From Minisyncoccota bacterium (GTDB taxonomy: Bacteria > Patescibacteriota > Minisyncoccia > Phycocordibacterales > UBA9973): a stretch of 64,000 nt of DNA. Positions 1 through 64,000 of this stretch are shown here, piece after piece; position 1 is the stretch's first letter, and every line of letters starts with the position of its first letter. The notes beneath the pieces were generated by a model. It was not told the DNA's origin. It ran no database searches and was given only the letters and a program-made list of their open reading frames with translations. The position numbers were made by a program, and so were the translations under genes. The stretch lies in contig JBAZVG010000001.1 in NCBI GenBank assembly GCA_041661005.1, positions 607,515-671,514 of the forward strand, written 5' to 3'.

Positions 1-126
1 TGCAAGATTACTCAAGCTTAGCCAAAGGCCAAGCTGGTTATTTGTTTTTTCAAGGATAGAAGCATAATTATCCAACACTACCTTGTATTGCTCTGGGACT
101 ACTGAAACTGTAGTTATTGGTGTCAT
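1..126 (-). CDS. hypothetical protein, C-terminal part cut by window edge (reverse strand; start ATG at 126-124, MTPITTVSVVPEQYKVVLDNYASILEKTNNQ...)
   Basis: Open reading frame on the minus strand running off the left window edge; no recognisable motifs. Confidence 0.3.
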   Translation of the reverse strand, partial: MTPITTVSVVPEQYKVVLDNYASILEKTNNQLGLWLSLSNLA

Positions 127-205
127 GCGCGGATTTTAGCATAACAATTTGAAAACTCAAAATAAAGTTTTATTTTAACTATTCATCCTTCGAATTCCTC
201 AGGAT

Positions 206-1753
206 CTAAGCGACTTTCGGTCTGTATTGTATCGCTTCTAAAATATGATTCGCTTTTACATCTTCCGAATTTTCGAGGTCGGCAATAGTCCGAGCGATTT
301 TAATAACTCGATGATAAGCGCGAGCGGAGAGAGCCAAACGTTCCGCGCTGTCGTCCAGCAGATCCCTCACCTCTTCTGTGAGTTTGACCATACTTCCTAA
401 ATCTTTCACATTCATTTCGCTATTTGTGCTGATATCGCGACCAAGTTTTTTAAATCTTTTCTTTTGATTCTCGCGCGCTTTTATTACTCTCGTCTTTATT
501 TTCTCACTTTTTTCTCCCGTTCCTTCTCCACCAAGTTTTTTGTAATCCACATTACCGACAGATACCCATAAATCTATGCGATCCATTATAGGTCCAGATA
601 ATTTTCTTTTGTATCTATCCAAATCAGATGGCTTGCAAATGCAAGATCTTTGTTTGCTACCAGCATTACCACAAGGACAGGGATTCATTGCGGCCACCAA
701 TATAAAATTCGAAGGGAAAATGGCCGAACCTTTGGCGCGAGAAATTGAAACAATGTTATCTTCGAGGGGCTGTCGGAGCGATTCGATTACTCTTTTTTCA
801 AATTCTGGAAATTCATCTAAAAACAAAACTCCTCGATGCGCGAGCGTTACTTCTCCGGGTTTTGGATATGTTCCTCCACCGATCAATGAAACATAAGATG
901 AAGTGTGATGTGGGGCTCGAAATGGCGGGAAGCAAACCAACTCTCCTCTCGTAGCTCCTGCCACGGAATGAATACCAGTTATTTCCAACACTTCTTCGGT
1001 GCTCAAGTCCGGCAACAATCCTGAAAAAACTCTAGCAAGCATCGTCTTGCCTGTGCCGGGAGGGCCATACATGGCGATGTTGTGTCCGCCGGCGGCGGCA
1101 ATTTCGAGTCCACGCTTGGCGCCTTCTTGTCCGCGAATGTCAGAAAAATCCCCTCCTTTTATTTCTCTTTTATAAATTATTTTGGTTTCCGGTTGCACTA
1201 AAATTTTCTTTTTTTTATTTTCCAAATTTTTTTTACCTTCATCAATATGTTCTATAACTTCTTTTAAACTGTTTGCTCCGAAAATTTTTATACCCTCCAC
1301 CAATGCCGCTTCTATCGCATTTTCTTTTGGTAAATATATTTCTTCATACCCCCGTCTTTTAGCTTCTTCTGCAAGTGGCAAAGCCCCACGTATGCTACGA
1401 AGCATCCCATCCAACCCGAGCTCACCAAGAAAAATTTTTTTCTCTGAATTAAATTTAATATCACCAGTAGCCTTGAGATACGCGATAGCAATCGCCAGAT
1501 CAAAAAACGGCCCTTCTTTTTTTAGATCAGCCGGTGAAAGCGAAACTATTATTTTTTGATTTTTTGCTTTTGGAGATTTAAAACCAGAATTTTTTATCGC
1601 TCCGCTTACTCTGTCTTTGGATTCATCCACAGCCTTATCGGGTAAACCAACCACAGAAAAAGTGTGAAGTCCTTTGGACAAATCCACCTCAATCGTCACA
1701 ATAACTCCCCGGAGTAGATTGACTTGCGCCGAGTAAACTTTAGCGAAGCTCAT
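206..1753 (-). CDS. comM: Mg-chelatase-like AAA+ ATPase ComM/YifB family
   Basis: 515 aa; Walker A GPPGTGKT; Lon-like N-terminal domain; C-terminal ChlI-like region; full-length ORF. Confidence 0.9.
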   Translation of the reverse strand: MSFAKVYSAQVNLLRGVIVTIEVDLSKGLHTFSVVGLPDKAVDESKDRVSGAIKNSGFKSPKAKNQKIIVSLSPADLKKEGPFFDLAIAIAYLKATGDIKFNSEKKIFLGELGLDGMLRSIRGALPLAEEAKRRGYEEIYLPKENAIEAALVEGIKIFGANSLKEVIEHIDEGKKNLENKKKKILVQPETKIIYKREIKGGDFSDIRGQEGAKRGLEIAAAGGHNIAMYGPPGTGKTMLARVFSGLLPDLSTEEVLEITGIHSVAGATRGELVCFPPFRAPHHTSSYVSLIGGGTYPKPGEVTLAHRGVLFLDEFPEFEKRVIESLRQPLEDNIVSISRAKGSAIFPSNFILVAAMNPCPCGNAGSKQRSCICKPSDLDRYKRKLSGPIMDRIDLWVSVGNVDYKKLGGEGTGEKSEKIKTRVIKARENQKKRFKKLGRDISTNSEMNVKDLGSMVKLTEEVRDLLDDSAERLALSARAYHRVIKIARTIADLENSEDVKANHILEAIQYRPKVA

Positions 1754-1772
1754 GATGATTTTGCAATCTACA

Positions 1773-2129
1773 CTAATTTTTTAAATGTTCTTTACAAGTT
1801 CGAGCAGCTGGGTTTGCTTCTAAGCGCGTTATTTCTATATTTTTTTTGCATACTTCACACTTGCCGAAAGATTCCCTATTTATCCCCTTGAGCGCTTTTA
1901 AAATATTGTTCAATCTGGGCCCTAGAGTTTTAATCATAGAACTTCTTGCCTCAAAATCTTCGAATCTGTCTGCCATGTCATTTTGATCCGACTCTGGAGA
2001 ATCCAACTCTTCTGGAATCGCCTCCCATTCGAGAGTTTCAGTGTTTAATTTGCCCATACCTCGCAACTCCTCAAGCAAAAGATCTCTTTCAGTTTCCAAT
2101 TCTTCTTTAATTTTTTTCTTGTCTAACAT
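1773..2129 (-). CDS. DksA/TraR-family C4 zinc-finger protein (alternative start at 2228)
   Basis: C-terminal CxxC-x17-CxxC (CEVCKKNIEITRLEANPAARTCKEHLKN) after a coiled-coil. The annotated ORF start at 2423 overlaps the divergent gene, so the internal Met at 2129 (118 aa) or 2228 is preferred. Confidence 0.65.
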   Translation of the reverse strand: MLDKKKIKEELETERDLLLEELRGMGKLNTETLEWEAIPEELDSPESDQNDMADRFEDFEARSSMIKTLGPRLNNILKALKGINRESFGKCEVCKKNIEITRLEANPAARTCKEHLKN

Positions 2130-2259
2130 AAGCAAATAATAGCATTTTAATTTTGCATAGCAAGTATCAGTCTTCTCCCATACCAATGGAAACATCCCAT
2201 CTTCCGCCAAACCGCCACCTATGGTCATTTCGGCAAAAAAAATCTTCCGTGGAAGAAAA

Positions 2260-2288
2260 TTGAGAAAATTAAATAGAACTAGTACAAT
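2260..2288 (+). promoter_or_regulatory. sigma70-like promoter TTGAGA-N17-TACAAT placed 6 nt before the ATG at 2295 (leaderless transcript likely)
   Basis: -35 TTGAGA 2260-2265, 17-nt spacer, -10 TACAAT 2283-2288, start codon 2295. Confidence 0.4.
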
Positions 2289-2294
2289 ATATGT

Positions 2295-3107
2295 ATGGGA
2301 ATTGAACAACCAAAAGCAAACAAATCTGAGAAGGAAAGTTCTCCTAAAAAAAGAAAAGGCATTTTTAATAAAATAGTGAACGTTGTGGCTCTTGGAGCCA
2401 CCCTTGTAGGTGGAAAACTTCATGCAGAAGATTCACAAAATTCTTCAACAACTACTAACCCTACCACCGAAAGTGGAGGAAAATTGGCTGATGCGGAAGC
2501 TGTACAGAAAATAAGAGAAAAACTTGGTGTTCAGGAACCGAAAGTGGAAAGTGATTCAGAGCCTGGTCACATATGGAGTTCTGCTGACGCAAAAATATTT
2601 CAAACTTTGAGAGAAAAAACATTTTTTGATGGAAGTATGGAAAAACACATTAGAGAAGGTATACAGAAAGAGAGAGAATTAAAGGAAAAAGGTTTAGTTG
2701 AGAAAAATAAATTACCGAGCAATCCGGACCAACAAACAACAGGCTCGTCGAGTTGGGCACGCAATGTGGTTAAACATGCAAAAATTTTACAAGAAGGCGT
2801 ACGCGACCAAGAAGACGTAATGAATCTCATATACAAATCGTTTGGGTCTTTTGTCTATCGCTTTCAAAATCCGGATCCTGTGCTGGGAGATTCCATAAAT
2901 GAAATTATGAGAGAAAAGGAAAAACTTATAGAATGGGATAGATCAGGCACAAAAGCGGATTTTAAATCAATATCGGAAGAAGCAAACGAATTAAAAGAAA
3001 TTTTTCAAAAACTTACAAAAGAACATGGTATTCATCCAATCAATATTCGAAACGAGGTTGAAATGTTGAGTGAAATATCTCAGAAATGCGCGGAAAGGGC
3101 AAAATGA
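2295..3107 (+). CDS. hypothetical protein (Lys/Glu-rich, 270 aa)
   Basis: Long ORF with a promoter-like element upstream; no recognisable domain. Confidence 0.5.
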   Translation: MGIEQPKANKSEKESSPKKRKGIFNKIVNVVALGATLVGGKLHAEDSQNSSTTTNPTTESGGKLADAEAVQKIREKLGVQEPKVESDSEPGHIWSSADAKIFQTLREKTFFDGSMEKHIREGIQKERELKEKGLVEKNKLPSNPDQQTTGSSSWARNVVKHAKILQEGVRDQEDVMNLIYKSFGSFVYRFQNPDPVLGDSINEIMREKEKLIEWDRSGTKADFKSISEEANELKEIFQKLTKEHGIHPINIRNEVEMLSEISQKCAERAK

Positions 3108-3130
3108 AAATAAAAGTAAATCTTTCTTTT

Positions 3131-4015
3131 TTATTTTTTTATCTGAGTCGAGGAGAGACGAAACATTATCTCTTTCCCGGCATTTTTGGCATTAGTTATG
3201 ATGATAGAATTATCGTTTGCAAAAATATACATCATCACCATTTTACCACCATCGTCATACAAGATACGCGCATTCTTGTTCTCAACAACTCCGTCTTCAA
3301 AACTTTTTGTAAAGAGGTATTTTATCTCAGATGAAATATCTACCCAAAAAAAATCTTTTAAATCAAGAAACATCTTTTCTTCCCATGCACGCAAAGCGTC
3401 AAAAGTATCGACGACAGAGCGCACTTTGATCAAAATGAAAAAATCTTTACCCGCTGATGGATCAGATTGGATTTCTTCATTGACCACACCCATCAAAAAA
3501 TTATCTCCAACAAAAACATCACCGAGAAGCGGGTCAACTTTAGGCTGAAAATTTCCCTTTATAAGTTCAAAAAACCTTCTCAAGCCTATGATCTTTTTAT
3601 CTTCAGTCAGATAAATCCCTTCAATTCCACCCTTTTTTACTTCTGTTCTTTTGATTTCATTAACGACAGTTTGAATAATTTCTTCTCTTTTCAAACCCTT
3701 CACCTCAATGAAAGCGCTCTTGTCATTAAAAATGAGGGGTGTAAATTGCTTTTCGATGGGGACAGTAGGAACTTCTTCACTGAAAAAGAAAAAAATTAGT
3801 GTAACTAAAGATATCGAAAAAAATAAAAAACTAAAAAACATAAAAAGTTTGTTTTTTTGCGACTCTGGAGACAAATCCATTTTTTCTTTCTCGTGTTTTC
3901 CTTCTTCGTAAATTATTTTTTTTATCAGCCCGCTTTTGTCATCCTCAATCACCTTCGCCATATCTCCAGCATAAGTTTGAACAATTTTATTTTGTATTTT
4001 ATTATCTTTTTCCAT
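3131..4015 (-). CDS. hypothetical single-pass membrane protein
   Basis: 294 aa; one strong TM helix (LFMFFSFLFFSISLVTLIFFFF) after a ~50-aa cytoplasmic N-terminus. Confidence 0.5.
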   Translation of the reverse strand: MEKDNKIQNKIVQTYAGDMAKVIEDDKSGLIKKIIYEEGKHEKEKMDLSPESQKNKLFMFFSFLFFSISLVTLIFFFFSEEVPTVPIEKQFTPLIFNDKSAFIEVKGLKREEIIQTVVNEIKRTEVKKGGIEGIYLTEDKKIIGLRRFFELIKGNFQPKVDPLLGDVFVGDNFLMGVVNEEIQSDPSAGKDFFILIKVRSVVDTFDALRAWEEKMFLDLKDFFWVDISSEIKYLFTKSFEDGVVENKNARILYDDGGKMVMMYIFANDNSIIITNAKNAGKEIMFRLSSTQIKK

Positions 4016-4108
4016 TTTCTATAAAATAAATAGTTTTAATTTTTTAGAATGGTCTGGCTGGGAGAGGGACACGGAAAACCGAGGACCTTATAAAAAATTG
4101 AAAACTAT

Positions 4109-6250
4109 TTATTTTTTAAAGAAATTACTGTCCGCCTCTTTGATAGAAAGACCAATTCTCCCTTTTTCCCTATCAATAGATATAACTTTCACGGGCACTA
4201 TCATACCCTCCTTTATTATATCGCTAACTCGCTCGACACGAAATGGGGCTAATTCAGATATGTGCACCATACCATCTGTAAAAGCATTCAACTTAACAAA
4301 GGCCCCAAAGTCGGCTATTTTTACAACTTCTCCTTTTAATATTTCTCCCACAGCATACTCGTGCGTCATTTCCAAAACTATGGACTTGGCTTTCTCTGCG
4401 GAATCACCTTTCCCTGTGAAATAGACAGTTCCATCATCTTCAATGGTGATCTCTGCTCCAGACTTTTCCTTGATCTCCTTTATAGTTTTTCCGCCACCTC
4501 CTATCACCATGCCTATCATGTCCGGATTTATTTTAATAATCAATATCTTTGGAGCGTTTGGCGATATGTCAGCGCGAGGAATTTTAATTTCTTTTTCAAT
4601 TTTGTCTAAAATAATCGCTCTGGCGGCCTTCGCTTGCAACATTGCTTCACCCAATATTTTTATCGGCACACCTTCTACTTTTACATCGAGCTGTATAGCA
4701 GTGACCCCAACCCTCGTGCCTGCAACTTTGAAATCCATGTCTCCATAGTGATCCTCAGGACCTTGGATGTCAGTCAAGATTTTATATTCATCATCAGACT
4801 TATGCATCAATCCCATCGCGATACCAGCGACAGGCGCCTTGATCGGAACTCCGCCATCCATTAATGCCAAAGTCGAAGCGCAAATCGAAGCTTGAGAAGT
4901 AGAACCATTGGAAGCCATTGATTCAGACACTAGACGAATTGTATATGGGAATTCCAAAGCAGAAGGCAAAACCATCGCGAGCGCTTTTTCAGCCAAAGCG
5001 CCATGACCCACTTCTCGACGATTTGTAAATCCTGCTCGTCCTGTTTCTCCCGAAGAATATGGTGGAAAATTGTAATGATGCATGAATCTTTTTTCAGCTT
5101 TCGTCTGCATCCCATCAATCATGTGTCTATCTTCAGGACCGCCCAATGTCAGCACCGATAAGACATGTGTCCCCCCTCGGTAAAAAATCCCGGAACCGTG
5201 CAAGACAGACGAAACCCCTCCAGCTTGAGCGTAAAGATCTCGAAGCTCATCCATTTTTCTACCATCAGCTCGTTTGTTTTCTTCGATAGCGCTCTGGTGC
5301 AGAATATCGTTTTCTGTATCATCAAACAAATTGTCTTCCGAACTAAAATCTTCTCTCTCAGTATATTTGTCTGCAACCATTTTATTCCAAATGCTATGAA
5401 GCTCGTCGATTTTTGCCTTGCCCACGCCAGAAAATATAGCATCAGACATTTTAGGCAGAATGTTTTCGTTAAATAATTTAACCGATTCAGGATCTATTTC
5501 TTCTTTCGCAATGACTCTTTTTTCTTTACCTATTTCTTTTACAATTTTCTTTTGGAAGTCTTCCAATTTGGCGATCTCTTCACTTGCCCGAGTCAAAGCT
5601 ACCTCCAATTCTTTTTCATCAGTCTGATGAGCTGAAGCTTCAATCATATTTATATTTCCATTTTTACCACAGACAGTAATATCAAATTTATATTTGGCAT
5701 CGTCTACCCTCCAGCTATACGGAGCGTTAACTATCAAACTATCGTCACTTGACTCATGGGAAGCTTGCTTTCCTTCGGGGTCATATTTTCCAATACGCAC
5801 ACAACCAACTGGACCATTCCATGGAATATTAGAAACCGCGAGCGCGAGCGAAGCGGCGTTTACTGCTAAAATTGTCGGATCATTATCGTCAACAGAAATT
5901 ACAGTCACTATCACTTGCACCGCATGGCGAATCGATTGATCAAAAAGCGGACGCAAAGTCCTATCAATAACTCGACTGGCAAGTATCGCATCTTCGCTTG
6001 GCTTGCCTTCTCTTTTTACAAACTTCGAACCTGAAATTTTACCCGAAGCGTAAAATCTTTCCACATAATCCACTGTCAAATTAAAAAATCCCAAGCCATT
6101 TTGCTTGTCTTTAGACATACAAGCAGTGGCTAGAACTATCGTCTCGCCATACTTCAACATCACTGACCCATGGGCTTGCTCTGCCAAATCTGTAAAAATA
6201 GCAGTCAAATTTTTTCCACCAATCTCCACACTATATTCTTTTTTTTGCAT
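4109..6250 (-). CDS. pnp: polyribonucleotide nucleotidyltransferase (PNPase)
   Basis: Two RNase PH domains, KH and C-terminal S1 domain. The start MQKKEY at 6250 is preferred over the upstream in-frame Met at 6313. Confidence 0.92.
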   Translation of the reverse strand: MQKKEYSVEIGGKNLTAIFTDLAEQAHGSVMLKYGETIVLATACMSKDKQNGLGFFNLTVDYVERFYASGKISGSKFVKREGKPSEDAILASRVIDRTLRPLFDQSIRHAVQVIVTVISVDDNDPTILAVNAASLALAVSNIPWNGPVGCVRIGKYDPEGKQASHESSDDSLIVNAPYSWRVDDAKYKFDITVCGKNGNINMIEASAHQTDEKELEVALTRASEEIAKLEDFQKKIVKEIGKEKRVIAKEEIDPESVKLFNENILPKMSDAIFSGVGKAKIDELHSIWNKMVADKYTEREDFSSEDNLFDDTENDILHQSAIEENKRADGRKMDELRDLYAQAGGVSSVLHGSGIFYRGGTHVLSVLTLGGPEDRHMIDGMQTKAEKRFMHHYNFPPYSSGETGRAGFTNRREVGHGALAEKALAMVLPSALEFPYTIRLVSESMASNGSTSQASICASTLALMDGGVPIKAPVAGIAMGLMHKSDDEYKILTDIQGPEDHYGDMDFKVAGTRVGVTAIQLDVKVEGVPIKILGEAMLQAKAARAIILDKIEKEIKIPRADISPNAPKILIIKINPDMIGMVIGGGGKTIKEIKEKSGAEITIEDDGTVYFTGKGDSAEKAKSIVLEMTHEYAVGEILKGEVVKIADFGAFVKLNAFTDGMVHISELAPFRVERVSDIIKEGMIVPVKVISIDREKGRIGLSIKEADSNFFKK

Positions 6251-6413
6251 TTTTTTCTTGCCCCGAGCGAAGTCGAGGGGAGTTCGTATCCAGACTACAG
6301 TGTTGTTCCGCAATTTTGGAACACTACTTTGTGTCTAGACGCGAACCGATTAACTAATAAAATCTAATCAACTTATGATCATTATAGCATTTTTAGACTA
6401 AAAGGCAATGAAA

Positions 6414-6689
6414 TTAAAAAAGTTCTGAGTGAGTACCTATATCGAATAACACCAGAACAAGTTTATTTCCTTCAATCCTGTATATTAGTAAAATATTACC
6501 TTGAATATGGCATTCTCTATATCCATCATATTCACCATGCAAGTTGTGGTCTTGATAAATTGAACCAAGTTTCTCTTCTCTACATAAAGCATCAATGATT
6601 TTATTCAGTTCTGTTTCATTAAATTTACCAGAATGTTTTAATTTCTTAAAAGACTTTTCGTATTGCTTTGTTGGAAAAGGTATAAGCAT
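6414..6689 (-). CDS. yafQ: type II toxin, YafQ/RelE-family mRNA interferase
   Basis: 91 aa; C-terminal ...GYRECHIQGNILLIYRIEGNKLVLVLFDIGTHSELF is typical of the YafQ/RelE fold; lies 3 nt downstream of its antitoxin. Confidence 0.8.
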   Translation of the reverse strand: MLIPFPTKQYEKSFKKLKHSGKFNETELNKIIDALCREEKLGSIYQDHNLHGEYDGYRECHIQGNILLIYRIEGNKLVLVLFDIGTHSELF

Positions 6690-6691
6690 TT

Positions 6692-6958
6692 CTATCTTTT
6701 CATAATATCATCGTGCATTTCTTTTGCCGATGCATATCCTTTGCCATTTTTTATTACCCAATTAAATTCTTTGTCCCATCTTTTCCTATTAGCTCTTGTT
6801 TTCGTAGTGCTAGGTACAAAGGGCATACACTGATCAATTGCTACTTGATTTAAAAACATTTTCATACCAGAAGACATATCAATACCCATACCTTTAAATG
6901 CCTTTTGGGCTCTTATTTTAGTGGGACTATCTATTCTAATTTGTATTGTTGTGTTCAT
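6692..6958 (-). CDS. dinJ: type II antitoxin, DinJ/RelB family
   Basis: MNTTIQIRIDSPTKIRAQKAFKGMGIDMSSGMKMFLNQV resembles the RHH DinJ N-terminus. The internal Met at 6958 avoids overlap with the RT gene. Adjacent to yafQ. Confidence 0.75.
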   Translation of the reverse strand: MNTTIQIRIDSPTKIRAQKAFKGMGIDMSSGMKMFLNQVAIDQCMPFVPSTTKTRANRKRWDKEFNWVIKNGKGYASAKEMHDDIMKR

Positions 6959-7019
6959 ATACATAGCATATACCCCTGTAATGACAATGTCAATACATAA
7001 AAATATGTAAACACTTTTA

Positions 7020-8069
7020 TTACTCATTCAACCAAAACCAAAATTTATTTTGTATTTCCTGGCTTAGTTTATAAGCGTTCGCATGAGATAAAACACCAAG
7101 ATAAGATTGAAGGGAAGAACGAAGAGTCAACTCACTGACTTGCCCATTCCTATAACGATTCACATTTTCTTTCAGCTTCCTAAAAATTCTTTGTTTCGTT
7201 TTTGTTCTCAACTTAATATGTTCAGGCAAAATGACGTAGCCGAGAAAATCAACGCCACGGATATGTTTAGTGATATGAACTTTTTTAGGATGGAGTTCAA
7301 GACATAATTTTGTTTCCAAAAAATCTTGTATCGCCGGAATTAAATTTTTTAGGTATGTCTTATCCGTAGAAATTATTATGAAGTCATCAGTGTAGCGTGC
7401 GTAGTATTTTATTTTCAATTCATGCTTAACGAACTGGTCAAATTCATTCATATAGATATTGGCAAAAATCTGCGATGTCAGGTTGCCGATCGGCACACCC
7501 CGGCGATCAAAGAGATTTCTTTTGTTCGTCTCAAAGCTCTCGATGATTTCTCGCATGAGTTTCATCACTTTTTCATCCCTGATTCTTTTTTCCAGAATGC
7601 CGAGCAAAACATTATGATTCACAGAATCAAAAAACTTTCTGATGTCGCATTTCAGAGCATAACACCGGCGGGTACTATTTTGACTTACGGAGCGAGTCAT
7701 CTCTACAACCTTTTCCATCCCTTTGTGAGTTCCTTTACCGACACGACAAGAAAAAGAATCAGGAATAAAGGTCGGCTCAAATATCGGATTAAGTACATTA
7801 AAAATAGCGTGGTGGAGAACGCGGTCGCGGACAGTCGCTTTATGAATCCGGCGCAGTTTCGGGTCATGAATCCAAAACCCTTTATACGGTCCATGTTTGT
7901 ATATTCCGCTCTTTAAATCCCTATAAAGATCGAAAATGTTTTTTTCGAGATTAAGTTCAAAATCGCTGACGTCTATCCTGTTTCTTTTGTCCGCTTTAAA
8001 CATGTCCCATGCGCGAAATAATGAAGAAGGAGAAATTATTAACCAATATAAATCTTTATAGAATTTCAT
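7020..8069 (-). CDS. diversity-generating retroelement reverse transcriptase
   Basis: 349 aa; RT motifs including YARYTDDFII (YxDD) and the DGR-specific motif-4 PIGNLTSQ (IGxxxSQ); sits next to avd, TR and VR. Confidence 0.9.
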   Translation of the reverse strand: MKFYKDLYWLIISPSSLFRAWDMFKADKRNRIDVSDFELNLEKNIFDLYRDLKSGIYKHGPYKGFWIHDPKLRRIHKATVRDRVLHHAIFNVLNPIFEPTFIPDSFSCRVGKGTHKGMEKVVEMTRSVSQNSTRRCYALKCDIRKFFDSVNHNVLLGILEKRIRDEKVMKLMREIIESFETNKRNLFDRRGVPIGNLTSQIFANIYMNEFDQFVKHELKIKYYARYTDDFIIISTDKTYLKNLIPAIQDFLETKLCLELHPKKVHITKHIRGVDFLGYVILPEHIKLRTKTKQRIFRKLKENVNRYRNGQVSELTLRSSLQSYLGVLSHANAYKLSQEIQNKFWFWLNE

Positions 8070-8072
8070 TTT

Positions 8073-8423
8073 ATGAATGACCTAGATATCCCCATCTTAA
8101 GAAAATCCTACGACCTGTACAAAGAATTTTACAAACTAAGATTAGTAGTACCAAAACAAGATCGCTATGTTCTTTGGCAGAAATGCGAGAATACTTTGAT
8201 CACCGTCTTAGAAGGTGCATTGCTTGCCAGTCAGCAATCTAAAATGGAGAAACTACCAACACTGGAAAGAACCAGCGTTAAGCTAAACTTCCTGAAAGTT
8301 TGTGTTCGCCTTATGAAAGACGTCAAAGCTATTAATTCCAAAACTTATATCGTCATCGAAGCAGATCTCGACGAGATTGGAAAAATGCTTGGAGGGTGGA
8401 TTAAATCCACAAAAGAGCGTTAA
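8073..8423 (+). CDS. avd: DGR accessory variability determinant (Avd, four-helix-bundle family)
   Basis: 116 aa; the C-terminal EADLDEIGKMLGGWIKSTKER resembles BPP-1 Avd (EVGRILGSWIARVNRK); divergent from the RT gene with 3 nt between the two start codons. Confidence 0.8.
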   Translation: MNDLDIPILRKSYDLYKEFYKLRLVVPKQDRYVLWQKCENTLITVLEGALLASQQSKMEKLPTLERTSVKLNFLKVCVRLMKDVKAINSKTYIVIEADLDEIGKMLGGWIKSTKER

Positions 8424-8424
8424 C

Positions 8425-8456
8425 AGAAACTCCCACGATTTAAGGTGGGAGTTTCT
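8425..8456 (+). terminator. hairpin just after the avd stop (agaaactcccac-N8-gtgggagtttct), T-rich 3' flank
   Basis: Perfect 12-bp inverted repeat starting 2 nt after the avd stop; lies between avd and TR. Confidence 0.45.
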
Positions 8457-8478
8457 TATGAGAGAAGATGGAAATGCC

Positions 8479-8586
8479 GGGAGGCGCCAACACCGACGTT
8501 GTCGTTCTGGTTACCATTCCAGTTGTTGACATTGAGACCGTTCTCGTTGAAGTTACCGACGCACGAGACGTTACCAGCGTTGACCT
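8479..8586 (-). repeat. DGR template repeat (TR), sense on the minus strand
   Basis: 108 bp homologous to 9083-9190. On the minus strand it reads QVNAGNVSCVGNFNENGLNVNNWNGNQNDNVGVGAS with 12 AAC/AAT codons. Not inside any plausible ORF. Confidence 0.85.
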
Positions 8587-9000
8587 AACGTATATTGCTT
8601 GTTTTCATCCGTGTCACCAAGAATTGAGTTTTACCGTTTTTGCAAACCTATATACTCTTTCCTTTGTTTTAGATATAAAGTTCCAAACCTTATATCAGAT
8701 TTAATTTGGAAGCATCTGTATAAACAGAACTTCACTAAAAACAAGCAAGAATTTCCATCTCTATTCTTAATCGCACTCTACTGTGATCCGTAGACCATTA
8801 GTATTCCGGCGATATCTCAAGATGAGATATCTCGCGAGCTTGAACCGTAATCCAAACTACATTAGCAAGATGTAAATATATTAACTTAATGTATATAAAA
8901 TAGAAAGACCTCGCGAGAAGCAGAGCTTTCACGAGGTCTGACGAACCTCGTGGTTCGTATTTGTTATAGACAAGATAATATAAGAATCACCCACATCAGA

Positions 9001-9033
9001 GCCTCCGCGCCCCAGAAAAAATGGCGCGGAGGC
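9001..9033. promoter_or_regulatory. GC-rich hairpin (11-bp perfect stem gcctccgcgcc/ggcgcggaggc, 11-nt loop), 27 nt past the target stop and 50 nt from the VR 3' end
   Basis: Inverted repeat seen directly; no U-run on either strand, so not a canonical intrinsic terminator; position matches DGR hairpin/cruciform elements. Confidence 0.5.
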
Positions 9034-9059
9034 TCAAGTAGTCAAGAGGAGCAAATCCT

Positions 9060-9707
9060 CTAGGCTACAAGGGTCACTTTCAGGGAGGCGCCAACACCGA
9101 CGCGGTCGCCCTGGAGACCACCCCAGCCGATGACAGAGAGACCGTGCCCGCCGAAGATACCGACGCACGAGACGTCACCAGCGTTGACCTGCGCGGTCTT
9201 CACGGTACGCTCGGCGCAGGCCGCCCAAACGTTCGGGTTGGACCGCTTTCCGGTGCGACGATAGACGAGGATATCCTTGGTCACTTCGGCGATGGTCGTC
9301 GGCACTTCGTACTCAGGGGGCAACATCGCCACCTGCTCTTCGGGCGTCTTGCTCGTCGAGCCGGGAACAATTTCCCTGAGCATGATGTACAAACGCGGTT
9401 CGAGTACCGCGATGTCCGTGTGTGGCTGACCCACATGCCACGGATTTGTGTTGAAGTAGAACTTCGGCTGTCCGTCCGCCGAATGTAGCTCAAGCCACTT
9501 CGCGACCGTGAGCGGATTGCCGTCGAGCGCCGGCATCCCCATGAAGGCGAAGTGAGTGTCTTTCACCAGTTTGCCCTTGTTGAAGGGGCAGGCGCTCATG
9601 AGGACTTCCTCGACCGCCGGGCCCAACTTTTCAGTTGGGCCGTAGTAACTGACCCAGTCGGCTTGACCGAAGATGCGAACTCGGAGGTCCTGCGTTGTGC
9701 TTGTCAT
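9060..9707 (-). CDS. DGR variable (target) protein, VR at the C-terminus
   Basis: 215 aa; ~60% GC ORF in a ~35% GC context; the last 36 codons are the VR (9083-9190). Confidence 0.8.
   Translation of the reverse strand: MTSTTQDLRVRIFGQADWVSYYGPTEKLGPAVEEVLMSACPFNKGKLVKDTHFAFMGMPALDGNPLTVAKWLELHSADGQPKFYFNTNPWHVGQPHTDIAVLEPRLYIMLREIVPGSTSKTPEEQVAMLPPEYEVPTTIAEVTKDILVYRRTGKRSNPNVWAACAERTVKTAQVNAGDVSCVGIFGGHGLSVIGWGGLQGDRVGVGASLKVTLVA
9083..9190 (-). repeat. DGR variable repeat (VR)
   Basis: 108 bp; 19 differences from TR, all at TR adenine positions (minus-strand sense). AAC in TR becomes GAC/ATC/GGC/CAC/CTC/CGC in VR, and AAT becomes TCT or GGT. Confidence 0.85.
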
Positions 9708-9765
9708 TGCTTTATCCTTTCGGTTGCCAGATTCGCTCTGGCTTTTGTTGCGGCCTGTCTCAGTT

Positions 9766-9850
9766 GAGAGACGAGCCCTCTGTCGCCAAATAAATTATTG
9801 GCTCAAAAAGTTTACCCGTCCCGTCGCTTTAGCGAAGGAGGGCTCGTCTC
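9766..9850 (-). promoter_or_regulatory. 13-bp perfect inverted repeat (gagacgagccctc ... gagggctcgtctc) enclosing two small hairpins, in the 5' leader of the DGR target gene
   Basis: Seen directly; nested stems gccaa-taaattat-ttggc and cgc-ttta-gcg. Confidence 0.35.
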
Positions 9851-9945
9851 ATGTAGGGATTCTTGTAAAAGAGCAGTTCTTTAAACTGTTTTTAGTATAA
9901 CATGAAAGAGGACAACCTGTCAAGAAAATTTAGAAATGTCTTTTT

Positions 9946-10455
9946 CTATTTCACCCCGATCAAATACTTGCGAGGATTCTCGGAAAGATCTACGAAGTCG
10001 TCTACCGCTTCGCGAAGCTTACCGGAAGTTGATTGACTAAACGAGACGACTTCTACTTGCACCCCCATCGTCTGCAAGTATTCCACGAGTGGAACAAAGT
10101 CTCCATCACCAGAAACGATAACCGCAGAGTCGAGGCGAGGCGACATTTTGATAGCGTCTACTGCGAGCCCCACGTCCCAATCCGCCTTCTTGCTTCCCCC
10201 GGCGAATATTTGCAAGTCTTTTGTTTTAGTTTCGATACCGAGCTTGGACAACGCTTCAAAGAAATTCTTTTCATCCCCTGCTTCGGTAGTGATGACATAC
10301 GCCACTGCGCGCACAAGCTTCCTGCCCGCCACTGCATCGCGCAAAACCGCGCCGAAATTTACTCGCGCTTTATATAAATTGCGAGCCGAATGGTATAAAT
10401 TTTGAGTATCAATAAAAACCCCAACCCTCTGTTCTTTATGTTTTATTACTGTCAT
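9946..10455 (-). CDS. NYN-domain (LabA-like, COG1432) protein
   Basis: MTVIKHKEQRVGVFIDTQNLYHSARNLY... then VIVSGDGDFVPLVEYL; the internal Met at 10455 is preferred. Confidence 0.75.
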   Translation of the reverse strand: MTVIKHKEQRVGVFIDTQNLYHSARNLYKARVNFGAVLRDAVAGRKLVRAVAYVITTEAGDEKNFFEALSKLGIETKTKDLQIFAGGSKKADWDVGLAVDAIKMSPRLDSAVIVSGDGDFVPLVEYLQTMGVQVEVVSFSQSTSGKLREAVDDFVDLSENPRKYLIGVK

Positions 10456-10489
10456 GTAATTATTATAGCAGATATTAAAATTTGTCGCA

Positions 10490-10590
10490 GGCGTACTTTT
10501 TAGAAAGCCTTGCGCAGGCTGACGAGCCGAGCAGTTCGCTGGCAAAGCTTTGCCAGATAGATTGCTTTATGAAAAGTATGCCAAGAAAGA
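10490..10590 (-). repeat. intergenic TIR/hairpin repeat family 1, copy A (reverse orientation)
   Basis: Shares ~100 bp with 13517-13609 and 23539-23631; 18-bp terminal inverted repeats; central variable hairpin ctggcaaagctttgccag. Confidence 0.7.
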
Positions 10591-10600
10591 ATTTTAATAT

Positions 10601-10864
10601 CTAAACGAGTTCAACCTTCTTCATCAAAGCGTTGTAGCGAGCCTTGTTTGTTCTTTCCAAATATTTCAAATGAGTGCGTCTGTTGGCCACCATCTTGATC
10701 AAACCCCTTCGAGAATGATTGTCTTTCTTGTGTTTCTTTAAATGTTTTGCCAATTCATCAATCGCCGCAGAAATAATAGCCACCTGCACCTCTGGAGAGC
10801 CTGTGTCCTTATCATGAATCTGATTTTTCTTTATAATTGTCTGCTTTTTCTTTACTGCTAACAT
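10601..10864 (-). CDS. rpsO: 30S ribosomal protein S15
   Basis: TGSPEVQVAIISAAIDELAKHLKKHKKDNHSRRGLIKMVANRRTHLKYL matches the S15 consensus; internal Met at 10864 (88 aa). Confidence 0.9.
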   Translation of the reverse strand: MLAVKKKQTIIKKNQIHDKDTGSPEVQVAIISAAIDELAKHLKKHKKDNHSRRGLIKMVANRRTHLKYLERTNKARYNALMKKVELV

Positions 10865-10962
10865 ACAAAGGATAATAGCATAAACTGGCAAAAATTGCAA
10901 TCCCACCCTCTCCTCAAGATTTTTTGTATAAAATATATTGTGCGACATGGTAGAATATATTC

Positions 10963-11949
10963 ATGGCATCAATTAAAGATCTAAAAAACCAATTTCTTGA
11001 ATATATAGAAATAGAAAAAGGACGAGCGATAAGAACCGTAGAAAATTACGATCATTATTTGACTGTATTTCTGGAGCAGACAAAAATTACAGACCCCAAA
11101 AACATAACCGACGATAAAGTCCGAGACTTTCGTATTTGGCTCAATCGTCAACCCGCATTGCCGGAGCACATGCGAGGCAGGTCCACTGGAAACAATCGCG
11201 TGACAGGCGACACCATAAAAAAGAAAACACAGAATTATTATTTAATAGCTCTCAGAAGTTTCCTAAAATTTTTAACAAAAAGAAATATTAATTCCCTACC
11301 GGCAGACCATATAGAGCTCGCAAAAATCAGTGAAAGACAAATAGACGTAATTTCTCAAGAAGAATTGAAAAGACTTTTAGACGCTCCGAATCAAGAAAAA
11401 AATCCTGAAAGAAAAGCTCGCGACAAGGCAATACTAGAGATGCTTTTTTCCACCGGTTTGCGTGTTTCTGAACTGTGTTCGTTGAAAAATGATTTAGATC
11501 TGCATTTAGACGAATTTTCTATCCGTGGAAAAGGAGGAAAGGTCCGCGTAGTTTTCTTGTCTGACGAAGCCAAGAAGGCGGTGAAAGATTATTTAACTTT
11601 GCGAAAAGACATGTCGGACGCTCTTTTTGCAAAAGTAAATGATGAAACTTTTAAAGGAAAAAATTTGAATCAAAAAAAGAATAACTCAGAAATAGAAGAT
11701 GGCCTAACTCGCCGTTCGATAGAAAGAATTGTAAAAAGATACGCCACGATCGCCGGCATATCCAAAAAAGTAACTCCCCATGTGATTCGTCATGTCTTCG
11801 CGACTGACCTCTTAAGCAACGGCGCAGACATTCGTTCTGTGCAAGCCATGCTCGGCCATGCCAACATAGGTACTACACAAATATATACTCACGTGACGGA
11901 CAAACATTTGCGGGATATACACAAGAAATATCATGGCATCAATAAATAA
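10963..11949 (+). CDS. xerC: tyrosine recombinase XerC/XerD family
   Basis: 328 aa; C-terminal HVIRHVFATDLL...GHANIGTTQIYTHV (R-H-R-Y catalytic residues); extended -10 TGgTAGAAT lies 6 nt before the ATG. Confidence 0.88.
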   Translation: MASIKDLKNQFLEYIEIEKGRAIRTVENYDHYLTVFLEQTKITDPKNITDDKVRDFRIWLNRQPALPEHMRGRSTGNNRVTGDTIKKKTQNYYLIALRSFLKFLTKRNINSLPADHIELAKISERQIDVISQEELKRLLDAPNQEKNPERKARDKAILEMLFSTGLRVSELCSLKNDLDLHLDEFSIRGKGGKVRVVFLSDEAKKAVKDYLTLRKDMSDALFAKVNDETFKGKNLNQKKNNSEIEDGLTRRSIERIVKRYATIAGISKKVTPHVIRHVFATDLLSNGADIRSVQAMLGHANIGTTQIYTHVTDKHLRDIHKKYHGINK

Positions 11950-11969
11950 GGTATAATAAATTCATAAAT

Positions 11970-12623
11970 ATGGATTATTCAAAACACAAAGATTACTACA
12001 AAACGGCATATCAAAATGGCACTGACATTTGGACGCACTTGCCGGTCAAGACAAGGGGCGTAAAGAAATTGATAGAAAAACTGCCTCCCGGTGGATCTAT
12101 TTTAGACATCGGTTCTGGGCGTGGACTTATTGCAAAAAATTTGGCAGAAATGGGTTTTAAAGTTATCGGTATAGATTTCGAAGGAGATGTCGTGAGGAAA
12201 GTAAACGAGGAAATAAAAAACTGGAAGCTGGAAGGCAAGTTGAAATTCATAGAAGCAGATGTCTTTGACATACCCTTCACAGATGCTAGCTTTGACGGAG
12301 TTTGTGATTTTGGATTATTGGAAAATTTATACCAAGGAGACTGGGAGCTTTATGCAAATGAGATAAATCGCATCTTGCGACCGGGTGGATTTTATTTAAA
12401 TGTTTCCTTATCGCGCAAAACGAAAGATTTCTTAGACTTCTCCCCTATCAATTCTAAAAATGGAGAACTTGAAAAAGATGACGTGCACTATCATTTTTTC
12501 GAAAAAGAAGAGATTGTAAATATCTTTAACAAAAAAATGACATTAGTTTCCGATAGCATAGAATTTTCAGAAAAACCAAGAGAGGTGGCGCTACTGCAAA
12601 CACTTTTCCAAAAGAAAAAATAA
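11970..12623 (+). CDS. class I SAM-dependent methyltransferase
   Basis: Motif I ILDIGSGRGLIAKNLAEMGFKVIGIDF. Confidence 0.75.
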   Translation: MDYSKHKDYYKTAYQNGTDIWTHLPVKTRGVKKLIEKLPPGGSILDIGSGRGLIAKNLAEMGFKVIGIDFEGDVVRKVNEEIKNWKLEGKLKFIEADVFDIPFTDASFDGVCDFGLLENLYQGDWELYANEINRILRPGGFYLNVSLSRKTKDFLDFSPINSKNGELEKDDVHYHFFEKEEIVNIFNKKMTLVSDSIEFSEKPREVALLQTLFQKKK

Positions 12624-12650
12624 AATACAAACCTCTCCCCGCCTTTGGCA

Positions 12651-12680
12651 CCCCTCTCCATTCTACGGAATGGAGAGGGG
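12651..12680 (+). terminator. GC-rich hairpin (cccctctccatt-ctacg-gaatggagagggg) after the methyltransferase stop, next to the xth promoter
   Basis: 12-bp perfect stem; an extended -10 gTGTATAAT follows at ~12690. Confidence 0.35.
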
Positions 12681-12707
12681 TTGGGGGTGAGGGTGTATAA
12701 TAGAACA

Positions 12708-13514
12708 ATGCGATTAGTTTCTTGGAACGTAAACGGGATAAGGGCAGTGCATAAAAAAGGACTTCTTATGCCTTTTATAAAAAAACATAAACCAGATATT
12801 TTTTGTATCCAAGAAACCAAAGCACAAAAAGATCAGAGCGAGGTAGATCTGTCAGACTATGAAGAATATTGGAACTCAGCTACACGCAAAGGATACAGTG
12901 GCACCGCAATATTTGTACACAAATCTTTTGAGAAACCACTCGCTGTCACACTCGACTTTCCACAGAACATTGTGAAACAATATAATTTGTCTACCGATAA
13001 TTTTGGAGATGTGAATGCTGAAGGCCGAGTTTTAACTTTAGAATTTAAAGATTTTTATATTGTAAATGTTTACACACCAAATAGTAAACGTGAACTCACA
13101 CGGTTGAAACTCAGACATAAACAATGGGACCCTGCCTTTCTTGAATACATGAAAAACCTAGAAAGGCGGGGCAAGTCCGTCATTTTCTGCGGAGATTTAA
13201 ATGTTGCGCACACACCTGATGATCTTGCGAATCCAGAAACCAATCACACGACGCACGGTTTCACAGACGAGGAACGTGAAGGAATCCAAAATGTAATCGA
13301 TTCCGGTTTCACAGATACTTTTAGAATGTTTACAAATGGAAACGGACACTATACATGGTGGAGTCCTTTTAGAAATGCGCGAGCGAGGAACATAGGGTGG
13401 AGAATAGATTATATTTTCGTAAGCTCTGAATTATTAAAGAAAATAGTGAGCTCAAAAATATTTCCTGAAGTTTTAGGTTCTGATCATTGTCCGATTGTGC
13501 TTGAAATGTCTTAA
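12708..13514 (+). CDS. xth: exodeoxyribonuclease III (AP endonuclease, EEP family)
   Basis: MRLVSWNVNGIRA... with a C-terminal histidine motif; internal Met at 12708 preferred. Confidence 0.88.
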   Translation: MRLVSWNVNGIRAVHKKGLLMPFIKKHKPDIFCIQETKAQKDQSEVDLSDYEEYWNSATRKGYSGTAIFVHKSFEKPLAVTLDFPQNIVKQYNLSTDNFGDVNAEGRVLTLEFKDFYIVNVYTPNSKRELTRLKLRHKQWDPAFLEYMKNLERRGKSVIFCGDLNVAHTPDDLANPETNHTTHGFTDEEREGIQNVIDSGFTDTFRMFTNGNGHYTWWSPFRNARARNIGWRIDYIFVSSELLKKIVSSKIFPEVLGSDHCPIVLEMS

Positions 13515-13516
13515 AA

Positions 13517-13609
13517 ACTCTTTCTTGGCATACTTTTTATAAAGCAATCTATCTGGCGTTGCTACGCCAGCGAACTGCTCGGCTCGTCAGCCTGCGCAAG
13601 GCTTTCTAA
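13517..13609 (+). repeat. intergenic TIR/hairpin repeat family 1, copy B
   Basis: Starts 3 nt after the xth stop; central hairpin ctggcgttgctacgccag (compensatory relative to copies A and C). Confidence 0.7.
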
Positions 13610-13664
13610 AAAATACGCCTGCAACGAGTTTTTAACTAAAGAGTTTTGTGCTATTATTTTAACT

Positions 13665-14327
13665 ATGAATCATAGTAGACTAGATCAGCTTTCAGACGGA
13701 ATATTTGCCATCGTGATGACTATTCTCGTCTTTCAGATTGAGCTACCGACAATCTGGGGGCCGATAGATAACCTAGGACTCTGGAACGAAATTGCAAAAT
13801 TACTTCCAGTATTTTTGAGCTACGCTTTGAGCTTCGCCATTCTTTATACTTATTGGCGAGCGCATCATTTCTTTGTAACTATTTACGCCAAAAATGTTGA
13901 CTCAATGCTCATAAACATCAATGCCCTATTTCTCATGCTGATAAGTTTGATACCCTTTTCATCCAGCATCCTCGGACAATTCAGCAAGAATGAATTGCCG
14001 ATAATAATATTCGGAGTACATACGATTTTGATCGGGCTCACCTTGTATTGGATGCGAAGATACGTCTTGTATTCTGAACATATAAAAAATCCAGAAATAA
14101 CCAAACGCGAAATTCGCGGTAGCACCGTTCGCACTTTGGCACCCGTAGTCTTTGCCATCATTGCCATACCGCTTTCTTTTTTCAGCATAACTCTTTCTCT
14201 TATTTTGTTCACTTTGGCTGTTATTTTCAATCTGTCCTCATATAGCACTCGTCTTTTCGAAAAAATAATGAAAGCAATTCATGGCTTCATGTTCGGAGCT
14301 GACATAAAAGGCCACTTCGCAGACTAA
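13665..14327 (+). CDS. DUF1211/TMEM175-family membrane protein (putative K+ channel)
   Basis: N-terminal RLDQLSDGIFAIVMTILVFQIELP signature and multiple TM helices. Confidence 0.7.
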   Translation: MNHSRLDQLSDGIFAIVMTILVFQIELPTIWGPIDNLGLWNEIAKLLPVFLSYALSFAILYTYWRAHHFFVTIYAKNVDSMLININALFLMLISLIPFSSSILGQFSKNELPIIIFGVHTILIGLTLYWMRRYVLYSEHIKNPEITKREIRGSTVRTLAPVVFAIIAIPLSFFSITLSLILFTLAVIFNLSSYSTRLFEKIMKAIHGFMFGADIKGHFAD

Positions 14328-14355
14328 AAATGCTGGTTTTTAGGTAGAAAAATTT

Positions 14356-16041
14356 ATGCAAAAAATTTGCCAGACATGTAAAAAAAATTTTGAAATAAGG
14401 GATGAAGATTTAACTTTTTATGAACAGGTAAAAACTGTTCCCCCACTTGATTGCCCTGACTGCCGTATGGCAAGACGGTTAGTTTTCCGTAACGAGAGAA
14501 CTTTTTATAAAAGACCTTGTGATCTTTGCAAGAAAGACATGATTTCCTTGTATGACGACAAATCGTCCTTTTTGTCATATTGCCACGATTGTTGGTGGAG
14601 CGATAAATGGGATCCAAAAAGTTTCGCCCAAGATTATGATCCGAACAAAACATTTTTTGAACAATTTAGAGAATTACAAAAAAAGGTGCCGAGAATTGGT
14701 TTGATGGTCTTAAATAATGTAAGAAGTGAATACACAAATGGCGCAGCCGAAAATAAAGATTGTTATCTGATTTTTGCCGCTGATTATAATGAAGATTGTC
14801 TGTATGGAAGACTGCTTCAAAGGAATAAAGGATGTGTAGACTGCGCTTTCCTGCACGAATCCGAGCTTTGTTATGAATGTATAGACACTAGAGGATGTTT
14901 CAAATGCATGTTTTGCGAGCAATGCCAATCTTCAACCGATCTTTTATTCTGCTACAACATGCGCAATTCAAATAATTGCATTTTCTGCACGAACGGAAGA
15001 AATGTTTCCAACGCAATCCTTAACGTAAAGTATACAAAAGAAGAATATGAAGAAAAGAAAAAGGAAATCCTTTCCAGTTATGACAGCATCGAGCAAGCGA
15101 AAAAGGAATTTGCAGAACTAAAGAAAAAAACTATTGTAAAATACGCTTCACAAACCAAATGCCACAATGTGACTGGCAACTATTTACATAACTGCCATCA
15201 AGGAATAATGCTCTATGACACTTACGACTCAAAAAATTGTTCTTACATGACGGACACAGAAAATCCGACAGATAGCATGGATTGCAATAATTTTTACTAT
15301 AAATCAGAATTTTGTTATAACGTTATGGGGTCAATCCAAATGAGTAAAGTTAAAAATTGCGCATTCGGTTTTTACTCAAATGAAACAGAATATTGCGAAA
15401 ATTGTTACAACCTGACAAGTGCATTTGGATGTTCCGCTATTCGTAAAGGTGAATATATGATTTTGAATAAACAATATTCTAAGGAGGAATACTATGAACT
15501 TAGAGCAAAAATTGAAGAGAGTATGAGAAAAGAAAATGTTTACGGACAATTTTTTCCAGCCAGTCTAGCCCCTTTCGGATATAATGAGACACTTGCACAC
15601 GAATATTTCCCTCTAACTAAAGAAGAAGCGCTTAAAAGAGGTTTCAGATGGCAAGAAAGAACTACCGGCACCTACGGTAAAGAAACAATCAAAGAAAATG
15701 ATATGCCGAAGACTATCGGAGAAGTCACTGAAGATATTTTAAACCAAGTTTTGGTGTGTAAAGACTGCAAAAAGAATTTTCGCATCACAAAATCCGAATT
15801 GGACTTTTATAAAAGAATGAACATCCCCCTTCCCCACAAAGATTTCGAATGCCGACATCAAGATAGGATGAAGAAACGCAATCCACGTAAACTTTGGCAC
15901 AGAAAATGCATGAAAGAAGGTTGTCAAAATGAATTCGAAACCTCCTACTCCCCCGACCCGCGCTACGCCGAAGGCTCCGGCGAGGCGAGCCGTCCGGAGA
16001 TAGTGTATTGCGAGACTTGCTATCAGCAGGAAGTGTATTAA
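14356..16041 (+). CDS. cysteine-rich protein with homologous N- and C-terminal zinc-ribbon modules (paralog of 59195-60916)
   Basis: 561 aa; ~50 Cys; modules CxxCKKxFxIxxxDLxFYxxxxxPxPxxCxxCR at both ends; central CxxC repeats; shared C-terminus ...KLWHRKCMxxGCxNEFETSY...RPEIVYCxxCYQQEVY. Confidence 0.6.
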   Translation: MQKICQTCKKNFEIRDEDLTFYEQVKTVPPLDCPDCRMARRLVFRNERTFYKRPCDLCKKDMISLYDDKSSFLSYCHDCWWSDKWDPKSFAQDYDPNKTFFEQFRELQKKVPRIGLMVLNNVRSEYTNGAAENKDCYLIFAADYNEDCLYGRLLQRNKGCVDCAFLHESELCYECIDTRGCFKCMFCEQCQSSTDLLFCYNMRNSNNCIFCTNGRNVSNAILNVKYTKEEYEEKKKEILSSYDSIEQAKKEFAELKKKTIVKYASQTKCHNVTGNYLHNCHQGIMLYDTYDSKNCSYMTDTENPTDSMDCNNFYYKSEFCYNVMGSIQMSKVKNCAFGFYSNETEYCENCYNLTSAFGCSAIRKGEYMILNKQYSKEEYYELRAKIEESMRKENVYGQFFPASLAPFGYNETLAHEYFPLTKEEALKRGFRWQERTTGTYGKETIKENDMPKTIGEVTEDILNQVLVCKDCKKNFRITKSELDFYKRMNIPLPHKDFECRHQDRMKKRNPRKLWHRKCMKEGCQNEFETSYSPDPRYAEGSGEASRPEIVYCETCYQQEVY

Positions 16042-16048
16042 TTTAAAT

Positions 16049-16909
16049 CTATTTAAGTTTCTGAAATTCTTTAATAAATTGAAGTGGATTCACAGAAGCA
16101 TTGCCGACTTTAATAGCAAAATGGAGGTGCGCACCCTCTACATCTGCTCCCTGATCGCCCGAATAGCCAACAATTTCGCCTGCTTTTATTTTTGATCCAG
16201 CTTGCACCAAAACTTTTGAAAGATGTAGATATTTTGAAATAACTCCATCACCATGATCTATCACAACTGTCGGCCCTTCTAAATACAGTGCCTTACTTTC
16301 ACCCCAGAGAATAATACCGTCGGAAATCGCATAGACCGGCGTGTCAATTTTTGCGCGTAAATCCACTCCTTGATGTGTGGTTGAGTAATTGGTATAAATC
16401 CTTTTATATCCAAACGGACTTGTGGTCGTCATAGTATCAAGTGGATCTCTGAAGATTGATTTCCAAAGCTTGGGTTTCGTTTCTGTAACTACCTTAGTAA
16501 GTAAAGCTACAAGTGGAGCTTTGTCTTTTAATACGACCTCCTGCTTTGCTTTAGGAAGCGTCGCAAATTTATATGCTGTTTTTGTCACAGTTTTTTTGTA
16601 AGTTCCTAATTTTACCTGAATAACTCTCCTATCTAATTCTTTTTCACCTTCTTTAATTCGAAGATTATAATTACCGAGTTGCTTGCTCACGTCAACCGCA
16701 ATAAGAGTATACTTTCGATCACCATAATCAAAAACCGGCATTTTTACACCACCAAACAATACCGAAGTTGTCGTCGAAAAATATATCGGATACAAAAGCA
16801 CCTCCCCTTGTTTCACAGTTAAAAGAGCGGCATCCGATTCATGACTAAATCCCAAAATACATGACAAAAAAATTAGAAAGATGAAAAATCTTGCGCTAAA
16901 ATTATTCAT
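16049..16909 (-). CDS. M23-family metallopeptidase (LytM-like), secreted
   Basis: Signal peptide; HxxxD ... HLHF catalytic motifs. Confidence 0.85.
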   Translation of the reverse strand: MNNFSARFFIFLIFLSCILGFSHESDAALLTVKQGEVLLYPIYFSTTTSVLFGGVKMPVFDYGDRKYTLIAVDVSKQLGNYNLRIKEGEKELDRRVIQVKLGTYKKTVTKTAYKFATLPKAKQEVVLKDKAPLVALLTKVVTETKPKLWKSIFRDPLDTMTTTSPFGYKRIYTNYSTTHQGVDLRAKIDTPVYAISDGIILWGESKALYLEGPTVVIDHGDGVISKYLHLSKVLVQAGSKIKAGEIVGYSGDQGADVEGAHLHFAIKVGNASVNPLQFIKEFQKLK

Positions 16910-16921
16910 ACTGCTATCATA

Positions 16922-18631
16922 TCATTTCCGCACTCCATGTTTGGTATGTAACTTTTCCACCTCTTTTTCTTCGAGCTCTTCTTTTTTTTCTTTTCCTTTA
17001 TCCCCAAGCGCTTTGAGCTCTTTGTCACTGAGTTTGTCAAAAGATTTCACTAATTCAGACAATTTTTCTACTGTATTTTTCTCTGGATTATCTAAAACTT
17101 CTTCTAGTAAAGCATGCAAGATCCACCCCATTCTGGGTCCCGGCTTGATTCCAAGCTCTTTTATCATGAATTCCCCATTGATTTTCAGCTGTCCGACAGA
17201 AATAGGGTCTCGAAGCGCCTCTTCAATCATTGCAAAATACTTGCGCAAGCGATATGGCGCTTCTTTTTTCTTCATTCCTACCCTGTCGCACTCACGGACA
17301 TTCATCAAAAGCCAAATATTATCCACGCCGACTTTTGTAATAATCCTACGCACAGCAGAAAGTGTGATTAATTCTGTATCTGAAAAAAACATATGGTTGC
17401 GAACAAGTTTTTCCACAAGATCAATTTCTTTTTTGGGAAATTTCAATCTCTCCATTATTTTTTTTACCATTCGCGCGCCGACAACTTCATGGCCGTAGAA
17501 AGTATATTTTTTCTTTGAAGCCTGCCTCGACAAAAATTCTGGGAGCCGTATCGGTCCCCTGTCCTCTTGACTCCAAGGGCGAAGGCGGGAGAATTTTTCG
17601 GTCGGGGCAGGCGAAAAAATTCGTCTTGTTTTCGGCTTGCCGATATCGTGAAAAAGCGCAGAAAGCCTTATTTCTAAAGGCCAATTCTTGTCTGCGGCAT
17701 GTTGTAGGGCATGAAGCAAATGATCCCAAACATCATAAATATGCTCGCCTAATTGTTCACACCTTATCCCCTCTTCTAATTCCGGAATTATATTTTTTAA
17801 CAATCCAAATTTTTGCAACATTAAAATTCCACTCGCAGGATTTTTAGACATTATTATTTTTACAAACTCATCACGAATTCTTTCCTCAGATATTTTTTTT
17901 ATTAAATCAGAATTTTTTAAAATACTTTCTGTTGTGAGATATGACACAGAAAAATCAAGTTGACAAGCAAAGCGAACAGCGCGCAACATTCGCAGAGCAT
18001 CTTCTTGAAATCTTTCATCCGGCTCCCCTACTGCTCTTAATGTTTTACTCTCAATGTCCTTTATACCACCAAACAGGTCAATAACATGTCCGTTATCTTG
18101 TCCTTGATGCCTGCCCGCCGTAGATTTAGCGGAGGCGGGTCCTTTATCTATCCGAAGAGCTAGAGCATTGACCGTGAAATCACGTCTCTTAAGGTCATCT
18201 TCTAGTCTAGTACTGAATCTAATTTCATCGGGGTGTCGGAAGTCGCTATATTTTGCTTCAATTCTATATGGTGTAACTTCAATAATGCTATATTCTGATG
18301 TTGTTTCACGAATAACGTCACCCGGAGATGTTTCTCGTGAAACATCCGTCTTGTTTGTTTCACGCGGAACGTCCTGAGTATGCCCGAAAGATGAAACGCA
18401 TACACCAACAGTACCAAAGGTATTTTCATAGATAGTCTTTTTAAAAAGACCCATAATCTGATCTGGTTTAGCGTTTGTTGTAACATCCCAATCGTTCGGT
18501 TTTCTAGACATTATAAGATCACGAACACAACCACCAACTAGATATGCTTCAAAACCAGCTTTTTCAAGCACACTAGTTACATGTGAAACTTCTTTAGGTA
18601 TCTTTTCGATGATATTTTTAAGATTAGTCAT
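16922..18631 (-). CDS. cca: CCA tRNA nucleotidyltransferase / poly(A) polymerase family with HD domain
   Basis: GGCVRDLIM...DWDV head domain and a C-terminal HD domain; contains an in-frame repeat insertion (see 18297-18380). Confidence 0.85.
   Translation of the reverse strand: MTNLKNIIEKIPKEVSHVTSVLEKAGFEAYLVGGCVRDLIMSRKPNDWDVTTNAKPDQIMGLFKKTIYENTFGTVGVCVSSFGHTQDVPRETNKTDVSRETSPGDVIRETTSEYSIIEVTPYRIEAKYSDFRHPDEIRFSTRLEDDLKRRDFTVNALALRIDKGPASAKSTAGRHQGQDNGHVIDLFGGIKDIESKTLRAVGEPDERFQEDALRMLRAVRFACQLDFSVSYLTTESILKNSDLIKKISEERIRDEFVKIIMSKNPASGILMLQKFGLLKNIIPELEEGIRCEQLGEHIYDVWDHLLHALQHAADKNWPLEIRLSALFHDIGKPKTRRIFSPAPTEKFSRLRPWSQEDRGPIRLPEFLSRQASKKKYTFYGHEVVGARMVKKIMERLKFPKKEIDLVEKLVRNHMFFSDTELITLSAVRRIITKVGVDNIWLLMNVRECDRVGMKKKEAPYRLRKYFAMIEEALRDPISVGQLKINGEFMIKELGIKPGPRMGWILHALLEEVLDNPEKNTVEKLSELVKSFDKLSDKELKALGDKGKEKKEELEEKEVEKLHTKHGVRK
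18297..18380. repeat. GTTTCACG / CGTGAAAC palindromic repeat family 5, three tandem units in frame in cca (encodes VPRET...VSRET...VIRET)
   Basis: tgtttcacg x2 plus palindrome gatgtttctcgtgaaacatc; the same core recurs at 19163-19190 and 19381-19400. Confidence 0.5.
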
Positions 18632-18641
18632 TCAATTTTTG

Positions 18642-18715
18642 TGCACCCGGGGGGAGTCGAACCCTCAACGACCGCTTCGAAGGCGGGTATGATATCCATT
18701 TCACTACGGGTGCAA
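18642..18715 (-). tRNA. tRNA, probably Arg (anticodon TCG), non-canonical
   Basis: Cloverleaf with acceptor GCACCCG/CGGGTGC, T-loop TTCGACT, anticodon loop CTTCGAA; one mismatch each in the anticodon stem (27:43 C.T) and the T stem; no encoded CCA. Confidence 0.5.
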
Positions 18716-18894
18716 AATTATTTAATAATCAGTTAATTATACACTAATTCGAAAAATCCACAAATAACTCTTATTTTACAAGCCAATTAAGGAATTGCTT
18801 TAGTTCAAAAAAAATATTATAATCAAAGCACATTTTTATTTTAGGAAAAGAATTTAAAATGTTTTTATTGTTCCTTGTTACATAAATAAATTTT

Positions 18895-18965
18895 GCGGTC
18901 ATCGATTAATGGTAGGTCAGGACATTGCCAATGTTCAGGTTGGAGTTCGATTCTCCATGGCCGCA
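18895..18965 (+). tRNA. tRNA-Gly (GCC)
   Basis: Acceptor GCGGTCA/TGGCCGC, anticodon stem GGACA/TGTTC with loop TTGCCAA, T arm TGGAG-TTCGATT-CTCCA. Confidence 0.7.
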
Positions 18966-19162
18966 CAAAGTGATGTCCTTTATAAATTTTCGGTGATATC
19001 TTGAAAAATAAGCTTTTATTCTAAACTGTGGATAACTATGTTGGTAATGTTTATAAAGGACACATTCAGAGTTTGTCTTTAAAGTACTTTTTTGACTAAA
19101 ATACGTTGCAAAATAAGGATACCCGCCTTGCCGTCGAGGCAGGTTTCAATAAAAGACACTAA

Positions 19163-19190
19163 ATTTCAAGTATTTGTTTCACGTGAAACA
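19163..19190. repeat. perfect 28-bp palindrome tatttgtttcacgtgaaacaaata (family 5 core) just upstream of yraN
   Basis: Seen directly. Confidence 0.45.
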
Positions 19191-19203
19191 AATACAATAA
19201 TAA

Positions 19204-19629
19204 ATGCCAAAAGTATTTACCTCAGAAACACAAAAGATAGGAGAAATAGGTGAAAATATAGCCGTAAAGTTTCTCATGAAACGTGGTTTTTCTATACTGG
19301 ATCGTAATTACACGAAGAAATGGGGAGAAATAGACATAATAGCCGAGAAATCAAATAAACTCTATTTCATCGAGGTTAAGAGTGTTTCTCGTGAAACACT
19401 AAATACTTTTATTCCAAAATCTTTTAGTGACTCTGATGAAAGATATGAACATAGACCAGAAGATAACATGCATCCGTGGAAATTAAAAAGAATGGCGCGA
19501 ACAATCCAAACTTATATTTTATCTAAAAATCTAGATGAAAGAGAATGGCAAGTAGATTTGTTGGTTGTTTATTTATGTAAAAAAGAAAAGATGGCAAGAG
19601 TAAAAGTAGTAAGTGATATTATTTTATAA
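19204..19629 (+). CDS. yraN: YraN-family (UPF0102) endonuclease-like protein
   Basis: GEIGENIAVKFLMKRGFSILDRNYTKKWGEIDIIAEKSNKLYFIEVKS matches the YraN core; contains a family-5 palindrome at 19381-19400. Confidence 0.7.
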   Translation: MPKVFTSETQKIGEIGENIAVKFLMKRGFSILDRNYTKKWGEIDIIAEKSNKLYFIEVKSVSRETLNTFIPKSFSDSDERYEHRPEDNMHPWKLKRMARTIQTYILSKNLDEREWQVDLLVVYLCKKEKMARVKVVSDIIL

Positions 19630-19651
19630 AGACATTTTTAGCGATAATTTG

Positions 19652-19725
19652 TGGTGCGGGATAGGAGAATCGAACTCCTGTCCACAGTTTGGAAAACTGT
19701 TATTTTACCATTAAACTAATCCCGC
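19652..19725 (-). tRNA. tRNA-Gly (TCC) with encoded CCA
   Basis: GCGGGAT...anticodon loop TTCCAAA...GGAGTTCGATTCTCC...ATCCCGCACCA. Confidence 0.85.
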
Positions 19726-19729
19726 AATG

Positions 19730-19800
19730 TCGGGCCGCTGGGAATTGAACCCAGTCTAAATGCTCCCAAAGCACTTGTACTACCGGTATACTACGGCCCG
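19730..19800 (-). tRNA. tRNA-Pro (TGG)
   Basis: CGGGCCG acceptor, anticodon loop TTTGGGA (G37), T arm CTGGG-TTCAATT-CCCAG. Confidence 0.8.
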
Positions 19801-19901
19801 TAATTTCTTTAACTGTGCCAGTTTAACACAAAAATTTTTTAAATTCTACCTAATTCAATTCTCCTAAAAACTATTTTTATACAGTCTATTTCTCTTTCGT
19901 C

Positions 19902-21170
19902 CTATTTAGCCCAACTCCAATCAGCTCCAGGATTTTTAGCGCCGAAAATTTCAAAGTGAATGTGGGGGCCAGTTGATTTGCCCGTAGAACCCACAAGACC
20001 GACAACATCTCCTCGGTCAACTTGTGCGCCAGTGTGAGTTATGACTTTGCTCATGTGAGCATACAAGGTTTTTGTGCCGTTTGAATGTTGAATTATCACC
20101 ATATTTCCATAACCTCCACCACAACGTGTCTGACCAACCTTACAGCCTGTCTTGACTGCTGTTACGATTCCTGGAGCAGATGCATAAATATTGGTACCAG
20201 TTGGAGCTCCAATATCTATACCTCTTCTGCCCGGACCATGAAGACCTTGAGTTTTGTGGCCAGTTGGAAGGGGATTAATAAAATATCCTATTATATTTTT
20301 CAATGAGCTAGTAGCATAGTAGTTTTTATCCTTGATTTCATTAGCTTTTAGGTTTGGCGATGGAATATCACCTCCTTCATCGGCCATATTGCCATTTGGA
20401 ATCATCAGTTTGTCTCCGATTGCAAGTTTGGTGGCTTCGTTGATGTCGTTGTAAAAAGTAATATCGTCCACATCCACCTTATACAATTTGGCTATGCTCT
20501 GTATTGTCTGCCCCTTAGTAACCGTATGTTCAATACCAGAAATGGGTAAGATGAAGAGCACATCACCCTCGATAATCTTGTCGCTTTTCTTCATATCGTT
20601 GGCCCAGAGGATGGTATTCACTGAAACTTCGAACATATCGGCTATGGCGGATATGGAATCTCCTTTTCTTACAACATAAACACTGGTTTCCATGGCAGAA
20701 GGATCCACAACATCTTTTCCACTGTAGACTCCCATGGGGCCGGTGGCTGGTAAAAGAGCATTGTTAGAGACAATGTTATCTGCGTTATCTACATCAACAA
20801 TGCCTCCTTTGTCTTTTTGGCTAACATCTTTTAATTTTTTATCTTCATAGACTGAAGCAGAAGAGATATTGGCCTGAAGAAGCGCTATGGTTCCAGAAGT
20901 TTGACTAAACTGAGTCGGATCAACAGTTGCCGTCTTCGCGCTGGCATTGTCACCCAAGATTGAAGACAAAAACCCGGCTTGAGCTCTTGTAGGCATAGAG
21001 GGCAACAAAACAACCCCAAACAATAGGGTAAGAGCGAAAATAGAGCTGTATATTTTAAATGAGTGTTTTATAAAACAAACGAATATCGTAAGAGTTCCTT
21101 CCCAGCCCTCGATTAAACATTGTAAAATAAGGGTGGAATTACAGGACGACCAGAATAGTACTGCAAACAA
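19902..21170 (-). CDS. LysM-domain M23 peptidase (secreted cell-wall hydrolase)
   Basis: Two LysM repeats and a C-terminal M23 domain (HxxxD, HIHFE); TTG start at 21170; hydrophobic signal-like segment. Confidence 0.85.
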   Translation of the reverse strand: MFAVLFWSSCNSTLILQCLIEGWEGTLTIFVCFIKHSFKIYSSIFALTLLFGVVLLPSMPTRAQAGFLSSILGDNASAKTATVDPTQFSQTSGTIALLQANISSASVYEDKKLKDVSQKDKGGIVDVDNADNIVSNNALLPATGPMGVYSGKDVVDPSAMETSVYVVRKGDSISAIADMFEVSVNTILWANDMKKSDKIIEGDVLFILPISGIEHTVTKGQTIQSIAKLYKVDVDDITFYNDINEATKLAIGDKLMIPNGNMADEGGDIPSPNLKANEIKDKNYYATSSLKNIIGYFINPLPTGHKTQGLHGPGRRGIDIGAPTGTNIYASAPGIVTAVKTGCKVGQTRCGGGYGNMVIIQHSNGTKTLYAHMSKVITHTGAQVDRGDVVGLVGSTGKSTGPHIHFEIFGAKNPGADWSWAK

Positions 21171-21307
21171 AAGGTTCTCACGATGGTTACTATCACTTCT
21201 AGCTTTCGGTCAATTTATGCCATGCCTCTCTTCAGAACTATACCTTCAAAGTACCTCAAAAAAATACTAAAGTCAACGATGGTGTGGATAACTTTAGAAA
21301 CTAAAGT

Positions 21308-23527
21308 TTGTGTTATATTTCAAGTGTGACCACAGACACACAACATTTTTTTGGACTAAACAATAAACAAAAAGAAGCGGCGATGCACATAAGCGGTCCG
21401 CTTCTTATTATTGCAGGGGCGGGTGCGGGAAAAACTAAAACAATAACGCATAGAATTGTGAATTTGATAAAAAACGGAGTCGCCCCAGAGAGAATTTTAG
21501 CGGTTACGTTCACAAATAAAGCAGCAAAGGAAATGCGGGAACGGATTATCGCTGAAATTAAGAAAAATTCCCACGAAGCAGGGGGCCAAGAAAAAACCCC
21601 ATTCGTCAGCACGTTTCATTCATTGGGGGTCTATATCATAAAAGAAAATGCCAGATTGCTGGGATTAACCAAGCACTTTACGATTCTAGATGAAGGAGAC
21701 GCGACATCACTCATAAAAGAAATACTAAAGGAGTTAGGAATAGATCCGAAACAATATGATCCAAAAAAAATAAAAAATATAATATCTCGCGAAAAAGGAA
21801 AATTCACACATTTGTCAGACTATGCAGAGAGGGAAAGGGGAACATATGGTTTGATGGTAACGCAAGTTTGGGGTTTATATGAAAAACAAAAAATGAAAGA
21901 AAATTCGCTAGACTTCGATGATCTGCTTTTAAAGGCGACGAAATTGTTAAAGGACAATCTGGAAATAAGGAAAATTTATCAGGAGAAATGGGAATATATT
22001 CATATCGATGAATATCAAGACACAAATGAGGTGCAGTATTTGATGTCTAAAATGTTAGCGGAAAATAATGAAAATATCTGCGTAGTTGGAGACGCAGACC
22101 AAAACATCTACTCCTGGCGCGGAGCAAATTTGAAAAACATTTTAAGTTTCGAGAAAGATTATCCGAGTACAAAGATAGTTTTATTAGAAGAGAATTACAG
22201 ATCAACTCAAAACATCTTGGAGGCGGCCAATGTGGTAATTAAAAAAAACAAATACAGGCCAGACAAGAATTTATTCACAAAAAACAAAACTGGCGAAAAA
22301 ATAGGCCTATATGAAGCACTCGATGAAAGCGATGAGTCTGATTTTGTCGCGACAAAAATTCTAGAGATTTTAGATGGCTCGCCTGCGAGAGAAATATCCT
22401 CGGACTCACCACGAAAATTTTCTGCTGAAAATTTTCTCTGTCCGTCGTCGCCACTCCTACCAAGGGTTCCCTCGAGGACATTTCTCTCTTCGGCTGATAA
22501 CGCAGTAAGTTTCCTTGAGCGGGGTGTCTCGCAGGCTGACGAGCCGAGAGGCAGCGCTCCGCGAGCGCGCGGAGACAGCGACCCCGCTGAGACAGCACCT
22601 GCTCCCTTGTCCGAAATCGCTATATTATATCGCGCTAATTTTCAGTCGCGGGCGCTAGAAGAAGCAATGCTGAAATACAATATCCCATATCAAGTTTTGG
22701 GCGTTAAATTTTTCGAAAGACGTGAAATAAAAGACACCTTGGCATATCTTCGCGCAGCGCTAAACCCCGACAGTTTGTCGGACATAAAACGAATAATTAA
22801 TTTCCCTGCGCGAGGTATCGGCAAGGTTACTTTGGCTAAAATTTTTGCCGGACAAAAAGAAAACTTGCCAATTAAGGTAAAAATTAAAATAAATAATTTT
22901 TATAAAATATTAGAAGAAATAAAAGAAAAAATAGAAAGCGAAAAAGCAAGCAAAGCGATAAAATTTGTAGTAAAAAGGTCAGGCATCGAGACAGAACTCT
23001 CATCTGGCACCGAAGAAGATATGGAGAGGTTTGAAAACATAAAAGAACTCGCCACACTAGCGCTAAAATATGATAATCTGGAGAATGGTCTTGGTGTAGA
23101 AAAGCTTTTAGAAGACGCCTCACTCGCGTCAGATCAAGATTCACTGATTATCAGCGAACCCGCCTCCACCAAAGGCTTCGGCGAGGCAAAGGAAAAAAAG
23201 AAAGGAGAAAACTCTGTGAAATTAATGACCGTGCATGCTTCAAAAGGATTGGAGTTTAAGTATGTCTTTGTTGCCGGATTAGAGGATGGACTTTTCCCCA
23301 ACCAAAGACGCAACGAAGAAGTGGATAAGGATAGTGAAGAAGAGCGTAGACTTTTTTATGTGGCGATCACTCGCGCTAAAGAAAAATTATTCTTATCGTT
23401 CGCGAATTTCCGCACCATCTTCGGAGCGCGCAACATCAACGCTCCATCAGAATTTATATCGGACATACCAGCAGATTTATTGGAAAAAGAGGGAGAAAAA
23501 GATAGAATAAAGACAATTTATATATGA
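21308..23527 (+). CDS. uvrD: ATP-dependent DNA helicase UvrD/PcrA family
   Basis: LNNKQKEAAMHISGPLLIIAGAGAGKT (motifs Q/I); motifs through VI present; carries a ~220-bp in-frame repeat insertion; TTG start. Confidence 0.88.
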   Translation: MCYISSVTTDTQHFFGLNNKQKEAAMHISGPLLIIAGAGAGKTKTITHRIVNLIKNGVAPERILAVTFTNKAAKEMRERIIAEIKKNSHEAGGQEKTPFVSTFHSLGVYIIKENARLLGLTKHFTILDEGDATSLIKEILKELGIDPKQYDPKKIKNIISREKGKFTHLSDYAERERGTYGLMVTQVWGLYEKQKMKENSLDFDDLLLKATKLLKDNLEIRKIYQEKWEYIHIDEYQDTNEVQYLMSKMLAENNENICVVGDADQNIYSWRGANLKNILSFEKDYPSTKIVLLEENYRSTQNILEAANVVIKKNKYRPDKNLFTKNKTGEKIGLYEALDESDESDFVATKILEILDGSPAREISSDSPRKFSAENFLCPSSPLLPRVPSRTFLSSADNAVSFLERGVSQADEPRGSAPRARGDSDPAETAPAPLSEIAILYRANFQSRALEEAMLKYNIPYQVLGVKFFERREIKDTLAYLRAALNPDSLSDIKRIINFPARGIGKVTLAKIFAGQKENLPIKVKIKINNFYKILEEIKEKIESEKASKAIKFVVKRSGIETELSSGTEEDMERFENIKELATLALKYDNLENGLGVEKLLEDASLASDQDSLIISEPASTKGFGEAKEKKKGENSVKLMTVHASKGLEFKYVFVAGLEDGLFPNQRRNEEVDKDSEEERRLFYVAITRAKEKLFLSFANFRTIFGARNINAPSEFISDIPADLLEKEGEKDRIKTIYI
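22389..22486. repeat. TIR-bounded repeat family 2 (reverse orientation) inserted in frame in uvrD
   Basis: Termini gagaaatatcctcggac ... gtcctcgaggacatttctc; core gacggacagagaaaattttcagcagaaaattttcgtggtgagtccgag shared with 24020-24133 and 56167-56256. Confidence 0.7.
22521..22585. repeat. palindromic repeat family 3 (GGGGTGTCTCGCAGGCTGACGAGCCGAG...GGAGACAGCGACCCC) in frame in uvrD
   Basis: Shared with 62263-62327 and 62690-62754 (reverse); inner stem ctccgcg/cgcggag. Confidence 0.7.
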
Positions 23528-23538
23528 AACTCTTTCTT

Positions 23539-23631
23539 GGCATACTTTTTATAAAGCAATCTATCTCCGCAAGCTTGCGGAGCGAACTGCTCGGCTCGTC
23601 AGCCTGCGCAAGGCTTTCTAAAAAGTACGCC
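23539..23631 (+). repeat. intergenic TIR/hairpin repeat family 1, copy C
   Basis: Starts 12 nt after the uvrD stop; central hairpin ctccgcaagcttgcggag. Confidence 0.7.
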
Positions 23632-23656
23632 TGCAACGAATTTCATAATTAAAAAT

Positions 23657-24727
23657 ATGATATATAAAGCTAAAAAATCGTTAGGACTAAAAAACGAACA
23701 CGTTTTCGTCCGAGCCAAAAAGGCTTTAGGACAAAATTTCCTGAAATCGGAAATGGCCTTGCGAAAAATTATTGAAGCGGGAGAAATAAAAAAAGATGAC
23801 ATAATCCTTGAAATAGGTCCGGGCAGGGGAGCGCTAACAAAAAAGCTTTTGGAAAAAGTTTACCCCGCCACGGCGGGGCAAGGATTTGTGATAGCAGTAG
23901 AAAAAGATTATGAACTTTTTGAATTTTTAAAAAATAAATTTGAAAGTGAAATAAAATTAGGTTCTCTCGTGCTGGTGCAAGATGACATACTGGATTTTGA
24001 TATAACAAAAGTTGGGCAAAATATTCTCGAGCGAACCCTTGGTAGCAGAAAATGTGCTGGGGGCACATTTCTGAGAGACGACGGACAGAGAAAATTTTCA
24101 GCAGAAAATTTTCGTGGTGAGTCCGAGAATATTTTGCCCAATTTAAAACGCTACAAAATAATCGCCAACATCCCTTACAACATCACCGGCGCGATTTTGA
24201 AAAAATTTTTGACAGACAAACATCAGCCCGAAAGCATGGTGCTGATGGTGCAACATGAAGTTGCGACAAGAATACTCGGAAGGGGAAGCAACCCTTCGAC
24301 TCCGCTCAGGGTAAAAGAAAGCATACTTTCCATTTCGGTCAAAGCATACGGAGCTCCAAAAATGATTGCGAAGGTTGATAAAAGATATTTTTCACCAATG
24401 CCAAAGGTAAATTCAGCGATTATTTCCATAAAAAATATTTCACGCAAGAATTTTAATTCTCCTCTTGAGGAGTACTCCGACTTGGAGTCGGAGGGAGGTG
24501 GACCGAATTTATCCACCCCGTCTCGCCAGCGAGCCACCCCTCAAGAGGGGAATTTTGAAGAAAAATTTTGGGAAATAGTTAAGGCAGGCTTTGCGCACAA
24601 GCGAAAAAAGCTTTCTAGCAACCTGAAAAACATTTGTCAAAGGGCATCTTTGACAAGTTTGGGGAATAAAAGAGCGGAAGATTTGTCGCTAAAGGATTGG
24701 ATTGAACTTGCGAAATCACAAAACTAG
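23657..24727 (+). CDS. rsmA: 16S rRNA (adenine1518/1519-N6)-dimethyltransferase RsmA/KsgA
   Basis: LGQNFL, EIGPGRGALT, NIPYNI motifs; lengthened to 356 aa by two in-frame repeat insertions. Confidence 0.85.
   Translation: MIYKAKKSLGLKNEHVFVRAKKALGQNFLKSEMALRKIIEAGEIKKDDIILEIGPGRGALTKKLLEKVYPATAGQGFVIAVEKDYELFEFLKNKFESEIKLGSLVLVQDDILDFDITKVGQNILERTLGSRKCAGGTFLRDDGQRKFSAENFRGESENILPNLKRYKIIANIPYNITGAILKKFLTDKHQPESMVLMVQHEVATRILGRGSNPSTPLRVKESILSISVKAYGAPKMIAKVDKRYFSPMPKVNSAIISIKNISRKNFNSPLEEYSDLESEGGGPNLSTPSRQRATPQEGNFEEKFWEIVKAGFAHKRKKLSSNLKNICQRASLTSLGNKRAEDLSLKDWIELAKSQN
24020..24133. repeat. repeat family 2 copy in frame in rsmA (with an extra internal hairpin agaaatgtgc/gcacatttct)
   Basis: TIRs aatattctcgagc ... 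gtccgagaatatt. Confidence 0.7.
24461..24550. repeat. palindromic repeat family 4 (CCTCTTGAGG...CCTCAAGAGG) in frame in rsmA
   Basis: Shared with 31728-31802, 40784-40866 and 48989-49063; inner hairpin variant ctccgacttggagtcggag. Confidence 0.7.
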
Positions 24728-24755
24728 ACCTTCCAATTTTGTCGATTAATTACAA

Positions 24756-25757
24756 TTAGGTCGGAAGAAGAGGAGAAGAACCAACCATTGGGAGAATGGT
24801 GCCTTCGGTCTTTATGTTAACAATGCTATATGAACAAACACCGACTGGTTCATAGAATCCAAGTAGAGATTTGGAAGTAGGAGAAGCAATATTGTAACTT
24901 GCAAACCCTTGAGTTCCTTGATAATAACTGAGAAGTTTTACTCCCTTGGGAGGTAGGGGTAGCATAACTATCATAAAACTACCCATACAGGGAATAGCTA
25001 ATGCGTACGAACTACCAAATGCAAAAAACTCTGTTTGAGCTTGAGCGATAGAAGGAGTAATGCCCAACAAAGAAAGAGTTTTAGAAACAAATTTATCAAA
25101 AATAGCCAGAGGTGATTTAGGTTTAAAGTTGGTGCTTAATTTTGCTTCCTGCATGAGTAAATTTTCAAATTCTTGATTTAAGTCAACATCACTATTGGTA
25201 ACAACGTCCCTCACAGTGTCAGCCATGAGCTGGAGTTCCGTTTCCGAGGAACCATTTTTTCTATTTACTTCAACAATTGTTTCAATAGCTTGATCTAAAT
25301 TTGCAAGATTGGGGTTTACATTTTCTGTATTATTACTGTTAGTTGCTGAAACACTGTTTACAAGGGGAGCTGGCGCTAGAGGATTTGAATAACTATCGCA
25401 TTTAATACCAGTTATTGGACTGTATCCTGTTATTCCCTTACAACCTGTCGGATAATTACCTTTATCAACTAAAACACCATTGAGCGCCGAAAGAGTAAGA
25501 TGACCGACTATTCCATCAGCCACCAACCCATTATTTAACTGAAAAGCCTTGACTGCCACATTAGTTAAGGGTCCAAAACTGCCATCCGCAACCGCCCCTA
25601 CTTTTTTCTGAAGACATTTCACTTCAGCGCCCCTCGAACCCATCCTCAATGTGGTAACAATAATACAATCAACTGAAATCGGAGCTATCTCAACAGCAAG
25701 AATTGCTTGCGCAGAGGAGAAAAGAATAAAAAGAATAAATAAATAAAATAATCTCAT
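24756..25757 (-). CDS. secreted protein with peptidoglycan-binding (PG_binding_1) domain
   Basis: Signal peptide; LRMGSRGAEVKCLQKKVG...ADGSFGPLT...ADGIVGHLT. Confidence 0.6.
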   Translation of the reverse strand: MRLFYLFILFILFSSAQAILAVEIAPISVDCIIVTTLRMGSRGAEVKCLQKKVGAVADGSFGPLTNVAVKAFQLNNGLVADGIVGHLTLSALNGVLVDKGNYPTGCKGITGYSPITGIKCDSYSNPLAPAPLVNSVSATNSNNTENVNPNLANLDQAIETIVEVNRKNGSSETELQLMADTVRDVVTNSDVDLNQEFENLLMQEAKLSTNFKPKSPLAIFDKFVSKTLSLLGITPSIAQAQTEFFAFGSSYALAIPCMGSFMIVMLPLPPKGVKLLSYYQGTQGFASYNIASPTSKSLLGFYEPVGVCSYSIVNIKTEGTILPMVGSSPLLPT

Positions 25758-25972
25758 TAGAAATAATCATAACACAATCACAAAACTGAGCATAGGTCGC
25801 ATTGCACCAAAGTAAAACTAGTTTCTTTTTTGAAAAGTGTTACAATTAACTCATAATCAAAAAGTTTATTTTAAAAAATAAAAGAATATTTCTAATCGCC
25901 CTTGCGATACTTTTTCTGGTCGCGCTTTTTATCTTTAAAACAACTTCAATATTTGACAATACGGAAAGATAC

Positions 25973-26788
25973 TTGGGCGTCAATCAAGAAAATGGCTTAA
26001 GTTATAGTGGCAGTATTACGGTGGAGGACTCGGTGAACAAAGATACCGATGGTGACGGAATACTGGATTGGGAGGAAGGCCTGTGGGGAACCGATCCAAC
26101 TAAAAAAGAAACCACCCCGGGGACGAGAGATGCTGTCGCAATAGAAAATTTAAAAAAACAAACAGGCAAAGGTGTTGATCCAGAGATTTTGTCGGGAAAT
26201 GAAGAAAAATTGACGGAAACCGATAAATTCTCCAGAGAACTTTTTGCGACCATGGCCACCATCAACCAAAATGGAGTTGTCGATCAAACCACGATAGACA
26301 CTTTGAGCACTTCTTTGGCTGAAAAGATAAAAAATCCCGTAGTCAGAAAAGTTTTTTCGATTTCCGATATAAAAACAATAAACGACGACAGTTTTCAAGC
26401 TTTCACAAATTATAACAATGCTTTAAACAGCACCTTCGCAAAATACAAAGTTGGATACACCGTTGCAGATGTGTTACAGCAATTTGTAACCGATGAAAAC
26501 ACCGTTGACGCGAGCGCGCTCTTAAAACTCGGCCCGATTATAGGACAAATAAACACAATAATAGGGGGGATGACGGGAATGAATACGCCACAATCTATTT
26601 CAACTCTACATTTGAACATGATAAATTCGCTTCAACGATTGATAGAAAATTTAAGTGATATGAGGCTATATGATACGGATCCAATTGTGGCTATGGGCGC
26701 CATCAGCCAATACGACAAAAATAGCACCCTGTTAAAAACTGCCACCAAAAATCTTTTGAGCGCAATTGAACAAAAATTGAACAATTAA
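25973..26788 (+). CDS. hypothetical protein (first gene of T4SS-like cluster); probably starts further upstream with a TM helix
   Basis: TTG start in the ORF track; an in-frame hydrophobic segment 25850-25970 lacks a canonical start. Confidence 0.45.
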   Translation: MGVNQENGLSYSGSITVEDSVNKDTDGDGILDWEEGLWGTDPTKKETTPGTRDAVAIENLKKQTGKGVDPEILSGNEEKLTETDKFSRELFATMATINQNGVVDQTTIDTLSTSLAEKIKNPVVRKVFSISDIKTINDDSFQAFTNYNNALNSTFAKYKVGYTVADVLQQFVTDENTVDASALLKLGPIIGQINTIIGGMTGMNTPQSISTLHLNMINSLQRLIENLSDMRLYDTDPIVAMGAISQYDKNSTLLKTATKNLLSAIEQKLNN

Positions 26789-26796
26789 AATGGAAA

Positions 26797-28776
26797 TTGT
26801 ATAATAATATAAACAAAAAAATGATAGCCAAAGATAAAACAACGAAACTCATATCCGCTTCCTTGATTGTTTCGATGTTACTGCCTGCAGTTTTACTTCT
26901 AAACCCAAAACAAGCAGAAGCTGCGCTTCCGATCGGTGTGCCGGTGAACGATGTTGTAGCTCAAGCAACTCTCCTCGACATTGCAGGAAACACAACGATC
27001 AGTTCTGCAACCGATACCAAAAGCTGGGCACAAAAGCTTCTTGAACTGCTACTCATGGTGGCCGCTAAAAGGTTTCTGGCTCAAATGACCCAAGCGACTG
27101 TAAACTGGATAAATTCCGGTTTCCACGGAGCGCCACTTTTCATTGAAAACCCCGGATCTTTCTTTAAAGATATATCCAAATCTGAACTTAGAAGTTTGAT
27201 TGATATGATCGGCTACGACACTCTCCGGTTTCCTTTCGGCAAGGATATTGCGCTCCAAGTCATAGCGAGCTATAAAAGCCAGCTCGAAACCAACGCGCAA
27301 TACACCCTAAGCAAGGTTATTTACGATCCAGACCTCTTGGTCCGTTACAGAAACGATTTCAACATAGGCGGGTGGAACGGATTTTTGATAAATACGCAAT
27401 ATCCACAAAATAATTACCTGGGATTCAATATGATAATACAGCAAAACCTAGCAAGCAGACTGGAAGGGACATTGATGGCGCCAGCGCAACAAGTAAAAGA
27501 CATTTTGCAACAAGGAATGGGATTTTTGTCTCCGCAGACTTGTCCAAGTAATCCAAAATATAATAATGGCACAAACGAATTTCTAAAACCAAGCTTCAAG
27601 TCCACAGTAGAATATGTTCCACCATCTCCTGAACCTGCAGATACATACTTGGAACGAGATCGCGCAGCCAGAGCCGCATATCAGAACAACAAGAATGTTG
27701 AAAAGGCAAAATACATGGAAGAAAACACATGTCCAGGTGGTTTAGTTTCCACCACCCCCGGCTCAGTGGCGGCAAATCAAATATTTAACGCGCTTGATAC
27801 TCCCAGAGAATCAACCACCCTCGCTGGAGCATTGGGTAATAGTGTGGTGGACAGCGTCGCCGCTATTTTTGACGCACTGATAGGAAAACTTTTTAGCACC
27901 GGCTTGAATGCATTATCCAGCACAATAAATCCCGAGCCTTCTGTAGACAACTGGAGCTACAATGGCCAGACCCTCGACGGTGGTTACAATTACAACACAA
28001 CTACTGCTGGAACTCTGAATATCCCACAAAATGTTTCAGTCAGAGTCGGAGAATCGACCAGCACCGCCATATCCGGAGGCACAGCCCCTTATGTCATAAT
28101 CAACAAAACTCAGCCTTATTTGTTAGAACCAAAATTGGATGCAACAGTAACGAATGCTCAAATTACTGGCGCTACCCTCCGAGTAACTGGTGTCGGATCG
28201 GGACAGACTGTAGCCATGATCAGAGATTCATCTTTCCCGAACAAAATTGTTCGCGTAAAAATCACAGTAAATGCCGTCGGAGCGCTAGCGGCCTTCCCAG
28301 CGAGTATCTCGACTGGCATCAACGAACCGACTACCGCAATCATAAATGGTGGCGAAGGACCTTATTTTGTCAGAATAGAGCCTGACAATTCGATAGCCGT
28401 GGCAAATTTTGCTGATGGAAATTTGATCATAACCGGTCTCAAAAAAGGCGACACCTTTATTGAAATCGAAGATTCATCTTCGGGAACCAAGAAAACCGTC
28501 CGCATCCCTATTGTGATCAACGGCCCCGAAGATCTAGTCATTCAACAAAACGTCCTAGCCAATGTCGGCGAAGAGGTAAGCATACCGATATCGGGAGGTA
28601 TGGCTCCTTATGCCGTTACGAACCAGCAGGATGTGAGAGTGGCAAACGCGCAAATATTGCCTGCTACTCCGAACACCCTCACAATCAATGGCATCTTGAA
28701 AGGTCAAACAGAAATCCGAGTGGAAGATTCTTCAACGCCAAAGAAGGCTGTGATCGTCAGCGTTACAGTAAATTGA
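26797..28776 (+). CDS. large secreted/membrane-anchored protein with three C-terminal Ig-like (Big_2-type) repeats
   Basis: N-terminal TM/signal; ~65-aa repeats containing SGGTAPY / NGGEGPY / SGGMAPY. Confidence 0.55.
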   Translation: MYNNINKKMIAKDKTTKLISASLIVSMLLPAVLLLNPKQAEAALPIGVPVNDVVAQATLLDIAGNTTISSATDTKSWAQKLLELLLMVAAKRFLAQMTQATVNWINSGFHGAPLFIENPGSFFKDISKSELRSLIDMIGYDTLRFPFGKDIALQVIASYKSQLETNAQYTLSKVIYDPDLLVRYRNDFNIGGWNGFLINTQYPQNNYLGFNMIIQQNLASRLEGTLMAPAQQVKDILQQGMGFLSPQTCPSNPKYNNGTNEFLKPSFKSTVEYVPPSPEPADTYLERDRAARAAYQNNKNVEKAKYMEENTCPGGLVSTTPGSVAANQIFNALDTPRESTTLAGALGNSVVDSVAAIFDALIGKLFSTGLNALSSTINPEPSVDNWSYNGQTLDGGYNYNTTTAGTLNIPQNVSVRVGESTSTAISGGTAPYVIINKTQPYLLEPKLDATVTNAQITGATLRVTGVGSGQTVAMIRDSSFPNKIVRVKITVNAVGALAAFPASISTGINEPTTAIINGGEGPYFVRIEPDNSIAVANFADGNLIITGLKKGDTFIEIEDSSSGTKKTVRIPIVINGPEDLVIQQNVLANVGEEVSIPISGGMAPYAVTNQQDVRVANAQILPATPNTLTINGILKGQTEIRVEDSSTPKKAVIVSVTVN

Positions 28777-28792
28777 GAAGTTAGAAAGTAAA

Positions 28793-31267
28793 ATGAGCAA
28801 AAAAATTAAAAAAATAATTCCATATTGCCTGATACTGGTCATCTTGGCCGGACTTTTTGGACCACTAGCGCAGATTCGAGCGCAAGGTCCATCCAACGCA
28901 CAGTCGGCAGGGGCATTGGTGACAGGAATACAACAGATAAATGCAGCAACGCCAGACAAAAGTAAATCAGCATTTGAAAATGCCCTTGATGAACATTGCA
29001 GTACCATAGCGAGTGGAAGTATTGGTGGCTGTCTGGCTCAATTATTTTATTTTCTATTTTACACAATACCAACATTTTTGCTTGGATTAACGGGAAAATT
29101 ATTAAATGTTGTTATCGTCCTTTCCTTGGACAGCGCCACATACAAAACTGGCTTCATAGATCAGGCATGGACAGTTGTCCGAGACTTTTCGAATATTTTC
29201 TTCATACTTATATTGCTGTATGTAGCTATTCAAACAATCTTGGGAATGGGTCACGAGACCAAGAAAATAATAGTCCAAGTCATCATCATGGCGTTACTCA
29301 TAAATTTTTCTATGTTTTTTACAAGAGTAGTAATTGATTCATCAAATATCTTAGCGCTTGTTTTTTACAATAAATTGACTACGTCGCAGGGAGACACTCC
29401 GTCAAATATAGTATCTTTGAAAAACAAAAGTACCGTAGAAAAAGGTATAACAGAAAAATTAGTTCAAGGGTTTGATATTACAAGGTTAATTAACGCAGAA
29501 TTTTTTAAACAGGCAAAAACCAGATCGGGGTTTGCTCCAGTATCCTTATCAAGCGCCGGATATACTGGAGCCGGAGCGGTGATTGGGACTTATATATTGC
29601 CAGGAGTGGGTACTGTAATTGGTGGAATCGCAGGGTTTACGTTGGCTTGGATCAACTCTGACAAGGTGCCTCCTTCTCTGCTGATAAGCATACTGATACC
29701 AGCAGGAATCATTATGTACTACGCAATGTACGTCTTTTTCACAGCGGGAATAGCTCTCTTGTCTAGAATAATCGAACTATGGGTGCTTACAATTTTTTCA
29801 CCATTTGCCTTTATGTCTTCAAGTTTGCCTTCACTGGCAAAGTTCCCGGGTGTTGGCTGGAGTGAATGGTTAAAAAGACTTTTTGAGGTAGCTCTCTCGG
29901 CGCCGATTTTTATGTTTTTCCTATTGCTGATTTTTAAAATAGTAGATGCGGATATAACCAAAGATCTACTCTCGCCAACAAGATTAGCGAAAGATCAGTG
30001 GCTCTTAGAAACAATCGTCCTTGTATCAATCGCTGCCTTTATAATTCTAGCACTCCTACAAAAAGCTACAAAATATGCCAAGAAAGCATCGGGAGAATTG
30101 GGAGAATTAATAACGAAGGGCGTAGGTCTAGTCAGTGGACTTGCCATAGGTGGAGGAATAGGTGTTGCAGCGGCAGGTTTGCAGGGGAGCTTGGGACATT
30201 TAGGTCAGAAGGCCTACGAGTCTAAAGGGTTGGCGGAATTGGAAACAAGTAAAAAAACTGGCATAAGAGGATGGGGTGAAAGAAGTATCGGTCGTGGATT
30301 AAGGACCATCGCAGGCGGAGATGACGGCAAAGGTGGATTTGCTGGTTCAAGTTTCGACTTGAGAAAAGGCACAGCTGGTGGAATTTTGAAACTGGCATCC
30401 TCCGCCACTGGGTTTAATTTAGGAGCGCAATCTAAATTCCTCATGAAAGAAGAGGGTGGATATATGGCAGACCTAAAGAGACGAGATGCAAAAAGAAAAG
30501 AGAGAGCCGAGGGATTGCAAGAATCATCAAGCGCAAAAGCCAAAGAAGAATTGCGCGACGCAGAAGACCAGCACCAAACCCTAATGACGGTAAGCTCACA
30601 GCCAATCAAAGAAATTGAAGAAAAAATCAAGAAAGCTCGAGAAGCTAAAAAGGATGCTAAAGCGGGAGATAAAGACGCAATATCAGACAAAATTAAAAAA
30701 CTCGAAGAACAGAAAAAGGCAATCAAGAATGCTAAAGCAAAGTCAATTGAAGAAGCTGAAAAAGATGTTAAAGAAGCAACTGAAGCGGCTGAACAAGCAA
30801 AACAAGCCTTAAAAGACAACCCTGATGACAAAGCCCTTCAAGATGTGGCTTGGGATGCCAACCAAAAATTAGCTGCTACTAAAGCTGGTAGAGCTTCTGC
30901 CATATCTGCTAAGGCTCTTGGTCTCAAGCCTGAAGATATGAGATCTATTAATGATTATGAGGATAATCTGATTAAAGATGCTAAACACAAGGTGCATCAC
31001 ACGGAGGAAAGAGTCGCACGAGCCTTCTCTGAGAATATAGAAAAGCAATTAGCTTGGCCATGGAATAAGGCTGCGCGCAAAAGATCGGCACAAGACATAA
31101 GAATGGGTATCAAGCCGGAAAAAAGTCATGATGAGGGGCACGGCGCACAACACTTTTGGGGTGATTTAGCAGCAGGAGCAATAACAAATGCACTTTCTGA
31201 TCATGGACACGAAGAAAAGAGTGATAATGCTAAACCTAGTGGAGACTCACATGCACCTGGACACTAA
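28793..31267 (+). CDS. VirB6/TrbL-like polytopic membrane protein with long C-terminal coiled-coil/low-complexity tail
   Basis: Signal peptide, then ~6 TM helices, then a Lys/Glu/Ala-rich 350-aa tail; TrbL-like architecture. Confidence 0.5.
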   Translation: MSKKIKKIIPYCLILVILAGLFGPLAQIRAQGPSNAQSAGALVTGIQQINAATPDKSKSAFENALDEHCSTIASGSIGGCLAQLFYFLFYTIPTFLLGLTGKLLNVVIVLSLDSATYKTGFIDQAWTVVRDFSNIFFILILLYVAIQTILGMGHETKKIIVQVIIMALLINFSMFFTRVVIDSSNILALVFYNKLTTSQGDTPSNIVSLKNKSTVEKGITEKLVQGFDITRLINAEFFKQAKTRSGFAPVSLSSAGYTGAGAVIGTYILPGVGTVIGGIAGFTLAWINSDKVPPSLLISILIPAGIIMYYAMYVFFTAGIALLSRIIELWVLTIFSPFAFMSSSLPSLAKFPGVGWSEWLKRLFEVALSAPIFMFFLLLIFKIVDADITKDLLSPTRLAKDQWLLETIVLVSIAAFIILALLQKATKYAKKASGELGELITKGVGLVSGLAIGGGIGVAAAGLQGSLGHLGQKAYESKGLAELETSKKTGIRGWGERSIGRGLRTIAGGDDGKGGFAGSSFDLRKGTAGGILKLASSATGFNLGAQSKFLMKEEGGYMADLKRRDAKRKERAEGLQESSSAKAKEELRDAEDQHQTLMTVSSQPIKEIEEKIKKAREAKKDAKAGDKDAISDKIKKLEEQKKAIKNAKAKSIEEAEKDVKEATEAAEQAKQALKDNPDDKALQDVAWDANQKLAATKAGRASAISAKALGLKPEDMRSINDYEDNLIKDAKHKVHHTEERVARAFSENIEKQLAWPWNKAARKRSAQDIRMGIKPEKSHDEGHGAQHFWGDLAAGAITNALSDHGHEEKSDNAKPSGDSHAPGH

Positions 31268-31307
31268 AAATTTACTTGTCCCGTACTAAATTATAAAAAC
31301 AAAACAC

Positions 31308-31847
31308 ATGACTGAAAAATTAAAACAAGCAATTGAAGAAGAAATCGCAAAATTGCCCAAAGAAGGGCAAGACGCCATTGGTGCTGTTAATTGGATTAAA
31401 ATAACCGAAGAAATAGGGAAAAAGTTTTTACTGGAAAATGATGAAATAGAAGATTTTCAATTGGAAACATTATTAGTCTTGATCGGATCCGTGGACTCTG
31501 AATTCTATTCAGTTAACATCGAAAACCAAGTGGGCACGACGAAGGAAGAAGCAAAAAATATGGCCGATGAAGCTTTCCAGAAAATATTCGTTCCCATAAG
31601 AAATATTCTGGAAGAAAATATAAAGAAAGATATGAAAAATAAAAATCCGGATTGGAAACAATCTCTTGATTTTATTCTCTCGGGTGGAGACTATCTTTCT
31701 TTTATAACGCCAACACAGACAAATTCTCCTCTTGAGGAGTACCCTTTAGGGGGAGGTGGAATATCCACCCCGTCTGGTAAACCAGCCACCCCTCAAGAGG
31801 GGAACGATCAAGAAACAGTTATCCCAGTGTTTTCGATAAAAAAATAA
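31308..31847 (+). CDS. hypothetical protein (carries a family-4 repeat in frame)
   Basis: 179 aa; N-terminal region resembles the next ORF. Confidence 0.45.
   Translation: MTEKLKQAIEEEIAKLPKEGQDAIGAVNWIKITEEIGKKFLLENDEIEDFQLETLLVLIGSVDSEFYSVNIENQVGTTKEEAKNMADEAFQKIFVPIRNILEENIKKDMKNKNPDWKQSLDFILSGGDYLSFITPTQTNSPLEEYPLGGGGISTPSGKPATPQEGNDQETVIPVFSIKK
31728..31802. repeat. palindromic repeat family 4 copy (in frame, encodes SPLEEYPLGGGGISTPSGKPATPQEGN)
   Basis: cctcttgagg ... cctcaagagg termini. Confidence 0.7.
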
Positions 31848-31880
31848 ACCAACAATTAAAATCTAAGCTATAATAACACC

Positions 31881-32549
31881 ATGACAGATACAATAGACTT
31901 GTTGCAAATAAAAATAGAGAAAGCGAAAAGGGAACTTCCGTCGGAAACTTTGAACGCCATTAACGCTGTCGACTGGAAGGCGTCCATCTTGGAACTGCGA
32001 GCAAAAAAGGGATACACCTTTGAACAGTTGAGTGATCTCGAGCTTGAAACAGAATTATTGCTTTGTGGACTTGCTCGTGCAGAAGATTACCCAAAAGAAC
32101 TGGAAAAAAGAATGGGGATTTCAAAATCGGCTACTAATGATCTGGTAAATGAAATGAACAACTTGGTTTTTAGAAAAATAAGAGAAGAATTAATCAAAAA
32201 TACTGAGAGAAAAAAAATATACGCGCAAAATGAACAAAAAAACACCAGCGACTCTCAAATCCTAAAATCAGTCGGTATTGAAATCGTCGAAAAAGAAACC
32301 TTGCCAGTGGCAGAGAAACTAGAACTCACGACAGCGCCCGTGGCTGGAGAAAAGTTTAAAGAAATCAGGAAGGAAGTGTTAGAAAAGATAGAAAATCCAG
32401 AGCCCGCTCATCCGATATTGGCTCAGAAATTGTCCGCCTCAGTCCAAGCTCCAATAGTCAAAACAGATCATTCGCTAGGCAACCTGTCTAAGACAAATAC
32501 ACCAAACACCACGCCCAAAATAGATCCTTACCGCGAAATACCGGAGTAG
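31881..32549 (+). CDS. hypothetical protein (distant paralog of 31308-31847)
   Basis: 222 aa; similar N-terminal helical region. Confidence 0.45.
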   Translation: MTDTIDLLQIKIEKAKRELPSETLNAINAVDWKASILELRAKKGYTFEQLSDLELETELLLCGLARAEDYPKELEKRMGISKSATNDLVNEMNNLVFRKIREELIKNTERKKIYAQNEQKNTSDSQILKSVGIEIVEKETLPVAEKLELTTAPVAGEKFKEIRKEVLEKIENPEPAHPILAQKLSASVQAPIVKTDHSLGNLSKTNTPNTTPKIDPYREIPE

Positions 32550-32598
32550 ACACTGTGGGAGAGTAATCAGATTCATGTTAAACTTAGGTTAGTTCTCA

Positions 32599-33015
32599 AT
32601 GCAATTCAAAGTACCACAATTTTTAGATATAGAAGACAAGATCTTTGGTCCATTCACTTTCAAAGAGTTTGTTTACTTGGCAGGTGGAGCAGGTCTTTGT
32701 TTTGTGCTTTATAAATTGCTGGGGCTCGTCTGGGGCGCTATACCGATCTTGGCAGTCGGAGGATTTTCAATAGCTCTCGCTCGATATAGACCCAACAACA
32801 AACCTTTCATCAATATGATCGAGGCGGGATTTAGCTATTTAATGCAGAGCAAGCTCTACATTTGGAAAAGACGCACAAATAAAGCGAACACTAAAGAACA
32901 GAAAGAGATAGCAAATGAAAATATTGTCATGAATAGGAACACGGTAAGGTTAGGAGGGAACAAGTTGCGGGATTTGGCTTGGAGCCTGGACGTGCTTGAT
33001 TTAAAAAAGCAGTAA
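32599..33015 (+). CDS. PrgI/VirB3-like small membrane protein
   Basis: FKVPQFLDIEDKIFGPFTFKEFVYLAGGAGLCFVLYKLL matches the PrgI-family pattern; two TM helices; immediately upstream of VirB4. Confidence 0.5.
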   Translation: MQFKVPQFLDIEDKIFGPFTFKEFVYLAGGAGLCFVLYKLLGLVWGAIPILAVGGFSIALARYRPNNKPFINMIEAGFSYLMQSKLYIWKRRTNKANTKEQKEIANENIVMNRNTVRLGGNKLRDLAWSLDVLDLKKQ

Positions 33016-33024
33016 ATTAATAAT

Positions 33025-33666
33025 ATGTCTTTAAACGCAAAAGCAACTCAAGAGTTTGTGCCAATCAAGGAAGTCCGCGATGGAGTAATCGTGCTAAAAG
33101 ACGGCGGATTGCGAGCAATCATACTCGCTAATTCGGTCAATTTATCGCTAAAGTCAGGTGAAGAACAAAAGGCCACCATTTTTCAATTCCAAAGTTTTTT
33201 GAATACTTTAGATTTCGCCGTTCAGATATCGGTGCAAAGCAGAAGGCTGGATATCCGACCGTATCTATTGCTTTTAGAAGACCGAGCAAAAGTGCAAAAC
33301 GAGCCCTTGCTCAAATTGCAAACAAAGGAATACATAGAGTTCATAAGAAATTTTACCGAATCAGTAAGCATAATGACTAAAAGTTTTTTTGTGGTAGTTC
33401 CATATACGCACACTGTTTTAAGATCAGACTCCGGGATATTAAAAAGATTGTTCCAAAAAAGAAACAAAGAAGAAGCAAACACTGCAAAACAAGAAGATTT
33501 CGAGGAAAAGAGATCGCAACTGGAAGAAAGAGTAAGCGTGATCGAACAAGGGCTCAGTCGCTGTGGCATAAAATCAGCCCAGCTGGGCACGGAAGAAGTC
33601 GTGGAAGTATTTTATAAAGTATTTAATCCGGGGGAAGTGGAGGGGAAGATTAAAATTGAACAATAA
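33025..33666 (+). CDS. VirB4/TraC-family ATPase, N-terminal domain (separate ORF)
   Basis: CagE/TrbE/VirB N-domain-like; stop at 33666, next ORF starts at 33672 in another frame. Confidence 0.55.
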   Translation: MSLNAKATQEFVPIKEVRDGVIVLKDGGLRAIILANSVNLSLKSGEEQKATIFQFQSFLNTLDFAVQISVQSRRLDIRPYLLLLEDRAKVQNEPLLKLQTKEYIEFIRNFTESVSIMTKSFFVVVPYTHTVLRSDSGILKRLFQKRNKEEANTAKQEDFEEKRSQLEERVSVIEQGLSRCGIKSAQLGTEEVVEVFYKVFNPGEVEGKIKIEQ

Positions 33667-33671
33667 AGATT

Positions 33672-35519
33672 ATGGGCATATTTGATAAATTATTTAAAAA
33701 AAAAGGAAGTAACTCTTACGGAGGCGAAGCCAATGCGTCTATTCTAGCGGTATTACCGGAACAAATCTATGAATCGGCGAGTCTAGAGCTCCAAGATGTG
33801 ATCGCGCCATCAGCGCTCAAAATCGAATCAAAGTCCATAAATTTGGGCGACAAAATCGCTCGAACATTTTTTATAATATCTTACCCGAGATTTTTGACTG
33901 ACAATTGGTTTTCTCCGATAATCAATTTGGACAAAGTTTTTGATATTTCAATTTTCATCCATCCGATAGACACCTCTTTGATGCTACGACAATTTCAGAA
34001 AAAAGTTGCAGAAGTGCAAAGCCAGATAAATGTGCGTGAAACAAAAGGCATGGTACGCGATCCGATGCTTGACACTTCCTACCAAGACCTCGAAGGGTTG
34101 CGCGACAGCTTGATCCAAGCGCAGGAAAAAATGTTTGATGTCGGAATTTACATAACTATTTATGCCGATAATGAACTTGAGCTTTTCAAAACTGAAAATG
34201 AAATAAAATCCATGTTGGAATCTAAATTGATATACATCAAACCAGCGCTTTTTCAACAAGAAGACGGTTTCAAGAGCGTCATACCGATAAATACCGACTT
34301 GCTAAATATTCACCAAAAATTAAATTCGGAGCCCCTCTCGAGCGTTTTCCCGTTTATCTCTTTCGATCTGACTTCTGACAAAGGCATCCTTTACGGCATC
34401 AATAGACACAACTCAAGCTTAGTGATCTTCGATAGGTTCAGCTTAGAAAACTATAATTCAGTAACTTTTGCCAAATCAGGTTCAGGAAAATCATACGCGA
34501 CAAAATTGGAAATCCTCAGGTCTTTGATGTTTGATGTTGACGTGATAGTGATAGACCCAGAAAGGGAATACGAGTTTTTGTCTGAAGCCGTGGGTGGGAG
34601 ATATTTCAACATCTCCCTTTCTTCAGACCATCATATGAATCCGTTTGATCTGCCAATGCCACGTGAAGACGAAACGGCTGAAGATGTGTTGCGTTCAAAC
34701 ACCATTAATCTGGTCGGGCTCTTTCGATTGATGCTGGGAGGACTCACGCCCGAAGAAGATTCGATGGTTGATCGAGCCATTTCAGAAACTTATGCCATCA
34801 AGGATATAACTCCAGAATCGGATTTTTCAAATATCGAGCCTCCACTCCTTTCAGACTTTGAGATGGTGCTAGGAGGAATGGATGGAAGCGATTCGATCGT
34901 GCAACGTTTGGCAAAATACACCAAAGGCTCTTGGGCAACTTTTTTAAATAGACCAAGTAACGTGGACATCAATAAAAAGTTCATCGTCTTCTCTGTCCGC
35001 GATATGGAGGACGAATTGAAACCGGTCGCAATGTATATAATCATGCATTACATCTGGAATTCGATACGCAAAAATCTGAAAAAACGTTTACTGGTCGTCG
35101 ATGAAGCTTGGTGGATGATGAAATCCGAAGACACTGCTTCGTTCCTATATTCTATCGCCAAAAGAGGCAGAAAATATTATTTGGGACTTTCTACGATCAC
35201 CCAAGACGCGGCTGACTTCATGAAATCTCCATATGGCGTACCGATAATCACCAACTCCTCTATCCAGCTATTGTTAAAACAATCTCCGACAACTATTGAT
35301 ATACTGCAAAAAACATTCAATTTAACTGACGAAGAAAAATACCTCCTGCTCGAATCGAGCGTGGGCGAAGGCATCTTCTTTGCAGGGTTAAAGCACGTTG
35401 CCATAAAAATAATTTCTTCCTACATAGAAGATCAGATAATTACCAGTGACCCTTCGCAGATATTGTTAAATAGAAAAGCAAAAGAAGAACAAGAGGCGGG
35501 GACGCTAGTTGCAAAGTAA
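33672..35519 (+). CDS. VirB4/TraC-family conjugal-transfer ATPase, C-terminal ATPase domain
   Basis: Walker A AKSGSGKS, Walker B LLVVDEAW, conserved GLSTITQ region. Confidence 0.8.
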   Translation: MGIFDKLFKKKGSNSYGGEANASILAVLPEQIYESASLELQDVIAPSALKIESKSINLGDKIARTFFIISYPRFLTDNWFSPIINLDKVFDISIFIHPIDTSLMLRQFQKKVAEVQSQINVRETKGMVRDPMLDTSYQDLEGLRDSLIQAQEKMFDVGIYITIYADNELELFKTENEIKSMLESKLIYIKPALFQQEDGFKSVIPINTDLLNIHQKLNSEPLSSVFPFISFDLTSDKGILYGINRHNSSLVIFDRFSLENYNSVTFAKSGSGKSYATKLEILRSLMFDVDVIVIDPEREYEFLSEAVGGRYFNISLSSDHHMNPFDLPMPREDETAEDVLRSNTINLVGLFRLMLGGLTPEEDSMVDRAISETYAIKDITPESDFSNIEPPLLSDFEMVLGGMDGSDSIVQRLAKYTKGSWATFLNRPSNVDINKKFIVFSVRDMEDELKPVAMYIIMHYIWNSIRKNLKKRLLVVDEAWWMMKSEDTASFLYSIAKRGRKYYLGLSTITQDAADFMKSPYGVPIITNSSIQLLLKQSPTTIDILQKTFNLTDEEKYLLLESSVGEGIFFAGLKHVAIKIISSYIEDQIITSDPSQILLNRKAKEEQEAGTLVAK

Positions 35520-35537
35520 TACAACCCCTCCCAACCT

Positions 35538-35584
35538 CCCCTTGTCAGGGGAGGAAAAATTCGGAGTGTCTCCCTGACAAGGGG
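35538..35584 (+). terminator. GC-rich hairpin (ccccttgtcaggg / ccctgacaagggg, 13-bp stem) after the virB4 stop, before an extended -10 promoter (TGGTATAAT)
   Basis: Seen directly. Confidence 0.35.
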
Positions 35585-35620
35585 GATATAGGGGGTTGAA
35601 TTATGGTATAATTAAATTGC

Positions 35621-36610
35621 ATGAAATTTGGAAAATTTTTGTCATTATGTTTAATCGCCACGTTTGCAGTATTTGTAATTATTCCAACATACAAGGCAAA
35701 CGCTCAATCGTCTGGTGGCATCTCGATCAACATGTCGCCCTCCAATCCGGCGCCGTATGAAAACACGACTATCACCCTAAAAAGTTATGAGAGCAATCTA
35801 GACAGCGTCTTGATATCTTGGTCTATCGATGGAAAAGTTTCCTCCTCGGGTATTGGCAAAAAATCATTCTCTGTCACCGCTCCAGCCACAGGAGGGGAGA
35901 TGCGTGTTGTGGCCACAATATCTTTACCAAGTGGCCCAAAAAATATAAGTTTAACGATAAAGCCCTCTGTAATGGTTCTACTTTGGCAGGCAAACGACTC
36001 GCATGTTCCTCCTTTTTATAAAGGCAAGGCTCTACCAACCCCTGACAGCGAAGTGAAGGTTGTAGCGATGCCTGAAATAAGAAATAGTTCTGGTAATATT
36101 CCTCCACAGAACATGATCTACTCTTGGAAAAAAGACTACACCAACAACGTAGACGGTTCAGGCTATGGTAAAAGTTTTTTTCTCTACATAAACGATTATT
36201 TAGAAGACTCAAATAATATTTCAGTCGTAGTTTCGACCATAGATCAACAACTTTCATCGAATGCAAGCATAGACATAGGAACAGTCCAACCAAAAATATT
36301 ATTTTACAAAAATGACGCCAATCTTGGCACGATTTTAGAGCATTCACTGCTTAATCCTCACAAAATACAAGGAGGGGAGATATTAGAAGCAATACCTTAT
36401 TTTATTTCACCGAAAGAAATACAAAATCCGACCTTGGTCTGGAATTGGTATATCAATGACAATTTGGTAAACTTAATAAGTCCTAAAAAAAATTTAATGC
36501 CGTTGCAGGTGGAAGCAGGGACACACGGAACATCCAAACTAAGGCTCAATATTGAAAATCAAGACAAAATTTTTCAAACAGCAAATAAGGAAATAAATAT
36601 AGAATTCTAA
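35621..36610 (+). CDS. secreted hypothetical protein
   Basis: Signal peptide MKFGKFLSLCLIATFAVFVIIPTYKANA; Ser/Asn-rich. Confidence 0.5.
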   Translation: MKFGKFLSLCLIATFAVFVIIPTYKANAQSSGGISINMSPSNPAPYENTTITLKSYESNLDSVLISWSIDGKVSSSGIGKKSFSVTAPATGGEMRVVATISLPSGPKNISLTIKPSVMVLLWQANDSHVPPFYKGKALPTPDSEVKVVAMPEIRNSSGNIPPQNMIYSWKKDYTNNVDGSGYGKSFFLYINDYLEDSNNISVVVSTIDQQLSSNASIDIGTVQPKILFYKNDANLGTILEHSLLNPHKIQGGEILEAIPYFISPKEIQNPTLVWNWYINDNLVNLISPKKNLMPLQVEAGTHGTSKLRLNIENQDKIFQTANKEINIEF

Positions 36611-36616
36611 AATAGA

Positions 36617-37255
36617 ATGAAACATGTAAAATACATTTTAATACTTATAATACTAGTTGGTATATTTGGCACAATAACGCAGGTGAGTGCGCAAGGTTAC
36701 CGAATTGGAGACACAAGCACACAATCAGGCACAACAGCTGCAGATGCGATAAATGTGCAAAATGCGCGACAAATATTGAATAATCCTAATTCTACTCCAG
36801 CGCAAAGAGCTACGGCCACTGCGCAAATTAATGCAATAAATGCACAAGCGGCGGCGGCAAATCCGCCACCAACTCAAACACCATCCACTCCAGCAAACAC
36901 AAAATATCAGCTTTTGGCTCCATTGCCCGATCCATATAACAACAATCAACTGAAAAAAGAAATCAACACGACAAGCGGATTTGGCGCATATCTAAATCTG
37001 ATGATAAAAATATTTATAGGTCTTGCCGCAGTTTTGTCTGTGGTAATGATTGTAGTGGGTGGGTTAGAAGTTATGACAAGTGAGCTTTCTCACACTAAAA
37101 CAGCAGGTAAGGAAAAAATAGCGCACGCCATCTTGGGACTTGTTATAGCCCTGGGAGCTTACGCGCTTCTTTATACGATAAATCCAGACTTATTAAAGAG
37201 CGATCTGTGTATTCATCCACAAGTTTTTCAAAATGGAAAATGTGTTAATCCATAA
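36617..37255 (+). CDS. pilin-like protein (VirB2/TrbC-like candidate): signal peptide plus two hydrophobic helices
   Basis: Signal peptide, Ala/Gln/Pro-rich linker, two TM segments. Confidence 0.4.
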   Translation: MKHVKYILILIILVGIFGTITQVSAQGYRIGDTSTQSGTTAADAINVQNARQILNNPNSTPAQRATATAQINAINAQAAAANPPPTQTPSTPANTKYQLLAPLPDPYNNNQLKKEINTTSGFGAYLNLMIKIFIGLAAVLSVVMIVVGGLEVMTSELSHTKTAGKEKIAHAILGLVIALGAYALLYTINPDLLKSDLCIHPQVFQNGKCVNP

Positions 37256-37257
37256 TT

Positions 37258-38844
37258 ATGCCAAAAAGAAATTTCGTACTTTTAATAATAGTTCTGGTAA
37301 TCGCGGTAATTGCGATTTTTGGATTTTATTATTTTCAGCCGGAAACAACCGAGCCGGGAAGTGAGAATGAAAACACTGGTACAAATTTTATCTCACAATT
37401 CAATCCATTTGGAAGCAAAAAGGAACCCACAGAAACTGTCACACCTTCGGTTGAGGTCTCAGGCTATCAACCTCCTGTTGAAGACATACAAAAAAAACTA
37501 AATAAAGTTTCAACTATGCCCGTAGCAGGATTCACGGTTTTTTCCAAAGAAAGGTTAAAAGAAATACCGATAATAGTGCCAACAACAGCCCCAAGCATTC
37601 CCTACAACTTCGGTTCTGTTACTCTCAAAAATGGAAGCACTGGTGAAGCAGTTATGGAAATTCAAAGATTTTTAAACAATACGCTTGATCTTAGTTTAGA
37701 GCTTGACGGTATATTAGATGCGGAAATAATTACCACAATTAAAGAGTGGCAAAGTAATAATGATTTAGTTGCCGATGGTATCGTCGGCGCAAAAACAAAA
37801 GCGATGATGTACTCATCGGTAAATCAAGAAATAATAACAACGAAACCAAAAAAGCCATTGACTGAATTCGCGTCCGCCTTGAGATATGTTGACAGAGCGA
37901 CTGGAAATATTTACCAAACCTTCGCTGATAAAATCGAAGAAAAAAAATTCTCTGCGACCATAATACCAAAAGTGCATGAGGCATTCTTTGATAGCAAAGG
38001 AGAGTCTGTAATTATGCGTTATCTAAAAGAAGATGAGAGAACTATAGAAACTTTTGTCGGAACACTTCCGAAAGAATTGTTGGGAGGGGAGGCAAAAGAC
38101 AGTAATGAAATCAAGGGAACTTTTCTTCCAAATAATATCAAAGACATAAGCATGTCGCCCGATGGTTCGAAGATATTCTATTTATTCAATGTTGGAGACA
38201 GTGTAGCGGGCGCCACTTTTAGTTTTTTAAATAACAAAAAAGCTCAAATATTTGATTCTCCTTTTACAGAATGGCTGTCATTTTGGCCAGCTAAAAATGT
38301 TATTACCCTCACGACCAAACCTTCCGCCAATGTCCCCGGATACATGTATAGCATTGATGGGGCTGGTAAAAATTTGACCAAAGTGCTGGGTGGCATAAAC
38401 GGGTTGACTACACTAGGAAGCCCGGACGGAAAATTAATTCTTTACAGCGACAATAATTTATCACTTAATATTTATCATACAGATACAAGGAGTTCGGATC
38501 TATTAGGAATAAAAACTCTGCCAGAAAAATGTATCTGGAATAAAGGGGGGAAAGCAAACGATGTCATCTACTGCGCAGTGCCAAAATCTATTAACCTAAA
38601 CCAATATCCAGATGTTTGGTATCAAGGAGAAATATCTTTTAACGATCAGATTTGGAAAATAGATGTCAAAACAGGAAATGGAACAATGATTGTAGACCCA
38701 ATCACTGTCGATAGGGGACCTGCCTCATCGAGTCAAGGCATAGGAGAAATCGATGGCATCAAGCTTGCCTTGGATGAAAGTGAAAATTATTTATTTTTCG
38801 TGAACAAAAAAGATTCTTTTCTCTGGAAATTGGATTTGGAATAA
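37258..38844 (+). CDS. membrane-anchored protein with PG-binding domain and TolB-like beta-propeller repeats
   Basis: N-terminal TM; GEAVMEIQRFL...DGIVGAKT; SPDGSKIFY / SPDGKLILY repeats. Confidence 0.55.
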   Translation: MPKRNFVLLIIVLVIAVIAIFGFYYFQPETTEPGSENENTGTNFISQFNPFGSKKEPTETVTPSVEVSGYQPPVEDIQKKLNKVSTMPVAGFTVFSKERLKEIPIIVPTTAPSIPYNFGSVTLKNGSTGEAVMEIQRFLNNTLDLSLELDGILDAEIITTIKEWQSNNDLVADGIVGAKTKAMMYSSVNQEIITTKPKKPLTEFASALRYVDRATGNIYQTFADKIEEKKFSATIIPKVHEAFFDSKGESVIMRYLKEDERTIETFVGTLPKELLGGEAKDSNEIKGTFLPNNIKDISMSPDGSKIFYLFNVGDSVAGATFSFLNNKKAQIFDSPFTEWLSFWPAKNVITLTTKPSANVPGYMYSIDGAGKNLTKVLGGINGLTTLGSPDGKLILYSDNNLSLNIYHTDTRSSDLLGIKTLPEKCIWNKGGKANDVIYCAVPKSINLNQYPDVWYQGEISFNDQIWKIDVKTGNGTMIVDPITVDRGPASSSQGIGEIDGIKLALDESENYLFFVNKKDSFLWKLDLE

Positions 38845-38975
38845 AATTCCAAAACTTGTTGCAGGTGTAGTTTTAGATAGACATTGCGCAGGCTGTCGAG
38901 CCGAGCATAGCAAATTTTCAGCAGAAAATTATGTCGTGTCTAGATAAAACTATACCAAGAAAGAGTTTTGGAATT

Positions 38976-39485
38976 TTATATTCCCCCAACATACTTGATC
39001 ACCACTCGACGAGTATGCCCCATGCCTGTTGATTCAGTTTTTAAATCTATTGCGTCGGACAAAAATTCATGAACAATCCTACGTTCAAAAGCCGACATTG
39101 GATCGACTTCAATACTTGATTTGAAATATCTAGCCCGTTCTCCCATCATATGAGCTATCGCGCGGATATTTTCTACATGCTTTTTTTGATAGCCATTTAT
39201 ATCGATAATAATTCCCAAGCCGGACTGTAATTCCTTCCCAATCGTCTGACCTTTACTTAAAGAAGCGCGGGAAGCGGGATCTCTGGCTTCAATAATCCTG
39301 TGAACTAAATGATTTAAAGCATGCAACCCCTCGCCATCCCCTGAAATGAAAAAATGCGGTTCACTGACTTCCGCCGAAATCCACATATTTTTCGGTCCGT
39401 CTTCGGTAATTGAAATTTCTTTCAGTTTTATTGAAGTTTTTTCAATTAGTTCCTTTATTAAGCTTTGAATTTCATCTTTTTTCAT
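38976..39485 (-). CDS. jag: Jag/KhpB-type RNA-binding protein (KH + R3H)
   Basis: Conserved position downstream of yidC; R3H motif region. Confidence 0.75.
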   Translation of the reverse strand: MKKDEIQSLIKELIEKTSIKLKEISITEDGPKNMWISAEVSEPHFFISGDGEGLHALNHLVHRIIEARDPASRASLSKGQTIGKELQSGLGIIIDINGYQKKHVENIRAIAHMMGERARYFKSSIEVDPMSAFERRIVHEFLSDAIDLKTESTGMGHTRRVVIKYVGGI

Positions 39486-39487
39486 TT

Positions 39488-40222
39488 TTATTTTATAACT
39501 ATTTTGAAATTCTTCTCTTTTTTAACATAAATCTGCTGGGCCACCATAAACAAATTGCTTGTAATCCAGTACAACGCCACCGCTCCGGAAATGCTATAAG
39601 CTATAAATGCCACAACAAATGGAAAAACGTATTTCATCTGCATTTGCATGCTCTTGGCAAAACTTTCCGAGAAAGAAATAGCAGATCCACTGGCGCTTGG
39701 TGTGGAAGCAGGTTTTGGCATAAAGTGCGCCTGTAAATACTGAGATACTCCGGCCAAAATTGCTAAAACCAGGCTTTTTTTACTTATATCTAGAATCCCT
39801 AAGAAAATCATGTTGGCGTGCTCTGGCGCGTGGACAAAAGAATAAAGCAATCCACTTTGGAAATTTATCCCTTTATAAAAAACATAATACAGAGCAAAAA
39901 TTATGGGAATTTGAACCAAAACCAGAAGACAGCCAGAAAAAGGATTTGTGTTGTGTTTTTTGTAAAGTTCAAAAGTAAGGCGCGCTTGTTCTTCCTTGCT
40001 TGCCCCGCTTGCTTTGATTCTGTTAAGCTCAGGCGCGAGAATGTTCATCTCGGCTTGGCTTTCAATGGACTTCTGAGACAGCGGAAAAAGTATGACTTTA
40101 ACGAGAATAGTAAGAATTATAACGGCTAACCCGACATCTCCGCCGGGAATAATCGAAACCAAAAAAGCCAATGCGTTTAATAAAGGCTGATATAAAATAG
40201 CGTTCCAGATATTTGAAAGCAT
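39488..40222 (-). CDS. yidC: membrane protein insertase YidC (short form)
   Basis: TM core and motifs; genomic context rnpA-yidD-yidC-jag. Confidence 0.85.
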   Translation of the reverse strand: MLSNIWNAILYQPLLNALAFLVSIIPGGDVGLAVIILTILVKVILFPLSQKSIESQAEMNILAPELNRIKASGASKEEQARLTFELYKKHNTNPFSGCLLVLVQIPIIFALYYVFYKGINFQSGLLYSFVHAPEHANMIFLGILDISKKSLVLAILAGVSQYLQAHFMPKPASTPSASGSAISFSESFAKSMQMQMKYVFPFVVAFIAYSISGAVALYWITSNLFMVAQQIYVKKEKNFKIVIK

Positions 40223-40262
40223 CTTTTCATTCTATATGAAAAGATGAAAAAACGCCAGAAAG

Positions 40263-40484
40263 TTAAATTACCGGGTCAATATGATTTTTTTGCCACGGAT
40301 GACAGCGTAAAATTCTCCAAAATCCCAAATAAAGACCTTTCAAGACACCATATTTCGCTATAGCTTGTTTAGTGTATTCTGAACAAGTAGGATAAAACAC
40401 ACAGCTACGTTTAAAGAAAATAGAAATGTATTTTTGGTAAAAACTAATTAATTTTTGCAAGTATAGTCTTAATTTCATTTTCAA
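40263..40484 (-). CDS. yidD: membrane protein insertion efficiency factor YidD
   Basis: LISFYQKYISIFFKRSCVFYPTCSEYT motif. Confidence 0.85.
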   Translation of the reverse strand: MKMKLRLYLQKLISFYQKYISIFFKRSCVFYPTCSEYTKQAIAKYGVLKGLYLGFWRILRCHPWQKNHIDPVI

Positions 40485-40770
40485 GTATTAAAATATCTTC
40501 TTGATATTTTTTAAAAACAAAAACACCGGTAATCCCAAGAGGGAACTGGTTTATATATTTTTCCAAAACACGATATCCTAACCTTCTTAGAGAATTCCTT
40601 TTGACAGCCAATTTGACAACACTTTTTGGAGCGATAAAAGAAATTTTTACTTCTTGATTCCCTTGATCTTTAAAATACTTAAACGTCAAACTTGGAGAAA
40701 CTATAAATTTTCCTTCTTTAAAAATTTTCTCTATTGCCTTTTTATCGGCTCTATGTTTCTTTTGGAGCAT
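40444..40770 (-). CDS. rnpA: ribonuclease P protein component
   Basis: 108 aa, basic; RNase P protein motif RLGxxVxKK...; position downstream of rpmH. Confidence 0.85.
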   Translation of the reverse strand: MLQKKHRADKKAIEKIFKEGKFIVSPSLTFKYFKDQGNQEVKISFIAPKSVVKLAVKRNSLRRLGYRVLEKYINQFPLGITGVFVFKKYQEDILILENEIKTILAKIN

Positions 40771-40783
40771 GTATCTTTTATTC

Positions 40784-40866
40784 TCCTCTTTGAGGAGTAC
40801 CCTTTAGGGGGAGGTGGATGAATTTTCCACCCCGTCTCGCAAAAGCGAGCCACCCCTCAAGAGGGG
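40784..40866. repeat. palindromic repeat family 4 copy in the rpmH-rnpA spacer
   Basis: cctctttgagg ... cctcaagagg; inner hairpin ctcgc-aaaa-gcgag. Confidence 0.7.
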
Positions 40867-40869
40867 AAT

Positions 40870-41004
40870 CTAAACAGATAACTTTTTTCTGCCTTTTTGA
40901 CGTCTCCTCTTCAACACTTTCTTGCCAGTCTTGATTCTAGATCGAACTAAAAATCCATGGCTTCGAGCTCTCTTTCTTTTTTTAGGTTTGTATGTAAATG
41001 ACAT
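40870..41004 (-). CDS. rpmH: 50S ribosomal protein L34
   Basis: 44 aa [44 protein letters not shown] matches the L34 consensus; absent from the ORF track because it is shorter than 60 aa. Confidence 0.85.
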
Positions 41005-41155
41005 ATATCCAATACTATAATAAAATTAAACATTAGGCAACTAGGTGAATGACTTCATTAAAAAATTTGGAAGTTGCGTTATACACAGATTATCAACAAG
41101 TTTAATAACTTTCAATAAGTATCCAACATTTTACAAATAGTATAATATGTAACCA

Positions 41156-42505
41156 ATGAATACAAAACAACTTTGGAAAAATTGCCTGACAGAAATCGAA
41201 GCGGGGGTGTCAAAGGCAAACTTTAGCACATGGTTTAAGAACACATGCATTATAAAAGAGGAGACGGGTATCGTTTATATCGGCGTGCCAAATGAGTTTG
41301 TCCGCGATTGGCTTATAAACAAATATCACAAACTCATCACCAAAACCATAGCTGATGCCTATGAAAACATGCGCGCAGTGGAATATACCATCACTAAAAT
41401 AGAAGTAGACAAGCAGGAATCAGCTCCAGTAGGGGAGAATGCAAGTTATGTGAACAAAGAATTGCCCCTAAAAGACCTCTACATCAACCCTGAAGACAAT
41501 TTAAACCCTCGTTATCATTTCAATTCTTTCATTGTCGGATCTTTCAATGAACTCGCGTATGCGGCCAGTCTCGCCATAATAGACAGCCCCGGTACTAAAT
41601 ACAATCCATTCTTTATCTATGGAGGCACCGGCCTCGGCAAAACTCACTTGATTCAAGCAGTGGGAAATTCAATAAAAGAAAAATATCCAAACAAAAAAGT
41701 GCATTATATGACTTTGGAGAAATTTGCTACCGACTTTATAAATTCATTACAGAGCAACAAAGCAAACTCTTTTAAAGAAAAGTATCGCAAATATGATCTT
41801 TTAATCATCGATGACATTCAATTTATCGGAAAAATGGAAAAAATTCAGGAAGAACTTTTCCACACATTCAACACCTTCCACGAAAACAGCAAACAAATTA
41901 TTTTTTCTTCTGATAAGCACCCGAACTACATCCCTGAGCTCGCAGAACGCTTAAAATCCCGCTTTGCCGCTGGTATGATAGTGGACATATCTCCCCCAGA
42001 CTATGAGTCTCGCCTTGCGATTTTAAAAGTGAAATTGCAGGAACTTAACATTGATTTAGATCAGGAGGTATTGGAATATGTAGCTGTTTCAGTTGACGGC
42101 AACATTCGAGAACTTGAAGGGAGTTTGAATATAATAGTCTGTCAGTATCGCTTAAAAAACAGAACTTTGACGCTCACTGAAGTGAAAAATCTACTAAAAA
42201 ATAACATGAAGCCGAAAAAAAATATCGCAATAAAAGATGTTGTAAAGATAGTAAGCGAGTATTACAAGTTGGATGAAGCTTCAATTTACGAAAAAACAAG
42301 AAAAAAAGAGATAGTGAAGGCAAGGCAAGTGGTTATGTATTTACTTCGAGAAAATTTTAATGTCTCATATCCCCTAATTGGACAAAAACTTGGTGGAAAA
42401 GATCACACGACTGTGATTCACTCCTGTTTAAAAATTAAAAACGATCTAAAAACTGACCCACAACTTTTACAGGAATTAGAGCAAATACGAATAATGTTCA
42501 AATAA
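41156..42505 (+). CDS. dnaA: chromosomal replication initiator DnaA
   Basis: Walker A GGTGLGKTHL, AAA+ domain, C-terminal DNA-binding domain. Confidence 0.93.
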   Translation: MNTKQLWKNCLTEIEAGVSKANFSTWFKNTCIIKEETGIVYIGVPNEFVRDWLINKYHKLITKTIADAYENMRAVEYTITKIEVDKQESAPVGENASYVNKELPLKDLYINPEDNLNPRYHFNSFIVGSFNELAYAASLAIIDSPGTKYNPFFIYGGTGLGKTHLIQAVGNSIKEKYPNKKVHYMTLEKFATDFINSLQSNKANSFKEKYRKYDLLIIDDIQFIGKMEKIQEELFHTFNTFHENSKQIIFSSDKHPNYIPELAERLKSRFAAGMIVDISPPDYESRLAILKVKLQELNIDLDQEVLEYVAVSVDGNIRELEGSLNIIVCQYRLKNRTLTLTEVKNLLKNNMKPKKNIAIKDVVKIVSEYYKLDEASIYEKTRKKEIVKARQVVMYLLRENFNVSYPLIGQKLGGKDHTTVIHSCLKIKNDLKTDPQLLQELEQIRIMFK

Positions 42506-42636
42506 TTAAAAGTTATTAGACTTAAATTAAAAACAAAAAACTATATACAACCTTATGAAATATAAGCGAAAAAAGTTATCCACTTATCAAGGTATCTAAT
42601 AGTATTAATAGATTATATATATAAAATTATAAACAT
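42506..42636. other. candidate oriC segment (DnaA box TTATCCACT at ~42577 plus an AT-rich unwinding region)
   Basis: dnaA-dnaN spacer; a second cluster of imperfect boxes lies upstream of dnaA (41060-41110). Confidence 0.45.
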
Positions 42637-43734
42637 ATGAAACTAGAATGCAAAACTGAAGAAATAAAAAATAAAATTTCACAAGTAGAAAGAATTACTG
42701 GAAAGAATTTAACTTTACCTGTTTTAAATTCAATTCTTTTGATTGCGTCTGGTAAATCATTAAAACTCAGATCTACAAATCTAAGTTTAGGTATTGAAGT
42801 TGAAATCCCTGCCAAGGTGGAAAAGGAAGGTATTGTTGCTATTTCTGGGTCAGTATTAAATGGTATTTTTTCTAATGTTTTTCAAAATGAGAATGTTTAC
42901 TTTGAAAGCGTGGATGGTAATCTGTTAATTCAAACAAAGAAGAGTAAAATAAAACTTAAAGGCCAACCACACGATGATTTTCCAACAATACCAATGGTTT
43001 CTGGAACAAGTTTTGAGATAGATTCTAAAAAATTAGTAGATGGGATAAAATCCGTTTACTATAGTTCATCTTCATCAGATATAAAGCCTGAAATATCAAG
43101 CGTTTTCATGCACACCCAGGAAGATAATTTAATATTTGTTTCCACTGATTCATTTAGGTTGGCAGAGAAGAAAATAAAAATAAAAGGACTTCCTGAAATA
43201 GGAGGTATATTGATTCCATATAAAAACATCTCTGAAATTCTAAGAGTTTTTGGGGAATTATCTTTGACCGTAAAGGTATGTTTCAATAAAAACCAAATTT
43301 CCTTTTCATCCGATGGTGTGTATCTGACTTCACGAGTGATCGATGGAGTTTTTCCAGATTATCGTCAAATTATCCCCAAGACTTCAGGAACCAGCGCTGT
43401 TGTGCTCAAACAGGACATGTTGAATGCGCTCAAGATTTCAAATATCTTTTCAGATAAATTTAATCAAGTTAATTTAAGAGTTTCACCGCAGGAGAAAGTC
43501 TTTGAGCTTTCATCTATCAACAATGACATCGGAGAAAATAAAACGTATCTAGATGCCGCCTTAACCGGAGAGGACGTCGAACTTGGTTTTAATTACAAAT
43601 ACTTTCTAGATTGTTTCCAGTCTATCGCCACCGACAGCATGTCCATAAAATTCTCTGGAGTTAGCAGTCCTTTGATGGTGTCTCCGGTCTCCGATTCGTC
43701 ATTTACGTATCTTATTATGCCGATGAATAGGTGA
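42637..43734 (+). CDS. dnaN: DNA polymerase III beta sliding clamp
   Basis: 365 aa; three-domain clamp; conserved synteny with dnaA. Confidence 0.9.
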   Translation: MKLECKTEEIKNKISQVERITGKNLTLPVLNSILLIASGKSLKLRSTNLSLGIEVEIPAKVEKEGIVAISGSVLNGIFSNVFQNENVYFESVDGNLLIQTKKSKIKLKGQPHDDFPTIPMVSGTSFEIDSKKLVDGIKSVYYSSSSSDIKPEISSVFMHTQEDNLIFVSTDSFRLAEKKIKIKGLPEIGGILIPYKNISEILRVFGELSLTVKVCFNKNQISFSSDGVYLTSRVIDGVFPDYRQIIPKTSGTSAVVLKQDMLNALKISNIFSDKFNQVNLRVSPQEKVFELSSINNDIGENKTYLDAALTGEDVELGFNYKYFLDCFQSIATDSMSIKFSGVSSPLMVSPVSDSSFTYLIMPMNR

Positions 43735-43735
43735 T

Positions 43736-46273
43736 CTATTGCTCCACTTTAAATACCGAAACAGCTTCACTTTTGTTGTAGACGCTGTCTTGAGCAACTA
43801 TTCGCAATTCGTTTTCTGCCTGCAAGTCTTCTAACTCTTTGGGAATAAAAGAAAAACCGGAGATGGAATTGGAGGTTCCCAAGAATATATTGTTTACAAA
43901 AATATCTATTTTAGTGAGCGGATAACGACTGAAATTTGAAATTTTTATATTTATTCTTTGGTTGGGTTGATAAGTCGTAATATTGTTTGGCTCAATGATA
44001 GAGATGACTGGTTTTGATGAATCAGTATGCACGTCATCCAACATAGTTGGTTTTTCACTAGCGGTAATTGTTCTATATTTTCCTTTATTTTGCGCCCACC
44101 AATCTTGGATGGGTATTTCCCAATGATTAAATTGAGAATTGCTAGTTGGGTTTGAAGGCACCGGTCCTAAAATATCGCTTCTATCTATCCAATAGAGAAT
44201 CGAATGCATGTTGGTTATAACTTTTTCCTGCAAAGTTTCCTTTGGGGTGTTTTCGGTTGCCAATTTTCCCGAGATTTTGTCGATGAAGAAGTTTTCATTT
44301 CCCTGCCAGTTTCCTCGGATCGCTGGTTTTACTGTGGTTGGGTCAGCATCTAGATTTGGTTTGTCAAATTTTTCATTTGGCAAAGTTTTTAGCGCCTCGT
44401 TTATAAATTTATTCCAGATCGGACCTGCCACAGCCACGCCTCCTTTTTTCATCGGCGTGTTGTCGTTGTTTCCTGCCCAGACGCCCACAGCGATGGAAGG
44501 AGTATAGCCGATAGTCCAAGCGTCTTTATTGTTGTTTGTTGTTCCGGTTTTTACAGCCACATCATGTCCGGGGATGAGAAGAGCTGAATGCTGTCCGAAG
44601 GTTGGGATGCGCGCTTTTTCATCCGACAGGATGTTTGAAATAGTTAGCGCGGTATTTTCAGGCAGAACTTCTCGTGTATTTGTCTTAAATTCTTCTAAAA
44701 TTTCTCCACTGCTGTCTTCGATTTTTAAAATTCCAGTGTAGGGATTGCGAATACCGTTATTTGCAAAAACACTATAAGCTGATGTCATATCGAGGAGGGA
44801 AACTTCTCCACCTCCGATGACAAGTGTGAGTCCATATCGGCCGATATCGCCCAAAGTGCTGATGCCCATGTCTTCTGCTGTTTTCAGTGAATCTGAAAGA
44901 CCTGCCAAATAGAAGAGTTTTACCGCTATGAGGTTGATCGATTGCGCTAAAGCATCTCGGAGGGTCATCGGCCCGCGGAATTTTCCATCGTAATTGTCTG
45001 GCATGTAGCAATCTTTCTGATTGTGTCCGGGAAGAGCCTTGCCGTAAGCGTTGCAAGTGGTCTGAAATTCTGTAGGCAGGTCAAACAGCGTTGTGTCTGG
45101 GGTAAAGCCCTTGTTGAAGGCTGTGGCGTATATAAAAGGCTTGAAGGACGAACCTGGCTGTCTAGAAGCAGTAGCTACATTGAAGTTTCCATCTATTTCT
45201 TTATCAAAATAATTTCGAGAGCCGATCATTGTCAAAATCTGTCCAGTTTTCGGATCTATCGCTACCAAGCTGGCATTTTTTCCGTTCCAATTTTCTTGAT
45301 TTATCAATGCGCCTTCATTTACGATTTGTTCCCCTTTTTGTTGCAGATCATAATCCAAGGTTGTCGTGACTTTAAGCCCGCCCTTTTCTACCATTTCGTT
45401 GCCATATTTTTGTTCGAGGTAATCTTTAATAAAGAAAACAAAATGTGGAGCCTTGATTCCGTTTGATGCTTGGGGAACAAACACCACGACTTCGTTTTTT
45501 GCCTTGTCGTGTTCTTCTTTAGAAATGAAATTTAGTTCCAACATTCTAGCCAGCACTAGATTTTTCCTAGCTTCCAACCTTTCTTTGTTCCTTCCATAAG
45601 GAGACAAAATAGTAGGGGATTGCGGGATCGAAGCCAAATATGCAGCTTCAGCGAGGGTTAAATAGAGCGGTTCTTTATTGAAATAAGTCTTACTCGCTTC
45701 TTCTATTCCGTAAATGTTTCCACCATAAGGAGCCTCGTTCAAATAATATTCCAAGATTTTTTCTTTTGGCATCGATCCGTCTATTTTGACCGCTAAAAAC
45801 CACTCCTTCATTTTTCTGACATAGCTGACTTTTTGCGTCAGAAGGGTGTTTTTCACCAATTGCTGGGTTATCGTCGAACCTCCTCCACCTATTCCAATGT
45901 GAAATATATTAGAAAGAACCGCTCGGATGGTGGAAGTTATCCGCACTCCTTTGTGGTTATAAAATTCGGAATCTTCAATAGCCACCGTGGCGTTTTTGAT
46001 GTTTATTCCCATTGCATCTCCCGAGATGTCTGTTCTTTTTGTGTCTCGATGCATGTCGTAAAGCAAGATTTCTCCTGTCTTGTCATATATTTTGATGGAA
46101 TTCTGTATTTTTCTGTCGTTGAAAGAATTAAAATCTGGAATCTTCATAGAAGAAATCAAAAGCATTAGCATTCCAAGCGTTAAAATGAAAATACTGACCA
46201 AAAGCACTATCAAATTCTTCCAGAATTTCTTGTTTTTTGCGATTTCTTTGAAAGCTCGAAATATTTTTCTCAT
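43736..46273 (-). CDS. class A penicillin-binding protein (transglycosylase + transpeptidase; PBP1A-type)
   Basis: N-terminal TM, GT51 motifs (GGSTITQQ), transpeptidase SxxK/KTG motifs, C-terminal extension. Confidence 0.9.
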   Translation of the reverse strand: MRKIFRAFKEIAKNKKFWKNLIVLLVSIFILTLGMLMLLISSMKIPDFNSFNDRKIQNSIKIYDKTGEILLYDMHRDTKRTDISGDAMGINIKNATVAIEDSEFYNHKGVRITSTIRAVLSNIFHIGIGGGGSTITQQLVKNTLLTQKVSYVRKMKEWFLAVKIDGSMPKEKILEYYLNEAPYGGNIYGIEEASKTYFNKEPLYLTLAEAAYLASIPQSPTILSPYGRNKERLEARKNLVLARMLELNFISKEEHDKAKNEVVVFVPQASNGIKAPHFVFFIKDYLEQKYGNEMVEKGGLKVTTTLDYDLQQKGEQIVNEGALINQENWNGKNASLVAIDPKTGQILTMIGSRNYFDKEIDGNFNVATASRQPGSSFKPFIYATAFNKGFTPDTTLFDLPTEFQTTCNAYGKALPGHNQKDCYMPDNYDGKFRGPMTLRDALAQSINLIAVKLFYLAGLSDSLKTAEDMGISTLGDIGRYGLTLVIGGGEVSLLDMTSAYSVFANNGIRNPYTGILKIEDSSGEILEEFKTNTREVLPENTALTISNILSDEKARIPTFGQHSALLIPGHDVAVKTGTTNNNKDAWTIGYTPSIAVGVWAGNNDNTPMKKGGVAVAGPIWNKFINEALKTLPNEKFDKPNLDADPTTVKPAIRGNWQGNENFFIDKISGKLATENTPKETLQEKVITNMHSILYWIDRSDILGPVPSNPTSNSQFNHWEIPIQDWWAQNKGKYRTITASEKPTMLDDVHTDSSKPVISIIEPNNITTYQPNQRINIKISNFSRYPLTKIDIFVNNIFLGTSNSISGFSFIPKELEDLQAENELRIVAQDSVYNKSEAVSVFKVEQ

Positions 46274-46293
46274 TGGTAGAATTATAGCAGAAA

Positions 46294-47490
46294 ATGTGGT
46301 ATAGTCCGAATATTGTGAAAATAATAACAGATGAAAAAAAAATAGATGAAATTTTAAATCGCGGAGTTGAAGATATTTTCATAAAAGAAAGCTTAAAGAA
46401 AAAAATGCTCTCCGGAAAAGTTCTCCGCGTTAAGTTTGGCATTGATCCGACTGGCCCCAAGATACATTTAGGCAGAGCTGTTCCGCTTAGAAAATTACGT
46501 CAATTTCAAAACTTGGGACATAAGGTTGTTATACTTGTGGGCGATTTTACCGCCACTATTGGAGATCCGTCGGACAAGCTTGAAAAGCGACCGATGCTGA
46601 CGACAGCAGAAATAAAAAAGAATATGAAAGATTACAAAAGTCAGCTTGGTAAGATAATTGATCTAAAAAAAGCTGAGTTTGTTTATAACAGCAAGTGGCT
46701 CAGTAGGCTTGGTTTTGCTGAAATTTCCGAATTAGCTGAAAGTTTTTCCGTTCAGCAGATGTCCAGTCGCAGAAATTTCAAAGACAGAATTGAAAAAGGT
46801 GAAGAAGTTTCTTTGCGTGAGTTTTTGTATCCCATTATGCAGGGATATGACAGCGTGGTGGTGAAAGCGGATGTGGAAATCGGAGGTTTTGATCAGTTAT
46901 TCAATTTAAAAGCAGGTAGAGTTATTCAGAGACATTACAAAATGCCCGAACAGGATGTTTTAACGGTGCAAATGCTCGAAGGCACGGATGGTAGAAAGAT
47001 GTCCAGCTCTTGGGGAAACGTGATTTCGATTGTGGATGAACCGAACGATATGTTTGGAAAGATTATGGCTGTGCGCGATGAACTTATTTCAAAGTATTTT
47101 AAACTTTGCACGGATATTTCTGACTCTGAGATTCCAAAAAGCGAAAATCCCCGCGATTTAAAGATGCGTCTTGCTTATGAAATAGTAAAAATCTATCATG
47201 GAGAAAAAAAAGCGCAGGGGGCTCAAGAAAATTTCATCAATACTTTCCAAAAAAGAGAGATTCCAGAAGAAATGGAAGAAATAAAAGCTAACGCGGGAGA
47301 ATTGTTGAGTGAAGTCCTGGTTAAAAATAAAATTTTAGCATCAAAAGGCGAATGGCGCAGGCTTGTTCTAGGGAACGCAGTGCATGATTTAGAAAAGAAT
47401 AGTGTTATAACAGATCAAAATATGAAAATTGCAGAAAATCTGAAACTAAAAATTGGCAAGAAAAGATTTCTAAAAGTTTTAGTGAGTTAA
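46294..47490 (+). CDS. tyrS: tyrosine--tRNA ligase
   Basis: HIGH-like ...HLGRAVPL and KMSSS motif; S4-like C-terminus. Confidence 0.9.
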   Translation: MWYSPNIVKIITDEKKIDEILNRGVEDIFIKESLKKKMLSGKVLRVKFGIDPTGPKIHLGRAVPLRKLRQFQNLGHKVVILVGDFTATIGDPSDKLEKRPMLTTAEIKKNMKDYKSQLGKIIDLKKAEFVYNSKWLSRLGFAEISELAESFSVQQMSSRRNFKDRIEKGEEVSLREFLYPIMQGYDSVVVKADVEIGGFDQLFNLKAGRVIQRHYKMPEQDVLTVQMLEGTDGRKMSSSWGNVISIVDEPNDMFGKIMAVRDELISKYFKLCTDISDSEIPKSENPRDLKMRLAYEIVKIYHGEKKAQGAQENFINTFQKREIPEEMEEIKANAGELLSEVLVKNKILASKGEWRRLVLGNAVHDLEKNSVITDQNMKIAENLKLKIGKKRFLKVLVS

Positions 47491-47504
47491 ATATTTTTTA
47501 GTTG

Positions 47505-47645
47505 CTATTTATCTTTATCTGGGTCCTCTTCGTCCAATCCAAAGTCAGGTATTTCTTCTGGCATATCCAACGGCTCGCCTAATTCATCTTCATCAGCGCC
47601 AACTTTAAAACCATCTTCTACTTCTTCATTTTCATCGTAACTCAT
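47505..47645 (-). CDS. small highly acidic protein (46 aa)
   Basis: MSYDENEEVEDGFKVGADEDELGEPLDMPEEIPDFGLDEEDPDKDK; below the ORF-track size cutoff. Confidence 0.25.
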   Translation of the reverse strand: MSYDENEEVEDGFKVGADEDELGEPLDMPEEIPDFGLDEEDPDKDK

Positions 47646-47840
47646 AGTGTTTATTATTTTTAATTAATTATTATTAATAATTTTACTATTTTTCATCTGA
47701 AGTATTCATTTTGTCTTCAGTGAAAACAAACTCCATGTTGGAATTTCTTCTTTTGTAACAAAATCTAAAACGGTTGGCAATAGCAAAAAGACCTAAGATG
47801 TGGATAACCCCGAACCAGAGCAAGCTCGGTACGGGGCAGG

Positions 47841-48344
47841 CTAAACTTTTTGATGCGCGAACGCAGTGAGCGCGATGGCGATAGCGTCTAATTCGTCATC
47901 AGATTTTTTATTTTCTTCTATATCCACTAAAATTTTAACCATTTTTATCACTTGTTCTTTATCCGCTTTTCCATAGCCGGTTGTTGCCATTTTTATTTGG
48001 GGTGGGGAAGCCTCAAAGATGCGCAGTCCGGCGAGGGCTCCTTCATAAACCACAACTCCGCGCGCTTCGGCGACTCGCATGACCGTCTTTTGATTTGTAT
48101 TTAAAAACAAAGTTTCTATTGCTAAAATTTCTGGTTTATATTCTTTTATTATTCTGCGCACTTCTTCGCCGATCAGGCGCAATCTCTCGGGAAATTCCAA
48201 CTTTGCAGAAGTTTTAAAACATTCAGAAAAAATGACACGTTCCCTGCCAAAAGCGGAGTCGAAGGGTTTGTTGCCCTGTTTGGTCTTTTCTAATATTGCC
48301 ACTCCCAGCCTTTCAAATCCGGGGTCTATTCCTAAAATTCTCAT
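47841..48344 (-). CDS. ruvC: crossover junction endodeoxyribonuclease RuvC
   Basis: MRILGIDPG... with catalytic acidic residues. Confidence 0.9.
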   Translation of the reverse strand: MRILGIDPGFERLGVAILEKTKQGNKPFDSAFGRERVIFSECFKTSAKLEFPERLRLIGEEVRRIIKEYKPEILAIETLFLNTNQKTVMRVAEARGVVVYEGALAGLRIFEASPPQIKMATTGYGKADKEQVIKMVKILVDIEENKKSDDELDAIAIALTAFAHQKV

Positions 48345-48548
48345 ATTTTGAAGTTTAACATAACTTATCTAATAATAGTGATATTATATATAAGGCATTG
48401 TTCTTTATCAGTAGAGCTAGGGCACATTATAAGTGCATAAGGGTGTTTAATGGGACGTTCTTCTGATCCCAGAACATGCAGGGAGTTGGCCCTTGGAGTC
48501 TCTGTTGAGTGAACCAACTTTCACTCAACATCAAGTCGTTCGGACCGA

Positions 48549-48570
48549 GAAAGCCTGACGGCTTTTTTAT
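48549..48570 (+). terminator. intrinsic terminator (aagcc-tgac-ggctt + T6) ending a ~170-nt plus-strand transcript that has no ORF
   Basis: Stem-loop plus U-run seen directly. Confidence 0.5.
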
Positions 48571-48706
48571 TTGCCCAGCTTCGTTGAGTTTTCCACAGTC
48601 AGAATTTGACATATATATATATCGGTTCATTATTTAAGTGAACAGCTCTTTGACGCGATTCGGAACATTAAGTCGGATCTAAAGTGAGGGGCTGTCTAAG
48701 AAACAT

Positions 48707-48865
48707 ATGCCGAACAAACTGCTCGTTGGCTTCGCCAACATCAATGGTCAGATTCAGGCTTCGCGTGGCGCGCTCGACTGCACCCAGGCGGCTCATCCGG
48801 CGGCCACCATCGTGGCCATGAGCGACAACAACAATCCGGTGCGGCGCTTTGGTAGCACCGCGTGA
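48707..48865 (+). CDS. small ORF (52 aa) in a ~60% GC island; coding status uncertain
   Basis: MPNKLLVGFANINGQIQ...; preceded by a TTGACA-N17 promoter-like sequence at 48608; overlaps an 86-aa ORF on the opposite strand. Confidence 0.25.
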   Translation: MPNKLLVGFANINGQIQASRGALDCTQAAHPAATIVAMSDNNNPVRRFGSTA

Positions 48866-48988
48866 TCGAAGATCTGCCCGAGCTCCGGGAGGGGTCTGAC
48901 AAGACCCCTCCCATCCATCAAAGTCCACTAGTTGGACTCTTTCACTGAAGGAGCACTAGTGGCTTTTTCTTTTACCTTTTTTATTATT

Positions 48989-49063
48989 CCCCTCTTGAGG
49001 GGTGGCTCGCTTGTGAGACGGGGTGGATATCCCACCTCCCCCTAAAGGGTACTCCTCAAGAGG
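48989..49063. repeat. palindromic repeat family 4 copy overlapping the ruvB 3' end (supplies the last codons and stop)
   Basis: cctcttgagg ... cctcaagagg. Confidence 0.7.
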
Positions 49064-50090
49064 AGAATGGAAACCCTAAATGCTCATACGATGCCTTGGT
49101 GGCGACACGTCCGCGCGCAGTGCGCTCCAATAATCCGAGTTGAATTAAATACGGTTCGATTACTTCTTCGACGGTGGCTTCTTCTTCGGACATAGCAGCT
49201 GCCATAGTTTTTAACCCCACCGGTCCGCCCTTGAATTTTTCAATTAATATTTCCAAGAATTTTCTATCGGAAGAATTAAGCCCTATGTCATCGATCGCGA
49301 GCATATTCAATGCCTCTTTTACTATTTTCTGATCTAAACTTTTTTTATTGTCCTTTTTACTTACTTGAGCAAAGTCACGACAACGCTTCAAGAAATAATT
49401 TGCGGTGCGAGGAGTAAATCTGCTTCTCTTGGCGATCTCTGCTAAAGCCTCTTTTTCTAAAATAATATCTAAAAGTTTACTTGACCGCTCGATTATTTTT
49501 GCAATTTCTTCATTGGAATAAAATTCCAATCGGAAAACTCCGCCGGAGAATCGTGAACGAAGTGGAGAGGAGATCAAAGCCACTCGAGTAGTCGCTGCTA
49601 TCAAAGTAAAAGGCGGGAGGTCTAATTGAATAGTGCGAGCAGATGGACCTTTGCCGATGATGATGTCTAAAACACCAGACTCCATGGCTGGGTAAAGTAT
49701 TTCTTCAACCATTTTATTTAGTCTGTGAATCTCATCGATAAAAAGAATGTCGCCCGGAGCAAGGTTCGTGAGGATAGATGCCAAATCTCCCACTTTTTCG
49801 ATTGCCGGTCCGGAAGTTATTTTCATTTGCCGACCGGTTTCTTTTGCTATGAGATGCGCCAGAGTAGTCTTGCCCAAACCTGGAGGTCCGTAAAAAAGGA
49901 TGTGTTCTGGAATGTGTCCACGCTCCTCTGCCGCTCGCAAAAGGATTTTTACGTTGTCTTTTATGTGTTTTTGACCGATGTATTCATCGAAGCGGGTAGG
50001 GCGCAAGGTTTGATCCAGTACCACGTCTTCAGTTTTGCTTGCCCCGCCTTGGCGTGGGTCTTTTTCTTTGGAGGTTGACATTAGTTTCAC
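49056..50090 (-). CDS. ruvB: Holliday junction branch migration ATPase RuvB
   Basis: Walker A GPPGLGKTTLA, sensor motifs, winged-helix C-terminus. Confidence 0.92.
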   Translation of the reverse strand: MKLMSTSKEKDPRQGGASKTEDVVLDQTLRPTRFDEYIGQKHIKDNVKILLRAAEERGHIPEHILFYGPPGLGKTTLAHLIAKETGRQMKITSGPAIEKVGDLASILTNLAPGDILFIDEIHRLNKMVEEILYPAMESGVLDIIIGKGPSARTIQLDLPPFTLIAATTRVALISSPLRSRFSGGVFRLEFYSNEEIAKIIERSSKLLDIILEKEALAEIAKRSRFTPRTANYFLKRCRDFAQVSKKDNKKSLDQKIVKEALNMLAIDDIGLNSSDRKFLEILIEKFKGGPVGLKTMAAAMSEEEATVEEVIEPYLIQLGLLERTARGRVATKASYEHLGFPFSS

Positions 50091-50399
50091 AATATGCTAT
50101 ACTGATCAAGTAGTACATTTATCAACACAGTATCAACATAGCTATACACATTATAGCATTTGTGGTACTTTCAATATAGTATAATTGTTTTTAAGGAGTC
50201 ATGCGCAAGAAGGCATTAATCTCTAAGCAATCAGCCATCGGTTATACGAATTTGCATAGGACGTTTTGGTCCGCCTCTGGCGCGACTGGTGCTATCCTCT
50301 AATAATTTGTTACTCTTGGAGCCTAGCTTCAAAAGGATTGTTTAGAGATTAATGCTTTTTTCTTTAGCGAGAAAACTGCACCAAGAAAGATTTTTTTCG

Positions 50400-51056
50400 C
50401 TAAACAATTTCTTTTCGGTGTAGTTCAGAAAACAAAGCGACGGTTTTGCCAAAATCTTTTTCCGCAACTATGAAAATTAATTCTGTGGGTGTGGACACGA
50501 GTTCTTCAATGTTAATCCGGGCGCGAGCCGTTACTGAAAGGAGTGAGAAAAAAACATTCGGCGTGCCGAAAACTTCTGGTCCATAAGAGATTCCGATGGC
50601 GGCAAAATTGTGATTAACCCACTTTGGTTTTATTTTAAAATGTTGCAATATTTTACTTTCTAAATTTGATGAACAGATGATGTCTATTTCTGCTGTACCC
50701 ATGGTTGTCGTAAAAAAGTCTTCTTGAGTCACAGATATATTCTTGTGAAGAGATTCAAATTTTTCCATGAGTTTATTTGAGTTTTCATAAGCTATTTCTG
50801 AAAGAGGAAGTTTGGTCGTTATATTTTTTATTGCCACTTCATGAACGAGGGGTTTTTCTTTTTTAAATTCCTTACGCAGGCGCGATAGGGAAACCACCAA
50901 ACTTGTGATGGTTACTTGTTTTTTTGCGCGTTCCTCGACGGCTGGTTTTATGCGGTGCGCGTAACTGCTCATATTCATGTAGCCGTTAGTCAAAGCAAAG
51001 CAGGCTTCTACTTCTTTGAGCACTATTTCTCGCACAATTGGTTGTATCTTGATCAC
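50400..51056 (-). CDS. hypothetical protein (possible ACT-like regulatory domain)
   Basis: 218 aa; weak resemblance only. Confidence 0.4.
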   Translation of the reverse strand: MIKIQPIVREIVLKEVEACFALTNGYMNMSSYAHRIKPAVEERAKKQVTITSLVVSLSRLRKEFKKEKPLVHEVAIKNITTKLPLSEIAYENSNKLMEKFESLHKNISVTQEDFFTTTMGTAEIDIICSSNLESKILQHFKIKPKWVNHNFAAIGISYGPEVFGTPNVFFSLLSVTARARINIEELVSTPTELIFIVAEKDFGKTVALFSELHRKEIV

Positions 51057-51173
51057 TTGTGTATTCTAACAGATTTTACAAAAAGTCCAAATCTTTAAGT
51101 GGATGTAAAAAAAATTTACTATATTCGATAAAGCGAACATACTTCTTGTGTAAAAAAATATTATAAATTATTT

Positions 51174-52088
51174 ATGAAAAAATTGTCACAAAGTTTGCTT
51201 GATGTCATAGGAAATACGCCTTTGGTCAAAGTTCCATTTAAAAGCGAAGCAAAAATTTTTGCCAAATTAGAATATTTAAATCCAGGAGGAAGTATCAAAG
51301 ACCGTTCGGCGCTCTTCATGATCGAAGAAGCGGAGAAAAAAGGTTTGCTGAAGCCCGGCGGAACGATAGTCGAATCTTCTTCTGGGAATCAAGGTGTGGC
51401 TTGCGCTATGATCGGAGCAACTAAAGGATACAAAGTCATTATCACTGCTTCTCCGGCCATGAGTGAAGAAAAAGTAAAAACCATCAAGGCTTATGGAGCG
51501 AAAGTCATAATGTGTCCCGCTGTTTCTATCCTTGACCCCGCAAGTCGTCATAGTCAGGCATCTATAATTGCAAAAAATACCCCAAACTCTTTTATGCCAG
51601 ATCAATATTTCAATCTTTCCAATCCAAAGGCTCATTACACGAGTCTGGGCCCAGAGATTTGGCGACAAACCAATGGAAAGATTACCCATTTTTTTGCAGC
51701 GGCTGGAACTGGTGGAACAATAAGTGGCGCAGGGAAATTCTTAAAAGAAAAAAATCCTAAAATTAAAATCATGGCTGTCGATGTCGATACATCTTTTCAT
51801 TCCACCAAAGGACATCCATCACCATACAGGATGGAGGGCATCGGGATTGATTTTGAAACTCATTGTCTCAATGAATCTGTGATTGATGAATTTTTCCCAG
51901 TTTCAGATGAAAATGGACTTGATATGCTCAAAGTTATGGCTTCAAATTATGGTTTGCTTGTTGGCACGGGCAGTGGGGCGGTAGCTTATGCTGTTCAAGA
52001 ATATTTAAACAAACTAACCAAAGATGATGTGGTGGTGATGCTGTTTGGCGACTCCGGCCGGGCGTATCTGTCAAAAAACTATTTTTAA
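51174..52088 (+). CDS. cysK: PLP-dependent cysteine synthase/cystathionine beta-synthase family enzyme
   Basis: NPGGSIKDR lysine motif, GTGGT nucleotide-binding loop. Confidence 0.85.
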   Translation: MKKLSQSLLDVIGNTPLVKVPFKSEAKIFAKLEYLNPGGSIKDRSALFMIEEAEKKGLLKPGGTIVESSSGNQGVACAMIGATKGYKVIITASPAMSEEKVKTIKAYGAKVIMCPAVSILDPASRHSQASIIAKNTPNSFMPDQYFNLSNPKAHYTSLGPEIWRQTNGKITHFFAAAGTGGTISGAGKFLKEKNPKIKIMAVDVDTSFHSTKGHPSPYRMEGIGIDFETHCLNESVIDEFFPVSDENGLDMLKVMASNYGLLVGTGSGAVAYAVQEYLNKLTKDDVVVMLFGDSGRAYLSKNYF

Positions 52089-52176
52089 CAGATTTAACAA
52101 AAAGATTGAGTTTCATGGTGGATGTTAAAAAAATTAACTTAAAATGACGAAACTGATATTTTGTATGAAACCTTAA

Positions 52177-52368
52177 TTGAACAAATTTATGTGTGATAAA
52201 AATAGAAGTCTCGTTACAAGCGAGATCACGAGGCAAGTTAACCTTCGAGAAGAACTCCGTTTGTCGGCTTTGACTCTTAGATTGCAAGGGGTTACAAGGT
52301 CCAACATATGGAAATTAGTCAAGGAGGAACGCGCTCGACGAAAATCGAGATATAGGCCAAAATACTAG
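52177..52368 (+). CDS. small basic protein (63 aa) followed by its own terminator hairpin (agccggc ... gccggct)
   Basis: Possible HTH-like region; low information. Confidence 0.3.
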   Translation: MNKFMCDKNRSLVTSEITRQVNLREELRLSALTLRLQGVTRSNIWKLVKEERARRKSRYRPKY

Positions 52369-52477
52369 CCTGAACAATCATCAACTGAGAGCCGGCGATG
52401 CAAAGCCGGCTTTACTCTTCGTTCAAATCCACCACACTCCGCACTTCTTCAGTGAGTTCAACGATTTTATCATTTAG

Positions 52478-52514
52478 CATTAGTAAGCGGTCGCACACTA
52501 TTGCTAAATTAGCG
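52478..52514. repeat. 37-bp direct repeat, copy 1 (agcatta-gt-aagcggtcgcacactattgctaaatt), with 9-bp inverted arms
   Basis: Identical except 2 nt to 53088-53124; the two copies flank the PaaX-like gene. Confidence 0.65.
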
Positions 52515-53072
52515 CAAATTAAATTTTTTCATTAGGTGTAGTTGATTATCTATCTTTTCAGCTAAAATGAAACGCACGTATCTTCTTGCATTATAAAATT
52601 CCAAAATAAATTCAATTTCTTTATTGCAAGGATAAGGGTATACCAATACGGACTTTTGAAGCTCAATAAGGCCAACTTCCCGAAAATGCAACCGAAGTGA
52701 ATCACGTAATCTTTTTAATTTTTCAGGGATATCAAACATAACTACTCGCCATTTACCGTCCCACTTTGCTGGTTTTTTTATTTCTATTTTATCAATATTG
52801 AATCGTAACGCTTTTTGTTTGCCATTTTCATTTAAAATAAAAGTTGTTGTTCCATCTTTATTTTCCTTTTCTTCTATTAAATGAGAAGTATACAGTGAAT
52901 TGATTGCTCTTTCTAAAGCTTGGCGGTTTATATTTTTCCATTCTTTCGGTATTTGCTTTAAAATCCAGAAATGTTTTTTGGGTGATTTTGTTAAACCAAG
53001 TGCAATGCCAGCGGAAAGCAACAAGAGAGCTTTCTTTTTAATATTTCCTATTCTTGGTTCATTGTGTCCCAT
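52509..53072 (-). CDS. PaaX-like transcriptional regulator (wHTH + PaaX_C-like WDGKWRVVMFDIPE)
   Basis: WDGKWRVVMFDIPEKLKRLRDSLRLHFREVGLIELQKSVLVYP matches the PaaX C-domain signature. Confidence 0.55.
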   Translation of the reverse strand: MGHNEPRIGNIKKKALLLLSAGIALGLTKSPKKHFWILKQIPKEWKNINRQALERAINSLYTSHLIEEKENKDGTTTFILNENGKQKALRFNIDKIEIKKPAKWDGKWRVVMFDIPEKLKRLRDSLRLHFREVGLIELQKSVLVYPYPCNKEIEFILEFYNARRYVRFILAEKIDNQLHLMKKFNLR

Positions 53073-53087
53073 CTCTTTATTATAGCA

Positions 53088-53124
53088 TTAACAAGCGGTC
53101 GCACACTATTGCTAAATTGATTCT
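53088..53124. repeat. 37-bp direct repeat, copy 2
   Basis: See 52478-52514. Confidence 0.65.
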
Positions 53125-53141
53125 AAAAAACAATTTTTATA

Positions 53142-53411
53142 TCAGACCTTTTTAAAAAATTTGTACAAAAATCTTAATATTTTTTCACATATTGCTGCCA
53201 AAATAAATATCCAGATAAATTCTATTATCCAAAAAATGACTGAAAAAAGAACATTAATCTCATTGAATATATTCGTGAAAAAAATCGGAGCTAATAATAT
53301 ACTCATATAAATATCAATAATTCTGGAATGTAAATAAAACAAACCCACCACTGGACTTATGGAGAGTACAACAAAAATAATTACCCTTAAAAAATTTACT
53401 TTTTTACTCAT
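53142..53411 (-). CDS. small membrane protein (2-3 TM helices)
   Basis: 89 aa hydrophobic ORF between the repeat and pilB. Confidence 0.35.
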   Translation of the reverse strand: MSKKVNFLRVIIFVVLSISPVVGLFYLHSRIIDIYMSILLAPIFFTNIFNEINVLFSVIFWIIEFIWIFILAAICEKILRFLYKFFKKV

Positions 53412-53414
53412 ACT

Positions 53415-55112
53415 TTATTCCTCACTCAAATCCACCACACTCTGTACTTCTGCGAGCGAGGTGATGCCATTTAAGATTTTAACTATACCATCCTGACGCA
53501 TAGAGAGAATGCCCTGAGAACGCGCCACTTTTTTGATTTCATGTTCGTTGGGGCTTTCTGGAATTATTTTTTCTATCGCTTCGTCGGTTTTGATCGCTTC
53601 GAAAATGCCTATTCGTCCCTTGTAGCCTATGTTGTTGCATTTTTCGCAACCGACAGGGGAGAAAATTTTGAAAGATTCATCTGGTTTTATATTATATTTT
53701 GAAAGATCCTTGCCTTCATCTTTTATACTGTCCAAGACTAATTTTATAGTCTTGCTTTCTTCTTCGGTTGGATTATTTTCTTTTTTACAAAATTGGCAGA
53801 GTTTGCGGACCAAGCGTTGAGCGATGGAGAGAGATAGGGCTGAAACTAAGATCTTTGGATTAACTCCTAGGTCAATGAGACGGGGGATGACGCCAGCGGC
53901 GTTGTTGGTGTGTAGGGTGGAGAAGACTATGTGACCGGTGAGGGCAGACTGCACGGCAGTGTCGGCTGTTTCTTTGTCGCGGATTTCTCCGACCATCACT
54001 ACGTCTGGATCTTGACGCAACGCGCTACGTAACCCTTCTGCGAAAGTGTAGCCTCTCTCTTCATTTGTCTGAGTTTGGGTGATGCCAGTCAGGTGATATT
54101 CTATCGGATCTTCGATGGTGATTATTTTAATCTCTGGTGAATATATTTTTCGAAGAAATGCGTATAAAGTGGTAGTCTTTCCACTTCCAGTAGGGCCGGT
54201 AATCAAGATCAAGCCGTTCGGTTTTACTATTTCTTGTTGTATTACAGAAAATAGATAAGGTTCTATTCCCATATCCTCCAGTTCTATCTGGATAGATTTC
54301 GGATCAAGAATTCGCATGACTATCGATTCACCATATGCGCCGGGAATGAGAGACGCGCGGATGCTCAATTCTTCTTTTTCTTCCATGATGCTGAAACGAC
54401 CATCTTGAGCTATTTTTGAAGTGAGTTTCATGCCCGAGAGAAGTTTGATACGCGAATTTAACAAGCGATATATATCAAGTCCGAAAAAATTTATATCTTG
54501 AAGCACTCCATCCAGACGCAACCGCAACCTCCCTCTATCCTTTTCTGGTTCTATATGTATATCCGAAGCCTTGATGGCTATCGCGCCAGCCAAGATGATT
54601 TCAAGCAAGCGGGAAATTTTATGAATTTTATTTCCCTCCAGAGCTTCCATTACCAACTTTTCTATATCTTGCATGCGTTCGATGCTTTTTGCAGTATCTC
54701 TCAGAACTTCGGGGGAGATATCCAACCCTCCTATTTTTGAATCCTCAGCCATTGAAATTTCTTTATACCTATTCCAGACTTTATTCAAACTTGCGTTTGA
54801 AGCCATGTAAAAAGTGGGCGTTAAATTTTTTCCTTCCGCCACTTCTTTTAGTGTTTTCAAAAGATCAGGTGTTGGTGTGCGTACGGCTATGAAAATATTT
54901 TTTCCAAAAAGTTTAAAAGGCGCGACTTTCATTTGAGTAGCGTCTTTTTCGGGTATTGCTCTAAGCGCTTCATTGTCTATGCCTAGGCGATACAGGTCGA
55001 CATAGGGGAGATGGTATTTAGATTCTGCTAGTGTCGCCACTAATTCCTCTTCTTCTTGCTTACGCAAGTCATCTAGTTGTTTATTTTGTTTTTCTTCATC
55101 AAAATCGGACAT
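53415..55112 (-). CDS. pilB: type IV pilus / type II secretion assembly ATPase (PilB/GspE family)
   Basis: Walker A GPTGSGKTTT, Asp box, His box, tetracysteine motif CEKCNNIGYKGR. Confidence 0.9.
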   Translation of the reverse strand: MSDFDEEKQNKQLDDLRKQEEEELVATLAESKYHLPYVDLYRLGIDNEALRAIPEKDATQMKVAPFKLFGKNIFIAVRTPTPDLLKTLKEVAEGKNLTPTFYMASNASLNKVWNRYKEISMAEDSKIGGLDISPEVLRDTAKSIERMQDIEKLVMEALEGNKIHKISRLLEIILAGAIAIKASDIHIEPEKDRGRLRLRLDGVLQDINFFGLDIYRLLNSRIKLLSGMKLTSKIAQDGRFSIMEEKEELSIRASLIPGAYGESIVMRILDPKSIQIELEDMGIEPYLFSVIQQEIVKPNGLILITGPTGSGKTTTLYAFLRKIYSPEIKIITIEDPIEYHLTGITQTQTNEERGYTFAEGLRSALRQDPDVVMVGEIRDKETADTAVQSALTGHIVFSTLHTNNAAGVIPRLIDLGVNPKILVSALSLSIAQRLVRKLCQFCKKENNPTEEESKTIKLVLDSIKDEGKDLSKYNIKPDESFKIFSPVGCEKCNNIGYKGRIGIFEAIKTDEAIEKIIPESPNEHEIKKVARSQGILSMRQDGIVKILNGITSLAEVQSVVDLSEE

Positions 55113-55221
55113 TACATGAATTATAGCAACAAATGAGGAGCATAAACAAATTTATTTGTTTAATGTCCGAGTGCTGTTGCTATATGGTAATCCATATATC
55201 TTAAATGGTATTATTTACATA

Positions 55222-57723
55222 ATGCCTAAAGAAGACAATCAGGATTCTAAAACATTAGTTTTGTTGGATTCTCACGCCATAATTCATCGTGCGTATCACG
55301 CCTTACCAGAATTTTTGTCGTCAAAAGGAGAACCCACTGGGGCCTTGTATGGCCTTGCAAGCATGTTGATGAAGATAGTTACTGATTTAAAACCAGACTA
55401 TATCGTGGCTTGTTATGATTTGCCGGAAAAGACTTTTCGTCATTTAGCTTATGATGATTACAAGGCTGGACGAGCGAAAACAGATGACGCTCTGATCTTG
55501 CAGTTGAAAAATTCTCGCCAGATTTTCGAGGCATTTAATATTCCTATTTATGACTGTTCGGGTTTTGAGGCGGATGATGTATTGGGAACGATATGCGAGC
55601 AGATGAAGAAAAATAATGGGACTAAGGTAATCATTGCTTCGGGTGATATGGACACAATGCAGTTAGTAGACGACAAGAGAGTCCAGGTTTATACCCTCAA
55701 AAAGGGAATTAATGAAACAATTTTATATGATGAAGATGCAGTTGTGGCCCGTTTTGGATTTAAGCCTCAACTTTTGCCGGATTACAAAGGATTACGTGGT
55801 GATCCATCAGATAACATTAAAGGTATCAAAGGGATTGGAGAAAAAACAGCAACTACACTGATTACGACTTTTGGCAGTATCGAAGAAATTTACAACAAAA
55901 TAAAAAAAGACGAAGAATCTTTCATTAAAGCTGGCATCACTCCTAGAATGATCGAGTTAATAAAAAATAATGAAGAAGAAGCGCTCTTTTCAAAAACTTT
56001 AGCCAAGATTCGAACTGATGTTCCGATAAATTTTCTTTTGCCCCAGAAAACTTTTTGGGAAAATGTAAATCCAGAAAAAATAGAGAAAACTTTTGCCTTG
56101 TTTGAATTTAGAAGCTTATTTGGACGTTTGAAAAACTTCTTTAGCGGACAGAAGACACACGAGGAGAATGTTCTCGAGCGAACCCTTGGTAGGAGTGACG
56201 ACGACGGACAGAGAAAATTTTCAGCAGGAAATTTTCGTGGTGAGTCCGAGAATATTCTCTCGAGTGAGGATTCTAAAGGTATAGATTCTCTGAAACTTCA
56301 AGAAGCTAGCATTGCTCTTTGGCTTGTAAATTCAGATATCTCAAATCCACAACTCGAAGATGTTTTAATGTTTGCCCGCCTAGACTCGGCGAGGCTGGCC
56401 AGCACAGATTCTTTTGATGTTGCGTATGAGCAAATTTTTAAGACTCTGAAAGAAAAAAAGCTTGATAGAGTTTATGAAGAAATAGAACGTCCAATAATGC
56501 ACATAGTCAAAGAGATGGAAGATTATGGAATTTTGATAGATAAAAAATATTTTGAAAATTTATCAACGGAGTATCATCGAGAATTAGATAAATTAACTGC
56601 CAAAATATACAAGATGGCTGGCACAGAATTCAATATCAATTCACCCAAACAGATGGGGGAAGTTCTTTTTGAGAAAATGGGCATGAAGTCCGGAACAAAA
56701 TTAGCCAAGAAAAATGCGAGTGGCAACTTTTCTACCAAAGTTTCAGTATTAGAAGAACTTGAAGAAGCAAACCCAATAATCAAAGAAATACTTGCTTACC
56801 GAGAATTGCAAAAATTGCTTTCCACTTATATTGATGTAATTCCTAAAATGGTTGGCGCTGATGACAGACTACATGCAATATTTTTGCAAAATGGCAGTAC
56901 CACTGGAAGATTCTCCTCGCAGGATCCAAATTTGCAGAACTTGCCGATAAAAACAGAATTAGGGAAAAAGATTCGAGGTGGTTTTATCGCCCAAAAGGGT
57001 TACAAACTCTGCGCTTTTGATTATAGTCAGATTGAACTGCGTGTAGCTGCCATACTTTCGGGTGATAAAAAAATGACGCAAATATTCAAGGAAGGTAAGG
57101 ATATTCATTCAGGAGTTGCGTCTTTTGTTTTTGGTGTGCCGATAGATAAAGTTGACAGTGAAATGCGACGCAAGGCGAAGGTAATAAATTTCGGAATAAT
57201 TTATGGCATGGGAGTTTCTAGTTTACGCAAGAATCTTGGGGGTACACGAGAAGAGGCGCAAAAATTTTATGATAATTACTTTAATCAATTTTCCGGAGTG
57301 CGAGATTATTTGGAGGAAACGAAGAAGTTTGCGCTAAAAAATTCTTTTACCGAGACTTTGTTTGGCCGACGTAGATATTTTCCGAATATAAATTCCAGAA
57401 TTCCATTTTTAAAAAATATGGCCGAACGGACAGCCACGAACGCGCCAATCCAAGGCACAGCCACGGCGGATATTATCAAGCTTGCTATCAGATATGCAGA
57501 AGAGGATTTAAAAAATGCAGGACTTTTGGCACAAGTTCATCTTGTTCTCCAAATTCATGACGAGCTGGTGTATGAAATAGAGGAAGGTGTTTTAGAAAAA
57601 GCTGATGAAATAATAAAAAATGCCATGAAAAGTGTCTTGGAAAGATCATATTTGCATTATAAAACCGATATTCCACTTGAAGTGCATTCTGGCTCTGGAG
57701 ACAATTTCGGGGAGGTAAAATAG
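55222..57723 (+). CDS. polA: DNA polymerase I
   Basis: 5'-3' exonuclease domain (LLDSHAIIHRAYHA), polymerase motifs A/B/C (DYSQIELR, KxxNFGxxYG, QIHDEL); the annotated ORF starts at 55156 but the internal Met at 55222 is preferred; carries an in-frame family-2 repeat. Confidence 0.9.
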   Translation: MPKEDNQDSKTLVLLDSHAIIHRAYHALPEFLSSKGEPTGALYGLASMLMKIVTDLKPDYIVACYDLPEKTFRHLAYDDYKAGRAKTDDALILQLKNSRQIFEAFNIPIYDCSGFEADDVLGTICEQMKKNNGTKVIIASGDMDTMQLVDDKRVQVYTLKKGINETILYDEDAVVARFGFKPQLLPDYKGLRGDPSDNIKGIKGIGEKTATTLITTFGSIEEIYNKIKKDEESFIKAGITPRMIELIKNNEEEALFSKTLAKIRTDVPINFLLPQKTFWENVNPEKIEKTFALFEFRSLFGRLKNFFSGQKTHEENVLERTLGRSDDDGQRKFSAGNFRGESENILSSEDSKGIDSLKLQEASIALWLVNSDISNPQLEDVLMFARLDSARLASTDSFDVAYEQIFKTLKEKKLDRVYEEIERPIMHIVKEMEDYGILIDKKYFENLSTEYHRELDKLTAKIYKMAGTEFNINSPKQMGEVLFEKMGMKSGTKLAKKNASGNFSTKVSVLEELEEANPIIKEILAYRELQKLLSTYIDVIPKMVGADDRLHAIFLQNGSTTGRFSSQDPNLQNLPIKTELGKKIRGGFIAQKGYKLCAFDYSQIELRVAAILSGDKKMTQIFKEGKDIHSGVASFVFGVPIDKVDSEMRRKAKVINFGIIYGMGVSSLRKNLGGTREEAQKFYDNYFNQFSGVRDYLEETKKFALKNSFTETLFGRRRYFPNINSRIPFLKNMAERTATNAPIQGTATADIIKLAIRYAEEDLKNAGLLAQVHLVLQIHDELVYEIEEGVLEKADEIIKNAMKSVLERSYLHYKTDIPLEVHSGSGDNFGEVK
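56167..56256. repeat. repeat family 2 copy in frame in polA
   Basis: aatgttctcgagcg ... gtccgagaatatt TIRs; encodes ...RSDDDGQRKFSAGNFRGESENIL. Confidence 0.7.
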
Positions 57724-57724
57724 G

Positions 57725-58219
57725 GTGTTTTGTGGTAGAATAAAAAACATGGAAAATATTAATCAACCTAATGCTAGGCAATACCGTGTTCATAAAATTT
57801 TGGCGCATTCGTATACCCTTTATTTAATTTTATTTTTGATTGGTGTTTGCCTTGATATTCTTTTTAAGTTTAGAATTTTTTTAAATCCCTTTTTCATGTC
57901 GACAGGTGTTGTTTTGTTGATACTTGGCAGCTTTTTGATTATTTGGGCACAGAAAACTTCTCGAGATCTGAACATAGAGAATCTAAGCAAAGAGACTTTT
58001 CACAAAGGACCCTATCGTTACACTCGGAGCCCGACGCATTGGGGGCTTTTTATGCTGGTGCTTGGTTTTGGAATTGTGGCGAACGCTCTTTTTGTGATTT
58101 TATCCACTCTTGTTTCTTTTTCTATTTCGAGATCTATATTTTTAAAGAAGCAAGAAGATGTTCTTGCTTTGAAATACGGCGCTCCTTATTTGGAATATAA
58201 AAAATCAGTCAAACTTTAA
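57725..58219 (+). CDS. isoprenylcysteine carboxyl methyltransferase (ICMT)-family membrane methyltransferase
   Basis: GPYRYTRSPTHWG motif, multiple TM helices. Confidence 0.7.
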   Translation: MFCGRIKNMENINQPNARQYRVHKILAHSYTLYLILFLIGVCLDILFKFRIFLNPFFMSTGVVLLILGSFLIIWAQKTSRDLNIENLSKETFHKGPYRYTRSPTHWGLFMLVLGFGIVANALFVILSTLVSFSISRSIFLKKQEDVLALKYGAPYLEYKKSVKL

Positions 58220-58223
58220 TCCC

Positions 58224-58871
58224 ATGATTTATCTTTTTTCAGGAGATGACGCCAAAAGTAAATTTTCCAGTTATGAAAAATTTATAAAATCCATACCGGA
58301 GGGGCAAGACGTTTTGCATATAAGCAGAAATAATTTTGATCAAATGCAAATTGAAAGTTTGTATTCTGGTTCCAGTCTTTTTTTTGCAAAATCTACCGTA
58401 ATATTTTCTAATATTTTTGAAAATGAAGAGACCCGGGATTTTATTTTAGAGAAATTGGCTCTGATGGGCGGGCCTTCGAACTCTTTTGTCTTTTTGGAAG
58501 GAAAGTTGAACAAGCCAATACTGGACGCTTTTAGAAAAGTCCGGGGCGAAATAAACATTTTTGAATTACCGAAAGAAAAAAAAGAGAGATTTGATAATTT
58601 TTTAGTTGCCAACGCTTTTGAAAAAAAAGATAAGCTGAATGTGTGGATTTATTTTCGTATGGCGATGGATAAAGGGGTAGGAATGGAGGAGCTTATCGGC
58701 GTTCTTTTTTGGAAGATTAAAAATATGCTCTTAAAAAGAAATTTTGGCAAATTTTCTGAAACTGAACTTAAAGATTTTATCTCCCGTCTTTCTTATCTTT
58801 TGCCCCAAGCCCGTAAAGATGGGCGTGATGCCGAATCCGTTTTCGAGCAATTTTTGCTGGAAGCTTTTTAG
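58224..58871 (+). CDS. DNA polymerase III delta-subunit-like protein (HolA-like, short)
   Basis: N-terminal IYLFSGDD and overall helical composition; weak. Confidence 0.4.
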   Translation: MIYLFSGDDAKSKFSSYEKFIKSIPEGQDVLHISRNNFDQMQIESLYSGSSLFFAKSTVIFSNIFENEETRDFILEKLALMGGPSNSFVFLEGKLNKPILDAFRKVRGEINIFELPKEKKERFDNFLVANAFEKKDKLNVWIYFRMAMDKGVGMEELIGVLFWKIKNMLLKRNFGKFSETELKDFISRLSYLLPQARKDGRDAESVFEQFLLEAF

Positions 58872-58922
58872 TTATATTTTGTCTTGATTTTTGACCTTAT
58901 TTACTATATATTTTGTATTCAA

Positions 58923-58995
58923 GCGCCCGTAGCTCAGTCGGTAGAGCAGATCCCTTTTAAGGATAAGGTCGTTGGTTCGATCCCAACCGGGCGCA
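58923..58995 (+). tRNA. tRNA-Lys (TTT)
   Basis: GCGCCCG acceptor, D arm GCTC-AGTCGGTA-GAGC, anticodon loop CTTTTAA, T arm GTTGG-TTCGATC-CCAAC; 27:43 G.A mismatch. Confidence 0.8.
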
Positions 58996-59194
58996 CAAGA
59001 TTAGAAAACATTCAAACTGCTTTGAATTTTTCTAACTTGTGCGAGACGGAGACATGTTTTACTAGCAAGTAAAACTGTTGAGTCAGGGTCGTGAAAATTT
59101 TGTTTTGTCGAAAACAAAATTATTCCTGACCACAGGGAAGTTCTCGGTTTTGTTTTATAAGTATGTTTTGTCCTTAACCCCGACAGGAATCGAA

Positions 59195-60916
59195 TTAATA
59201 CACCTCCTGTTGATAACATTTTACACAGTAAACTATTTCTGGTCGCTCGGGTGCATAGGAAGTTTCAAATTCATTGGTACAGCCCTTATTCATACATTTT
59301 CTGTGCCAAAGTTTCCAGGGTAGGGTTTTCTCTAGTCTAACGAAATAGCGACAATTGGGGCAAAGACTTGGAATCGGTAAATTCATACGTTTATAAAATT
59401 TTAACTCATCGGGCATAATACGAAACGCTTTTGTGCATTGATGGGTGCATGAACCCTCATGCTCGCATTGAATAGTTTCTTTTAAAATATCTTCAGTTAC
59501 TTTAGAAATATCGTCTGCAATATCAGTATTTTTAATTGTAAATTTATAATCACGACCGACATCATCAAACCATTGATACCCCTTTTTTAATGTTTTTTCT
59601 TTTGATAATGGAAATTGTTCGTATGCCATTGTTTCATTATATGTAAAAGACGAAAGTTCTATTGGAAAAAATTCTCCAAATTTATATTTACAGCCATTTT
59701 TATCTATGTATGGCATATCTTTCATTTGTTTTTTTATTTTTTCTAATAAGAATTCGTATTCTGCTTTAGTATATTGTTTATTAAAAATGCAATTATCTAT
59801 TGAATCCAAACCAATGCAACCCAAATTATTTTTCACATTATTACAAGAATGACAATAATATGACTGCATGGTGTTCCAAGAACAAGAGACAAAACCAATT
59901 TCATAGTTACCTCTCCCGCTACAGATTGATTCGTACATTCGTTCTCCTCTCCCTGAATCAAGCATATCGTATGAATCGTTTGAAGAATTTACAGAATAAG
60001 TAACATAACGGATATTTTCTGAATTCCAAACATAAAATGATGAAAGACAATTTTTAGAATTTTCTATAAAATTTCCAGTGCAATCTTGTGCATTTATAAG
60101 TGTGGCGAAAGGAACAATAGTATTTGCTATTAATTTGTCGTATTCATTGGTAAGTTTTAATAAAGATGAACGAGATGAAATTTTTTCTTTTTTTATTGCT
60201 TCTTTGTATGCTTCTTTTGAAAGTTGCTCATTTCTAAATACGTAATTACGATTACGCTGGTTTGAAGACATAAAACAGTTTTGGCAATTCACACAATTAA
60301 AAAGAAATTTTGAATCAATACACTGATGGCATTTTGTTAAGTAAGAGCATTCATAATTATCATTTGAATCAACAGCTTCATAGCATAATTCATTGCCTTT
60401 AAAAATAAGCGAATCAAAACAGTTTTTATTATTTTTGTTTACAAAAGTTGAATAGTAAACGTGTTCTGAGGTAGTAACATTGTAAGATAAATATATATCT
60501 GAGCTTGAATATGTATAGTTAGCGTATTCACATTTCTCACCGTTACTGTTTGCCTGCTCAATGCAAAGTTGGGGAACTTTTCTTTTTAATTTTTCAAATT
60601 GGGTAAAAAAATCAACCGAAAAATCATAATCTAACCAGTAATCAAGAGGATTAAAATTATCAGAAAAATAACATTCAAGACACCAAACAGTGTAGGGTGC
60701 ATCTGCTCTATAAATTGAAACAATTTTATTCTTGCAATTATCACATTTTCTATTATATAAACTACGCACGTTAAAAGTTGCCATGCGACGTTGCAATCTA
60801 CACTCCGGACAGAAAGTTGGCGGAGGCATTTTTATCCTTTCATAAAAAGAAAAATCCTCTGGTTCTATGGTGAAATCTTTTTTGCAGTTTTGGCATATTT
60901 TAGTTTCAGATTGCAT
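59195..60916 (-). CDS. cysteine-rich zinc-ribbon protein, paralog of 14356-16041
   Basis: 573 aa; same N- and C-terminal modules and identical C-terminal end RPEIVYCxxCYQQEVY. Confidence 0.6.
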   Translation of the reverse strand: MQSETKICQNCKKDFTIEPEDFSFYERIKMPPPTFCPECRLQRRMATFNVRSLYNRKCDNCKNKIVSIYRADAPYTVWCLECYFSDNFNPLDYWLDYDFSVDFFTQFEKLKRKVPQLCIEQANSNGEKCEYANYTYSSSDIYLSYNVTTSEHVYYSTFVNKNNKNCFDSLIFKGNELCYEAVDSNDNYECSYLTKCHQCIDSKFLFNCVNCQNCFMSSNQRNRNYVFRNEQLSKEAYKEAIKKEKISSRSSLLKLTNEYDKLIANTIVPFATLINAQDCTGNFIENSKNCLSSFYVWNSENIRYVTYSVNSSNDSYDMLDSGRGERMYESICSGRGNYEIGFVSCSWNTMQSYYCHSCNNVKNNLGCIGLDSIDNCIFNKQYTKAEYEFLLEKIKKQMKDMPYIDKNGCKYKFGEFFPIELSSFTYNETMAYEQFPLSKEKTLKKGYQWFDDVGRDYKFTIKNTDIADDISKVTEDILKETIQCEHEGSCTHQCTKAFRIMPDELKFYKRMNLPIPSLCPNCRYFVRLEKTLPWKLWHRKCMNKGCTNEFETSYAPERPEIVYCVKCYQQEVY

Positions 60917-61232
60917 TAATTAATTATACCAATTCTAAGTTTATTAGGCATTTACTTCCTCTTTCTGCATAGCTTTGATAAAAAGCAGTTTATTGTATAA
61001 ACTATCCATATAGGACTTATCGGAGAATATGGTTATAATACTCTCCTGTTCTGGGCACACAAAGTCAAAAAGTGTTAATATATATAATATGCATAGAATA
61101 AATAAAACGTTGGTATATTTTTTAATATTTACGATAATAAGTTCTACGTTGGCTTATCGCATAGTGGTGAAAGCTTATAGTAACACTTTTGATGCTTATT
61201 TAACTGAATAAGCTATTTTGTGGTAAAGTGTT

Positions 61233-63662
61233 TTGATGTCCAATATACGCAAGAGTATTTTTAGATTACAGAAGCCATGGGAGCCAAGTGGTGACCAACC
61301 AGAGGCTATTTCAAAGCTTGTGGAGGGACTTGAGAAGGGGATGAAAAAGCAGACATTACTCGGGGCGACAGGCACGGGCAAGACTTTTACGATGGCAAAT
61401 GTGATAGCGCGATATAATAAACCAACTCTAGTAATAGCGCACAACAAAACTCTAGCAGCGCAACTCGCGCAGGAGTTTAAATTATTTTTTCCAGATTCCG
61501 CGGTGCATTATTTTGTTTCTTATTATGATTATTATCAGCCAGAGGCTTATATGCCTGCCTCAGATACTTACATTGAAAAAGATGCATCTATCAACAAAGA
61601 AATAGACATGCTTCGTCACGCTTCTACTCAAGCGCTACTCACTCGTCCGGATGTCATTATTGTGGCTTCTGTGTCTTGCATTTATGGATTGGGGTCGCCC
61701 GAGGAATATGAAAAGGTAAATCTGAAATTAGAAGTTGGGCAGAAGGCAGACCGAATGTCTCTGATGAAATCTCTCATTGCTATACATTTTGAACGCACAA
61801 ACGCTGATCTTACCCCTGGAACTTTTCGCTCTATTGGTTCACGAGTAGAGTTAATGCCGGTTTCTGAATCGGTAATGTATCAGATTGAAATGTCGGGTGG
61901 AATAATTTCTAAAATAACAAAAGTTGATCCAGTTTCTTCACATATTCTCAAAGAAGAAAAAAATATTTTTGTTTTTCCGGCTAAACATTTTATTACTGAA
62001 GATATAAAAAAGAAAAAAGCGTTAGTAGAAATTAAAAAAGAATTAGCGAGTCAGCTGAAAAAATTTACAAAAGAGGGAAAACTTCTAGAAGCAGAGCGAA
62101 TAAAACGTCGTACAAATTATGATCTCGCAATGATCAAAGAAGTCGGTTATTGTAGTGGAATTGAAAATTATTCTAGACATTTGTCCGGCAAAAGCGAAGG
62201 AGAACCCCCAGAAACTTTGCTTTCTTATTTTCCGCACACAGGAGCCAGTAATTTTCTTTTCCGGGGTGTCTCGCAGGCTGACGAGCCGAGAGGCAGCGCT
62301 CCGGAAGCATCCGGAGACAGCGACCCCGAAAAAGAAGAATTACTGGCTCCTGTTCCGGATTTTTTAACCATCATCGACGAATCGCATGTAACCTTACCTC
62401 AACTTCAAGGTATGTATGCAGGGGATGCTTCACGCAAGAAAACTCTCGTAGATTATGGTTTTCGTCTACCTTCTGCTAAAGACAATAGACCCCTAAAATA
62501 CGAGGAATTTCAGGAACGCATCGGACAGGTGATTTACACGAGCGCGACCCCAAGTGAACAAGAAAGAAGCCAAAGTGAACAAATCGTAGAACAAATAATT
62601 CGTCCGACTGGGCTTGTGGATCCGGAAACGGTAGTGCGTCCAGTATCTGAAGGAAAAATTTTGGGTAATGGCGAGAAATCTTCTTTTTTGGGGTCGCTGT
62701 CTCCGCGCACTCGCGGAGCGCTGCCTCTCGGCTCGTCAGCCTGCGAGACACCCCAAAAAAGAAATTTCTTTCCATACCCAGGACAGATTTCAGACTTTAT
62801 AAGTGAAGCAGAAAAAACTATCAAGAAAGGTTTTCGTGTTTTAGCTACGACGCTGACTAAAAAAATGGCGGAAGATCTAACCACTTATTTAAAAGAACGT
62901 GGATTCAAAGCTGAATACTTACATTCTGATATCAAAACAATGGAACGCATTAAAATACTTACTAGGTTTAGACGTGGAGGAAAAGGGGAACTTGCCCCGT
63001 CCCAAGCCGGAGGCTTTGGTGCGGGGTTTGATGTTTTAGTTGGAGTGAATCTTTTGCGTGAGGGGCTTGATTTGCCGGAAGTTGCGCTGATTGGCATTCT
63101 CGATGCTGACAAAGAAGGATTTCTACGTTCCGATACAGCGCTCATTCAAACTATCGGCCGAGCTGCTCGCAATAGTGAAGGCAAAGTAATTCTTTATGCA
63201 GATGTTTTGACGGGTTCAATGGAGCGGGCTCTGGGGGAGACCGTTCGCCGTCGTAATATTCAGCTTGCCTACAACAAAAAGCATGGCATTACCCCGAAGA
63301 CTATTATGAAAAAGATCAAAGATATTACTGAAGAAATGGAAAGCGAACATGGAAAAACTGTCAATGCAGAATTGGCGCTTGATTTAGAAGTCTTTAAAAA
63401 AGCTTATTCTAAAGAACTTAGTAAAGACCTGCCTCGACTAGGCAAGGCGGGCGAAAACCTTGCCCGCAAAAAAGTAAACTCTGAATTTTGGAATGAAATT
63501 CTATCAGATGAAGAAAGGGGAAATCTCATTTATGAAAAAATAATAAAGATAAAAGAACGCGAGATGAATAAAGCAGTTAAAGAATTGGATTTTGAAACAG
63601 CTGCGATTTTGCGTGATGAAATTGGAGTGCTCAAAGTGCGTTTGGAAAAGAAAGATCAATAA
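61233..63662 (+). CDS. uvrB: excinuclease ABC subunit B
   Basis: Helicase motifs (GATGTGKT), beta-hairpin, C-terminal UvrB/UvrC interaction domain; two in-frame family-3 repeat insertions. Confidence 0.92.
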   Translation: MMSNIRKSIFRLQKPWEPSGDQPEAISKLVEGLEKGMKKQTLLGATGTGKTFTMANVIARYNKPTLVIAHNKTLAAQLAQEFKLFFPDSAVHYFVSYYDYYQPEAYMPASDTYIEKDASINKEIDMLRHASTQALLTRPDVIIVASVSCIYGLGSPEEYEKVNLKLEVGQKADRMSLMKSLIAIHFERTNADLTPGTFRSIGSRVELMPVSESVMYQIEMSGGIISKITKVDPVSSHILKEEKNIFVFPAKHFITEDIKKKKALVEIKKELASQLKKFTKEGKLLEAERIKRRTNYDLAMIKEVGYCSGIENYSRHLSGKSEGEPPETLLSYFPHTGASNFLFRGVSQADEPRGSAPEASGDSDPEKEELLAPVPDFLTIIDESHVTLPQLQGMYAGDASRKKTLVDYGFRLPSAKDNRPLKYEEFQERIGQVIYTSATPSEQERSQSEQIVEQIIRPTGLVDPETVVRPVSEGKILGNGEKSSFLGSLSPRTRGALPLGSSACETPQKRNFFPYPGQISDFISEAEKTIKKGFRVLATTLTKKMAEDLTTYLKERGFKAEYLHSDIKTMERIKILTRFRRGGKGELAPSQAGGFGAGFDVLVGVNLLREGLDLPEVALIGILDADKEGFLRSDTALIQTIGRAARNSEGKVILYADVLTGSMERALGETVRRRNIQLAYNKKHGITPKTIMKKIKDITEEMESEHGKTVNAELALDLEVFKKAYSKELSKDLPRLGKAGENLARKKVNSEFWNEILSDEERGNLIYEKIIKIKEREMNKAVKELDFETAAILRDEIGVLKVRLEKKDQ
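62263..62327. repeat. palindromic repeat family 3 copy in frame in uvrB (encodes GVSQADEPRGSAPEASGDSDP)
   Basis: Inner stem ctccgga/tccggag, compensatory relative to the uvrD copy. Confidence 0.7.
62690..62754. repeat. palindromic repeat family 3 copy, reverse orientation, in frame in uvrB (encodes GSLSPRTRGALPLGSSACETP)
   Basis: Inner stem ctccgcg-cact-cgcggag. Confidence 0.7.
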
Positions 63663-63801
63663 GAAGACTTTTAGAATTATTGTGATATAGTGAATCCAGT
63701 TCAATATTATAAGGAAAGTCATTGACACCCCCTATGAGCATGGCGGGGTGTGGTTGTGTTATATCCCAGTAGTAGAGCAAAGCTCACTACGGGACAAGTG
63801 T

Positions 63802-64000
63802 ATGAGCAAAATAGATAAAAACATAGACAAAATAAGAGTTGTGGGTGCAAGAACACACAACCTTAAAAATATCACAGTTGAAATGCCACGAAACAAGATG
63901 GTGGTTATTACTGGTGTCTCGGGCTCAGGCAAGTCATCGCTCGCTTTTGACACCATTTTTGCTGAAGGCCAGAGACGATATGTGGAATCGCTTTCTTCAT
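63802..64000 (+). CDS. uvrA: excinuclease ABC subunit A, N-terminal 66 aa (cut by window edge)
   Basis: [60 protein letters not shown] (first Walker A). Confidence 0.85.

Follow-up and report, generated by a model that had tools for sequence, protein, structure and literature searches.

In the rpsO-pnp operon of E. coli and the Bacillota, a hairpin in the pnp leader is used for autoregulation, and in E. coli it is an RNase III/PNPase site. The prototype DGR, that of Bordetella phage BPP-1, has all of its parts oriented in the same direction. A DGR clade confined to Patescibacteria, nearly all of whose members are cellular, was described by Roux et al. 2021 (PMC8144416). Here we consider a stretch of 64,000 nucleotides (the window) that brings together an rpsO-pnp locus, a DinJ-YafQ-type toxin-antitoxin (TA) pair, and a DGR that can be likened both to Patescibacteria (CPR) DGR clade 2 (PMC8144416) and to the BPP-1 prototype. 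Judging from its pnp, which is 78–82% identical in the best segments (80–85% by global alignment) to orthologues in Nomurabacteria MAGs, the source organism is a small groundwater-type member of Candidatus Nomurabacteria (Patescibacteria). We consider it highly probable that the locus arose through two insertions into a resident arrangement of xer beside rpsO-NYN-pnp, one being a repeat and the other a composite block of DGR and TA pair.

As in E. coli and the Bacillota, rpsO (ribosomal protein S15; 10601–10864, minus strand; Pfam Ribosomal_S15, E = 5.2e-30), itself preceded just upstream by a promoter-like site (10900->10872), lies upstream of pnp (polynucleotide phosphorylase; 4109–6250, minus strand; RNase_PH, KH and S1 domains) on the same strand. 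The separation of about 4.3 kb reported in the initial annotation is borne out, with 4,350 bp measured. A further likeness is that pnp has a predicted promoter of its own (TTGCCT-16-TATAAT with TG; 6381–6408, minus strand), kept in relatives, and a long conserved hairpin in its 5' leader (6281–6347, minus strand), in which eight of 13 pairs carry compensatory changes (RNAalifold, 10 relatives); this promoter, like all others given here, is a consensus match only. Unlike those operons, Patescibacteria have a highly conserved NYN-domain gene (LabA/DUF88-type) in between, located in the window at 9946–10455 on the minus strand (PF01936, E = 8.6e-36). It occupies this position in 44 Patescibacteria loci among those fetched, is 75–95% identical among relatives whose pnp is 57–85% identical, and at least 120 database clusters among the matches listed are 92% or more identical to it. 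These comparisons place NYN in the core of the rpsO-pnp locus, better conserved than pnp. The direct adjacency of rpsO and pnp that had been taken as the norm holds outside Patescibacteria, where the sampled loci with both genes have a spacing of 40–436 bp and no NYN, but not in the 44 Patescibacteria loci.

The Xer-type tyrosine recombinase gene (10963–11949, plus strand; Phage_integrase, E = 1e-41; XerD/XerA-like matches) does lie just beyond rpsO, as had been observed. The same pairing, xer(-)/rpsO(+), occurs in relatives with an empty site (e.g., L001, L003 and L005), which marks the gene as a conserved neighbour of rpsO that stands outside the accessory block. The usual order in this lineage would thus be xer adjoining rpsO-NYN-pnp, with pnp under its own promoter and structured leader.

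The smaller of the two proposed insertions is a structured intergenic repeat of ~130 nt in the gap between rpsO and NYN (10472–10600, nhmmer). The initial annotation had placed this repeat, its family-1, at the edge of an island. The family is real, with three more full copies (13509–13637, 23522–23649 and 38845–38974) and two short ones (62264–62320 and 62697–62760) in the window by nhmmer; the copy in question, being situated between rpsO and NYN, forms no boundary of the accessory block. L001 has 39 nt in the corresponding gap and L004 has 23 nt, and a related piece of the repeat is found upstream of rpsO in L088 and L089. On this evidence the repeat is a small insertion independent of the other one.

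The second insertion would comprise ~3.5 kb (~6416–9946, minus strand), filling the space that separates the stop codon of NYN from the -35 box of pnp. Compared with the empty site of L001, the block begins just past the stop codon of NYN and finishes at that of yafQ, and the junction L001 9841/9842 corresponds to window 9947 and 6415; base-level mapping was done against L001 only, with a comparable split at the empty site of L005. In L001, L003 and L005 the NYN stop codon leads directly into the pnp promoter, with promoter and leader intact, while L004 has a NYN-pnp gap of only 18 nt and lacks the conserved leader. The synteny comparison therefore upholds part of what had been called an accessory island, since ~6416–9946 is missing from L001, L003, L004 and L005; it also shows NYN remaining between rpsO and pnp in relatives, so that the interval is not one unit. 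Nor is a conserved operon disrupted, as had been supposed: the downstream end of the block directly abuts the conserved pnp promoter (-35 box) and leader, and since pnp retains both, the operon is extended instead. Since each unit of the block, as well as pnp, has its own promoter-like site and the target gene is followed by strong hairpins, expression of pnp is probably driven, as in relatives, by the promoter that belongs to it.

The block resembles integrase-mediated islands and integrative elements in its presence and absence among close relatives, its TA pair and its cargo of atypical composition. Unlike them, it consists of two units and has no integrase inside it, no tRNA or tmRNA target belonging to it, and no flanking direct repeats; attachment-site-like repeats were found neither at the edges first suggested nor at the true ones. 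The compositional profile did not single out the interval either. The only outlier within the block is the DGR target gene (GC 60.6%, GC3 75.8%, z = +4.6 among 52 ORFs of the window), and as the same GC trait accompanies the target family wherever it occurs, it is not the mark of a recent foreign island.

The contents of the interval named in the initial annotation (NYN, DGR and DinJ/YafQ) were confirmed by Pfam and NCBIfam matches and by alignment of the template repeat (TR) with the variable repeat (VR). The DGR cassette spans ~2.7 kb and contains a target gene with VR, TR, an inverted avd and a reverse transcriptase (RT) gene. Within the ~135–225 nt separating NYN from the start of cassette homology lies the best promoter-like site of the region (TTGACA-18-TATACT with TG; 9894–9923, minus strand; 11/12 consensus), followed in the target's 5' UTR by a hairpin with 23-nt arms (9768–9850, minus strand; inverted repeat I4, 87% complementary) that has no Rfam match. 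The target gene (9060–9707, minus strand), with the VR at its 3' end, encodes 215 aa and has 204 homologues at 58–84% identity in a family found in Patescibacteria. It departs from known DGR targets in that it matches no Pfam, NCBIfam or PHROG family, and a search for the C-type-lectin fold gave insignificant structural matches only, lectin-like or FGE-like; no signal peptide was obvious by eye.

The VR (9083–9190) and the TR (8479–8586), both read on the minus strand, align over 108 nt with 82% identity, and all 19 mismatches fall at TR adenines (19 of the 28 present). The last 19 nt of the VR (9083–9101) are identical to the TR and IMH-like. Two terminator-like hairpins found by RNA folding follow the target gene, one G+C-rich, of 13 bp and 24 nt past the stop codon (8999–9035, minus strand), and the other at 8907–8938; both are kept beside orphan targets, and homology to L081 reaches 8898. 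A 12-bp hairpin between the converging 3' ends of TR and avd (8425–8456; -20.1 kcal/mol) is probably a two-way terminator or a 3' structure of the TR RNA. The accessory variability determinant gene, avd (8073–8423, plus strand), scores 56.9 bits against Pfam bAvd (cut-off 40) and 76.6 bits against NCBIfam DivGenRetAVD, below the cut-off of 80, and its start codon is 3 nt from that of the RT gene on the opposite strand. The latter (7020–8069, minus strand) is intact and encodes 349 aa with the motifs IGNLTSQ and YTDD (RVT_1, E = 4.6e-27). The cassette shares with the described DGRs the RT signature motif, Avd, adenine-only TR/VR differences and a VR that forms the 3' part of the target, closes with G+C-rich sequence identical to the TR and is followed by a hairpin; it differs from BPP-1 in that avd is inverted relative to TR and RT. 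The DGR itself is real.

The other unit of the block, predicted to be a RelB/DinJ-YafQ type II TA pair with its own promoter, consists of an antitoxin gene (6692–6958, minus strand; Pfam RelB, E = 5.7e-9; TIGR02384, 55.4 bits, cut-off 45.65), for which L089 guided the choice of start codon (another possible ATG ends at 6964), and a YafQ/RelE-family toxin gene of 91 aa (6414–6689, minus strand; Pfam YafQ_toxin, 97.8 bits, cut-off 30; TIGR02385, 74.7 bits, cut-off 27.9). As in E. coli DinJ-YafQ/RelBE, the antitoxin gene comes first, two bases separate its stop codon from the toxin start, the family matches exceed curated cut-offs, and a promoter-like site upstream of the pair (TTGACA-17-TATGCT; 6965–6993, minus strand) holds an inverted repeat, TGACATTGTCA. 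One of the catalytic positions of the E. coli toxin, Asp67, is Asn in the predicted YafQ when aligned by eye. Unlike the E. coli system, this pair, a predicted TA only, lies next to a DGR at an operon boundary of a Patescibacterium chromosome.

Relatives show every state of the locus: an empty site, target and TA pair without TR-avd-RT (L089), and a cassette at trxR/ftsZ. The nearest cassette, in L091, has an RT 86% identical to that of the window and adjoins phage terL (phrog_38, E = 2.2e-79) and terS on one 10-kb contig, which is unusual for clade 2, described as cellular; this adjacency faintly hints at a phage link. In L083 and L107 the order is trxR, target-avd-RT, ftsZ, with RT genes that are split, and the L083 contig and the empty-site locus L005 belong to one assembly. 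Orphan targets are present in L081, L085 and L111. The inverted avd is common to all related cassettes, whose TR/VR mismatches lie mostly at adenines, with 0–2 at other bases. Nucleotide homology is limited to the cassette (window 9720->7015 for L091, 9810->7017 for L083 and 9776->6997 for L107), and among the cassette loci examined only the window and L089 have dinJ and yafQ. In L089, known from one metagenome contig, TR-avd-RT is missing through a 1.87-kb deletion whose junction falls in a 12-nt promoter-like microhomology: ATATATTTACAT at the upstream breakpoint (8870–8881, minus strand) pairs with ATGTATTGACAT in the dinJ promoter (6987–6998). The downstream breakpoint overlaps the promoter-like site of the TA pair, so that the deletion stops exactly there.

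Several other explanations have to be weighed against two independent insertions. It might be that the whole 4.3-kb interval, NYN, DGR and TA pair alike, is one repeat-bounded island inserted by the Xer recombinase and kept there through the TA pair. All of the named genes are indeed present, part of the interval is missing in close relatives and the target gene deviates strongly in GC content. However, the highly conserved NYN core gene sits at the same place in 44 loci, Xer adjoins rpsO in empty-site genomes, the repeat stands between two resident genes with no partner at the other edge, att repeats are lacking, and the target family is GC-anomalous wherever found; we regard this explanation as very improbable. 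NYN, Xer and the repeat were each rejected as island parts on synteny. An assembly chimera, in which a DGR contig was joined into the rpsO-pnp region, might be suspected from the source being a metagenome-assembled genome and from the sharp contrast in composition between target and flanks. It is scarcely conceivable given that L088 and L089, assembled independently from other samples, both contain the NYN-target junction, that L089 also has the TA-pnp junction, and that there is a record of the same protein from a contig of 813 kb.

If the DGR cassette and the TA pair were instead a single co-mobile module, for example phage-delivered with the TA pair as an addiction system, their adjacency in the window, the remnant of that adjacency in L089, the phage packaging genes beside the closest cassette and the sparing of the TA pair and its promoter by the L089 deletion would all be accounted for. 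Yet about 20 other cassette copies, including the phage-linked L091, have no adjoining dinJ/yafQ, nucleotide homology among cassettes ends at the RT stop codon, and the TA pair (GC 29–33%) is unlike the cassette in composition. We find this reading quite improbable; of the idea that a TA pair stabilizes the module, what stands is that the block includes one. The block is better described as a composite of two units, DGR cassette and dinJ-yafQ pair, with what by these comparisons are separate histories. It is also unlikely, although it deserves consideration, that the target-DGR-TA block was ancestral between NYN and pnp and was cleanly lost in L001, L003, L004 and L005. DGR parts have been lost in relatives (L089, the orphans L081, L085 and L111, and the split RTs of L083 and L107), and the window, L089 and L001 form a trichotomy: pnp identities are about equal (84–85%), rpsO favours grouping the window with L089, and NYN favours the window with L001. 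Given this near-equidistance, the lineage of the window and L088-L089 could have gained the block, or L001 could have lost it. On the other hand, four empty sites would require several clean losses, and the genome of L005 carries its cassette between trxR and ftsZ (L083), a site also used in L107 and L081, which suggests that trxR/ftsZ is the older location.

With two insertions as the preferred explanation, the block would probably have entered the operon boundary through illegitimate or short-homology recombination, the cassette having possibly been transferred by phage beforehand. Once in place, TR RNA (8586->8479) would be copied by RT together with Avd, with errors at adenines, and the cDNA would then replace the VR (9190->9083), that is, the last ~36 codons of the target. 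This mechanism is taken from the family; what the locus itself offers is the adenine-only TR/VR differences, 19 nt of identity at the 3' end, an intact RT bearing the signature motif, and avd. The cassette also decays easily, as in the sister population L089, where the deletion between the 12-nt microhomologies has removed TR-avd-RT, leaving an orphan target and the TA pair. In L088, the contig of which ends before TR, possession of TR-avd-RT can be presumed from 237 nt of shared spacer. Across 3 kb the L088 and L089 sequences share 97.8% identity, and all 19 differences in the 670-nt target region fall within the VR.

The gene calls made in the initial annotation between rpsO (10864-10601, minus strand) and pnp (6250-4109, minus strand) were borne out by family searches with the ORFs listed there. 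The interval holds, on the minus strand, an NYN-domain gene (10455-9946; PF01936, E 8.6e-36), a 215-aa target ORF without family match (9707-9060), a reverse transcriptase (RT) gene (8069-7020; RVT_1, E 4.6e-27; motifs IGNLTSQ and YTDD), and genes for a RelB/DinJ antitoxin (6958-6692) and a YafQ/RelE toxin (6689-6414). The avd gene (8073-8423) is on the plus strand, and past rpsO comes a gene for a Xer-type recombinase (10963-11949). The NYN gene, the diversity-generating retroelement (DGR) and the toxin-antitoxin (TA) pair had been taken for a single accessory island edged by a repeat, with a recombinase gene just past rpsO. We find the observation largely right and its interpretation partly right: the DGR cassette and the TA pair do lie inside the interval and are missing there in close relatives, whereas the NYN gene, the recombinase and the repeat fall outside the accessory block, which contains no integrase, att sites or tRNA target.

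The gene order of related genomes is what separates resident from accessory genes. A scan with the pnp protein, taking one genome per species, gave 80 loci, with which the proteins of the window were then compared; the closest were Candidatus Nomurabacteria MAGs, at 78-82% identity. When the ORFs between rpsO and pnp were listed for each locus and searched with the NYN protein, an NYN gene was found on the same strand between the two genes in 44 Patescibacteria loci. The two genes abut in two other Patescibacteria loci (L036 and L039). Outside Patescibacteria, wherever a sampled locus (from Bacillota, Chloroflexota or another group) had both genes, they were separated by 40-436 bp without an intervening NYN gene. 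Leaving aside the near-identical pairs L088/L089 and L007/L021, the NYN protein (LabA/DUF88-type) is 75-95% identical among taxa where pnp is 57-85% and Xer 58-71% identical, so that it is better conserved than either, and usually better than S15 as well. A database search with it returned at least 8,000 matches, among which the 120 top-ranking clusters each had 92% identity or more. The pairing of xer (minus) with rpsO (plus) recurs in many of the same loci. Because both are conserved at the locus, we regard the NYN and Xer genes as residents; judged by these comparisons, the reference order for the lineage is xer beside rpsO-NYN-pnp. A supposedly foreign gene is thus among the most conserved of its locus, and "islands" in uncultured lineages can be misjudged if the gene order of model organisms serves as the reference. 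Our literature search found no link between an NYN gene and the rpsO-pnp operon.

Synteny thus confirmed an accessory block and shifted its edges: the relatives have an empty site between NYN and pnp. From the NYN stop to pnp there are 18-215 nt in the closest empty-site relatives (L001, L003, L004 and L005), and this site is filled in the window, as it is in L088 and L089, two related loci discussed below. Against L001 the break is sharp, with L001 9841/9842 corresponding to window positions 9947 and 6415, and the accessory block is thus placed at ~6416-9946 (3.5 kb), from just past the NYN stop to the yafQ stop, with the -35 box of pnp immediately downstream.

The marks of an integrated island are largely missing from this block. 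Its edges share no direct repeat beyond chance (longest match 6 nt, equalled in 258 of 300 shuffles), and neither do the edges originally proposed, 6314-6413 and 10456-10600 (longest match 9 nt, equalled in 18 of 300 shuffles). The 9-mer TGCTATAAT, the only notable direct repeat shared by the latter, was considered as an att site and rejected, since at both positions it sits in a promoter-like -10 box and is therefore a promoter motif. As an extended -10 on the minus strand, it precedes both pnp (6381-6389) and the NYN gene (10462-10470). No tRNA gene lies closer to the block than 18.6 kb; across the entire window tRNAs were the only Rfam families to reach gathering score, and no family matched at E <= 1 over 6000-11200. 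The sole recombinase gene is outside the block and is kept beside rpsO in the empty-site genomes too.

Nor is the composition of the block foreign throughout. Against a window mean of 38.8% GC (sd 4.7; 52 ORFs), the target gene is the most extreme outlier (60.6% GC, GC3 75.8%, A 20.6%, z +4.6), followed by the resident NYN gene (47.7%). By contrast, avd (38.8%) and RT (37.3%) are host-like, and dinJ (33%) and yafQ (30%) are slightly low. The GC profile that had been proposed as a check therefore singles out one gene. It would be tempting to read even that gene as the marker of a recent foreign island, and we rejected this because every close homologue is equally biased: the target gene has 52-62% GC at all their loci, with flanks at 32-50%, which makes the bias a trait of the gene family. 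Across the family (loci L081-L116) the target is GC-rich, with low A in the copy of the window, and RT and avd of the same cassette are host-like. A gene family at ~60% GC within genomes at ~40% GC is a testable lead.

The DGR and the TA pair of the block belong to known kinds of system. To judge from its repeats and protein families, the DGR is genuine. The template repeat (TR, 8479-8586) and the variable repeat (VR, 9083-9190), the latter at the 3' end of the target ORF, differ at 19 of 108 nt, all of them at TR adenines (19 of 28), and their 3' 19 nt are identical; no further VR copy for this TR was found within the window. The avd product matches Pfam bAvd at 56.9 bits (cut-off 40) and NCBIfam Avd at 76.6 bits, slightly below the cut-off of 80. 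By analogy with the DGR family, RT and Avd would make error-prone copies of the TR RNA, the errors falling at adenines, and the resulting cDNA would replace the VR, so that ~36 C-terminal codons of the target protein would be varied. The avd gene is inverted relative to TR and RT, its start codon 3 nt from that of RT (8067-8075), so that the TR RNA and avd run towards each other and meet at one hairpin (8425-8456). The same inverted layout is seen in all related cassettes (L083, L091, L094-L116 and L118-L123), IMG/VR viral contigs included. Strong hairpins follow the target gene and the TR, and the target, dinJ-yafQ and pnp have separate promoter-like sites.

The TA pair seems to have a history of its own. 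The toxin is well supported by general models (YafQ_toxin 97.8 bits, cut-off 30; TIGR02385 74.7 bits, cut-off 27.9), with the specific YafQ model TIGR00053 at 73.6, below its cut-off of 87.25; the antitoxin matches RelB (36.2 bits, cut-off 22.4) and TIGR02384 (55.4 bits, cut-off 45.65). Nucleotide homology to other copies is limited to the cassette, that is, the target, spacer, TR, avd and RT: it runs over window positions 9720 to 7015 in L091 (79.5% over 2.7 kb), 9810 to 7017 in L083 and 9776 to 6997 in L107. Genes for dinJ and yafQ turned up in the window and L089 alone, and adjoin no other cassette copy compared; the pair thus counts as a unit in its own right, adjacent to the cassette by chance. 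As far as these alignments tell, the block is a composite of a DGR cassette and a TA pair. Going by the TA family, YafQ would be an mRNA-cleaving toxin restrained by DinJ.

Loci of target homologues, which were fetched and compared with the window, show the cassette in several places and states. In all related cassettes the differences between TR and VR are dominated by adenines, with 0-2 at other bases. In L083 and L107 the cassette lies between trxR and ftsZ, and in both the RT is split into two ORFs (1896-2964 and 9610-10667, respectively); the assembly that contains the L083 contig also contains L005, where the NYN-pnp site is empty. In L081 the target gene alone is found between trxR and ftsZ, and in L085 it is flanked by ileS and tsaD; no TR was found within 1.5 kb of either target. 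Orphan targets without TR also occur in L089, L111 and L112. L093 has kept the target, has no avd or RT, and retains a 31-nt match resembling VR/TR (~7076-7106).

A probable loss of cassette parts is seen on comparing L088 and L089, which were sampled from two wells in the same aquifer, share 97.8% identity across 3 kb and have the xer-rpsO-NYN-target order of the window. After the target, L088 continues with the spacer of the window up to the contig end, and L089 passes directly to dinJ-yafQ-pnp, without TR, avd and RT. The junction in L089 falls in a 12-nt imperfect repeat, ATATATTTACAT (window 8870-8881) and ATGTATTGACAT (window 6987-6998), the ATGTATTGACAT copy lying in the dinJ promoter. 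Two facts, the long form common to the window and L088 and the adenine-type substitutions in the VR of L089, make a 1.87-kb deletion in L089 the simplest reading. Survival of deletions may be biased by the TA pair; a deletion ending at the TA promoter would fit this, as a single case. Over the 670-nt target region compared between L088 and L089, all 19 differences lie inside the VR, and the element therefore appears to have been recently active in that lineage, which lends indirect support to ongoing mutagenic homing.

A link to phages comes from the closest cassette (RT 86%, Avd 85%, target 75%), on a 10-kb contig (L091, 1-10209). Its 13 TR/VR mismatches are all at adenines, and it is located downstream of a gene for a phage large terminase (phrog_38, E 2.2e-79), at a distance of 1.7 kb. 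Ahead of that terminase gene come one for the small terminase and two for DNA methyltransferases, one of which has a ParB-like N-terminal domain. Synteny with this set is seen in IMG/VR viral contigs (L122; the two methyltransferase genes only in L120) that likewise carry an inverted avd-RT pair. A scan of viral contigs with the RT found relatives at 60% identity or less, and no target-family homologue was detectable in the contigs so found; a scan with the target protein itself gave no match. The gene neighbourhood of L091 suggests that phages may move the cassette between genomes. The Patescibacteria DGR clade is described as almost entirely cellular (Roux et al., PMC8144416). Taken together, these loci form a natural series for one DGR family (an empty site, a full cassette, a cassette with decayed RT, an orphan target left by microhomology deletion, and a near relative beside phage packaging genes), which can help to study the movement and decay of DGRs in Patescibacteria.

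The protein that the DGR would diversify belongs to a family with 204 homologues at E <= 0.001; those listed are 58-84% identical, and wherever a source is named it is a Patescibacteria lineage or a MAG classified no further than 'bacterium'. No Pfam family was found in it or in the 30 homologues examined, NCBIfam and PHROG searches with it gave no family, and a sequence-profile search of the PDB gave only noise. Its AlphaFold model has a pLDDT of 72.7, low over the VR. Foldseek found no significant match in PDB or BFVD; the best matches were lectin-like, FGE-like or DUF1566 proteins, all at E > 1. No signal peptide was obvious by eye.

The repeat that had been placed at the island edge is better understood as a separate small insertion. 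Elements of this family are intergenic and ~80-130 nt long, with full copies at 10472-10600, 13509-13637, 23522-23649 and 38845-38974 and shorter ones at 62264-62320 and 62697-62760. The first of these lies between two resident genes, where it occupies nearly the entire rpsO-NYN spacer (23 nt long in L004 and 39 nt in L001), and lacks a counterpart at the far end of the block. L088 and L089 have a related piece upstream of rpsO instead, and relatives have only core pieces, at other positions. The repeat is therefore an insertion independent of the block. Its predicted fold has a long closing stem, two internal hairpins and a GCAGGCUGACGAGCCGAG segment that is conserved; compensatory changes are seen at 19 of the 30 predicted pairs, and the outer stems vary between copies with complementarity retained. 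No Rfam family matched it. A hammerhead-like reading of its CUGACGAG motif was dropped, since the covarying stems do not fit and Rfam was empty.

Structure is also conserved on the other side of the block. The pnp promoter-like site, TTGCCT-16-TATAAT with an upstream TG (6408 to 6381), can be aligned to the spacer between NYN and pnp in L001 and L005, and the leader to this spacer in L001, L003 and L005; pnp would be transcribed from its own promoter, as in relatives. Downstream of this conserved extended -10 promoter the 5' leader contains a conserved long hairpin (6281-6347, minus strand), in which 8 of 13 predicted pairs show compensatory changes among ten Nomurabacteria-like loci. A second hairpin lies at 6261-6280 (minus strand). 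In E. coli, pnp has an autoregulatory leader hairpin, which the predicted hairpin of the window recalls. The rpsO-NYN-pnp order and this hairpin bear on RNA decay in reduced genomes and are, with the GC-rich target family, the phage-linked relative and the structured repeat, the more original leads of this analysis. We speculate, as a possibility that we consider less likely than not, that rpsO-NYN-pnp is a Patescibacteria-wide RNA-decay operon, in which a very conserved NYN endoribonuclease would work with PNPase behind a structured pnp leader, and whose NYN/pnp unit boundary would tolerate cargo including DGR cassettes, possibly phage-carried.

Unrelated cargo of more than 400 bp is found at the NYN/pnp junction in 13 of the 44 loci. 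We did not accept this junction as a specific hotspot, since by tblastn coordinates the junction downstream of pnp apparently varies in the same loci too, and the pattern is therefore one of ordinary variability at operon boundaries. Among the ORFs checked between NYN and pnp, L042 (8414-9760) carries a HEPN-nucleotidyltransferase pair and an IS200-like Y1 transposase gene, L054 (5438-7213) a Bro-N protein and a PL14 polysaccharide lyase, and L009 a FabH-like enzyme. Between rpsO and NYN, L045 has a four-helix-bundle gene (8854-9222; 23S rRNA IVP-type, Avd-like).

Follow-up and report, generated by a model that had tools for sequence, protein, structure and literature searches.

A diversity-generating retroelement of the CPR type with a GC-rich target gene in a Minisyncoccota MAG

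Genes, repeats and structured RNAs at the locus

The DNA analysed here, a stretch of 64,000 nucleotides from the MAG of a Minisyncoccota bacterium (hereafter the window), carries between positions 7020 and 9707 a reverse transcriptase (RT) gene, an avd gene, a template repeat (TR) and a target gene that ends in a variable region (VR). The RT (349 aa) is encoded at 7020..8069 and the target (215 aa) at 9060..9707, both on the minus strand, while avd (116 aa) lies on the plus strand at 8073..8423, is inverted relative to TR and RT, and diverges from the RT gene with only 3 bp between both start codons. All three reading frames were found intact in the ORF listing, and the MAG annotation names the genes as hypothetical protein and retron-type RT. 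The MAG contig measures 813 kb, its hypothetical protein bears the identifier WC735_03480, and JGI and Logan contain the same sequence. The plus-strand orientation of avd was missing from the first reading of this DNA.

An RT of the type used by diversity-generating retroelements (DGRs) had been proposed in the earlier note on the basis of two motifs, YARYTDDFII and PIGNLTSQ; in the alignment with the Bordetella phage RT (8ub7_A), their counterparts are WARYMDDIVV and PIGSLTSQ. The profile search returned RVT_1 at 4.6e-27 (95.5 bits), with YTDD and IGNLTSQ as the motifs within the RT. The same Bordetella phage bRT was the best solved relative (E 1.9e-45; the highest-ranking group II intron RT reached 7e-26). 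At least 7994 RT homologues were found at E<=1e-30. The suspected Avd protein was identified by Pfam bAvd with 56.9 bits at a cut-off of 40; the score against NCBIfam DivGenRetAVD was 76.6 bits, which is 3.4 under the cut-off of 80. A PDB sequence search with Avd gave nothing useful. In every related cassette, the inverted position of avd is retained.

The earlier note had placed a 108-nt repeat at 8479..8586 (TR) and 9083..9190 (VR), and it was found exactly there. Both copies are read on the minus strand, the coding strand of the target, and the VR covers codons 173-209 of the 215-codon gene. Pairwise alignment over 108 nt revealed 19 differing positions, all 19 of them at TR adenines (11 A>G, 4 A>T and 4 A>C), so that 19 of the 28 TR adenines are altered in the VR, while the 80 non-A positions are free of any difference. 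The chance of all differences falling on TR adenines is approximately 1e-14. [quoted passage not shown] The 12 AAY codons constitute most of the variable sites, and the variable columns of the target-family alignment coincide with them. Between cassettes whose flanks share approximately 80% identity, a 56-nt TR core is identical.

The VR ends in an IMH-like segment (9063..9101, minus strand), in which the GC-rich block GTCGGTGTTGGCGCCTCCC is common to the TR and is followed by a flank unlike that of the TR (IMH versus IMH*); the TR/VR homology stops immediately past this shared block, which occurs twice in the window compared with zero occurrences expected by chance. Just past the stop codon of the target, a pair of hairpins was located at 8999..9060 on the minus strand, formed by GAGGA/TCCTC at 9060-9046 and by a 13-bp GC-rich stem at 9035-8999. 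Both hairpins are kept in nine cassettes, with compensatory changes in three pairs. Their position matches the GC-rich inverted repeat that has been described downstream of the IMH of DGRs (PMC5758913), and the IMH, the IMH* and the downstream inverted repeat are thus all present.

The target had been said to match no recognised family, and indeed no Pfam or NCBIfam match was obtained at E<=0.01. A gathering-score match to the Pfam FGE-sulfatase (PF03781) and DUF1566 families was not reached, no precomputed Pfam domain was recorded for any of 120 listed homologues, and a PDB sequence search with the target profile yielded no match better than E 0.29. Structure prediction, however, returned the expected fold, an FGE-type C-type-lectin (CLec) domain, and matches of the model were obtained both to FGE-type CLec domains and to DGR variable proteins of known structure (TvpA, Mtd and TaqVP). 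In the predicted model, the VR is situated within the C-terminal region of the domain. The target carries no signal peptide, and its maximum hydropathy is 1.17. Its family, which comprises at least 1538 clusters at 50% identity, has conserved positions of its own (C40, H52, H91, H96, D98, C164 and C181). In distant members of the domain family, two to six copies stand in tandem, and GTPase, TPR, HEAT or PARP-catalytic domains are fused to them; these fusion partners are modules typical of intracellular signalling or conflict. The target is a small, probably cytoplasmic, binding protein with a predicted C-type-lectin fold, and an FGE-type CLec domain, probably intracellular, can now be assigned to a large CPR target family that has no Pfam model.

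The TR is embedded in a structured RNA of approximately 450 nt (8426..8870, minus strand) with conserved and covarying helices. It starts with 5' hairpins at 8870-8830 and 8822-8765, followed by helix A (8762-8753 with 8473-8463), which brackets the TR, and helix B (8748-8736 with 8607-8595). Among six cassettes, the mean column identity of this RNA is 79%, and compensatory changes were found in 18 of 117 predicted pairs. Within the alignment, 98% of the cells are paired compared with approximately 45% when the partners were slid, and none of 500 shuffles reached the observed values. The fold of the single sequence has a z-score of -5.95 and recovers helices A and B. Helix A is predicted from both the alignment and the single sequence, and its pairs are invariant or changed on one side only. 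Between the end of the TR and the stop codon of avd, a 12-bp stem-loop is found (8426..8455), whose A-tract, GC stem and T-tract give it the shape of a bidirectional terminator; it shows compensatory changes in 5 of 11 pairs among nine cassettes. For 207 of 278 DGRs, Avd was reported to bind a stem-loop just downstream of the TR, and an upstream-downstream duplex has been reported together with this stem-loop across DGRs, CPR included (bioRxiv 10.1101/2023.10.23.563531). The stem-loop and the bracketing helix of this element correspond to these features, and by this analogy the stem-loop at 8455-8426 is a candidate Avd-binding element. Rfam returned only tRNAs and chance matches, both for the whole window at the gathering threshold and for 8380-9960 and 48300-49100 in E-value mode.

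A second structured RNA, the 5' leader of the target mRNA (9708..9886, minus strand), is conserved upstream of target homologues. Its first element is a near-palindromic box of the GTTCTTTAACAAGAAT type, followed by the long hairpin P1 (9850-9768, GAGACGAGC...GCTCGTCTC), a GAGAC repeat, CCGCAACAAAAG and the hairpin P2 (9741-9727, CCAGA-GCGAA-TCTGG), after which the ribosome-binding site is reached. P1 occurs once upstream of the target homologue, in the window as well as in 16 distinct related loci, and was not found elsewhere in the window or in the related loci scanned; 10 of its 15 predicted pairs show compensatory changes. In P2, the GCGAA loop is constant and the stem around it covaries. 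The leader has a fold z-score of -3.7 and no match in Rfam; it is specific to the target family. Further upstream, a promoter-like site at 9894..9923 (minus strand; TTGACA, 18 nt, TATACT with TG) agrees with the consensus at 11 of 12 positions, this being a consensus match only, and TTGACA and TATACT boxes stand at the matching place upstream of target homologues. Across the region, promoter and terminator calls were not in excess over shuffled sequence.

Layout, proposed mechanism and possible activity

DGRs are common in Patescibacteria (CPR), and the element itself is thus ordinary. The earlier note had called it complete, and this description fits what was found, namely a DGR-type RT, Avd, adenine-only TR/VR differences in AAY codons, an IMH followed by a GC-rich hairpin, and a target predicted to adopt a CLec fold. 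With a probability of roughly 90%, we consider the stretch 7020-9707 a complete DGR with the CPR-typical order of target-VR, TR, inverted avd and RT, and with the mechanism proposed below; it is a previously unreported instance of a known DGR type in a MAG. The order TR-(avd)-RT defines architecture B3, which accounts for 90% of CPR DGRs (Wu et al. 2018, PMC5758913), and in this CPR host the target, the TR, a reverse-strand avd and the RT follow in that order. The inverted avd was also considered as a novelty, which was rejected as it equals the published B3 layout (PMC5758913).

The gene order was identical in nine loci from the target-family scan and in four loci reached via the RT, and the record names all refer to CPR lineages. 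The target-family and TR scans yielded 12 related CPR cassettes, among them the incomplete L009, L018 and L026, in which a TR with the same logic lies beside the target. In 11 related cassettes, the TR comes after the target and the mismatches are almost only at adenines, and four further cassettes with another target family display the TR/VR pattern likewise. While the element is one more well-formed example of a class abundant in CPR bacteria, it also provides a clean reference case in which every cis element can be located.

Following the Bordetella phage model, the structured RNA of approximately 450 nt containing the TR would be transcribed from 8870 to 8426 on the minus strand, and, after priming and copying, the cDNA would replace the VR in the target, with the GC-rich IMH and the post-stop hairpins guiding the homing. 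The outcome would be the recoding of the 12 AAY codons and three further codons within the last 37 residues of the target. The conserved leader and the 450-nt TR RNA represent concrete constructs for reconstituting a CPR DGR.

Present activity of the element would be in line with the same model, and the intact genes and the clean adenine-only differences suggest that it is apparently active. However, a clean adenine-only pattern does not imply a working RT, because L011 and L017 carry such VRs beside frame-shifted RT genes. The cassette might be a recently silenced relic, in which the parts are still recognisable, but retrohoming has ceased and the VR is frozen. In line with this, the consensus VR was identical among all same-RT assemblies of two related elements (n=6 and n=5) over 1.7-2.3 kb, assemblies whose underlying data may be shared. 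When the metagenome collection was searched for exact copies of the 56-nt TR core, only one contig was recovered, an 80%-identical relative, and no second allele of this population. The spacer-TR-avd-RT module (7001..8869) is, moreover, a 1.87-kb presence/absence difference relative to the syntenic L005, where Xer, rpsO, NYN, the target, RelB, YafQ and PNPase follow in unchanged order without it. At another orthologous site, L051 carries the module and L001 does not, and its absence from L005 and L001 indicates that module loss is common. On the other hand, the RT, avd and target of the window are full-length with intact catalytic motifs, and all RNA elements of the cassette are intact. Since TR and VR exhibit no difference over the 80 non-A positions, any silencing must have been very recent. 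We regard a silenced relic as possible though unlikely, and prefer the reading as a complete and apparently active DGR.

Base composition of the target gene

The contrast in GC content that had been pointed out for this locus was reproduced, as the target is a GC-rich island in an AT-rich genome, its GC content being 0.605, while RT and avd have 0.372 and 0.385, respectively. By codon position, the GC content of the target is 0.61/0.45/0.76, and its GC3 of 0.76 is to be compared with 0.39-0.41 for RT and avd. The same contrast between the target and RT/avd was seen in approximately 28 CPR cassettes with three target families and genome GC contents of 0.32-0.52. Four phage DGRs lack a contrast of the CPR kind: in Bacillus phage BalMu-1 and crAssphage LMMB, GC is raised only in the last 150 nt of the target, and in Bacuni_F1 and Saumur the target shows no marked contrast. 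A GC-rich target as a universal property of DGRs was rejected on these grounds. Adenine avoidance as the cause was rejected as well, since A and T are depleted alike, both at third codon positions (A3 0.10, T3 0.14) and on the coding strand as a whole (134 A and 122 T), and so was a codon bias of high expression, with the target being a 7.5-sd outlier among the 46 long ORFs of the window, PNPase included.

A recent horizontal import of the target from a high-GC donor, next to resident AT-rich RT and avd genes, would account for a GC content that is raised at all three codon positions, as in a gene of a 60% GC genome. A few members of the target family are located in CPR contigs of 0.54-0.57 GC (L022 and L024), and the identities of the target and of RT/avd are partly decoupled (L006 and L017 share 60% in the target scaffold and 88% in avd), with the TR-avd-RT module being gained and lost independently. 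We nevertheless consider an import improbable, as the contrast extends over the cassettes, target families and genomes listed above, and as the TR, the leader and the 3' hairpins covary with the target inside cassettes. Furthermore, the GC3 values of the target homologues all amount to 0.64-0.87 although different codons are used at 37% of the sites that encode identical residues, which agrees with long residence under a maintained bias rather than with repeated fresh imports.

Only tentatively, and with low confidence, do we propose that CPR DGR targets are kept GC-rich (GC3 of approximately 0.65-0.87) within AT-rich genomes by some process linked to their role as DGR targets, not by foreign origin, and that expression in this target family is additionally controlled by its leader RNA. 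As candidate causes, repair or gene conversion with a GC bias could accompany retrohoming or a frequent exchange of alleles, or selection could act on the DNA or mRNA of the target. If this proposal holds, composition alone would flag DGR targets in CPR genomes, orphans included, and mutagenic retrohoming would prove to have a side-effect or requirement that has gone unrecognised. In any case, the ORF-wide GC contrast calls for a mechanistic explanation, and it could serve as a search signal.

Relation to known systems

The closest systems are the CPR B3 DGRs (Wu et al. 2018, PMC5758913) and, probably, DGR clade 2 (Roux et al. 2021, PMC8144416). With these DGRs, the element shares the inverted avd order, the C-terminal VR, the AAY-rich TR and the host group, the Paceibacteria and relatives; its target likewise lacks recognisable domains, a transmembrane segment and a signal peptide, and there is no essential difference. 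It resembles the mechanistic prototype, the DGR of Bordetella phage BPP-1 (mtd-avd-TR-brt), in its RT motifs, best RT match, Avd, adenine-specific TR-to-VR pattern, GC-rich IMH, downstream hairpin and CLec-fold target, the last being predicted here. Unlike in BPP-1, avd is inverted and placed between TR and RT, the RNA 3' of the TR extends for only approximately 55 nt before continuing antisense to avd, and a long conserved RNA of approximately 280 nt lies 5' of the TR. The element is, furthermore, chromosomal instead of phage-borne, and its target is a stand-alone protein of 215 aa instead of a tail fibre.

In comparison with the FGE-type CLec variable proteins of Treponema denticola (TvpA, 2y3c) and Thermus (TaqVP, 5vf4), the target shows no sequence-level match to Pfam FGE-sulfatase, DUF1566 or any PDB chain, carries neither a lipoprotein nor a secretion signal, and has its own conserved Cys/His/Asp positions. 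Doré et al. (2024, PMC10907252) report intracellular sensor proteins of conflict systems that are diversified by DGRs. Compared with these, the distant relatives of the target are similar in their fusion to intracellular signalling or conflict domains, whereas the target of the window is a bare domain without an effector or NTPase part.

That the repeat is an ordinary duplication beside a non-DGR RT (group II intron, retron or defence), with a coincidental resemblance to a DGR, has a very low probability and is refuted by the recount of TR and VR without non-adenine differences. Also against it are the chance of approximately 1e-14 for the adenine-only pattern, the Bordetella DGR RT as the best solved relative by 20 orders of magnitude, the adjacent Avd and the same TR/VR logic in 15 other cassettes. 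In its favour, models of group II intron RTs and of Drt rank highest for the RT in NCBIfam, all under their cut-offs. Public records likewise call the RT homologues retron-type or group II RTs, a naming that would be explained by NCBIfam returning only models of other RT classes for this protein.

The template and variable repeats and their enzymes

The earlier note had placed a 108-nt repeat at 8479-8586 and 9083-9190, and both copies were found exactly there, with an identity of 82%. When both are read along the coding (minus) strand of the target ORF (9060-9707), they differ at 19 positions, and on recount each of these positions holds an adenine at 8479-8586 (11 changes A>G, 4 A>T, and 4 A>C; 19 of the 28 adenines there are altered). 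The chance of such a restriction is approximately 1e-14. Since all differences lie at adenines of 8479-8586, this copy represents the template repeat (TR), with the variable region (VR) lying inside the ORF. In the reading frame of the VR, the TR holds 12 AAY codons, with adenines at codon positions 1 and 2, and three single-adenine codons. From these, approximately 8e15 protein variants can be reached, while no stop codon is reachable in this frame by substitution of TR adenines.

The reverse transcriptase (RT; 7020-8069, minus strand, 349 aa) matched RVT_1 in the profile search, and its best solved relative was the RT of the Bordetella phage diversity-generating retroelement (DGR; bRT, 8ub7_A, E 1.9e-45), with the best group II intron RT far behind (7e-26). 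The catalytic motifs that had been read from the sequence, YARYTDDFII and PIGNLTSQ, have aligned counterparts in bRT. An NCBIfam search with the RT returned group II and defence RT models only, all of them sub-threshold, which fits the names "retron-type" and "group II" that its homologues carry in public records. The JGI call of this gene starts at Met23 and is 22 residues shorter (327 aa). Conservation of these 22 N-terminal residues among homologues favors the longer ORF and a gap of 3 bp to avd. The avd gene itself (8073-8423, plus strand) is divergent from the RT gene, with three bases separating the two start codons. Its proposed Avd-like nature held in Pfam (bAvd, 56.9 bits with a cut-off of 40), but NCBIfam Avd was narrowly missed (76.6 bits with a cut-off of 80). 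The inverted avd was considered as an oddity and dismissed, as it matches the published layout of DGRs in Patescibacteria (CPR; PMC5758913).

With adenine-only TR/VR differences, an RT closest to bRT, and an Avd above the Pfam cut-off, the DGR reading of the locus is supported. The element is a CPR DGR of the B3 type (TR-(avd)-RT), a previously known class. What makes it worth pursuing are the ORF-wide GC enrichment of the target, a dedicated leader RNA, and a detachable spacer-TR-avd-RT module.

The intact genes and the lack of any non-adenine difference between TR and VR argue for recent or current retrohoming. A scan of the metagenome collection with the TR core found no alleles of the population, and the consensus VRs of two related elements were invariant across assemblies. 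Two relatives have an RT gene split over two reading frames, by a frameshift or an assembly error (L011, 1896-2961; L017, 5114-6171), and their VRs differ from the TR only at adenines. Five independent assemblies (L046-L050) carry one and the same RT, which is 80% identical to that of the window, and all five break just upstream of the TR or in the VR-TR spacer. Such breaks would be an expected assembler effect of VR heterogeneity or of the TR/VR repeat.

The target family and its leader

The 215-aa target matched nothing in Pfam, NCBIfam, or the PDB sequences, in agreement with the earlier impression that it belongs to no recognized family. An identical sequence is annotated as a hypothetical protein in a Candidatus Paceibacterota MAG, and at least 204 close homologues were found, none with a Pfam domain and, where named, all from CPR lineages; a profile search extended the family to at least 1538 clusters at 50% identity. 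Conservation within the family is strong (identity 60-84%), the exceptions being C-terminal positions that correspond to the AAY codons of the TR. The target contains neither a signal peptide nor a hydrophobic segment (maximum hydropathy 1.17), and this anchorless, domain-less state is in line with a published statement that targets of CPR DGRs lack membrane anchors and known domains (PMC8144416). Distant members of 900-1900 aa (P0167, P0168, P0203, and P0235) combine two to six tandem copies of the target domain with domains of the GTPase, HEAT, TPR, or PARP-catalytic type, which points to an intracellular binding role.

The target is preceded on the minus strand by a promoter-like site (9923-9894) and a conserved structured 5' leader (9708-9886), which takes the same position in those related loci that have a P1 match. 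A near-palindromic box lies in the region of the transcription start and is followed by the long hairpin P1 (9850-9768), whose arms GAGACGAGC/GCTCGTCTC are constant and whose interior covaries, a GAGAC repeat predicted to pair alternatively with the 3' arm of P1, the element CCGCAACAAAAG (CCGCAAC), and the short hairpin P2 (9741-9727), whose GCGAA loop is constant. P1 occurs once each in the window and in 16 distinct related loci, always upstream of a target homologue, and has no further copy in the window or the loci examined. The leader, specific to the target family, has no match in Rfam.

GC contrast of the target

The GC richness noted earlier for the target relative to RT and avd was confirmed (target GC 0.605, GC3 0.76; GC3 of 0.39 and 0.41 for RT and avd, respectively), and the target is a 7.5-sd outlier among the 46 long ORFs of the window. 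The enrichment sets in approximately 90 nt before the start codon, stays even across the whole ORF (the N-terminal extension of long-form homologues included), and ends at the post-VR hairpin. The contrast is found in 22 of 23 loci of the family, with a target GC3 of 0.64-0.83, flanks of mostly 0.32-0.45 GC, and an RT/avd GC3 of mostly 0.31-0.44. A third, distantly related target family, seen in four more cassettes reached via the RT, shows the same pattern (target GC3 0.68-0.87 vs. 0.34-0.57 for the RT).

The bias may stem from GC-biased repair or conversion at a locus prone to recombination, or from selection acting on the DNA or mRNA of the target. That the target alone was imported recently is unlikely because homologues use different codons at 37% of their identical residues and still are all GC-rich. 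A general DGR trait was rejected, as two phage DGRs from AT-rich genomes are GC-elevated in the last 150 nt only and two others lack a marked contrast. Adenine avoidance fails because A and T are equally depleted. No mention of the contrast was found in the DGR literature searched (including PMC5758913 and PMC8144416); the main CPR DGR paper was outside this search.

Structured repeat surroundings and module gain or loss

At their 3' ends, VR and TR have a GC-rich block in common, GTCGGTGTTGGCGCCTCCC, which has no other occurrence in the window and past which their flanks diverge, giving IMH and IMH*. The target stop codon is followed by a small hairpin and a 13-bp GC-rich hairpin (9035-8999), both kept in nine cassettes with compensatory changes and corresponding to the GC-rich inverted repeat known downstream of the IMH (PMC5758913). 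The TR itself is embedded in approximately 450 nt of conserved noncoding sequence (8870 to 8426, minus strand; mean column identity of 79% in six cassettes). Compensatory changes occur in 18 of the 117 pairs of its consensus fold, and 98% of cells are paired compared with around 45% when partners are slid; none of 500 shuffles reached the observed values. The single-sequence fold agrees (z = -5.95). The fold includes a 12-bp stem-loop directly after the TR and directly before the avd stop codon (8455-8426) and a predicted long-range helix that brackets the TR (8762-8753 with 8473-8463, minus strand). As the pairs of this helix are invariant or changed on one side only, its basis is prediction and conservation rather than covariation.

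A genome scan for target homologues yielded 22 CPR loci. The order target, TR, inverted avd, RT is kept in nine of these (ten with the window), one sequence ends inside avd (L009), one retains beside this target its TR and only a 46-residue RT remnant (L018, 11168-11305), and the other 11 have neither RT nor avd within the fetched flank. In eleven loci, a TR lies after the target, its mismatches being almost confined to adenines; the four cassettes with the third target family show this pattern as well. Synteny between L005 and the window runs through Xer, rpsO, NYN, target, RelB, YafQ, and PNPase, and L005 lacks 8869-7001 of the window, the block site there being 4975-4988. Likewise, the block is present in L051 (1468-3356) and absent from L001 (6657-6804) at an orthologous site between target and ftsZ. 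The spacer-TR-avd-RT block, at these sites next to a resident target gene, is a detachable unit of gain or loss. The "orphan" targets beside an absent block retain the IMH and the post-VR hairpins.

L018 also carries a second complete DGR approximately 7 kb away (16803-19151), with RT, inverted avd, TR (18167-18279), and VR (18564-18676), and its 197-aa GC-rich target, unrelated to that of the window, shows the GC contrast too. The genes rpsO and pnp are usually adjacent. In the window, rpsO (10601-10948) and pnp (4109-6313) are split by a 4.3-kb insert (6314-10600) holding a gene with an NYN domain, the DGR, and the toxin-antitoxin pair RelB/YafQ; in L005 this insert is present and lacks the RT module. 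Elsewhere in the window, a 710-nt GC-rich stretch (approximately 0.53-0.55; 48345-49055, minus strand) lies between ruvB-like and ruvC-like genes. Neither a convincing ORF nor an Rfam match was found in it, its fold is far better than those of shuffled sequences (z -5.7), and it is possibly a structured RNA not described before.

Follow-up and report, generated by a model that had tools for sequence, protein, structure and literature searches.

A conserved structured leader RNA 5' of the template repeat in a CPR DGR with an inverted avd gene

In the only DGR that is understood mechanistically, a spacer RNA located downstream of the template repeat (TR) is essential for priming, processivity, and termination. 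In most CPR DGRs, including the one described here, an avd gene lies antisense between TR and the reverse transcriptase (RT) gene and leaves no room for such a downstream spacer RNA, which raises the question of where the spacer function may have gone. A 64-kb stretch of a Minisyncoccota genome (hereafter "the window") harbors, with a probability of about 0.93, a complete chromosomal DGR of the CPR-type TR-(avd)-RT architecture. As a locus, it adds one more CPR DGR to the thousands already catalogued. Its covarying leader RNA, positioned 5' of TR, provides a concrete and testable answer to the question of the missing spacer.

TR (8479-8586, minus strand) and the variable repeat (VR; 9083-9190, minus strand) are both 108 nt long, and their ungapped alignment includes 19 mismatches, 19/19 of which fall on TR adenines (11 A>G, 4 A>T, and 4 A>C). 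The coordinates and the adenine-restricted substitutions reported in an initial annotation of this DNA were exact on recount by alignment, as were its translations and codon changes (AAC>GAC/ATC/GGC/CAC/CTC/CGC, AAT>TCT/GGT, and GAG>GGG), and its interpretation of the repeats as a DGR template/variable pair with adenine-specific mutagenesis is borne out, each testable defining part being present. TR is composed of 28 A, 29 G, 29 C, and 22 T, with 12 AAC and 2 AAT codons in the VR frame. All 28 adenines are found at codon positions 1 or 2 of this frame, at odds with the suggestion that the unchanged ones might lie outside of these positions. Among the nine unchanged adenines, six belong to AAC codons: the 5'-most AAC keeps its pair, and four half-mutated AAC codons keep one apiece. 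The other three occupy position 2 of CAG, CAG, and GAC. Homology between the repeats falls to chance immediately beyond either end, which matches the abrupt limits previously described on both sides, and the GC-rich 3' ends are identical as claimed: the last 21 nt (GTCGGTGTTGGCGCCTCCC) are the same in TR and VR, the two copies differing only in their downstream flank. The IMH/IMH* asymmetry that the initial annotation proposed to look for is accordingly absent within the repeat, and DGRs with identical IMH and IMH* are known to exist (Wu et al. 2018, Nucleic Acids Res, PMC5758913). A degenerate A>N pattern search detected no further VR copies in the 64-kb window. Finally, TR had been described as lying outside any ORF; two mechanical plus-strand ORFs (8468-8704 and 8377-8529) do overlap it, but the stretch is better explained as structured RNA.

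VR lies at the 3' end of the target ORF (9060-9707, minus strand), with its last base 23 nt before the stop codon, and corresponds to the C-terminus of a 215-aa variable protein. The predicted structure of this protein shows the C-type-lectin/FGE fold of known DGR variable proteins, in which VR would form the C-terminal ligand-binding surface, and the hypervariable sites of the target family coincide exactly with the TR AAC positions. The protein has no Pfam or NCBIfam match and no obvious signal peptide, and a profile of its family yielded only a chance match against PDB sequences. A putative sigma-70-like promoter (TTGACA-18-TATACT; 9894-9923, minus strand), predicted by consensus match, fits 11/12 consensus positions, is the best site in the region, and is kept upstream of short-form target genes in related loci. 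On the other side of the gene, a GC-rich 13-bp hairpin lacking a U-tract (8999-9035) starts 47 nt downstream of VR. This hairpin is common to all related loci, including one designated L004, with changes in its arms that keep the pairing, and it represents a candidate equivalent of the inverted repeat found after IMH in the Bordetella phage DGR, a role proposed from Wu et al. 2018. Next comes an intrinsic-terminator-like hairpin with a T-tract (8897-8939, minus strand; stem AGACCTCG/CGAGGTCT then TTCTATTTT), which is kept in relatives and would end the target transcript.

The RT gene (7020-8069, minus strand) encodes a 349-aa protein with a Pfam RVT_1 match (4.6e-27), whose motifs IGNLTSQ (194-200) and YTDD (226-229) are invariant among relatives. 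The DGR-clade motif [I/L]GxxxSQ plus YxDD is thus present, the clade being assigned by motif rather than by phylogeny, and the closest PDB structure is the Bordetella phage bRT (8ub7, E = 1.9e-45), compared to 7e-26 for a group II intron RT. The accessory variability determinant gene avd (8073-8423) is encoded on the plus strand, opposite to TR and RT. Its product matches Pfam bAvd (3.5e-15; 56.9 bits for a cut-off of 40) and scores 76.6 bits against NCBIfam DivGenRetAVD, just under the cut-off of 80. RT and avd are divergent, with start codons 3 bp apart. The same architecture was found in seven genome loci, and the inverted avd orientation is kept in L003, L005, L007, L008, L010, L011, L012, and L097.

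Directly 5' of TR, and on the same minus strand, we identified a multi-helix structured RNA of ~280 nt (8587-8867), apparently a conserved folded RNA that was previously undescribed. From 5' to 3', this leader includes P1 (8833-8867), capped by a UACG loop, the variable hairpin P1b (8813-8832), and P2 (8771-8812), with a C(UACG)G loop. These are followed by a long-range strand (8748-8770) able to pair with the 3' flank of TR, the 5' strand of P3 (8738-8747), P3a (8709-8733), an A-rich single strand (8699-8708), and P4 (8619-8664), before the 3' strand of P3 (8596-8605) and an 8-nt linker (8587-8594) between P3 and TR. Viewed as a putative equivalent of the Bordetella phage spacer (Sp), this block would start with a UNCG stem-loop, continue with a primer-side strand and a stop strand, and then run through a stem-loop with an A-rich segment and a single strand to a long interrupted stem-loop. 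A -10-like box, TAATAT (8878-8883, minus strand), was read by eye as a consensus match and may drive a separate DGR-RNA transcript; a scan recovered a TAnnnT hexamer 9-14 nt upstream of P1 in 32/52 related loci, the hexamer picked in the window being a different one.

The leader was detected by nhmmer in about 70 of 95 related loci, as well as on one viral contig. Its RNAalifold consensus comprises 58 pairs, 50 of which show compensatory changes. Overall, 94.7% of the leader cells are paired, compared to 38-47% with slid partners, and the covariation score of 0.71 (0.10-0.19 in controls) is reached by 0/500 shuffles. A minimum free energy fold of the window's RNA, computed from the single sequence, reproduces all helices (z = -5.5). 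When compared to reference databases, the leader had no Rfam family at E <= 1 over 6000-12000 (Rfam 15), and a narrow scan of 8400-9060 at E <= 10 returned only a chance snoU18 match (E = 7). No covariance-model match to the region was obtained for RT-10 or other RT-associated RNA motifs, nor did the 461-nt RNA region match a phage database (blastn, distant mode). The leader and its pairing across TR are likewise not mentioned in Wu et al. 2018, Handa et al. (bioRxiv 10.1101/2023.10.23.563531), or Weinberg et al. 2017 (PMC5737381).

The leader is connected to the opposite end of TR by a long-range helix, P-LR, in which the leader strand 8748-8770, ~230 nt upstream of TR, pairs with the first ~18 nt after it (GGCAUUUCCAUCUUCUCU; 8461-8478, minus strand). 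Duplexes between each leader strand and its own flank averaged -14.1 kcal/mol (RNAduplex), compared to -10.6 +/- 0.4 kcal/mol when flanks were permuted among loci (z = -8.6), and 0/20,000 permutations reached the energy of the own pairs. A G is found at 8478 in all of 52 loci, and from one subfamily to the next the paired segments change in concert. Through this covariation-backed leader/flank pairing, the two ends of TR are clamped together. In a published survey, the 40 nt immediately preceding TR were assumed to be the partner of its 3' flank; this proximal pairing was rejected here (z = +1.5, vs. -8.6 for the distal strand). The helix was not recovered by a strict column-pair scan, and RNAalifold returned no structure for mini-constructs of leader strand, flank, and hairpin or for the terminal hairpins alone, because MAFFT placed subfamilies in different registers. 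We therefore relied on alignment-free own-vs-permuted duplex tests for the leader/flank pairing, and on per-sequence folding for the terminal hairpins. In the window, the terminal hairpin is a 12-bp stem (AGAAACUCCCAC/GUGGGAGUUUCU; 8425-8456) that separates the TR flank from the stop codon at the end of the convergent avd gene, and a hairpin of 9-14 bp was found in 51/51 loci, with 27 different stem cores and a mean z of -7.5. This element is a likely bidirectional terminator and/or a candidate "Avd-binding stem-loop" type element; for the latter role, the UNCG-capped P2 is another candidate. Stem-loops were reported just downstream of TR in 207/278 DGRs (Handa et al.). A pairing of the 3' arm of the terminal hairpin with the TR 3' end (GGGAG/CUCCC) is missing in the second TR class and was dropped.

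These elements suggest how the locus may work. An RNA of ~450 nt would be transcribed on the minus strand from its own predicted promoter, from about 8872 to 8425, and would fold with a helix on either side of TR: a leader strand pairs with the sequence that directly follows the 3' end of TR, and P3 closes at a distance of 8 nt from the 5' end, both helices being backed by covariation. Through this pairing and closure, the 108-nt template would be looped out between two adjacent duplexes. By family resemblance, RT would then reverse-transcribe TR together with Avd, misincorporating opposite adenines, in line with the adenine-only pattern observed. In the gene for the lectin-fold target protein, the resulting cDNA would take the place of the 3'-terminal VR, an outcome visible in the repeats, and would recode 14 codons for Asn, along with a small number of further codons that contain A, in the predicted ligand-binding face. 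The leader/flank duplex would place the primer and P3 would stop polymerisation, two roles that we infer from a topological analogy with one solved RNP, that of the Bordetella phage. Extending this analogy, the scaffold that primes, positions, and stops reverse transcription in CPR TR-(avd)-RT systems might be a circular permutation of the Bordetella phage DGR RNA, a reading we consider tentative and put at somewhat below an even chance. In this reading, an Sp-equivalent block in a permuted position, 5' of the template, would clamp TR by forming a duplex with the nucleotides that directly follow its 3' end. If the permuted scaffold is real, the invariant CUU junction at 8747-8749 would prime cDNA synthesis, with the cDNA starting at ~8479.

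Three other explanations could account for parts of these observations. An ordinary segmental duplication or gene-conversion tract with neutral divergence would produce an imperfect direct repeat of 108 nt, which exists, and this is all that speaks for it. Such a process is effectively refuted by the mismatch spectrum, since one and the same copy has an adenine at each of the 19 differing positions; the probability that 19 randomly placed mismatches would all fall on its 28 adenines is C(28,19)/C(108,19) = 1.0e-14. The asymmetry is shared by eight other loci, with 136/136 mismatches at TR adenines across the nine loci of the lineage, RT and avd genes adjoin the repeats, and the sharp homology ends coincide with RNA helices. 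It is also unlikely that the locus is a fossil DGR, i.e., one with parts still recognisable in which mutagenic retrohoming has ceased, with VR left as a frozen trace of earlier diversification. Some related loci are indeed decaying: L007 has an in-frame stop codon in avd and a split RT match, L013 keeps TR with only an RT remnant, and L004 encodes a target gene with a diversified VR (15/20 differences at TR-A positions) without the whole TR-avd-RT cassette. The window, on the other hand, has intact RT, avd, and target ORFs with catalytic motifs present, a TR that retains all of its AAC/AAT codons, and a leader in which the invariant nucleotides and every helix are intact.

The leader could also act outside of the reverse-transcription scaffold, either as a cis-regulatory RNA (riboswitch-like or attenuator) for TR transcription or as a separate small RNA. 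A -10-like box of its own precedes it, its large size and multiple helices recall those of many cis-regulators, it matches no known DGR RNA motif, and its assignment to priming and stopping is by analogy only. We nevertheless consider such an independent role improbable. One of its strands pairs in a locus-specific manner with the sequence abutting TR on the 3' side, and P3 closes at a distance of 8 nt on the 5' side, so the fold physically includes TR, and no terminator was found between the leader and TR. In addition, the leader follows the RT/avd lineage across differing TR classes rather than the target class, and a relative whose order is the canonical avd-TR-RT, with a canonical downstream spacer, lacks it. 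A role within the scaffold is the reading we retain. The region from leader to terminal hairpin also delimits a minimal RNA of ~450 nt from which a CPR DGR could be reconstituted. Surveys that look no further than 40 nt upstream of TR would overlook the true partner of its 3' flank in this lineage.

Comparison with known systems places the locus among the B3 DGRs of CPR and DPANN. The "B3" architecture, target-TR-(avd)-RT, accounts for 90% of CPR DGRs and is commonest in CPR bacteria (Wu et al. 2018), based on a CPR set derived from the survey of Paul et al. 2017. Order and strands are the same here (target, TR, avd reversed, and RT on the TR strand), with likewise a CPR host, a target without a Pfam domain, and an AAC-rich TR, and we observed no difference in gene architecture. 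The target model shares its C-type-lectin/FGE fold with the DGR variable proteins TvpA (2y3c), Mtd (1yu0), and TaqVP (5vf4). The Rfam motifs RT-1 to RT-19 are also structured RNAs adjoining bacterial RT genes, among which RT-10, a motif of the TR-RT spacer in BPP-1, has a proposed role in DGR priming (Weinberg et al. 2017). This motif lies between TR and RT, whereas the leader described here is upstream of TR and matches none of these models.

With the DGR of Bordetella phage BPP-1, the locus has in common RT homology, Avd, adenine-only mutagenesis, and a VR at the C-terminus of a protein with a (here predicted) lectin fold. In the BPP-1 RNP (Handa et al.; PDB 8ub7 series), TR is looped out between two adjacent duplexes, as would be the case here. 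In BPP-1 as in the fold derived here, a single RNA segment carries the non-template strands of the two duplexes as contiguous stretches. A UNCG-capped stem-loop comes before this segment, and after it come a stem-loop, an A-rich stretch, a single strand, and a long interrupted stem-loop. The BPP-1 Sp segment, however, is 3' of TR, between TR and the RT gene, whereas here the segment is 5' of TR and, unlike in BPP-1, the TR-RT space is filled by avd on the other strand, with ~55 nt between TR and the avd stop codon and no BPP-1-type 3' spacer. The TR-flank partner is also ~230 nt upstream rather than within 40 nt, the duplex uses sequence just beyond the TR/VR homology instead of the last 13-17 nt of TR, and no sequence similarity to the BPP-1 spacer RNA was detected. 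P-LR and P3 bracket TR and covary in this lineage, with their strands in a permuted order relative to BPP-1.

A recount by alignment confirmed the TR/VR observation of the initial annotation. On the minus strand, the template repeat (TR, 8479-8586) and variable repeat (VR, 9083-9190) align without gaps over 108 nt with 19 differences, and, as claimed, all 19 fall on TR adenines (11 A>G, 4 A>T, and 4 A>C). The TR holds 28 adenines, and the probability of 19 random differences all landing on them is 1.0e-14. Identity was at background level immediately outside both ends, in line with the abrupt loss of homology originally described, and no third copy was found in the 64-kb window. The description of the TR as built from AAC codons also stands, with 12 AAC and 2 AAT codons in the VR frame. 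Two of the suggested checks came out negative. All 28 adenines are at codon positions 1 or 2, with none at position 3, and the nine unchanged ones are therefore not "protected" third positions: six belong to AAC codons, and the other three are the second bases of CAG, CAG, and GAC. Similarly, since the final 21 nt are the same in TR and VR, there is no IMH/IMH* difference inside the repeat. Overall, interpretation of the locus as a diversity-generating retroelement (DGR) is supported.

The reverse transcriptase (RT, 349 aa, 8069-7020, minus strand) includes the DGR signature IGNLTSQ and a YTDD motif; among solved structures it is closest to the RT of the Bordetella phage DGR (8ub7, E 1.9e-45), with group II intron RTs far behind (7e-26). 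The target ORF (215 aa, 9707-9060, minus strand), which carries the VR at its C-terminus, encodes a protein that also occurs, with identical sequence, in a Candidatus Paceibacterota MAG, where it is annotated as hypothetical. It lacks any Pfam domain, and CPR bacteria hold 204 homologues. Across an alignment of 47 homologues, the scaffold is tightly conserved and the hypervariable columns are found exactly at TR AAC positions. The GC content of the target gene (9060-9707) is about 60%, vs. about 35% in the surrounding genome region, and homologues spanning several CPR classes are 60-84% identical, which together suggest horizontal spread or a strong compositional constraint.

In minus-strand reading order, rpsO (10948-10601) and an NYN-domain gene (10545-9946) precede a predicted near-consensus promoter (9923-9894, minus strand), the target ORF, a 13-bp GC-rich hairpin (9035-8999), a terminator-like hairpin with T-tract (8939-8897, minus strand), a non-coding stretch of about 280 nt, the TR, a 12-bp terminal hairpin (8456-8425), a bAvd-family gene (avd, 8073-8423, plus strand), and the RT, beyond which lie a RelB/YafQ toxin-antitoxin pair and pnp. 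The rpsO-pnp interval (4109-10948), two genes that are usually adjacent, holds the NYN gene, the DGR, and the RelB/YafQ pair. Between rpsO and the NYN gene (10470-10602) is an inverted repeat of 39 nt, its arms 77% complementary and separated by 55 nt. The roughly 185-nt target 5' UTR (9708-9893, minus strand) is conserved in short-form targets (L003, L004, L006, and L012), and includes a stem GAGACGAGC...GCUCGUCUC (23-nt inverted repeat, 9768-9790/9828-9850) and a covarying hairpin GCCAGAGCGAAUCUGGC; it has no Rfam match, and may be a cis-regulatory RNA. The RT stop codon and the more upstream ATG of RelB (in its longest ORF) overlap each other (7020-7027), and RelB has a promoter-like site of its own (6993-6965). 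The divergent avd and RT start codons are 3 bp apart (8067-8075), an arrangement kept in relatives. Since each candidate promoter (8126-8154, minus strand, and 7995-8022, plus strand; consensus matches only) is inside the opposite gene's coding region, the 5' ends of the avd and RT mRNAs would be expected to form an antisense overlap.

Scanning species-representative genomes with the target protein yielded 13 loci, seven of which (L003, L005, L007, L008, L010, L011, and L012), with MAG titles including Nomura-, Kuenen-, and Yanofskybacteria, share the order target, TR, reversed avd, RT. Across nine TR-bearing loci (including the one studied here), 136/136 TR/VR differences are at TR adenines. 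This gene order is the "B3, TR-(avd)-RT" architecture, which represents 90% of the CPR DGR set in Wu et al. 2018 (PMC5758913); an inverted avd is therefore the norm and no anomaly, and the DGR itself is of a known kind, ordinary among CPR bacteria. In some genomes, the 8 kb around the target gene contain no DGR (L001/L006 and L014; L009 ends at a contig edge). One Patescibacteria MAG (L004) has the same NYN-target ... RelB-YafQ neighbourhood, but comparison of its positions 4755-5020 with window 7000-8883 shows that it lacks exactly one 1,884-bp block comprising promoter, leader, TR, hairpin, avd, and RT, with flanks collinear within one base. Near both block ends in the window is a direct repeat of 7 nt, TTTACAT (8876-8870 and 7011-7005), and 15/20 differences between the L004 VR and the window TR are still at TR-adenine positions. 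The DGR core is therefore gained or lost cleanly, as one unit. In L007 (1545-2961), avd is interrupted by an in-frame stop and the RT match is split, yet 16 adenine-only TR/VR differences persist. L013 (9168-9305 and 14821-16618) retains leader and TR beside an RT remnant, with a second complete TR-(avd)-RT DGR (RT 49% identical) about 6 kb away.

What seems to be undescribed is the structured RNA around the TR. The non-coding stretch between target terminator and TR is conserved between loci with RTs only 50-60% identical, and, after a metagenome scan with an RT alignment added 80 loci, a nucleotide profile of this leader (8587-8867, minus strand) matched directly 5' of the TR in about 70/95 loci. 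These include loci with a TR of a different sequence class, so that the leader travels with the RT/avd lineage rather than with the target. RNAalifold predicted 58 base pairs from a 52-sequence alignment, 50 of them with compensatory double changes. Standard pairs filled 94.7% of cells and the covariation score was 0.71, compared to 38-47% and 0.10-0.19 with partners slid by 1-3 columns, and 0/500 shuffles reached either value. On the minus strand, the fold consists of P1 (8867-8833, UACG loop), a variable hairpin P1b, P2 (8812-8771, C(UACG)G loop), and a long-range helix P3 (8747-8738 with 8605-8596), whose 3' strand ends 8 nt from the TR and which encloses hairpin P3a (8733-8709), a conserved A-rich single strand, and the long interrupted stem P4 (8664-8619). 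All of these helices, along with a second long-range helix (P-LR) and the terminal hairpin, are recovered when the 448-nt sequence from the window is folded on its own (MFE -138.7 kcal/mol, z = -5.5). The terminal hairpin is found in 51/51 loci with 27 different stem cores; given its flanking A-/U-runs and the avd stop codon that it abuts, it plausibly terminates transcription in both directions. In 32/52 loci, P1 is preceded by a -10-like hexamer 9-14 nt upstream. No match to the leader/TR region was found in Rfam 15. About 31 additional nt (8667-8698, minus strand; also in L003 and L005) are inserted in the single strand that separates P3a from P4 and fold into a hairpin, CUGAUAUAAGG...CUUUAUAUC; L018 has a different insert there, so that this site tolerates insertions.

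P-LR pairs a leader strand just 5' of P3 (8770-8748) with the first ~18 nt past the TR (8478-8461), with a core of AGAUGGAAAU and AUUUCCAUCU. Because the MAFFT alignment of this region was inconsistent across subfamilies, P-LR was evaluated alignment-free, from own vs. foreign leader/flank duplex energies. Own duplexes averaged -14.1 kcal/mol, compared to -9.4 for pairs across loci dissimilar in both segments and -7.2 for shuffled flanks; permuting flanks among loci gave -10.64 +/- 0.39, and 0/20,000 permutations reached the observed mean. The strands co-change by subfamily (GAGAUAGAA/UUCUAUCUC, AGAUUUUAGA/UCUAAAAUCU, and GAGGAGA/UCUCCUC). No comparable locus-specific signal was detected in other leader segments, the adjacent P2 region reaching only z = -2.5. 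Pairing of the flank with the 40 nt immediately upstream of the TR was rejected (z = +1.5, vs. -8.6 for the distal strand). By eye only, the second DGR of L013 also shows a leader/flank complement.

The added value of this analysis is a covariation-supported RNA fold enclosing the TR, and the permuted-scaffold hypothesis it suggests, neither of which was found in Rfam or the literature searched (Paul et al. 2017 being outside its scope). In the Bordetella phage RNP, the TR is looped out between two adjacent duplexes: the template:primer duplex (TR 117-129 with Sp 47-56 of the spacer RNA 3' of the TR) and the "cPRT Stop" duplex (segment just upstream of the TR with Sp 59-70). These two Sp strands directly adjoin each other. 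Ahead of them is a UNCG-capped stem-loop that binds Avd, and after them come a short stem-loop, A-minor adenosines, the single-stranded "thumb ring", and a long interrupted stem-loop that binds the RT (bioRxiv 10.1101/2023.10.23.563531). The leader has the same connectivity and element order, with P2 (UNCG loop), the P-LR strand, the P3 strand, P3a and the A-rich stretch, the single strand, and P4 as proposed equivalents of the Avd-binding stem-loop, primer strand, stop strand, short stem-loop with A-minor adenosines, thumb ring, and RT-binding stem-loop, respectively. However, this block is 5' of the TR here and 3' of it in the phage, and we hypothesize that the RNA would be, in topological terms, a circular permutation of the phage RNA. 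The abrupt TR/VR homology ends fit this reading, since identity stops at its 3' end (8479) against an invariant G (8478) that starts P-LR, and at its 5' end (8586) 8 nt from P3. Also consistent with it are the absence of the leader in a relative with canonical avd-TR-RT order, its presence in a viral-contig relative with inverted avd, and the complement in the second L013 DGR. A published survey of DGR RNAs looked no further than 40 nt upstream of the TR and 100 nt downstream (bioRxiv 10.1101/2023.10.23.563531), and so would have missed the distal leader partner. If true, a permuted scaffold would account for the ability of B3-type DGRs to work with avd lying in antisense at the site usually occupied by the spacer.
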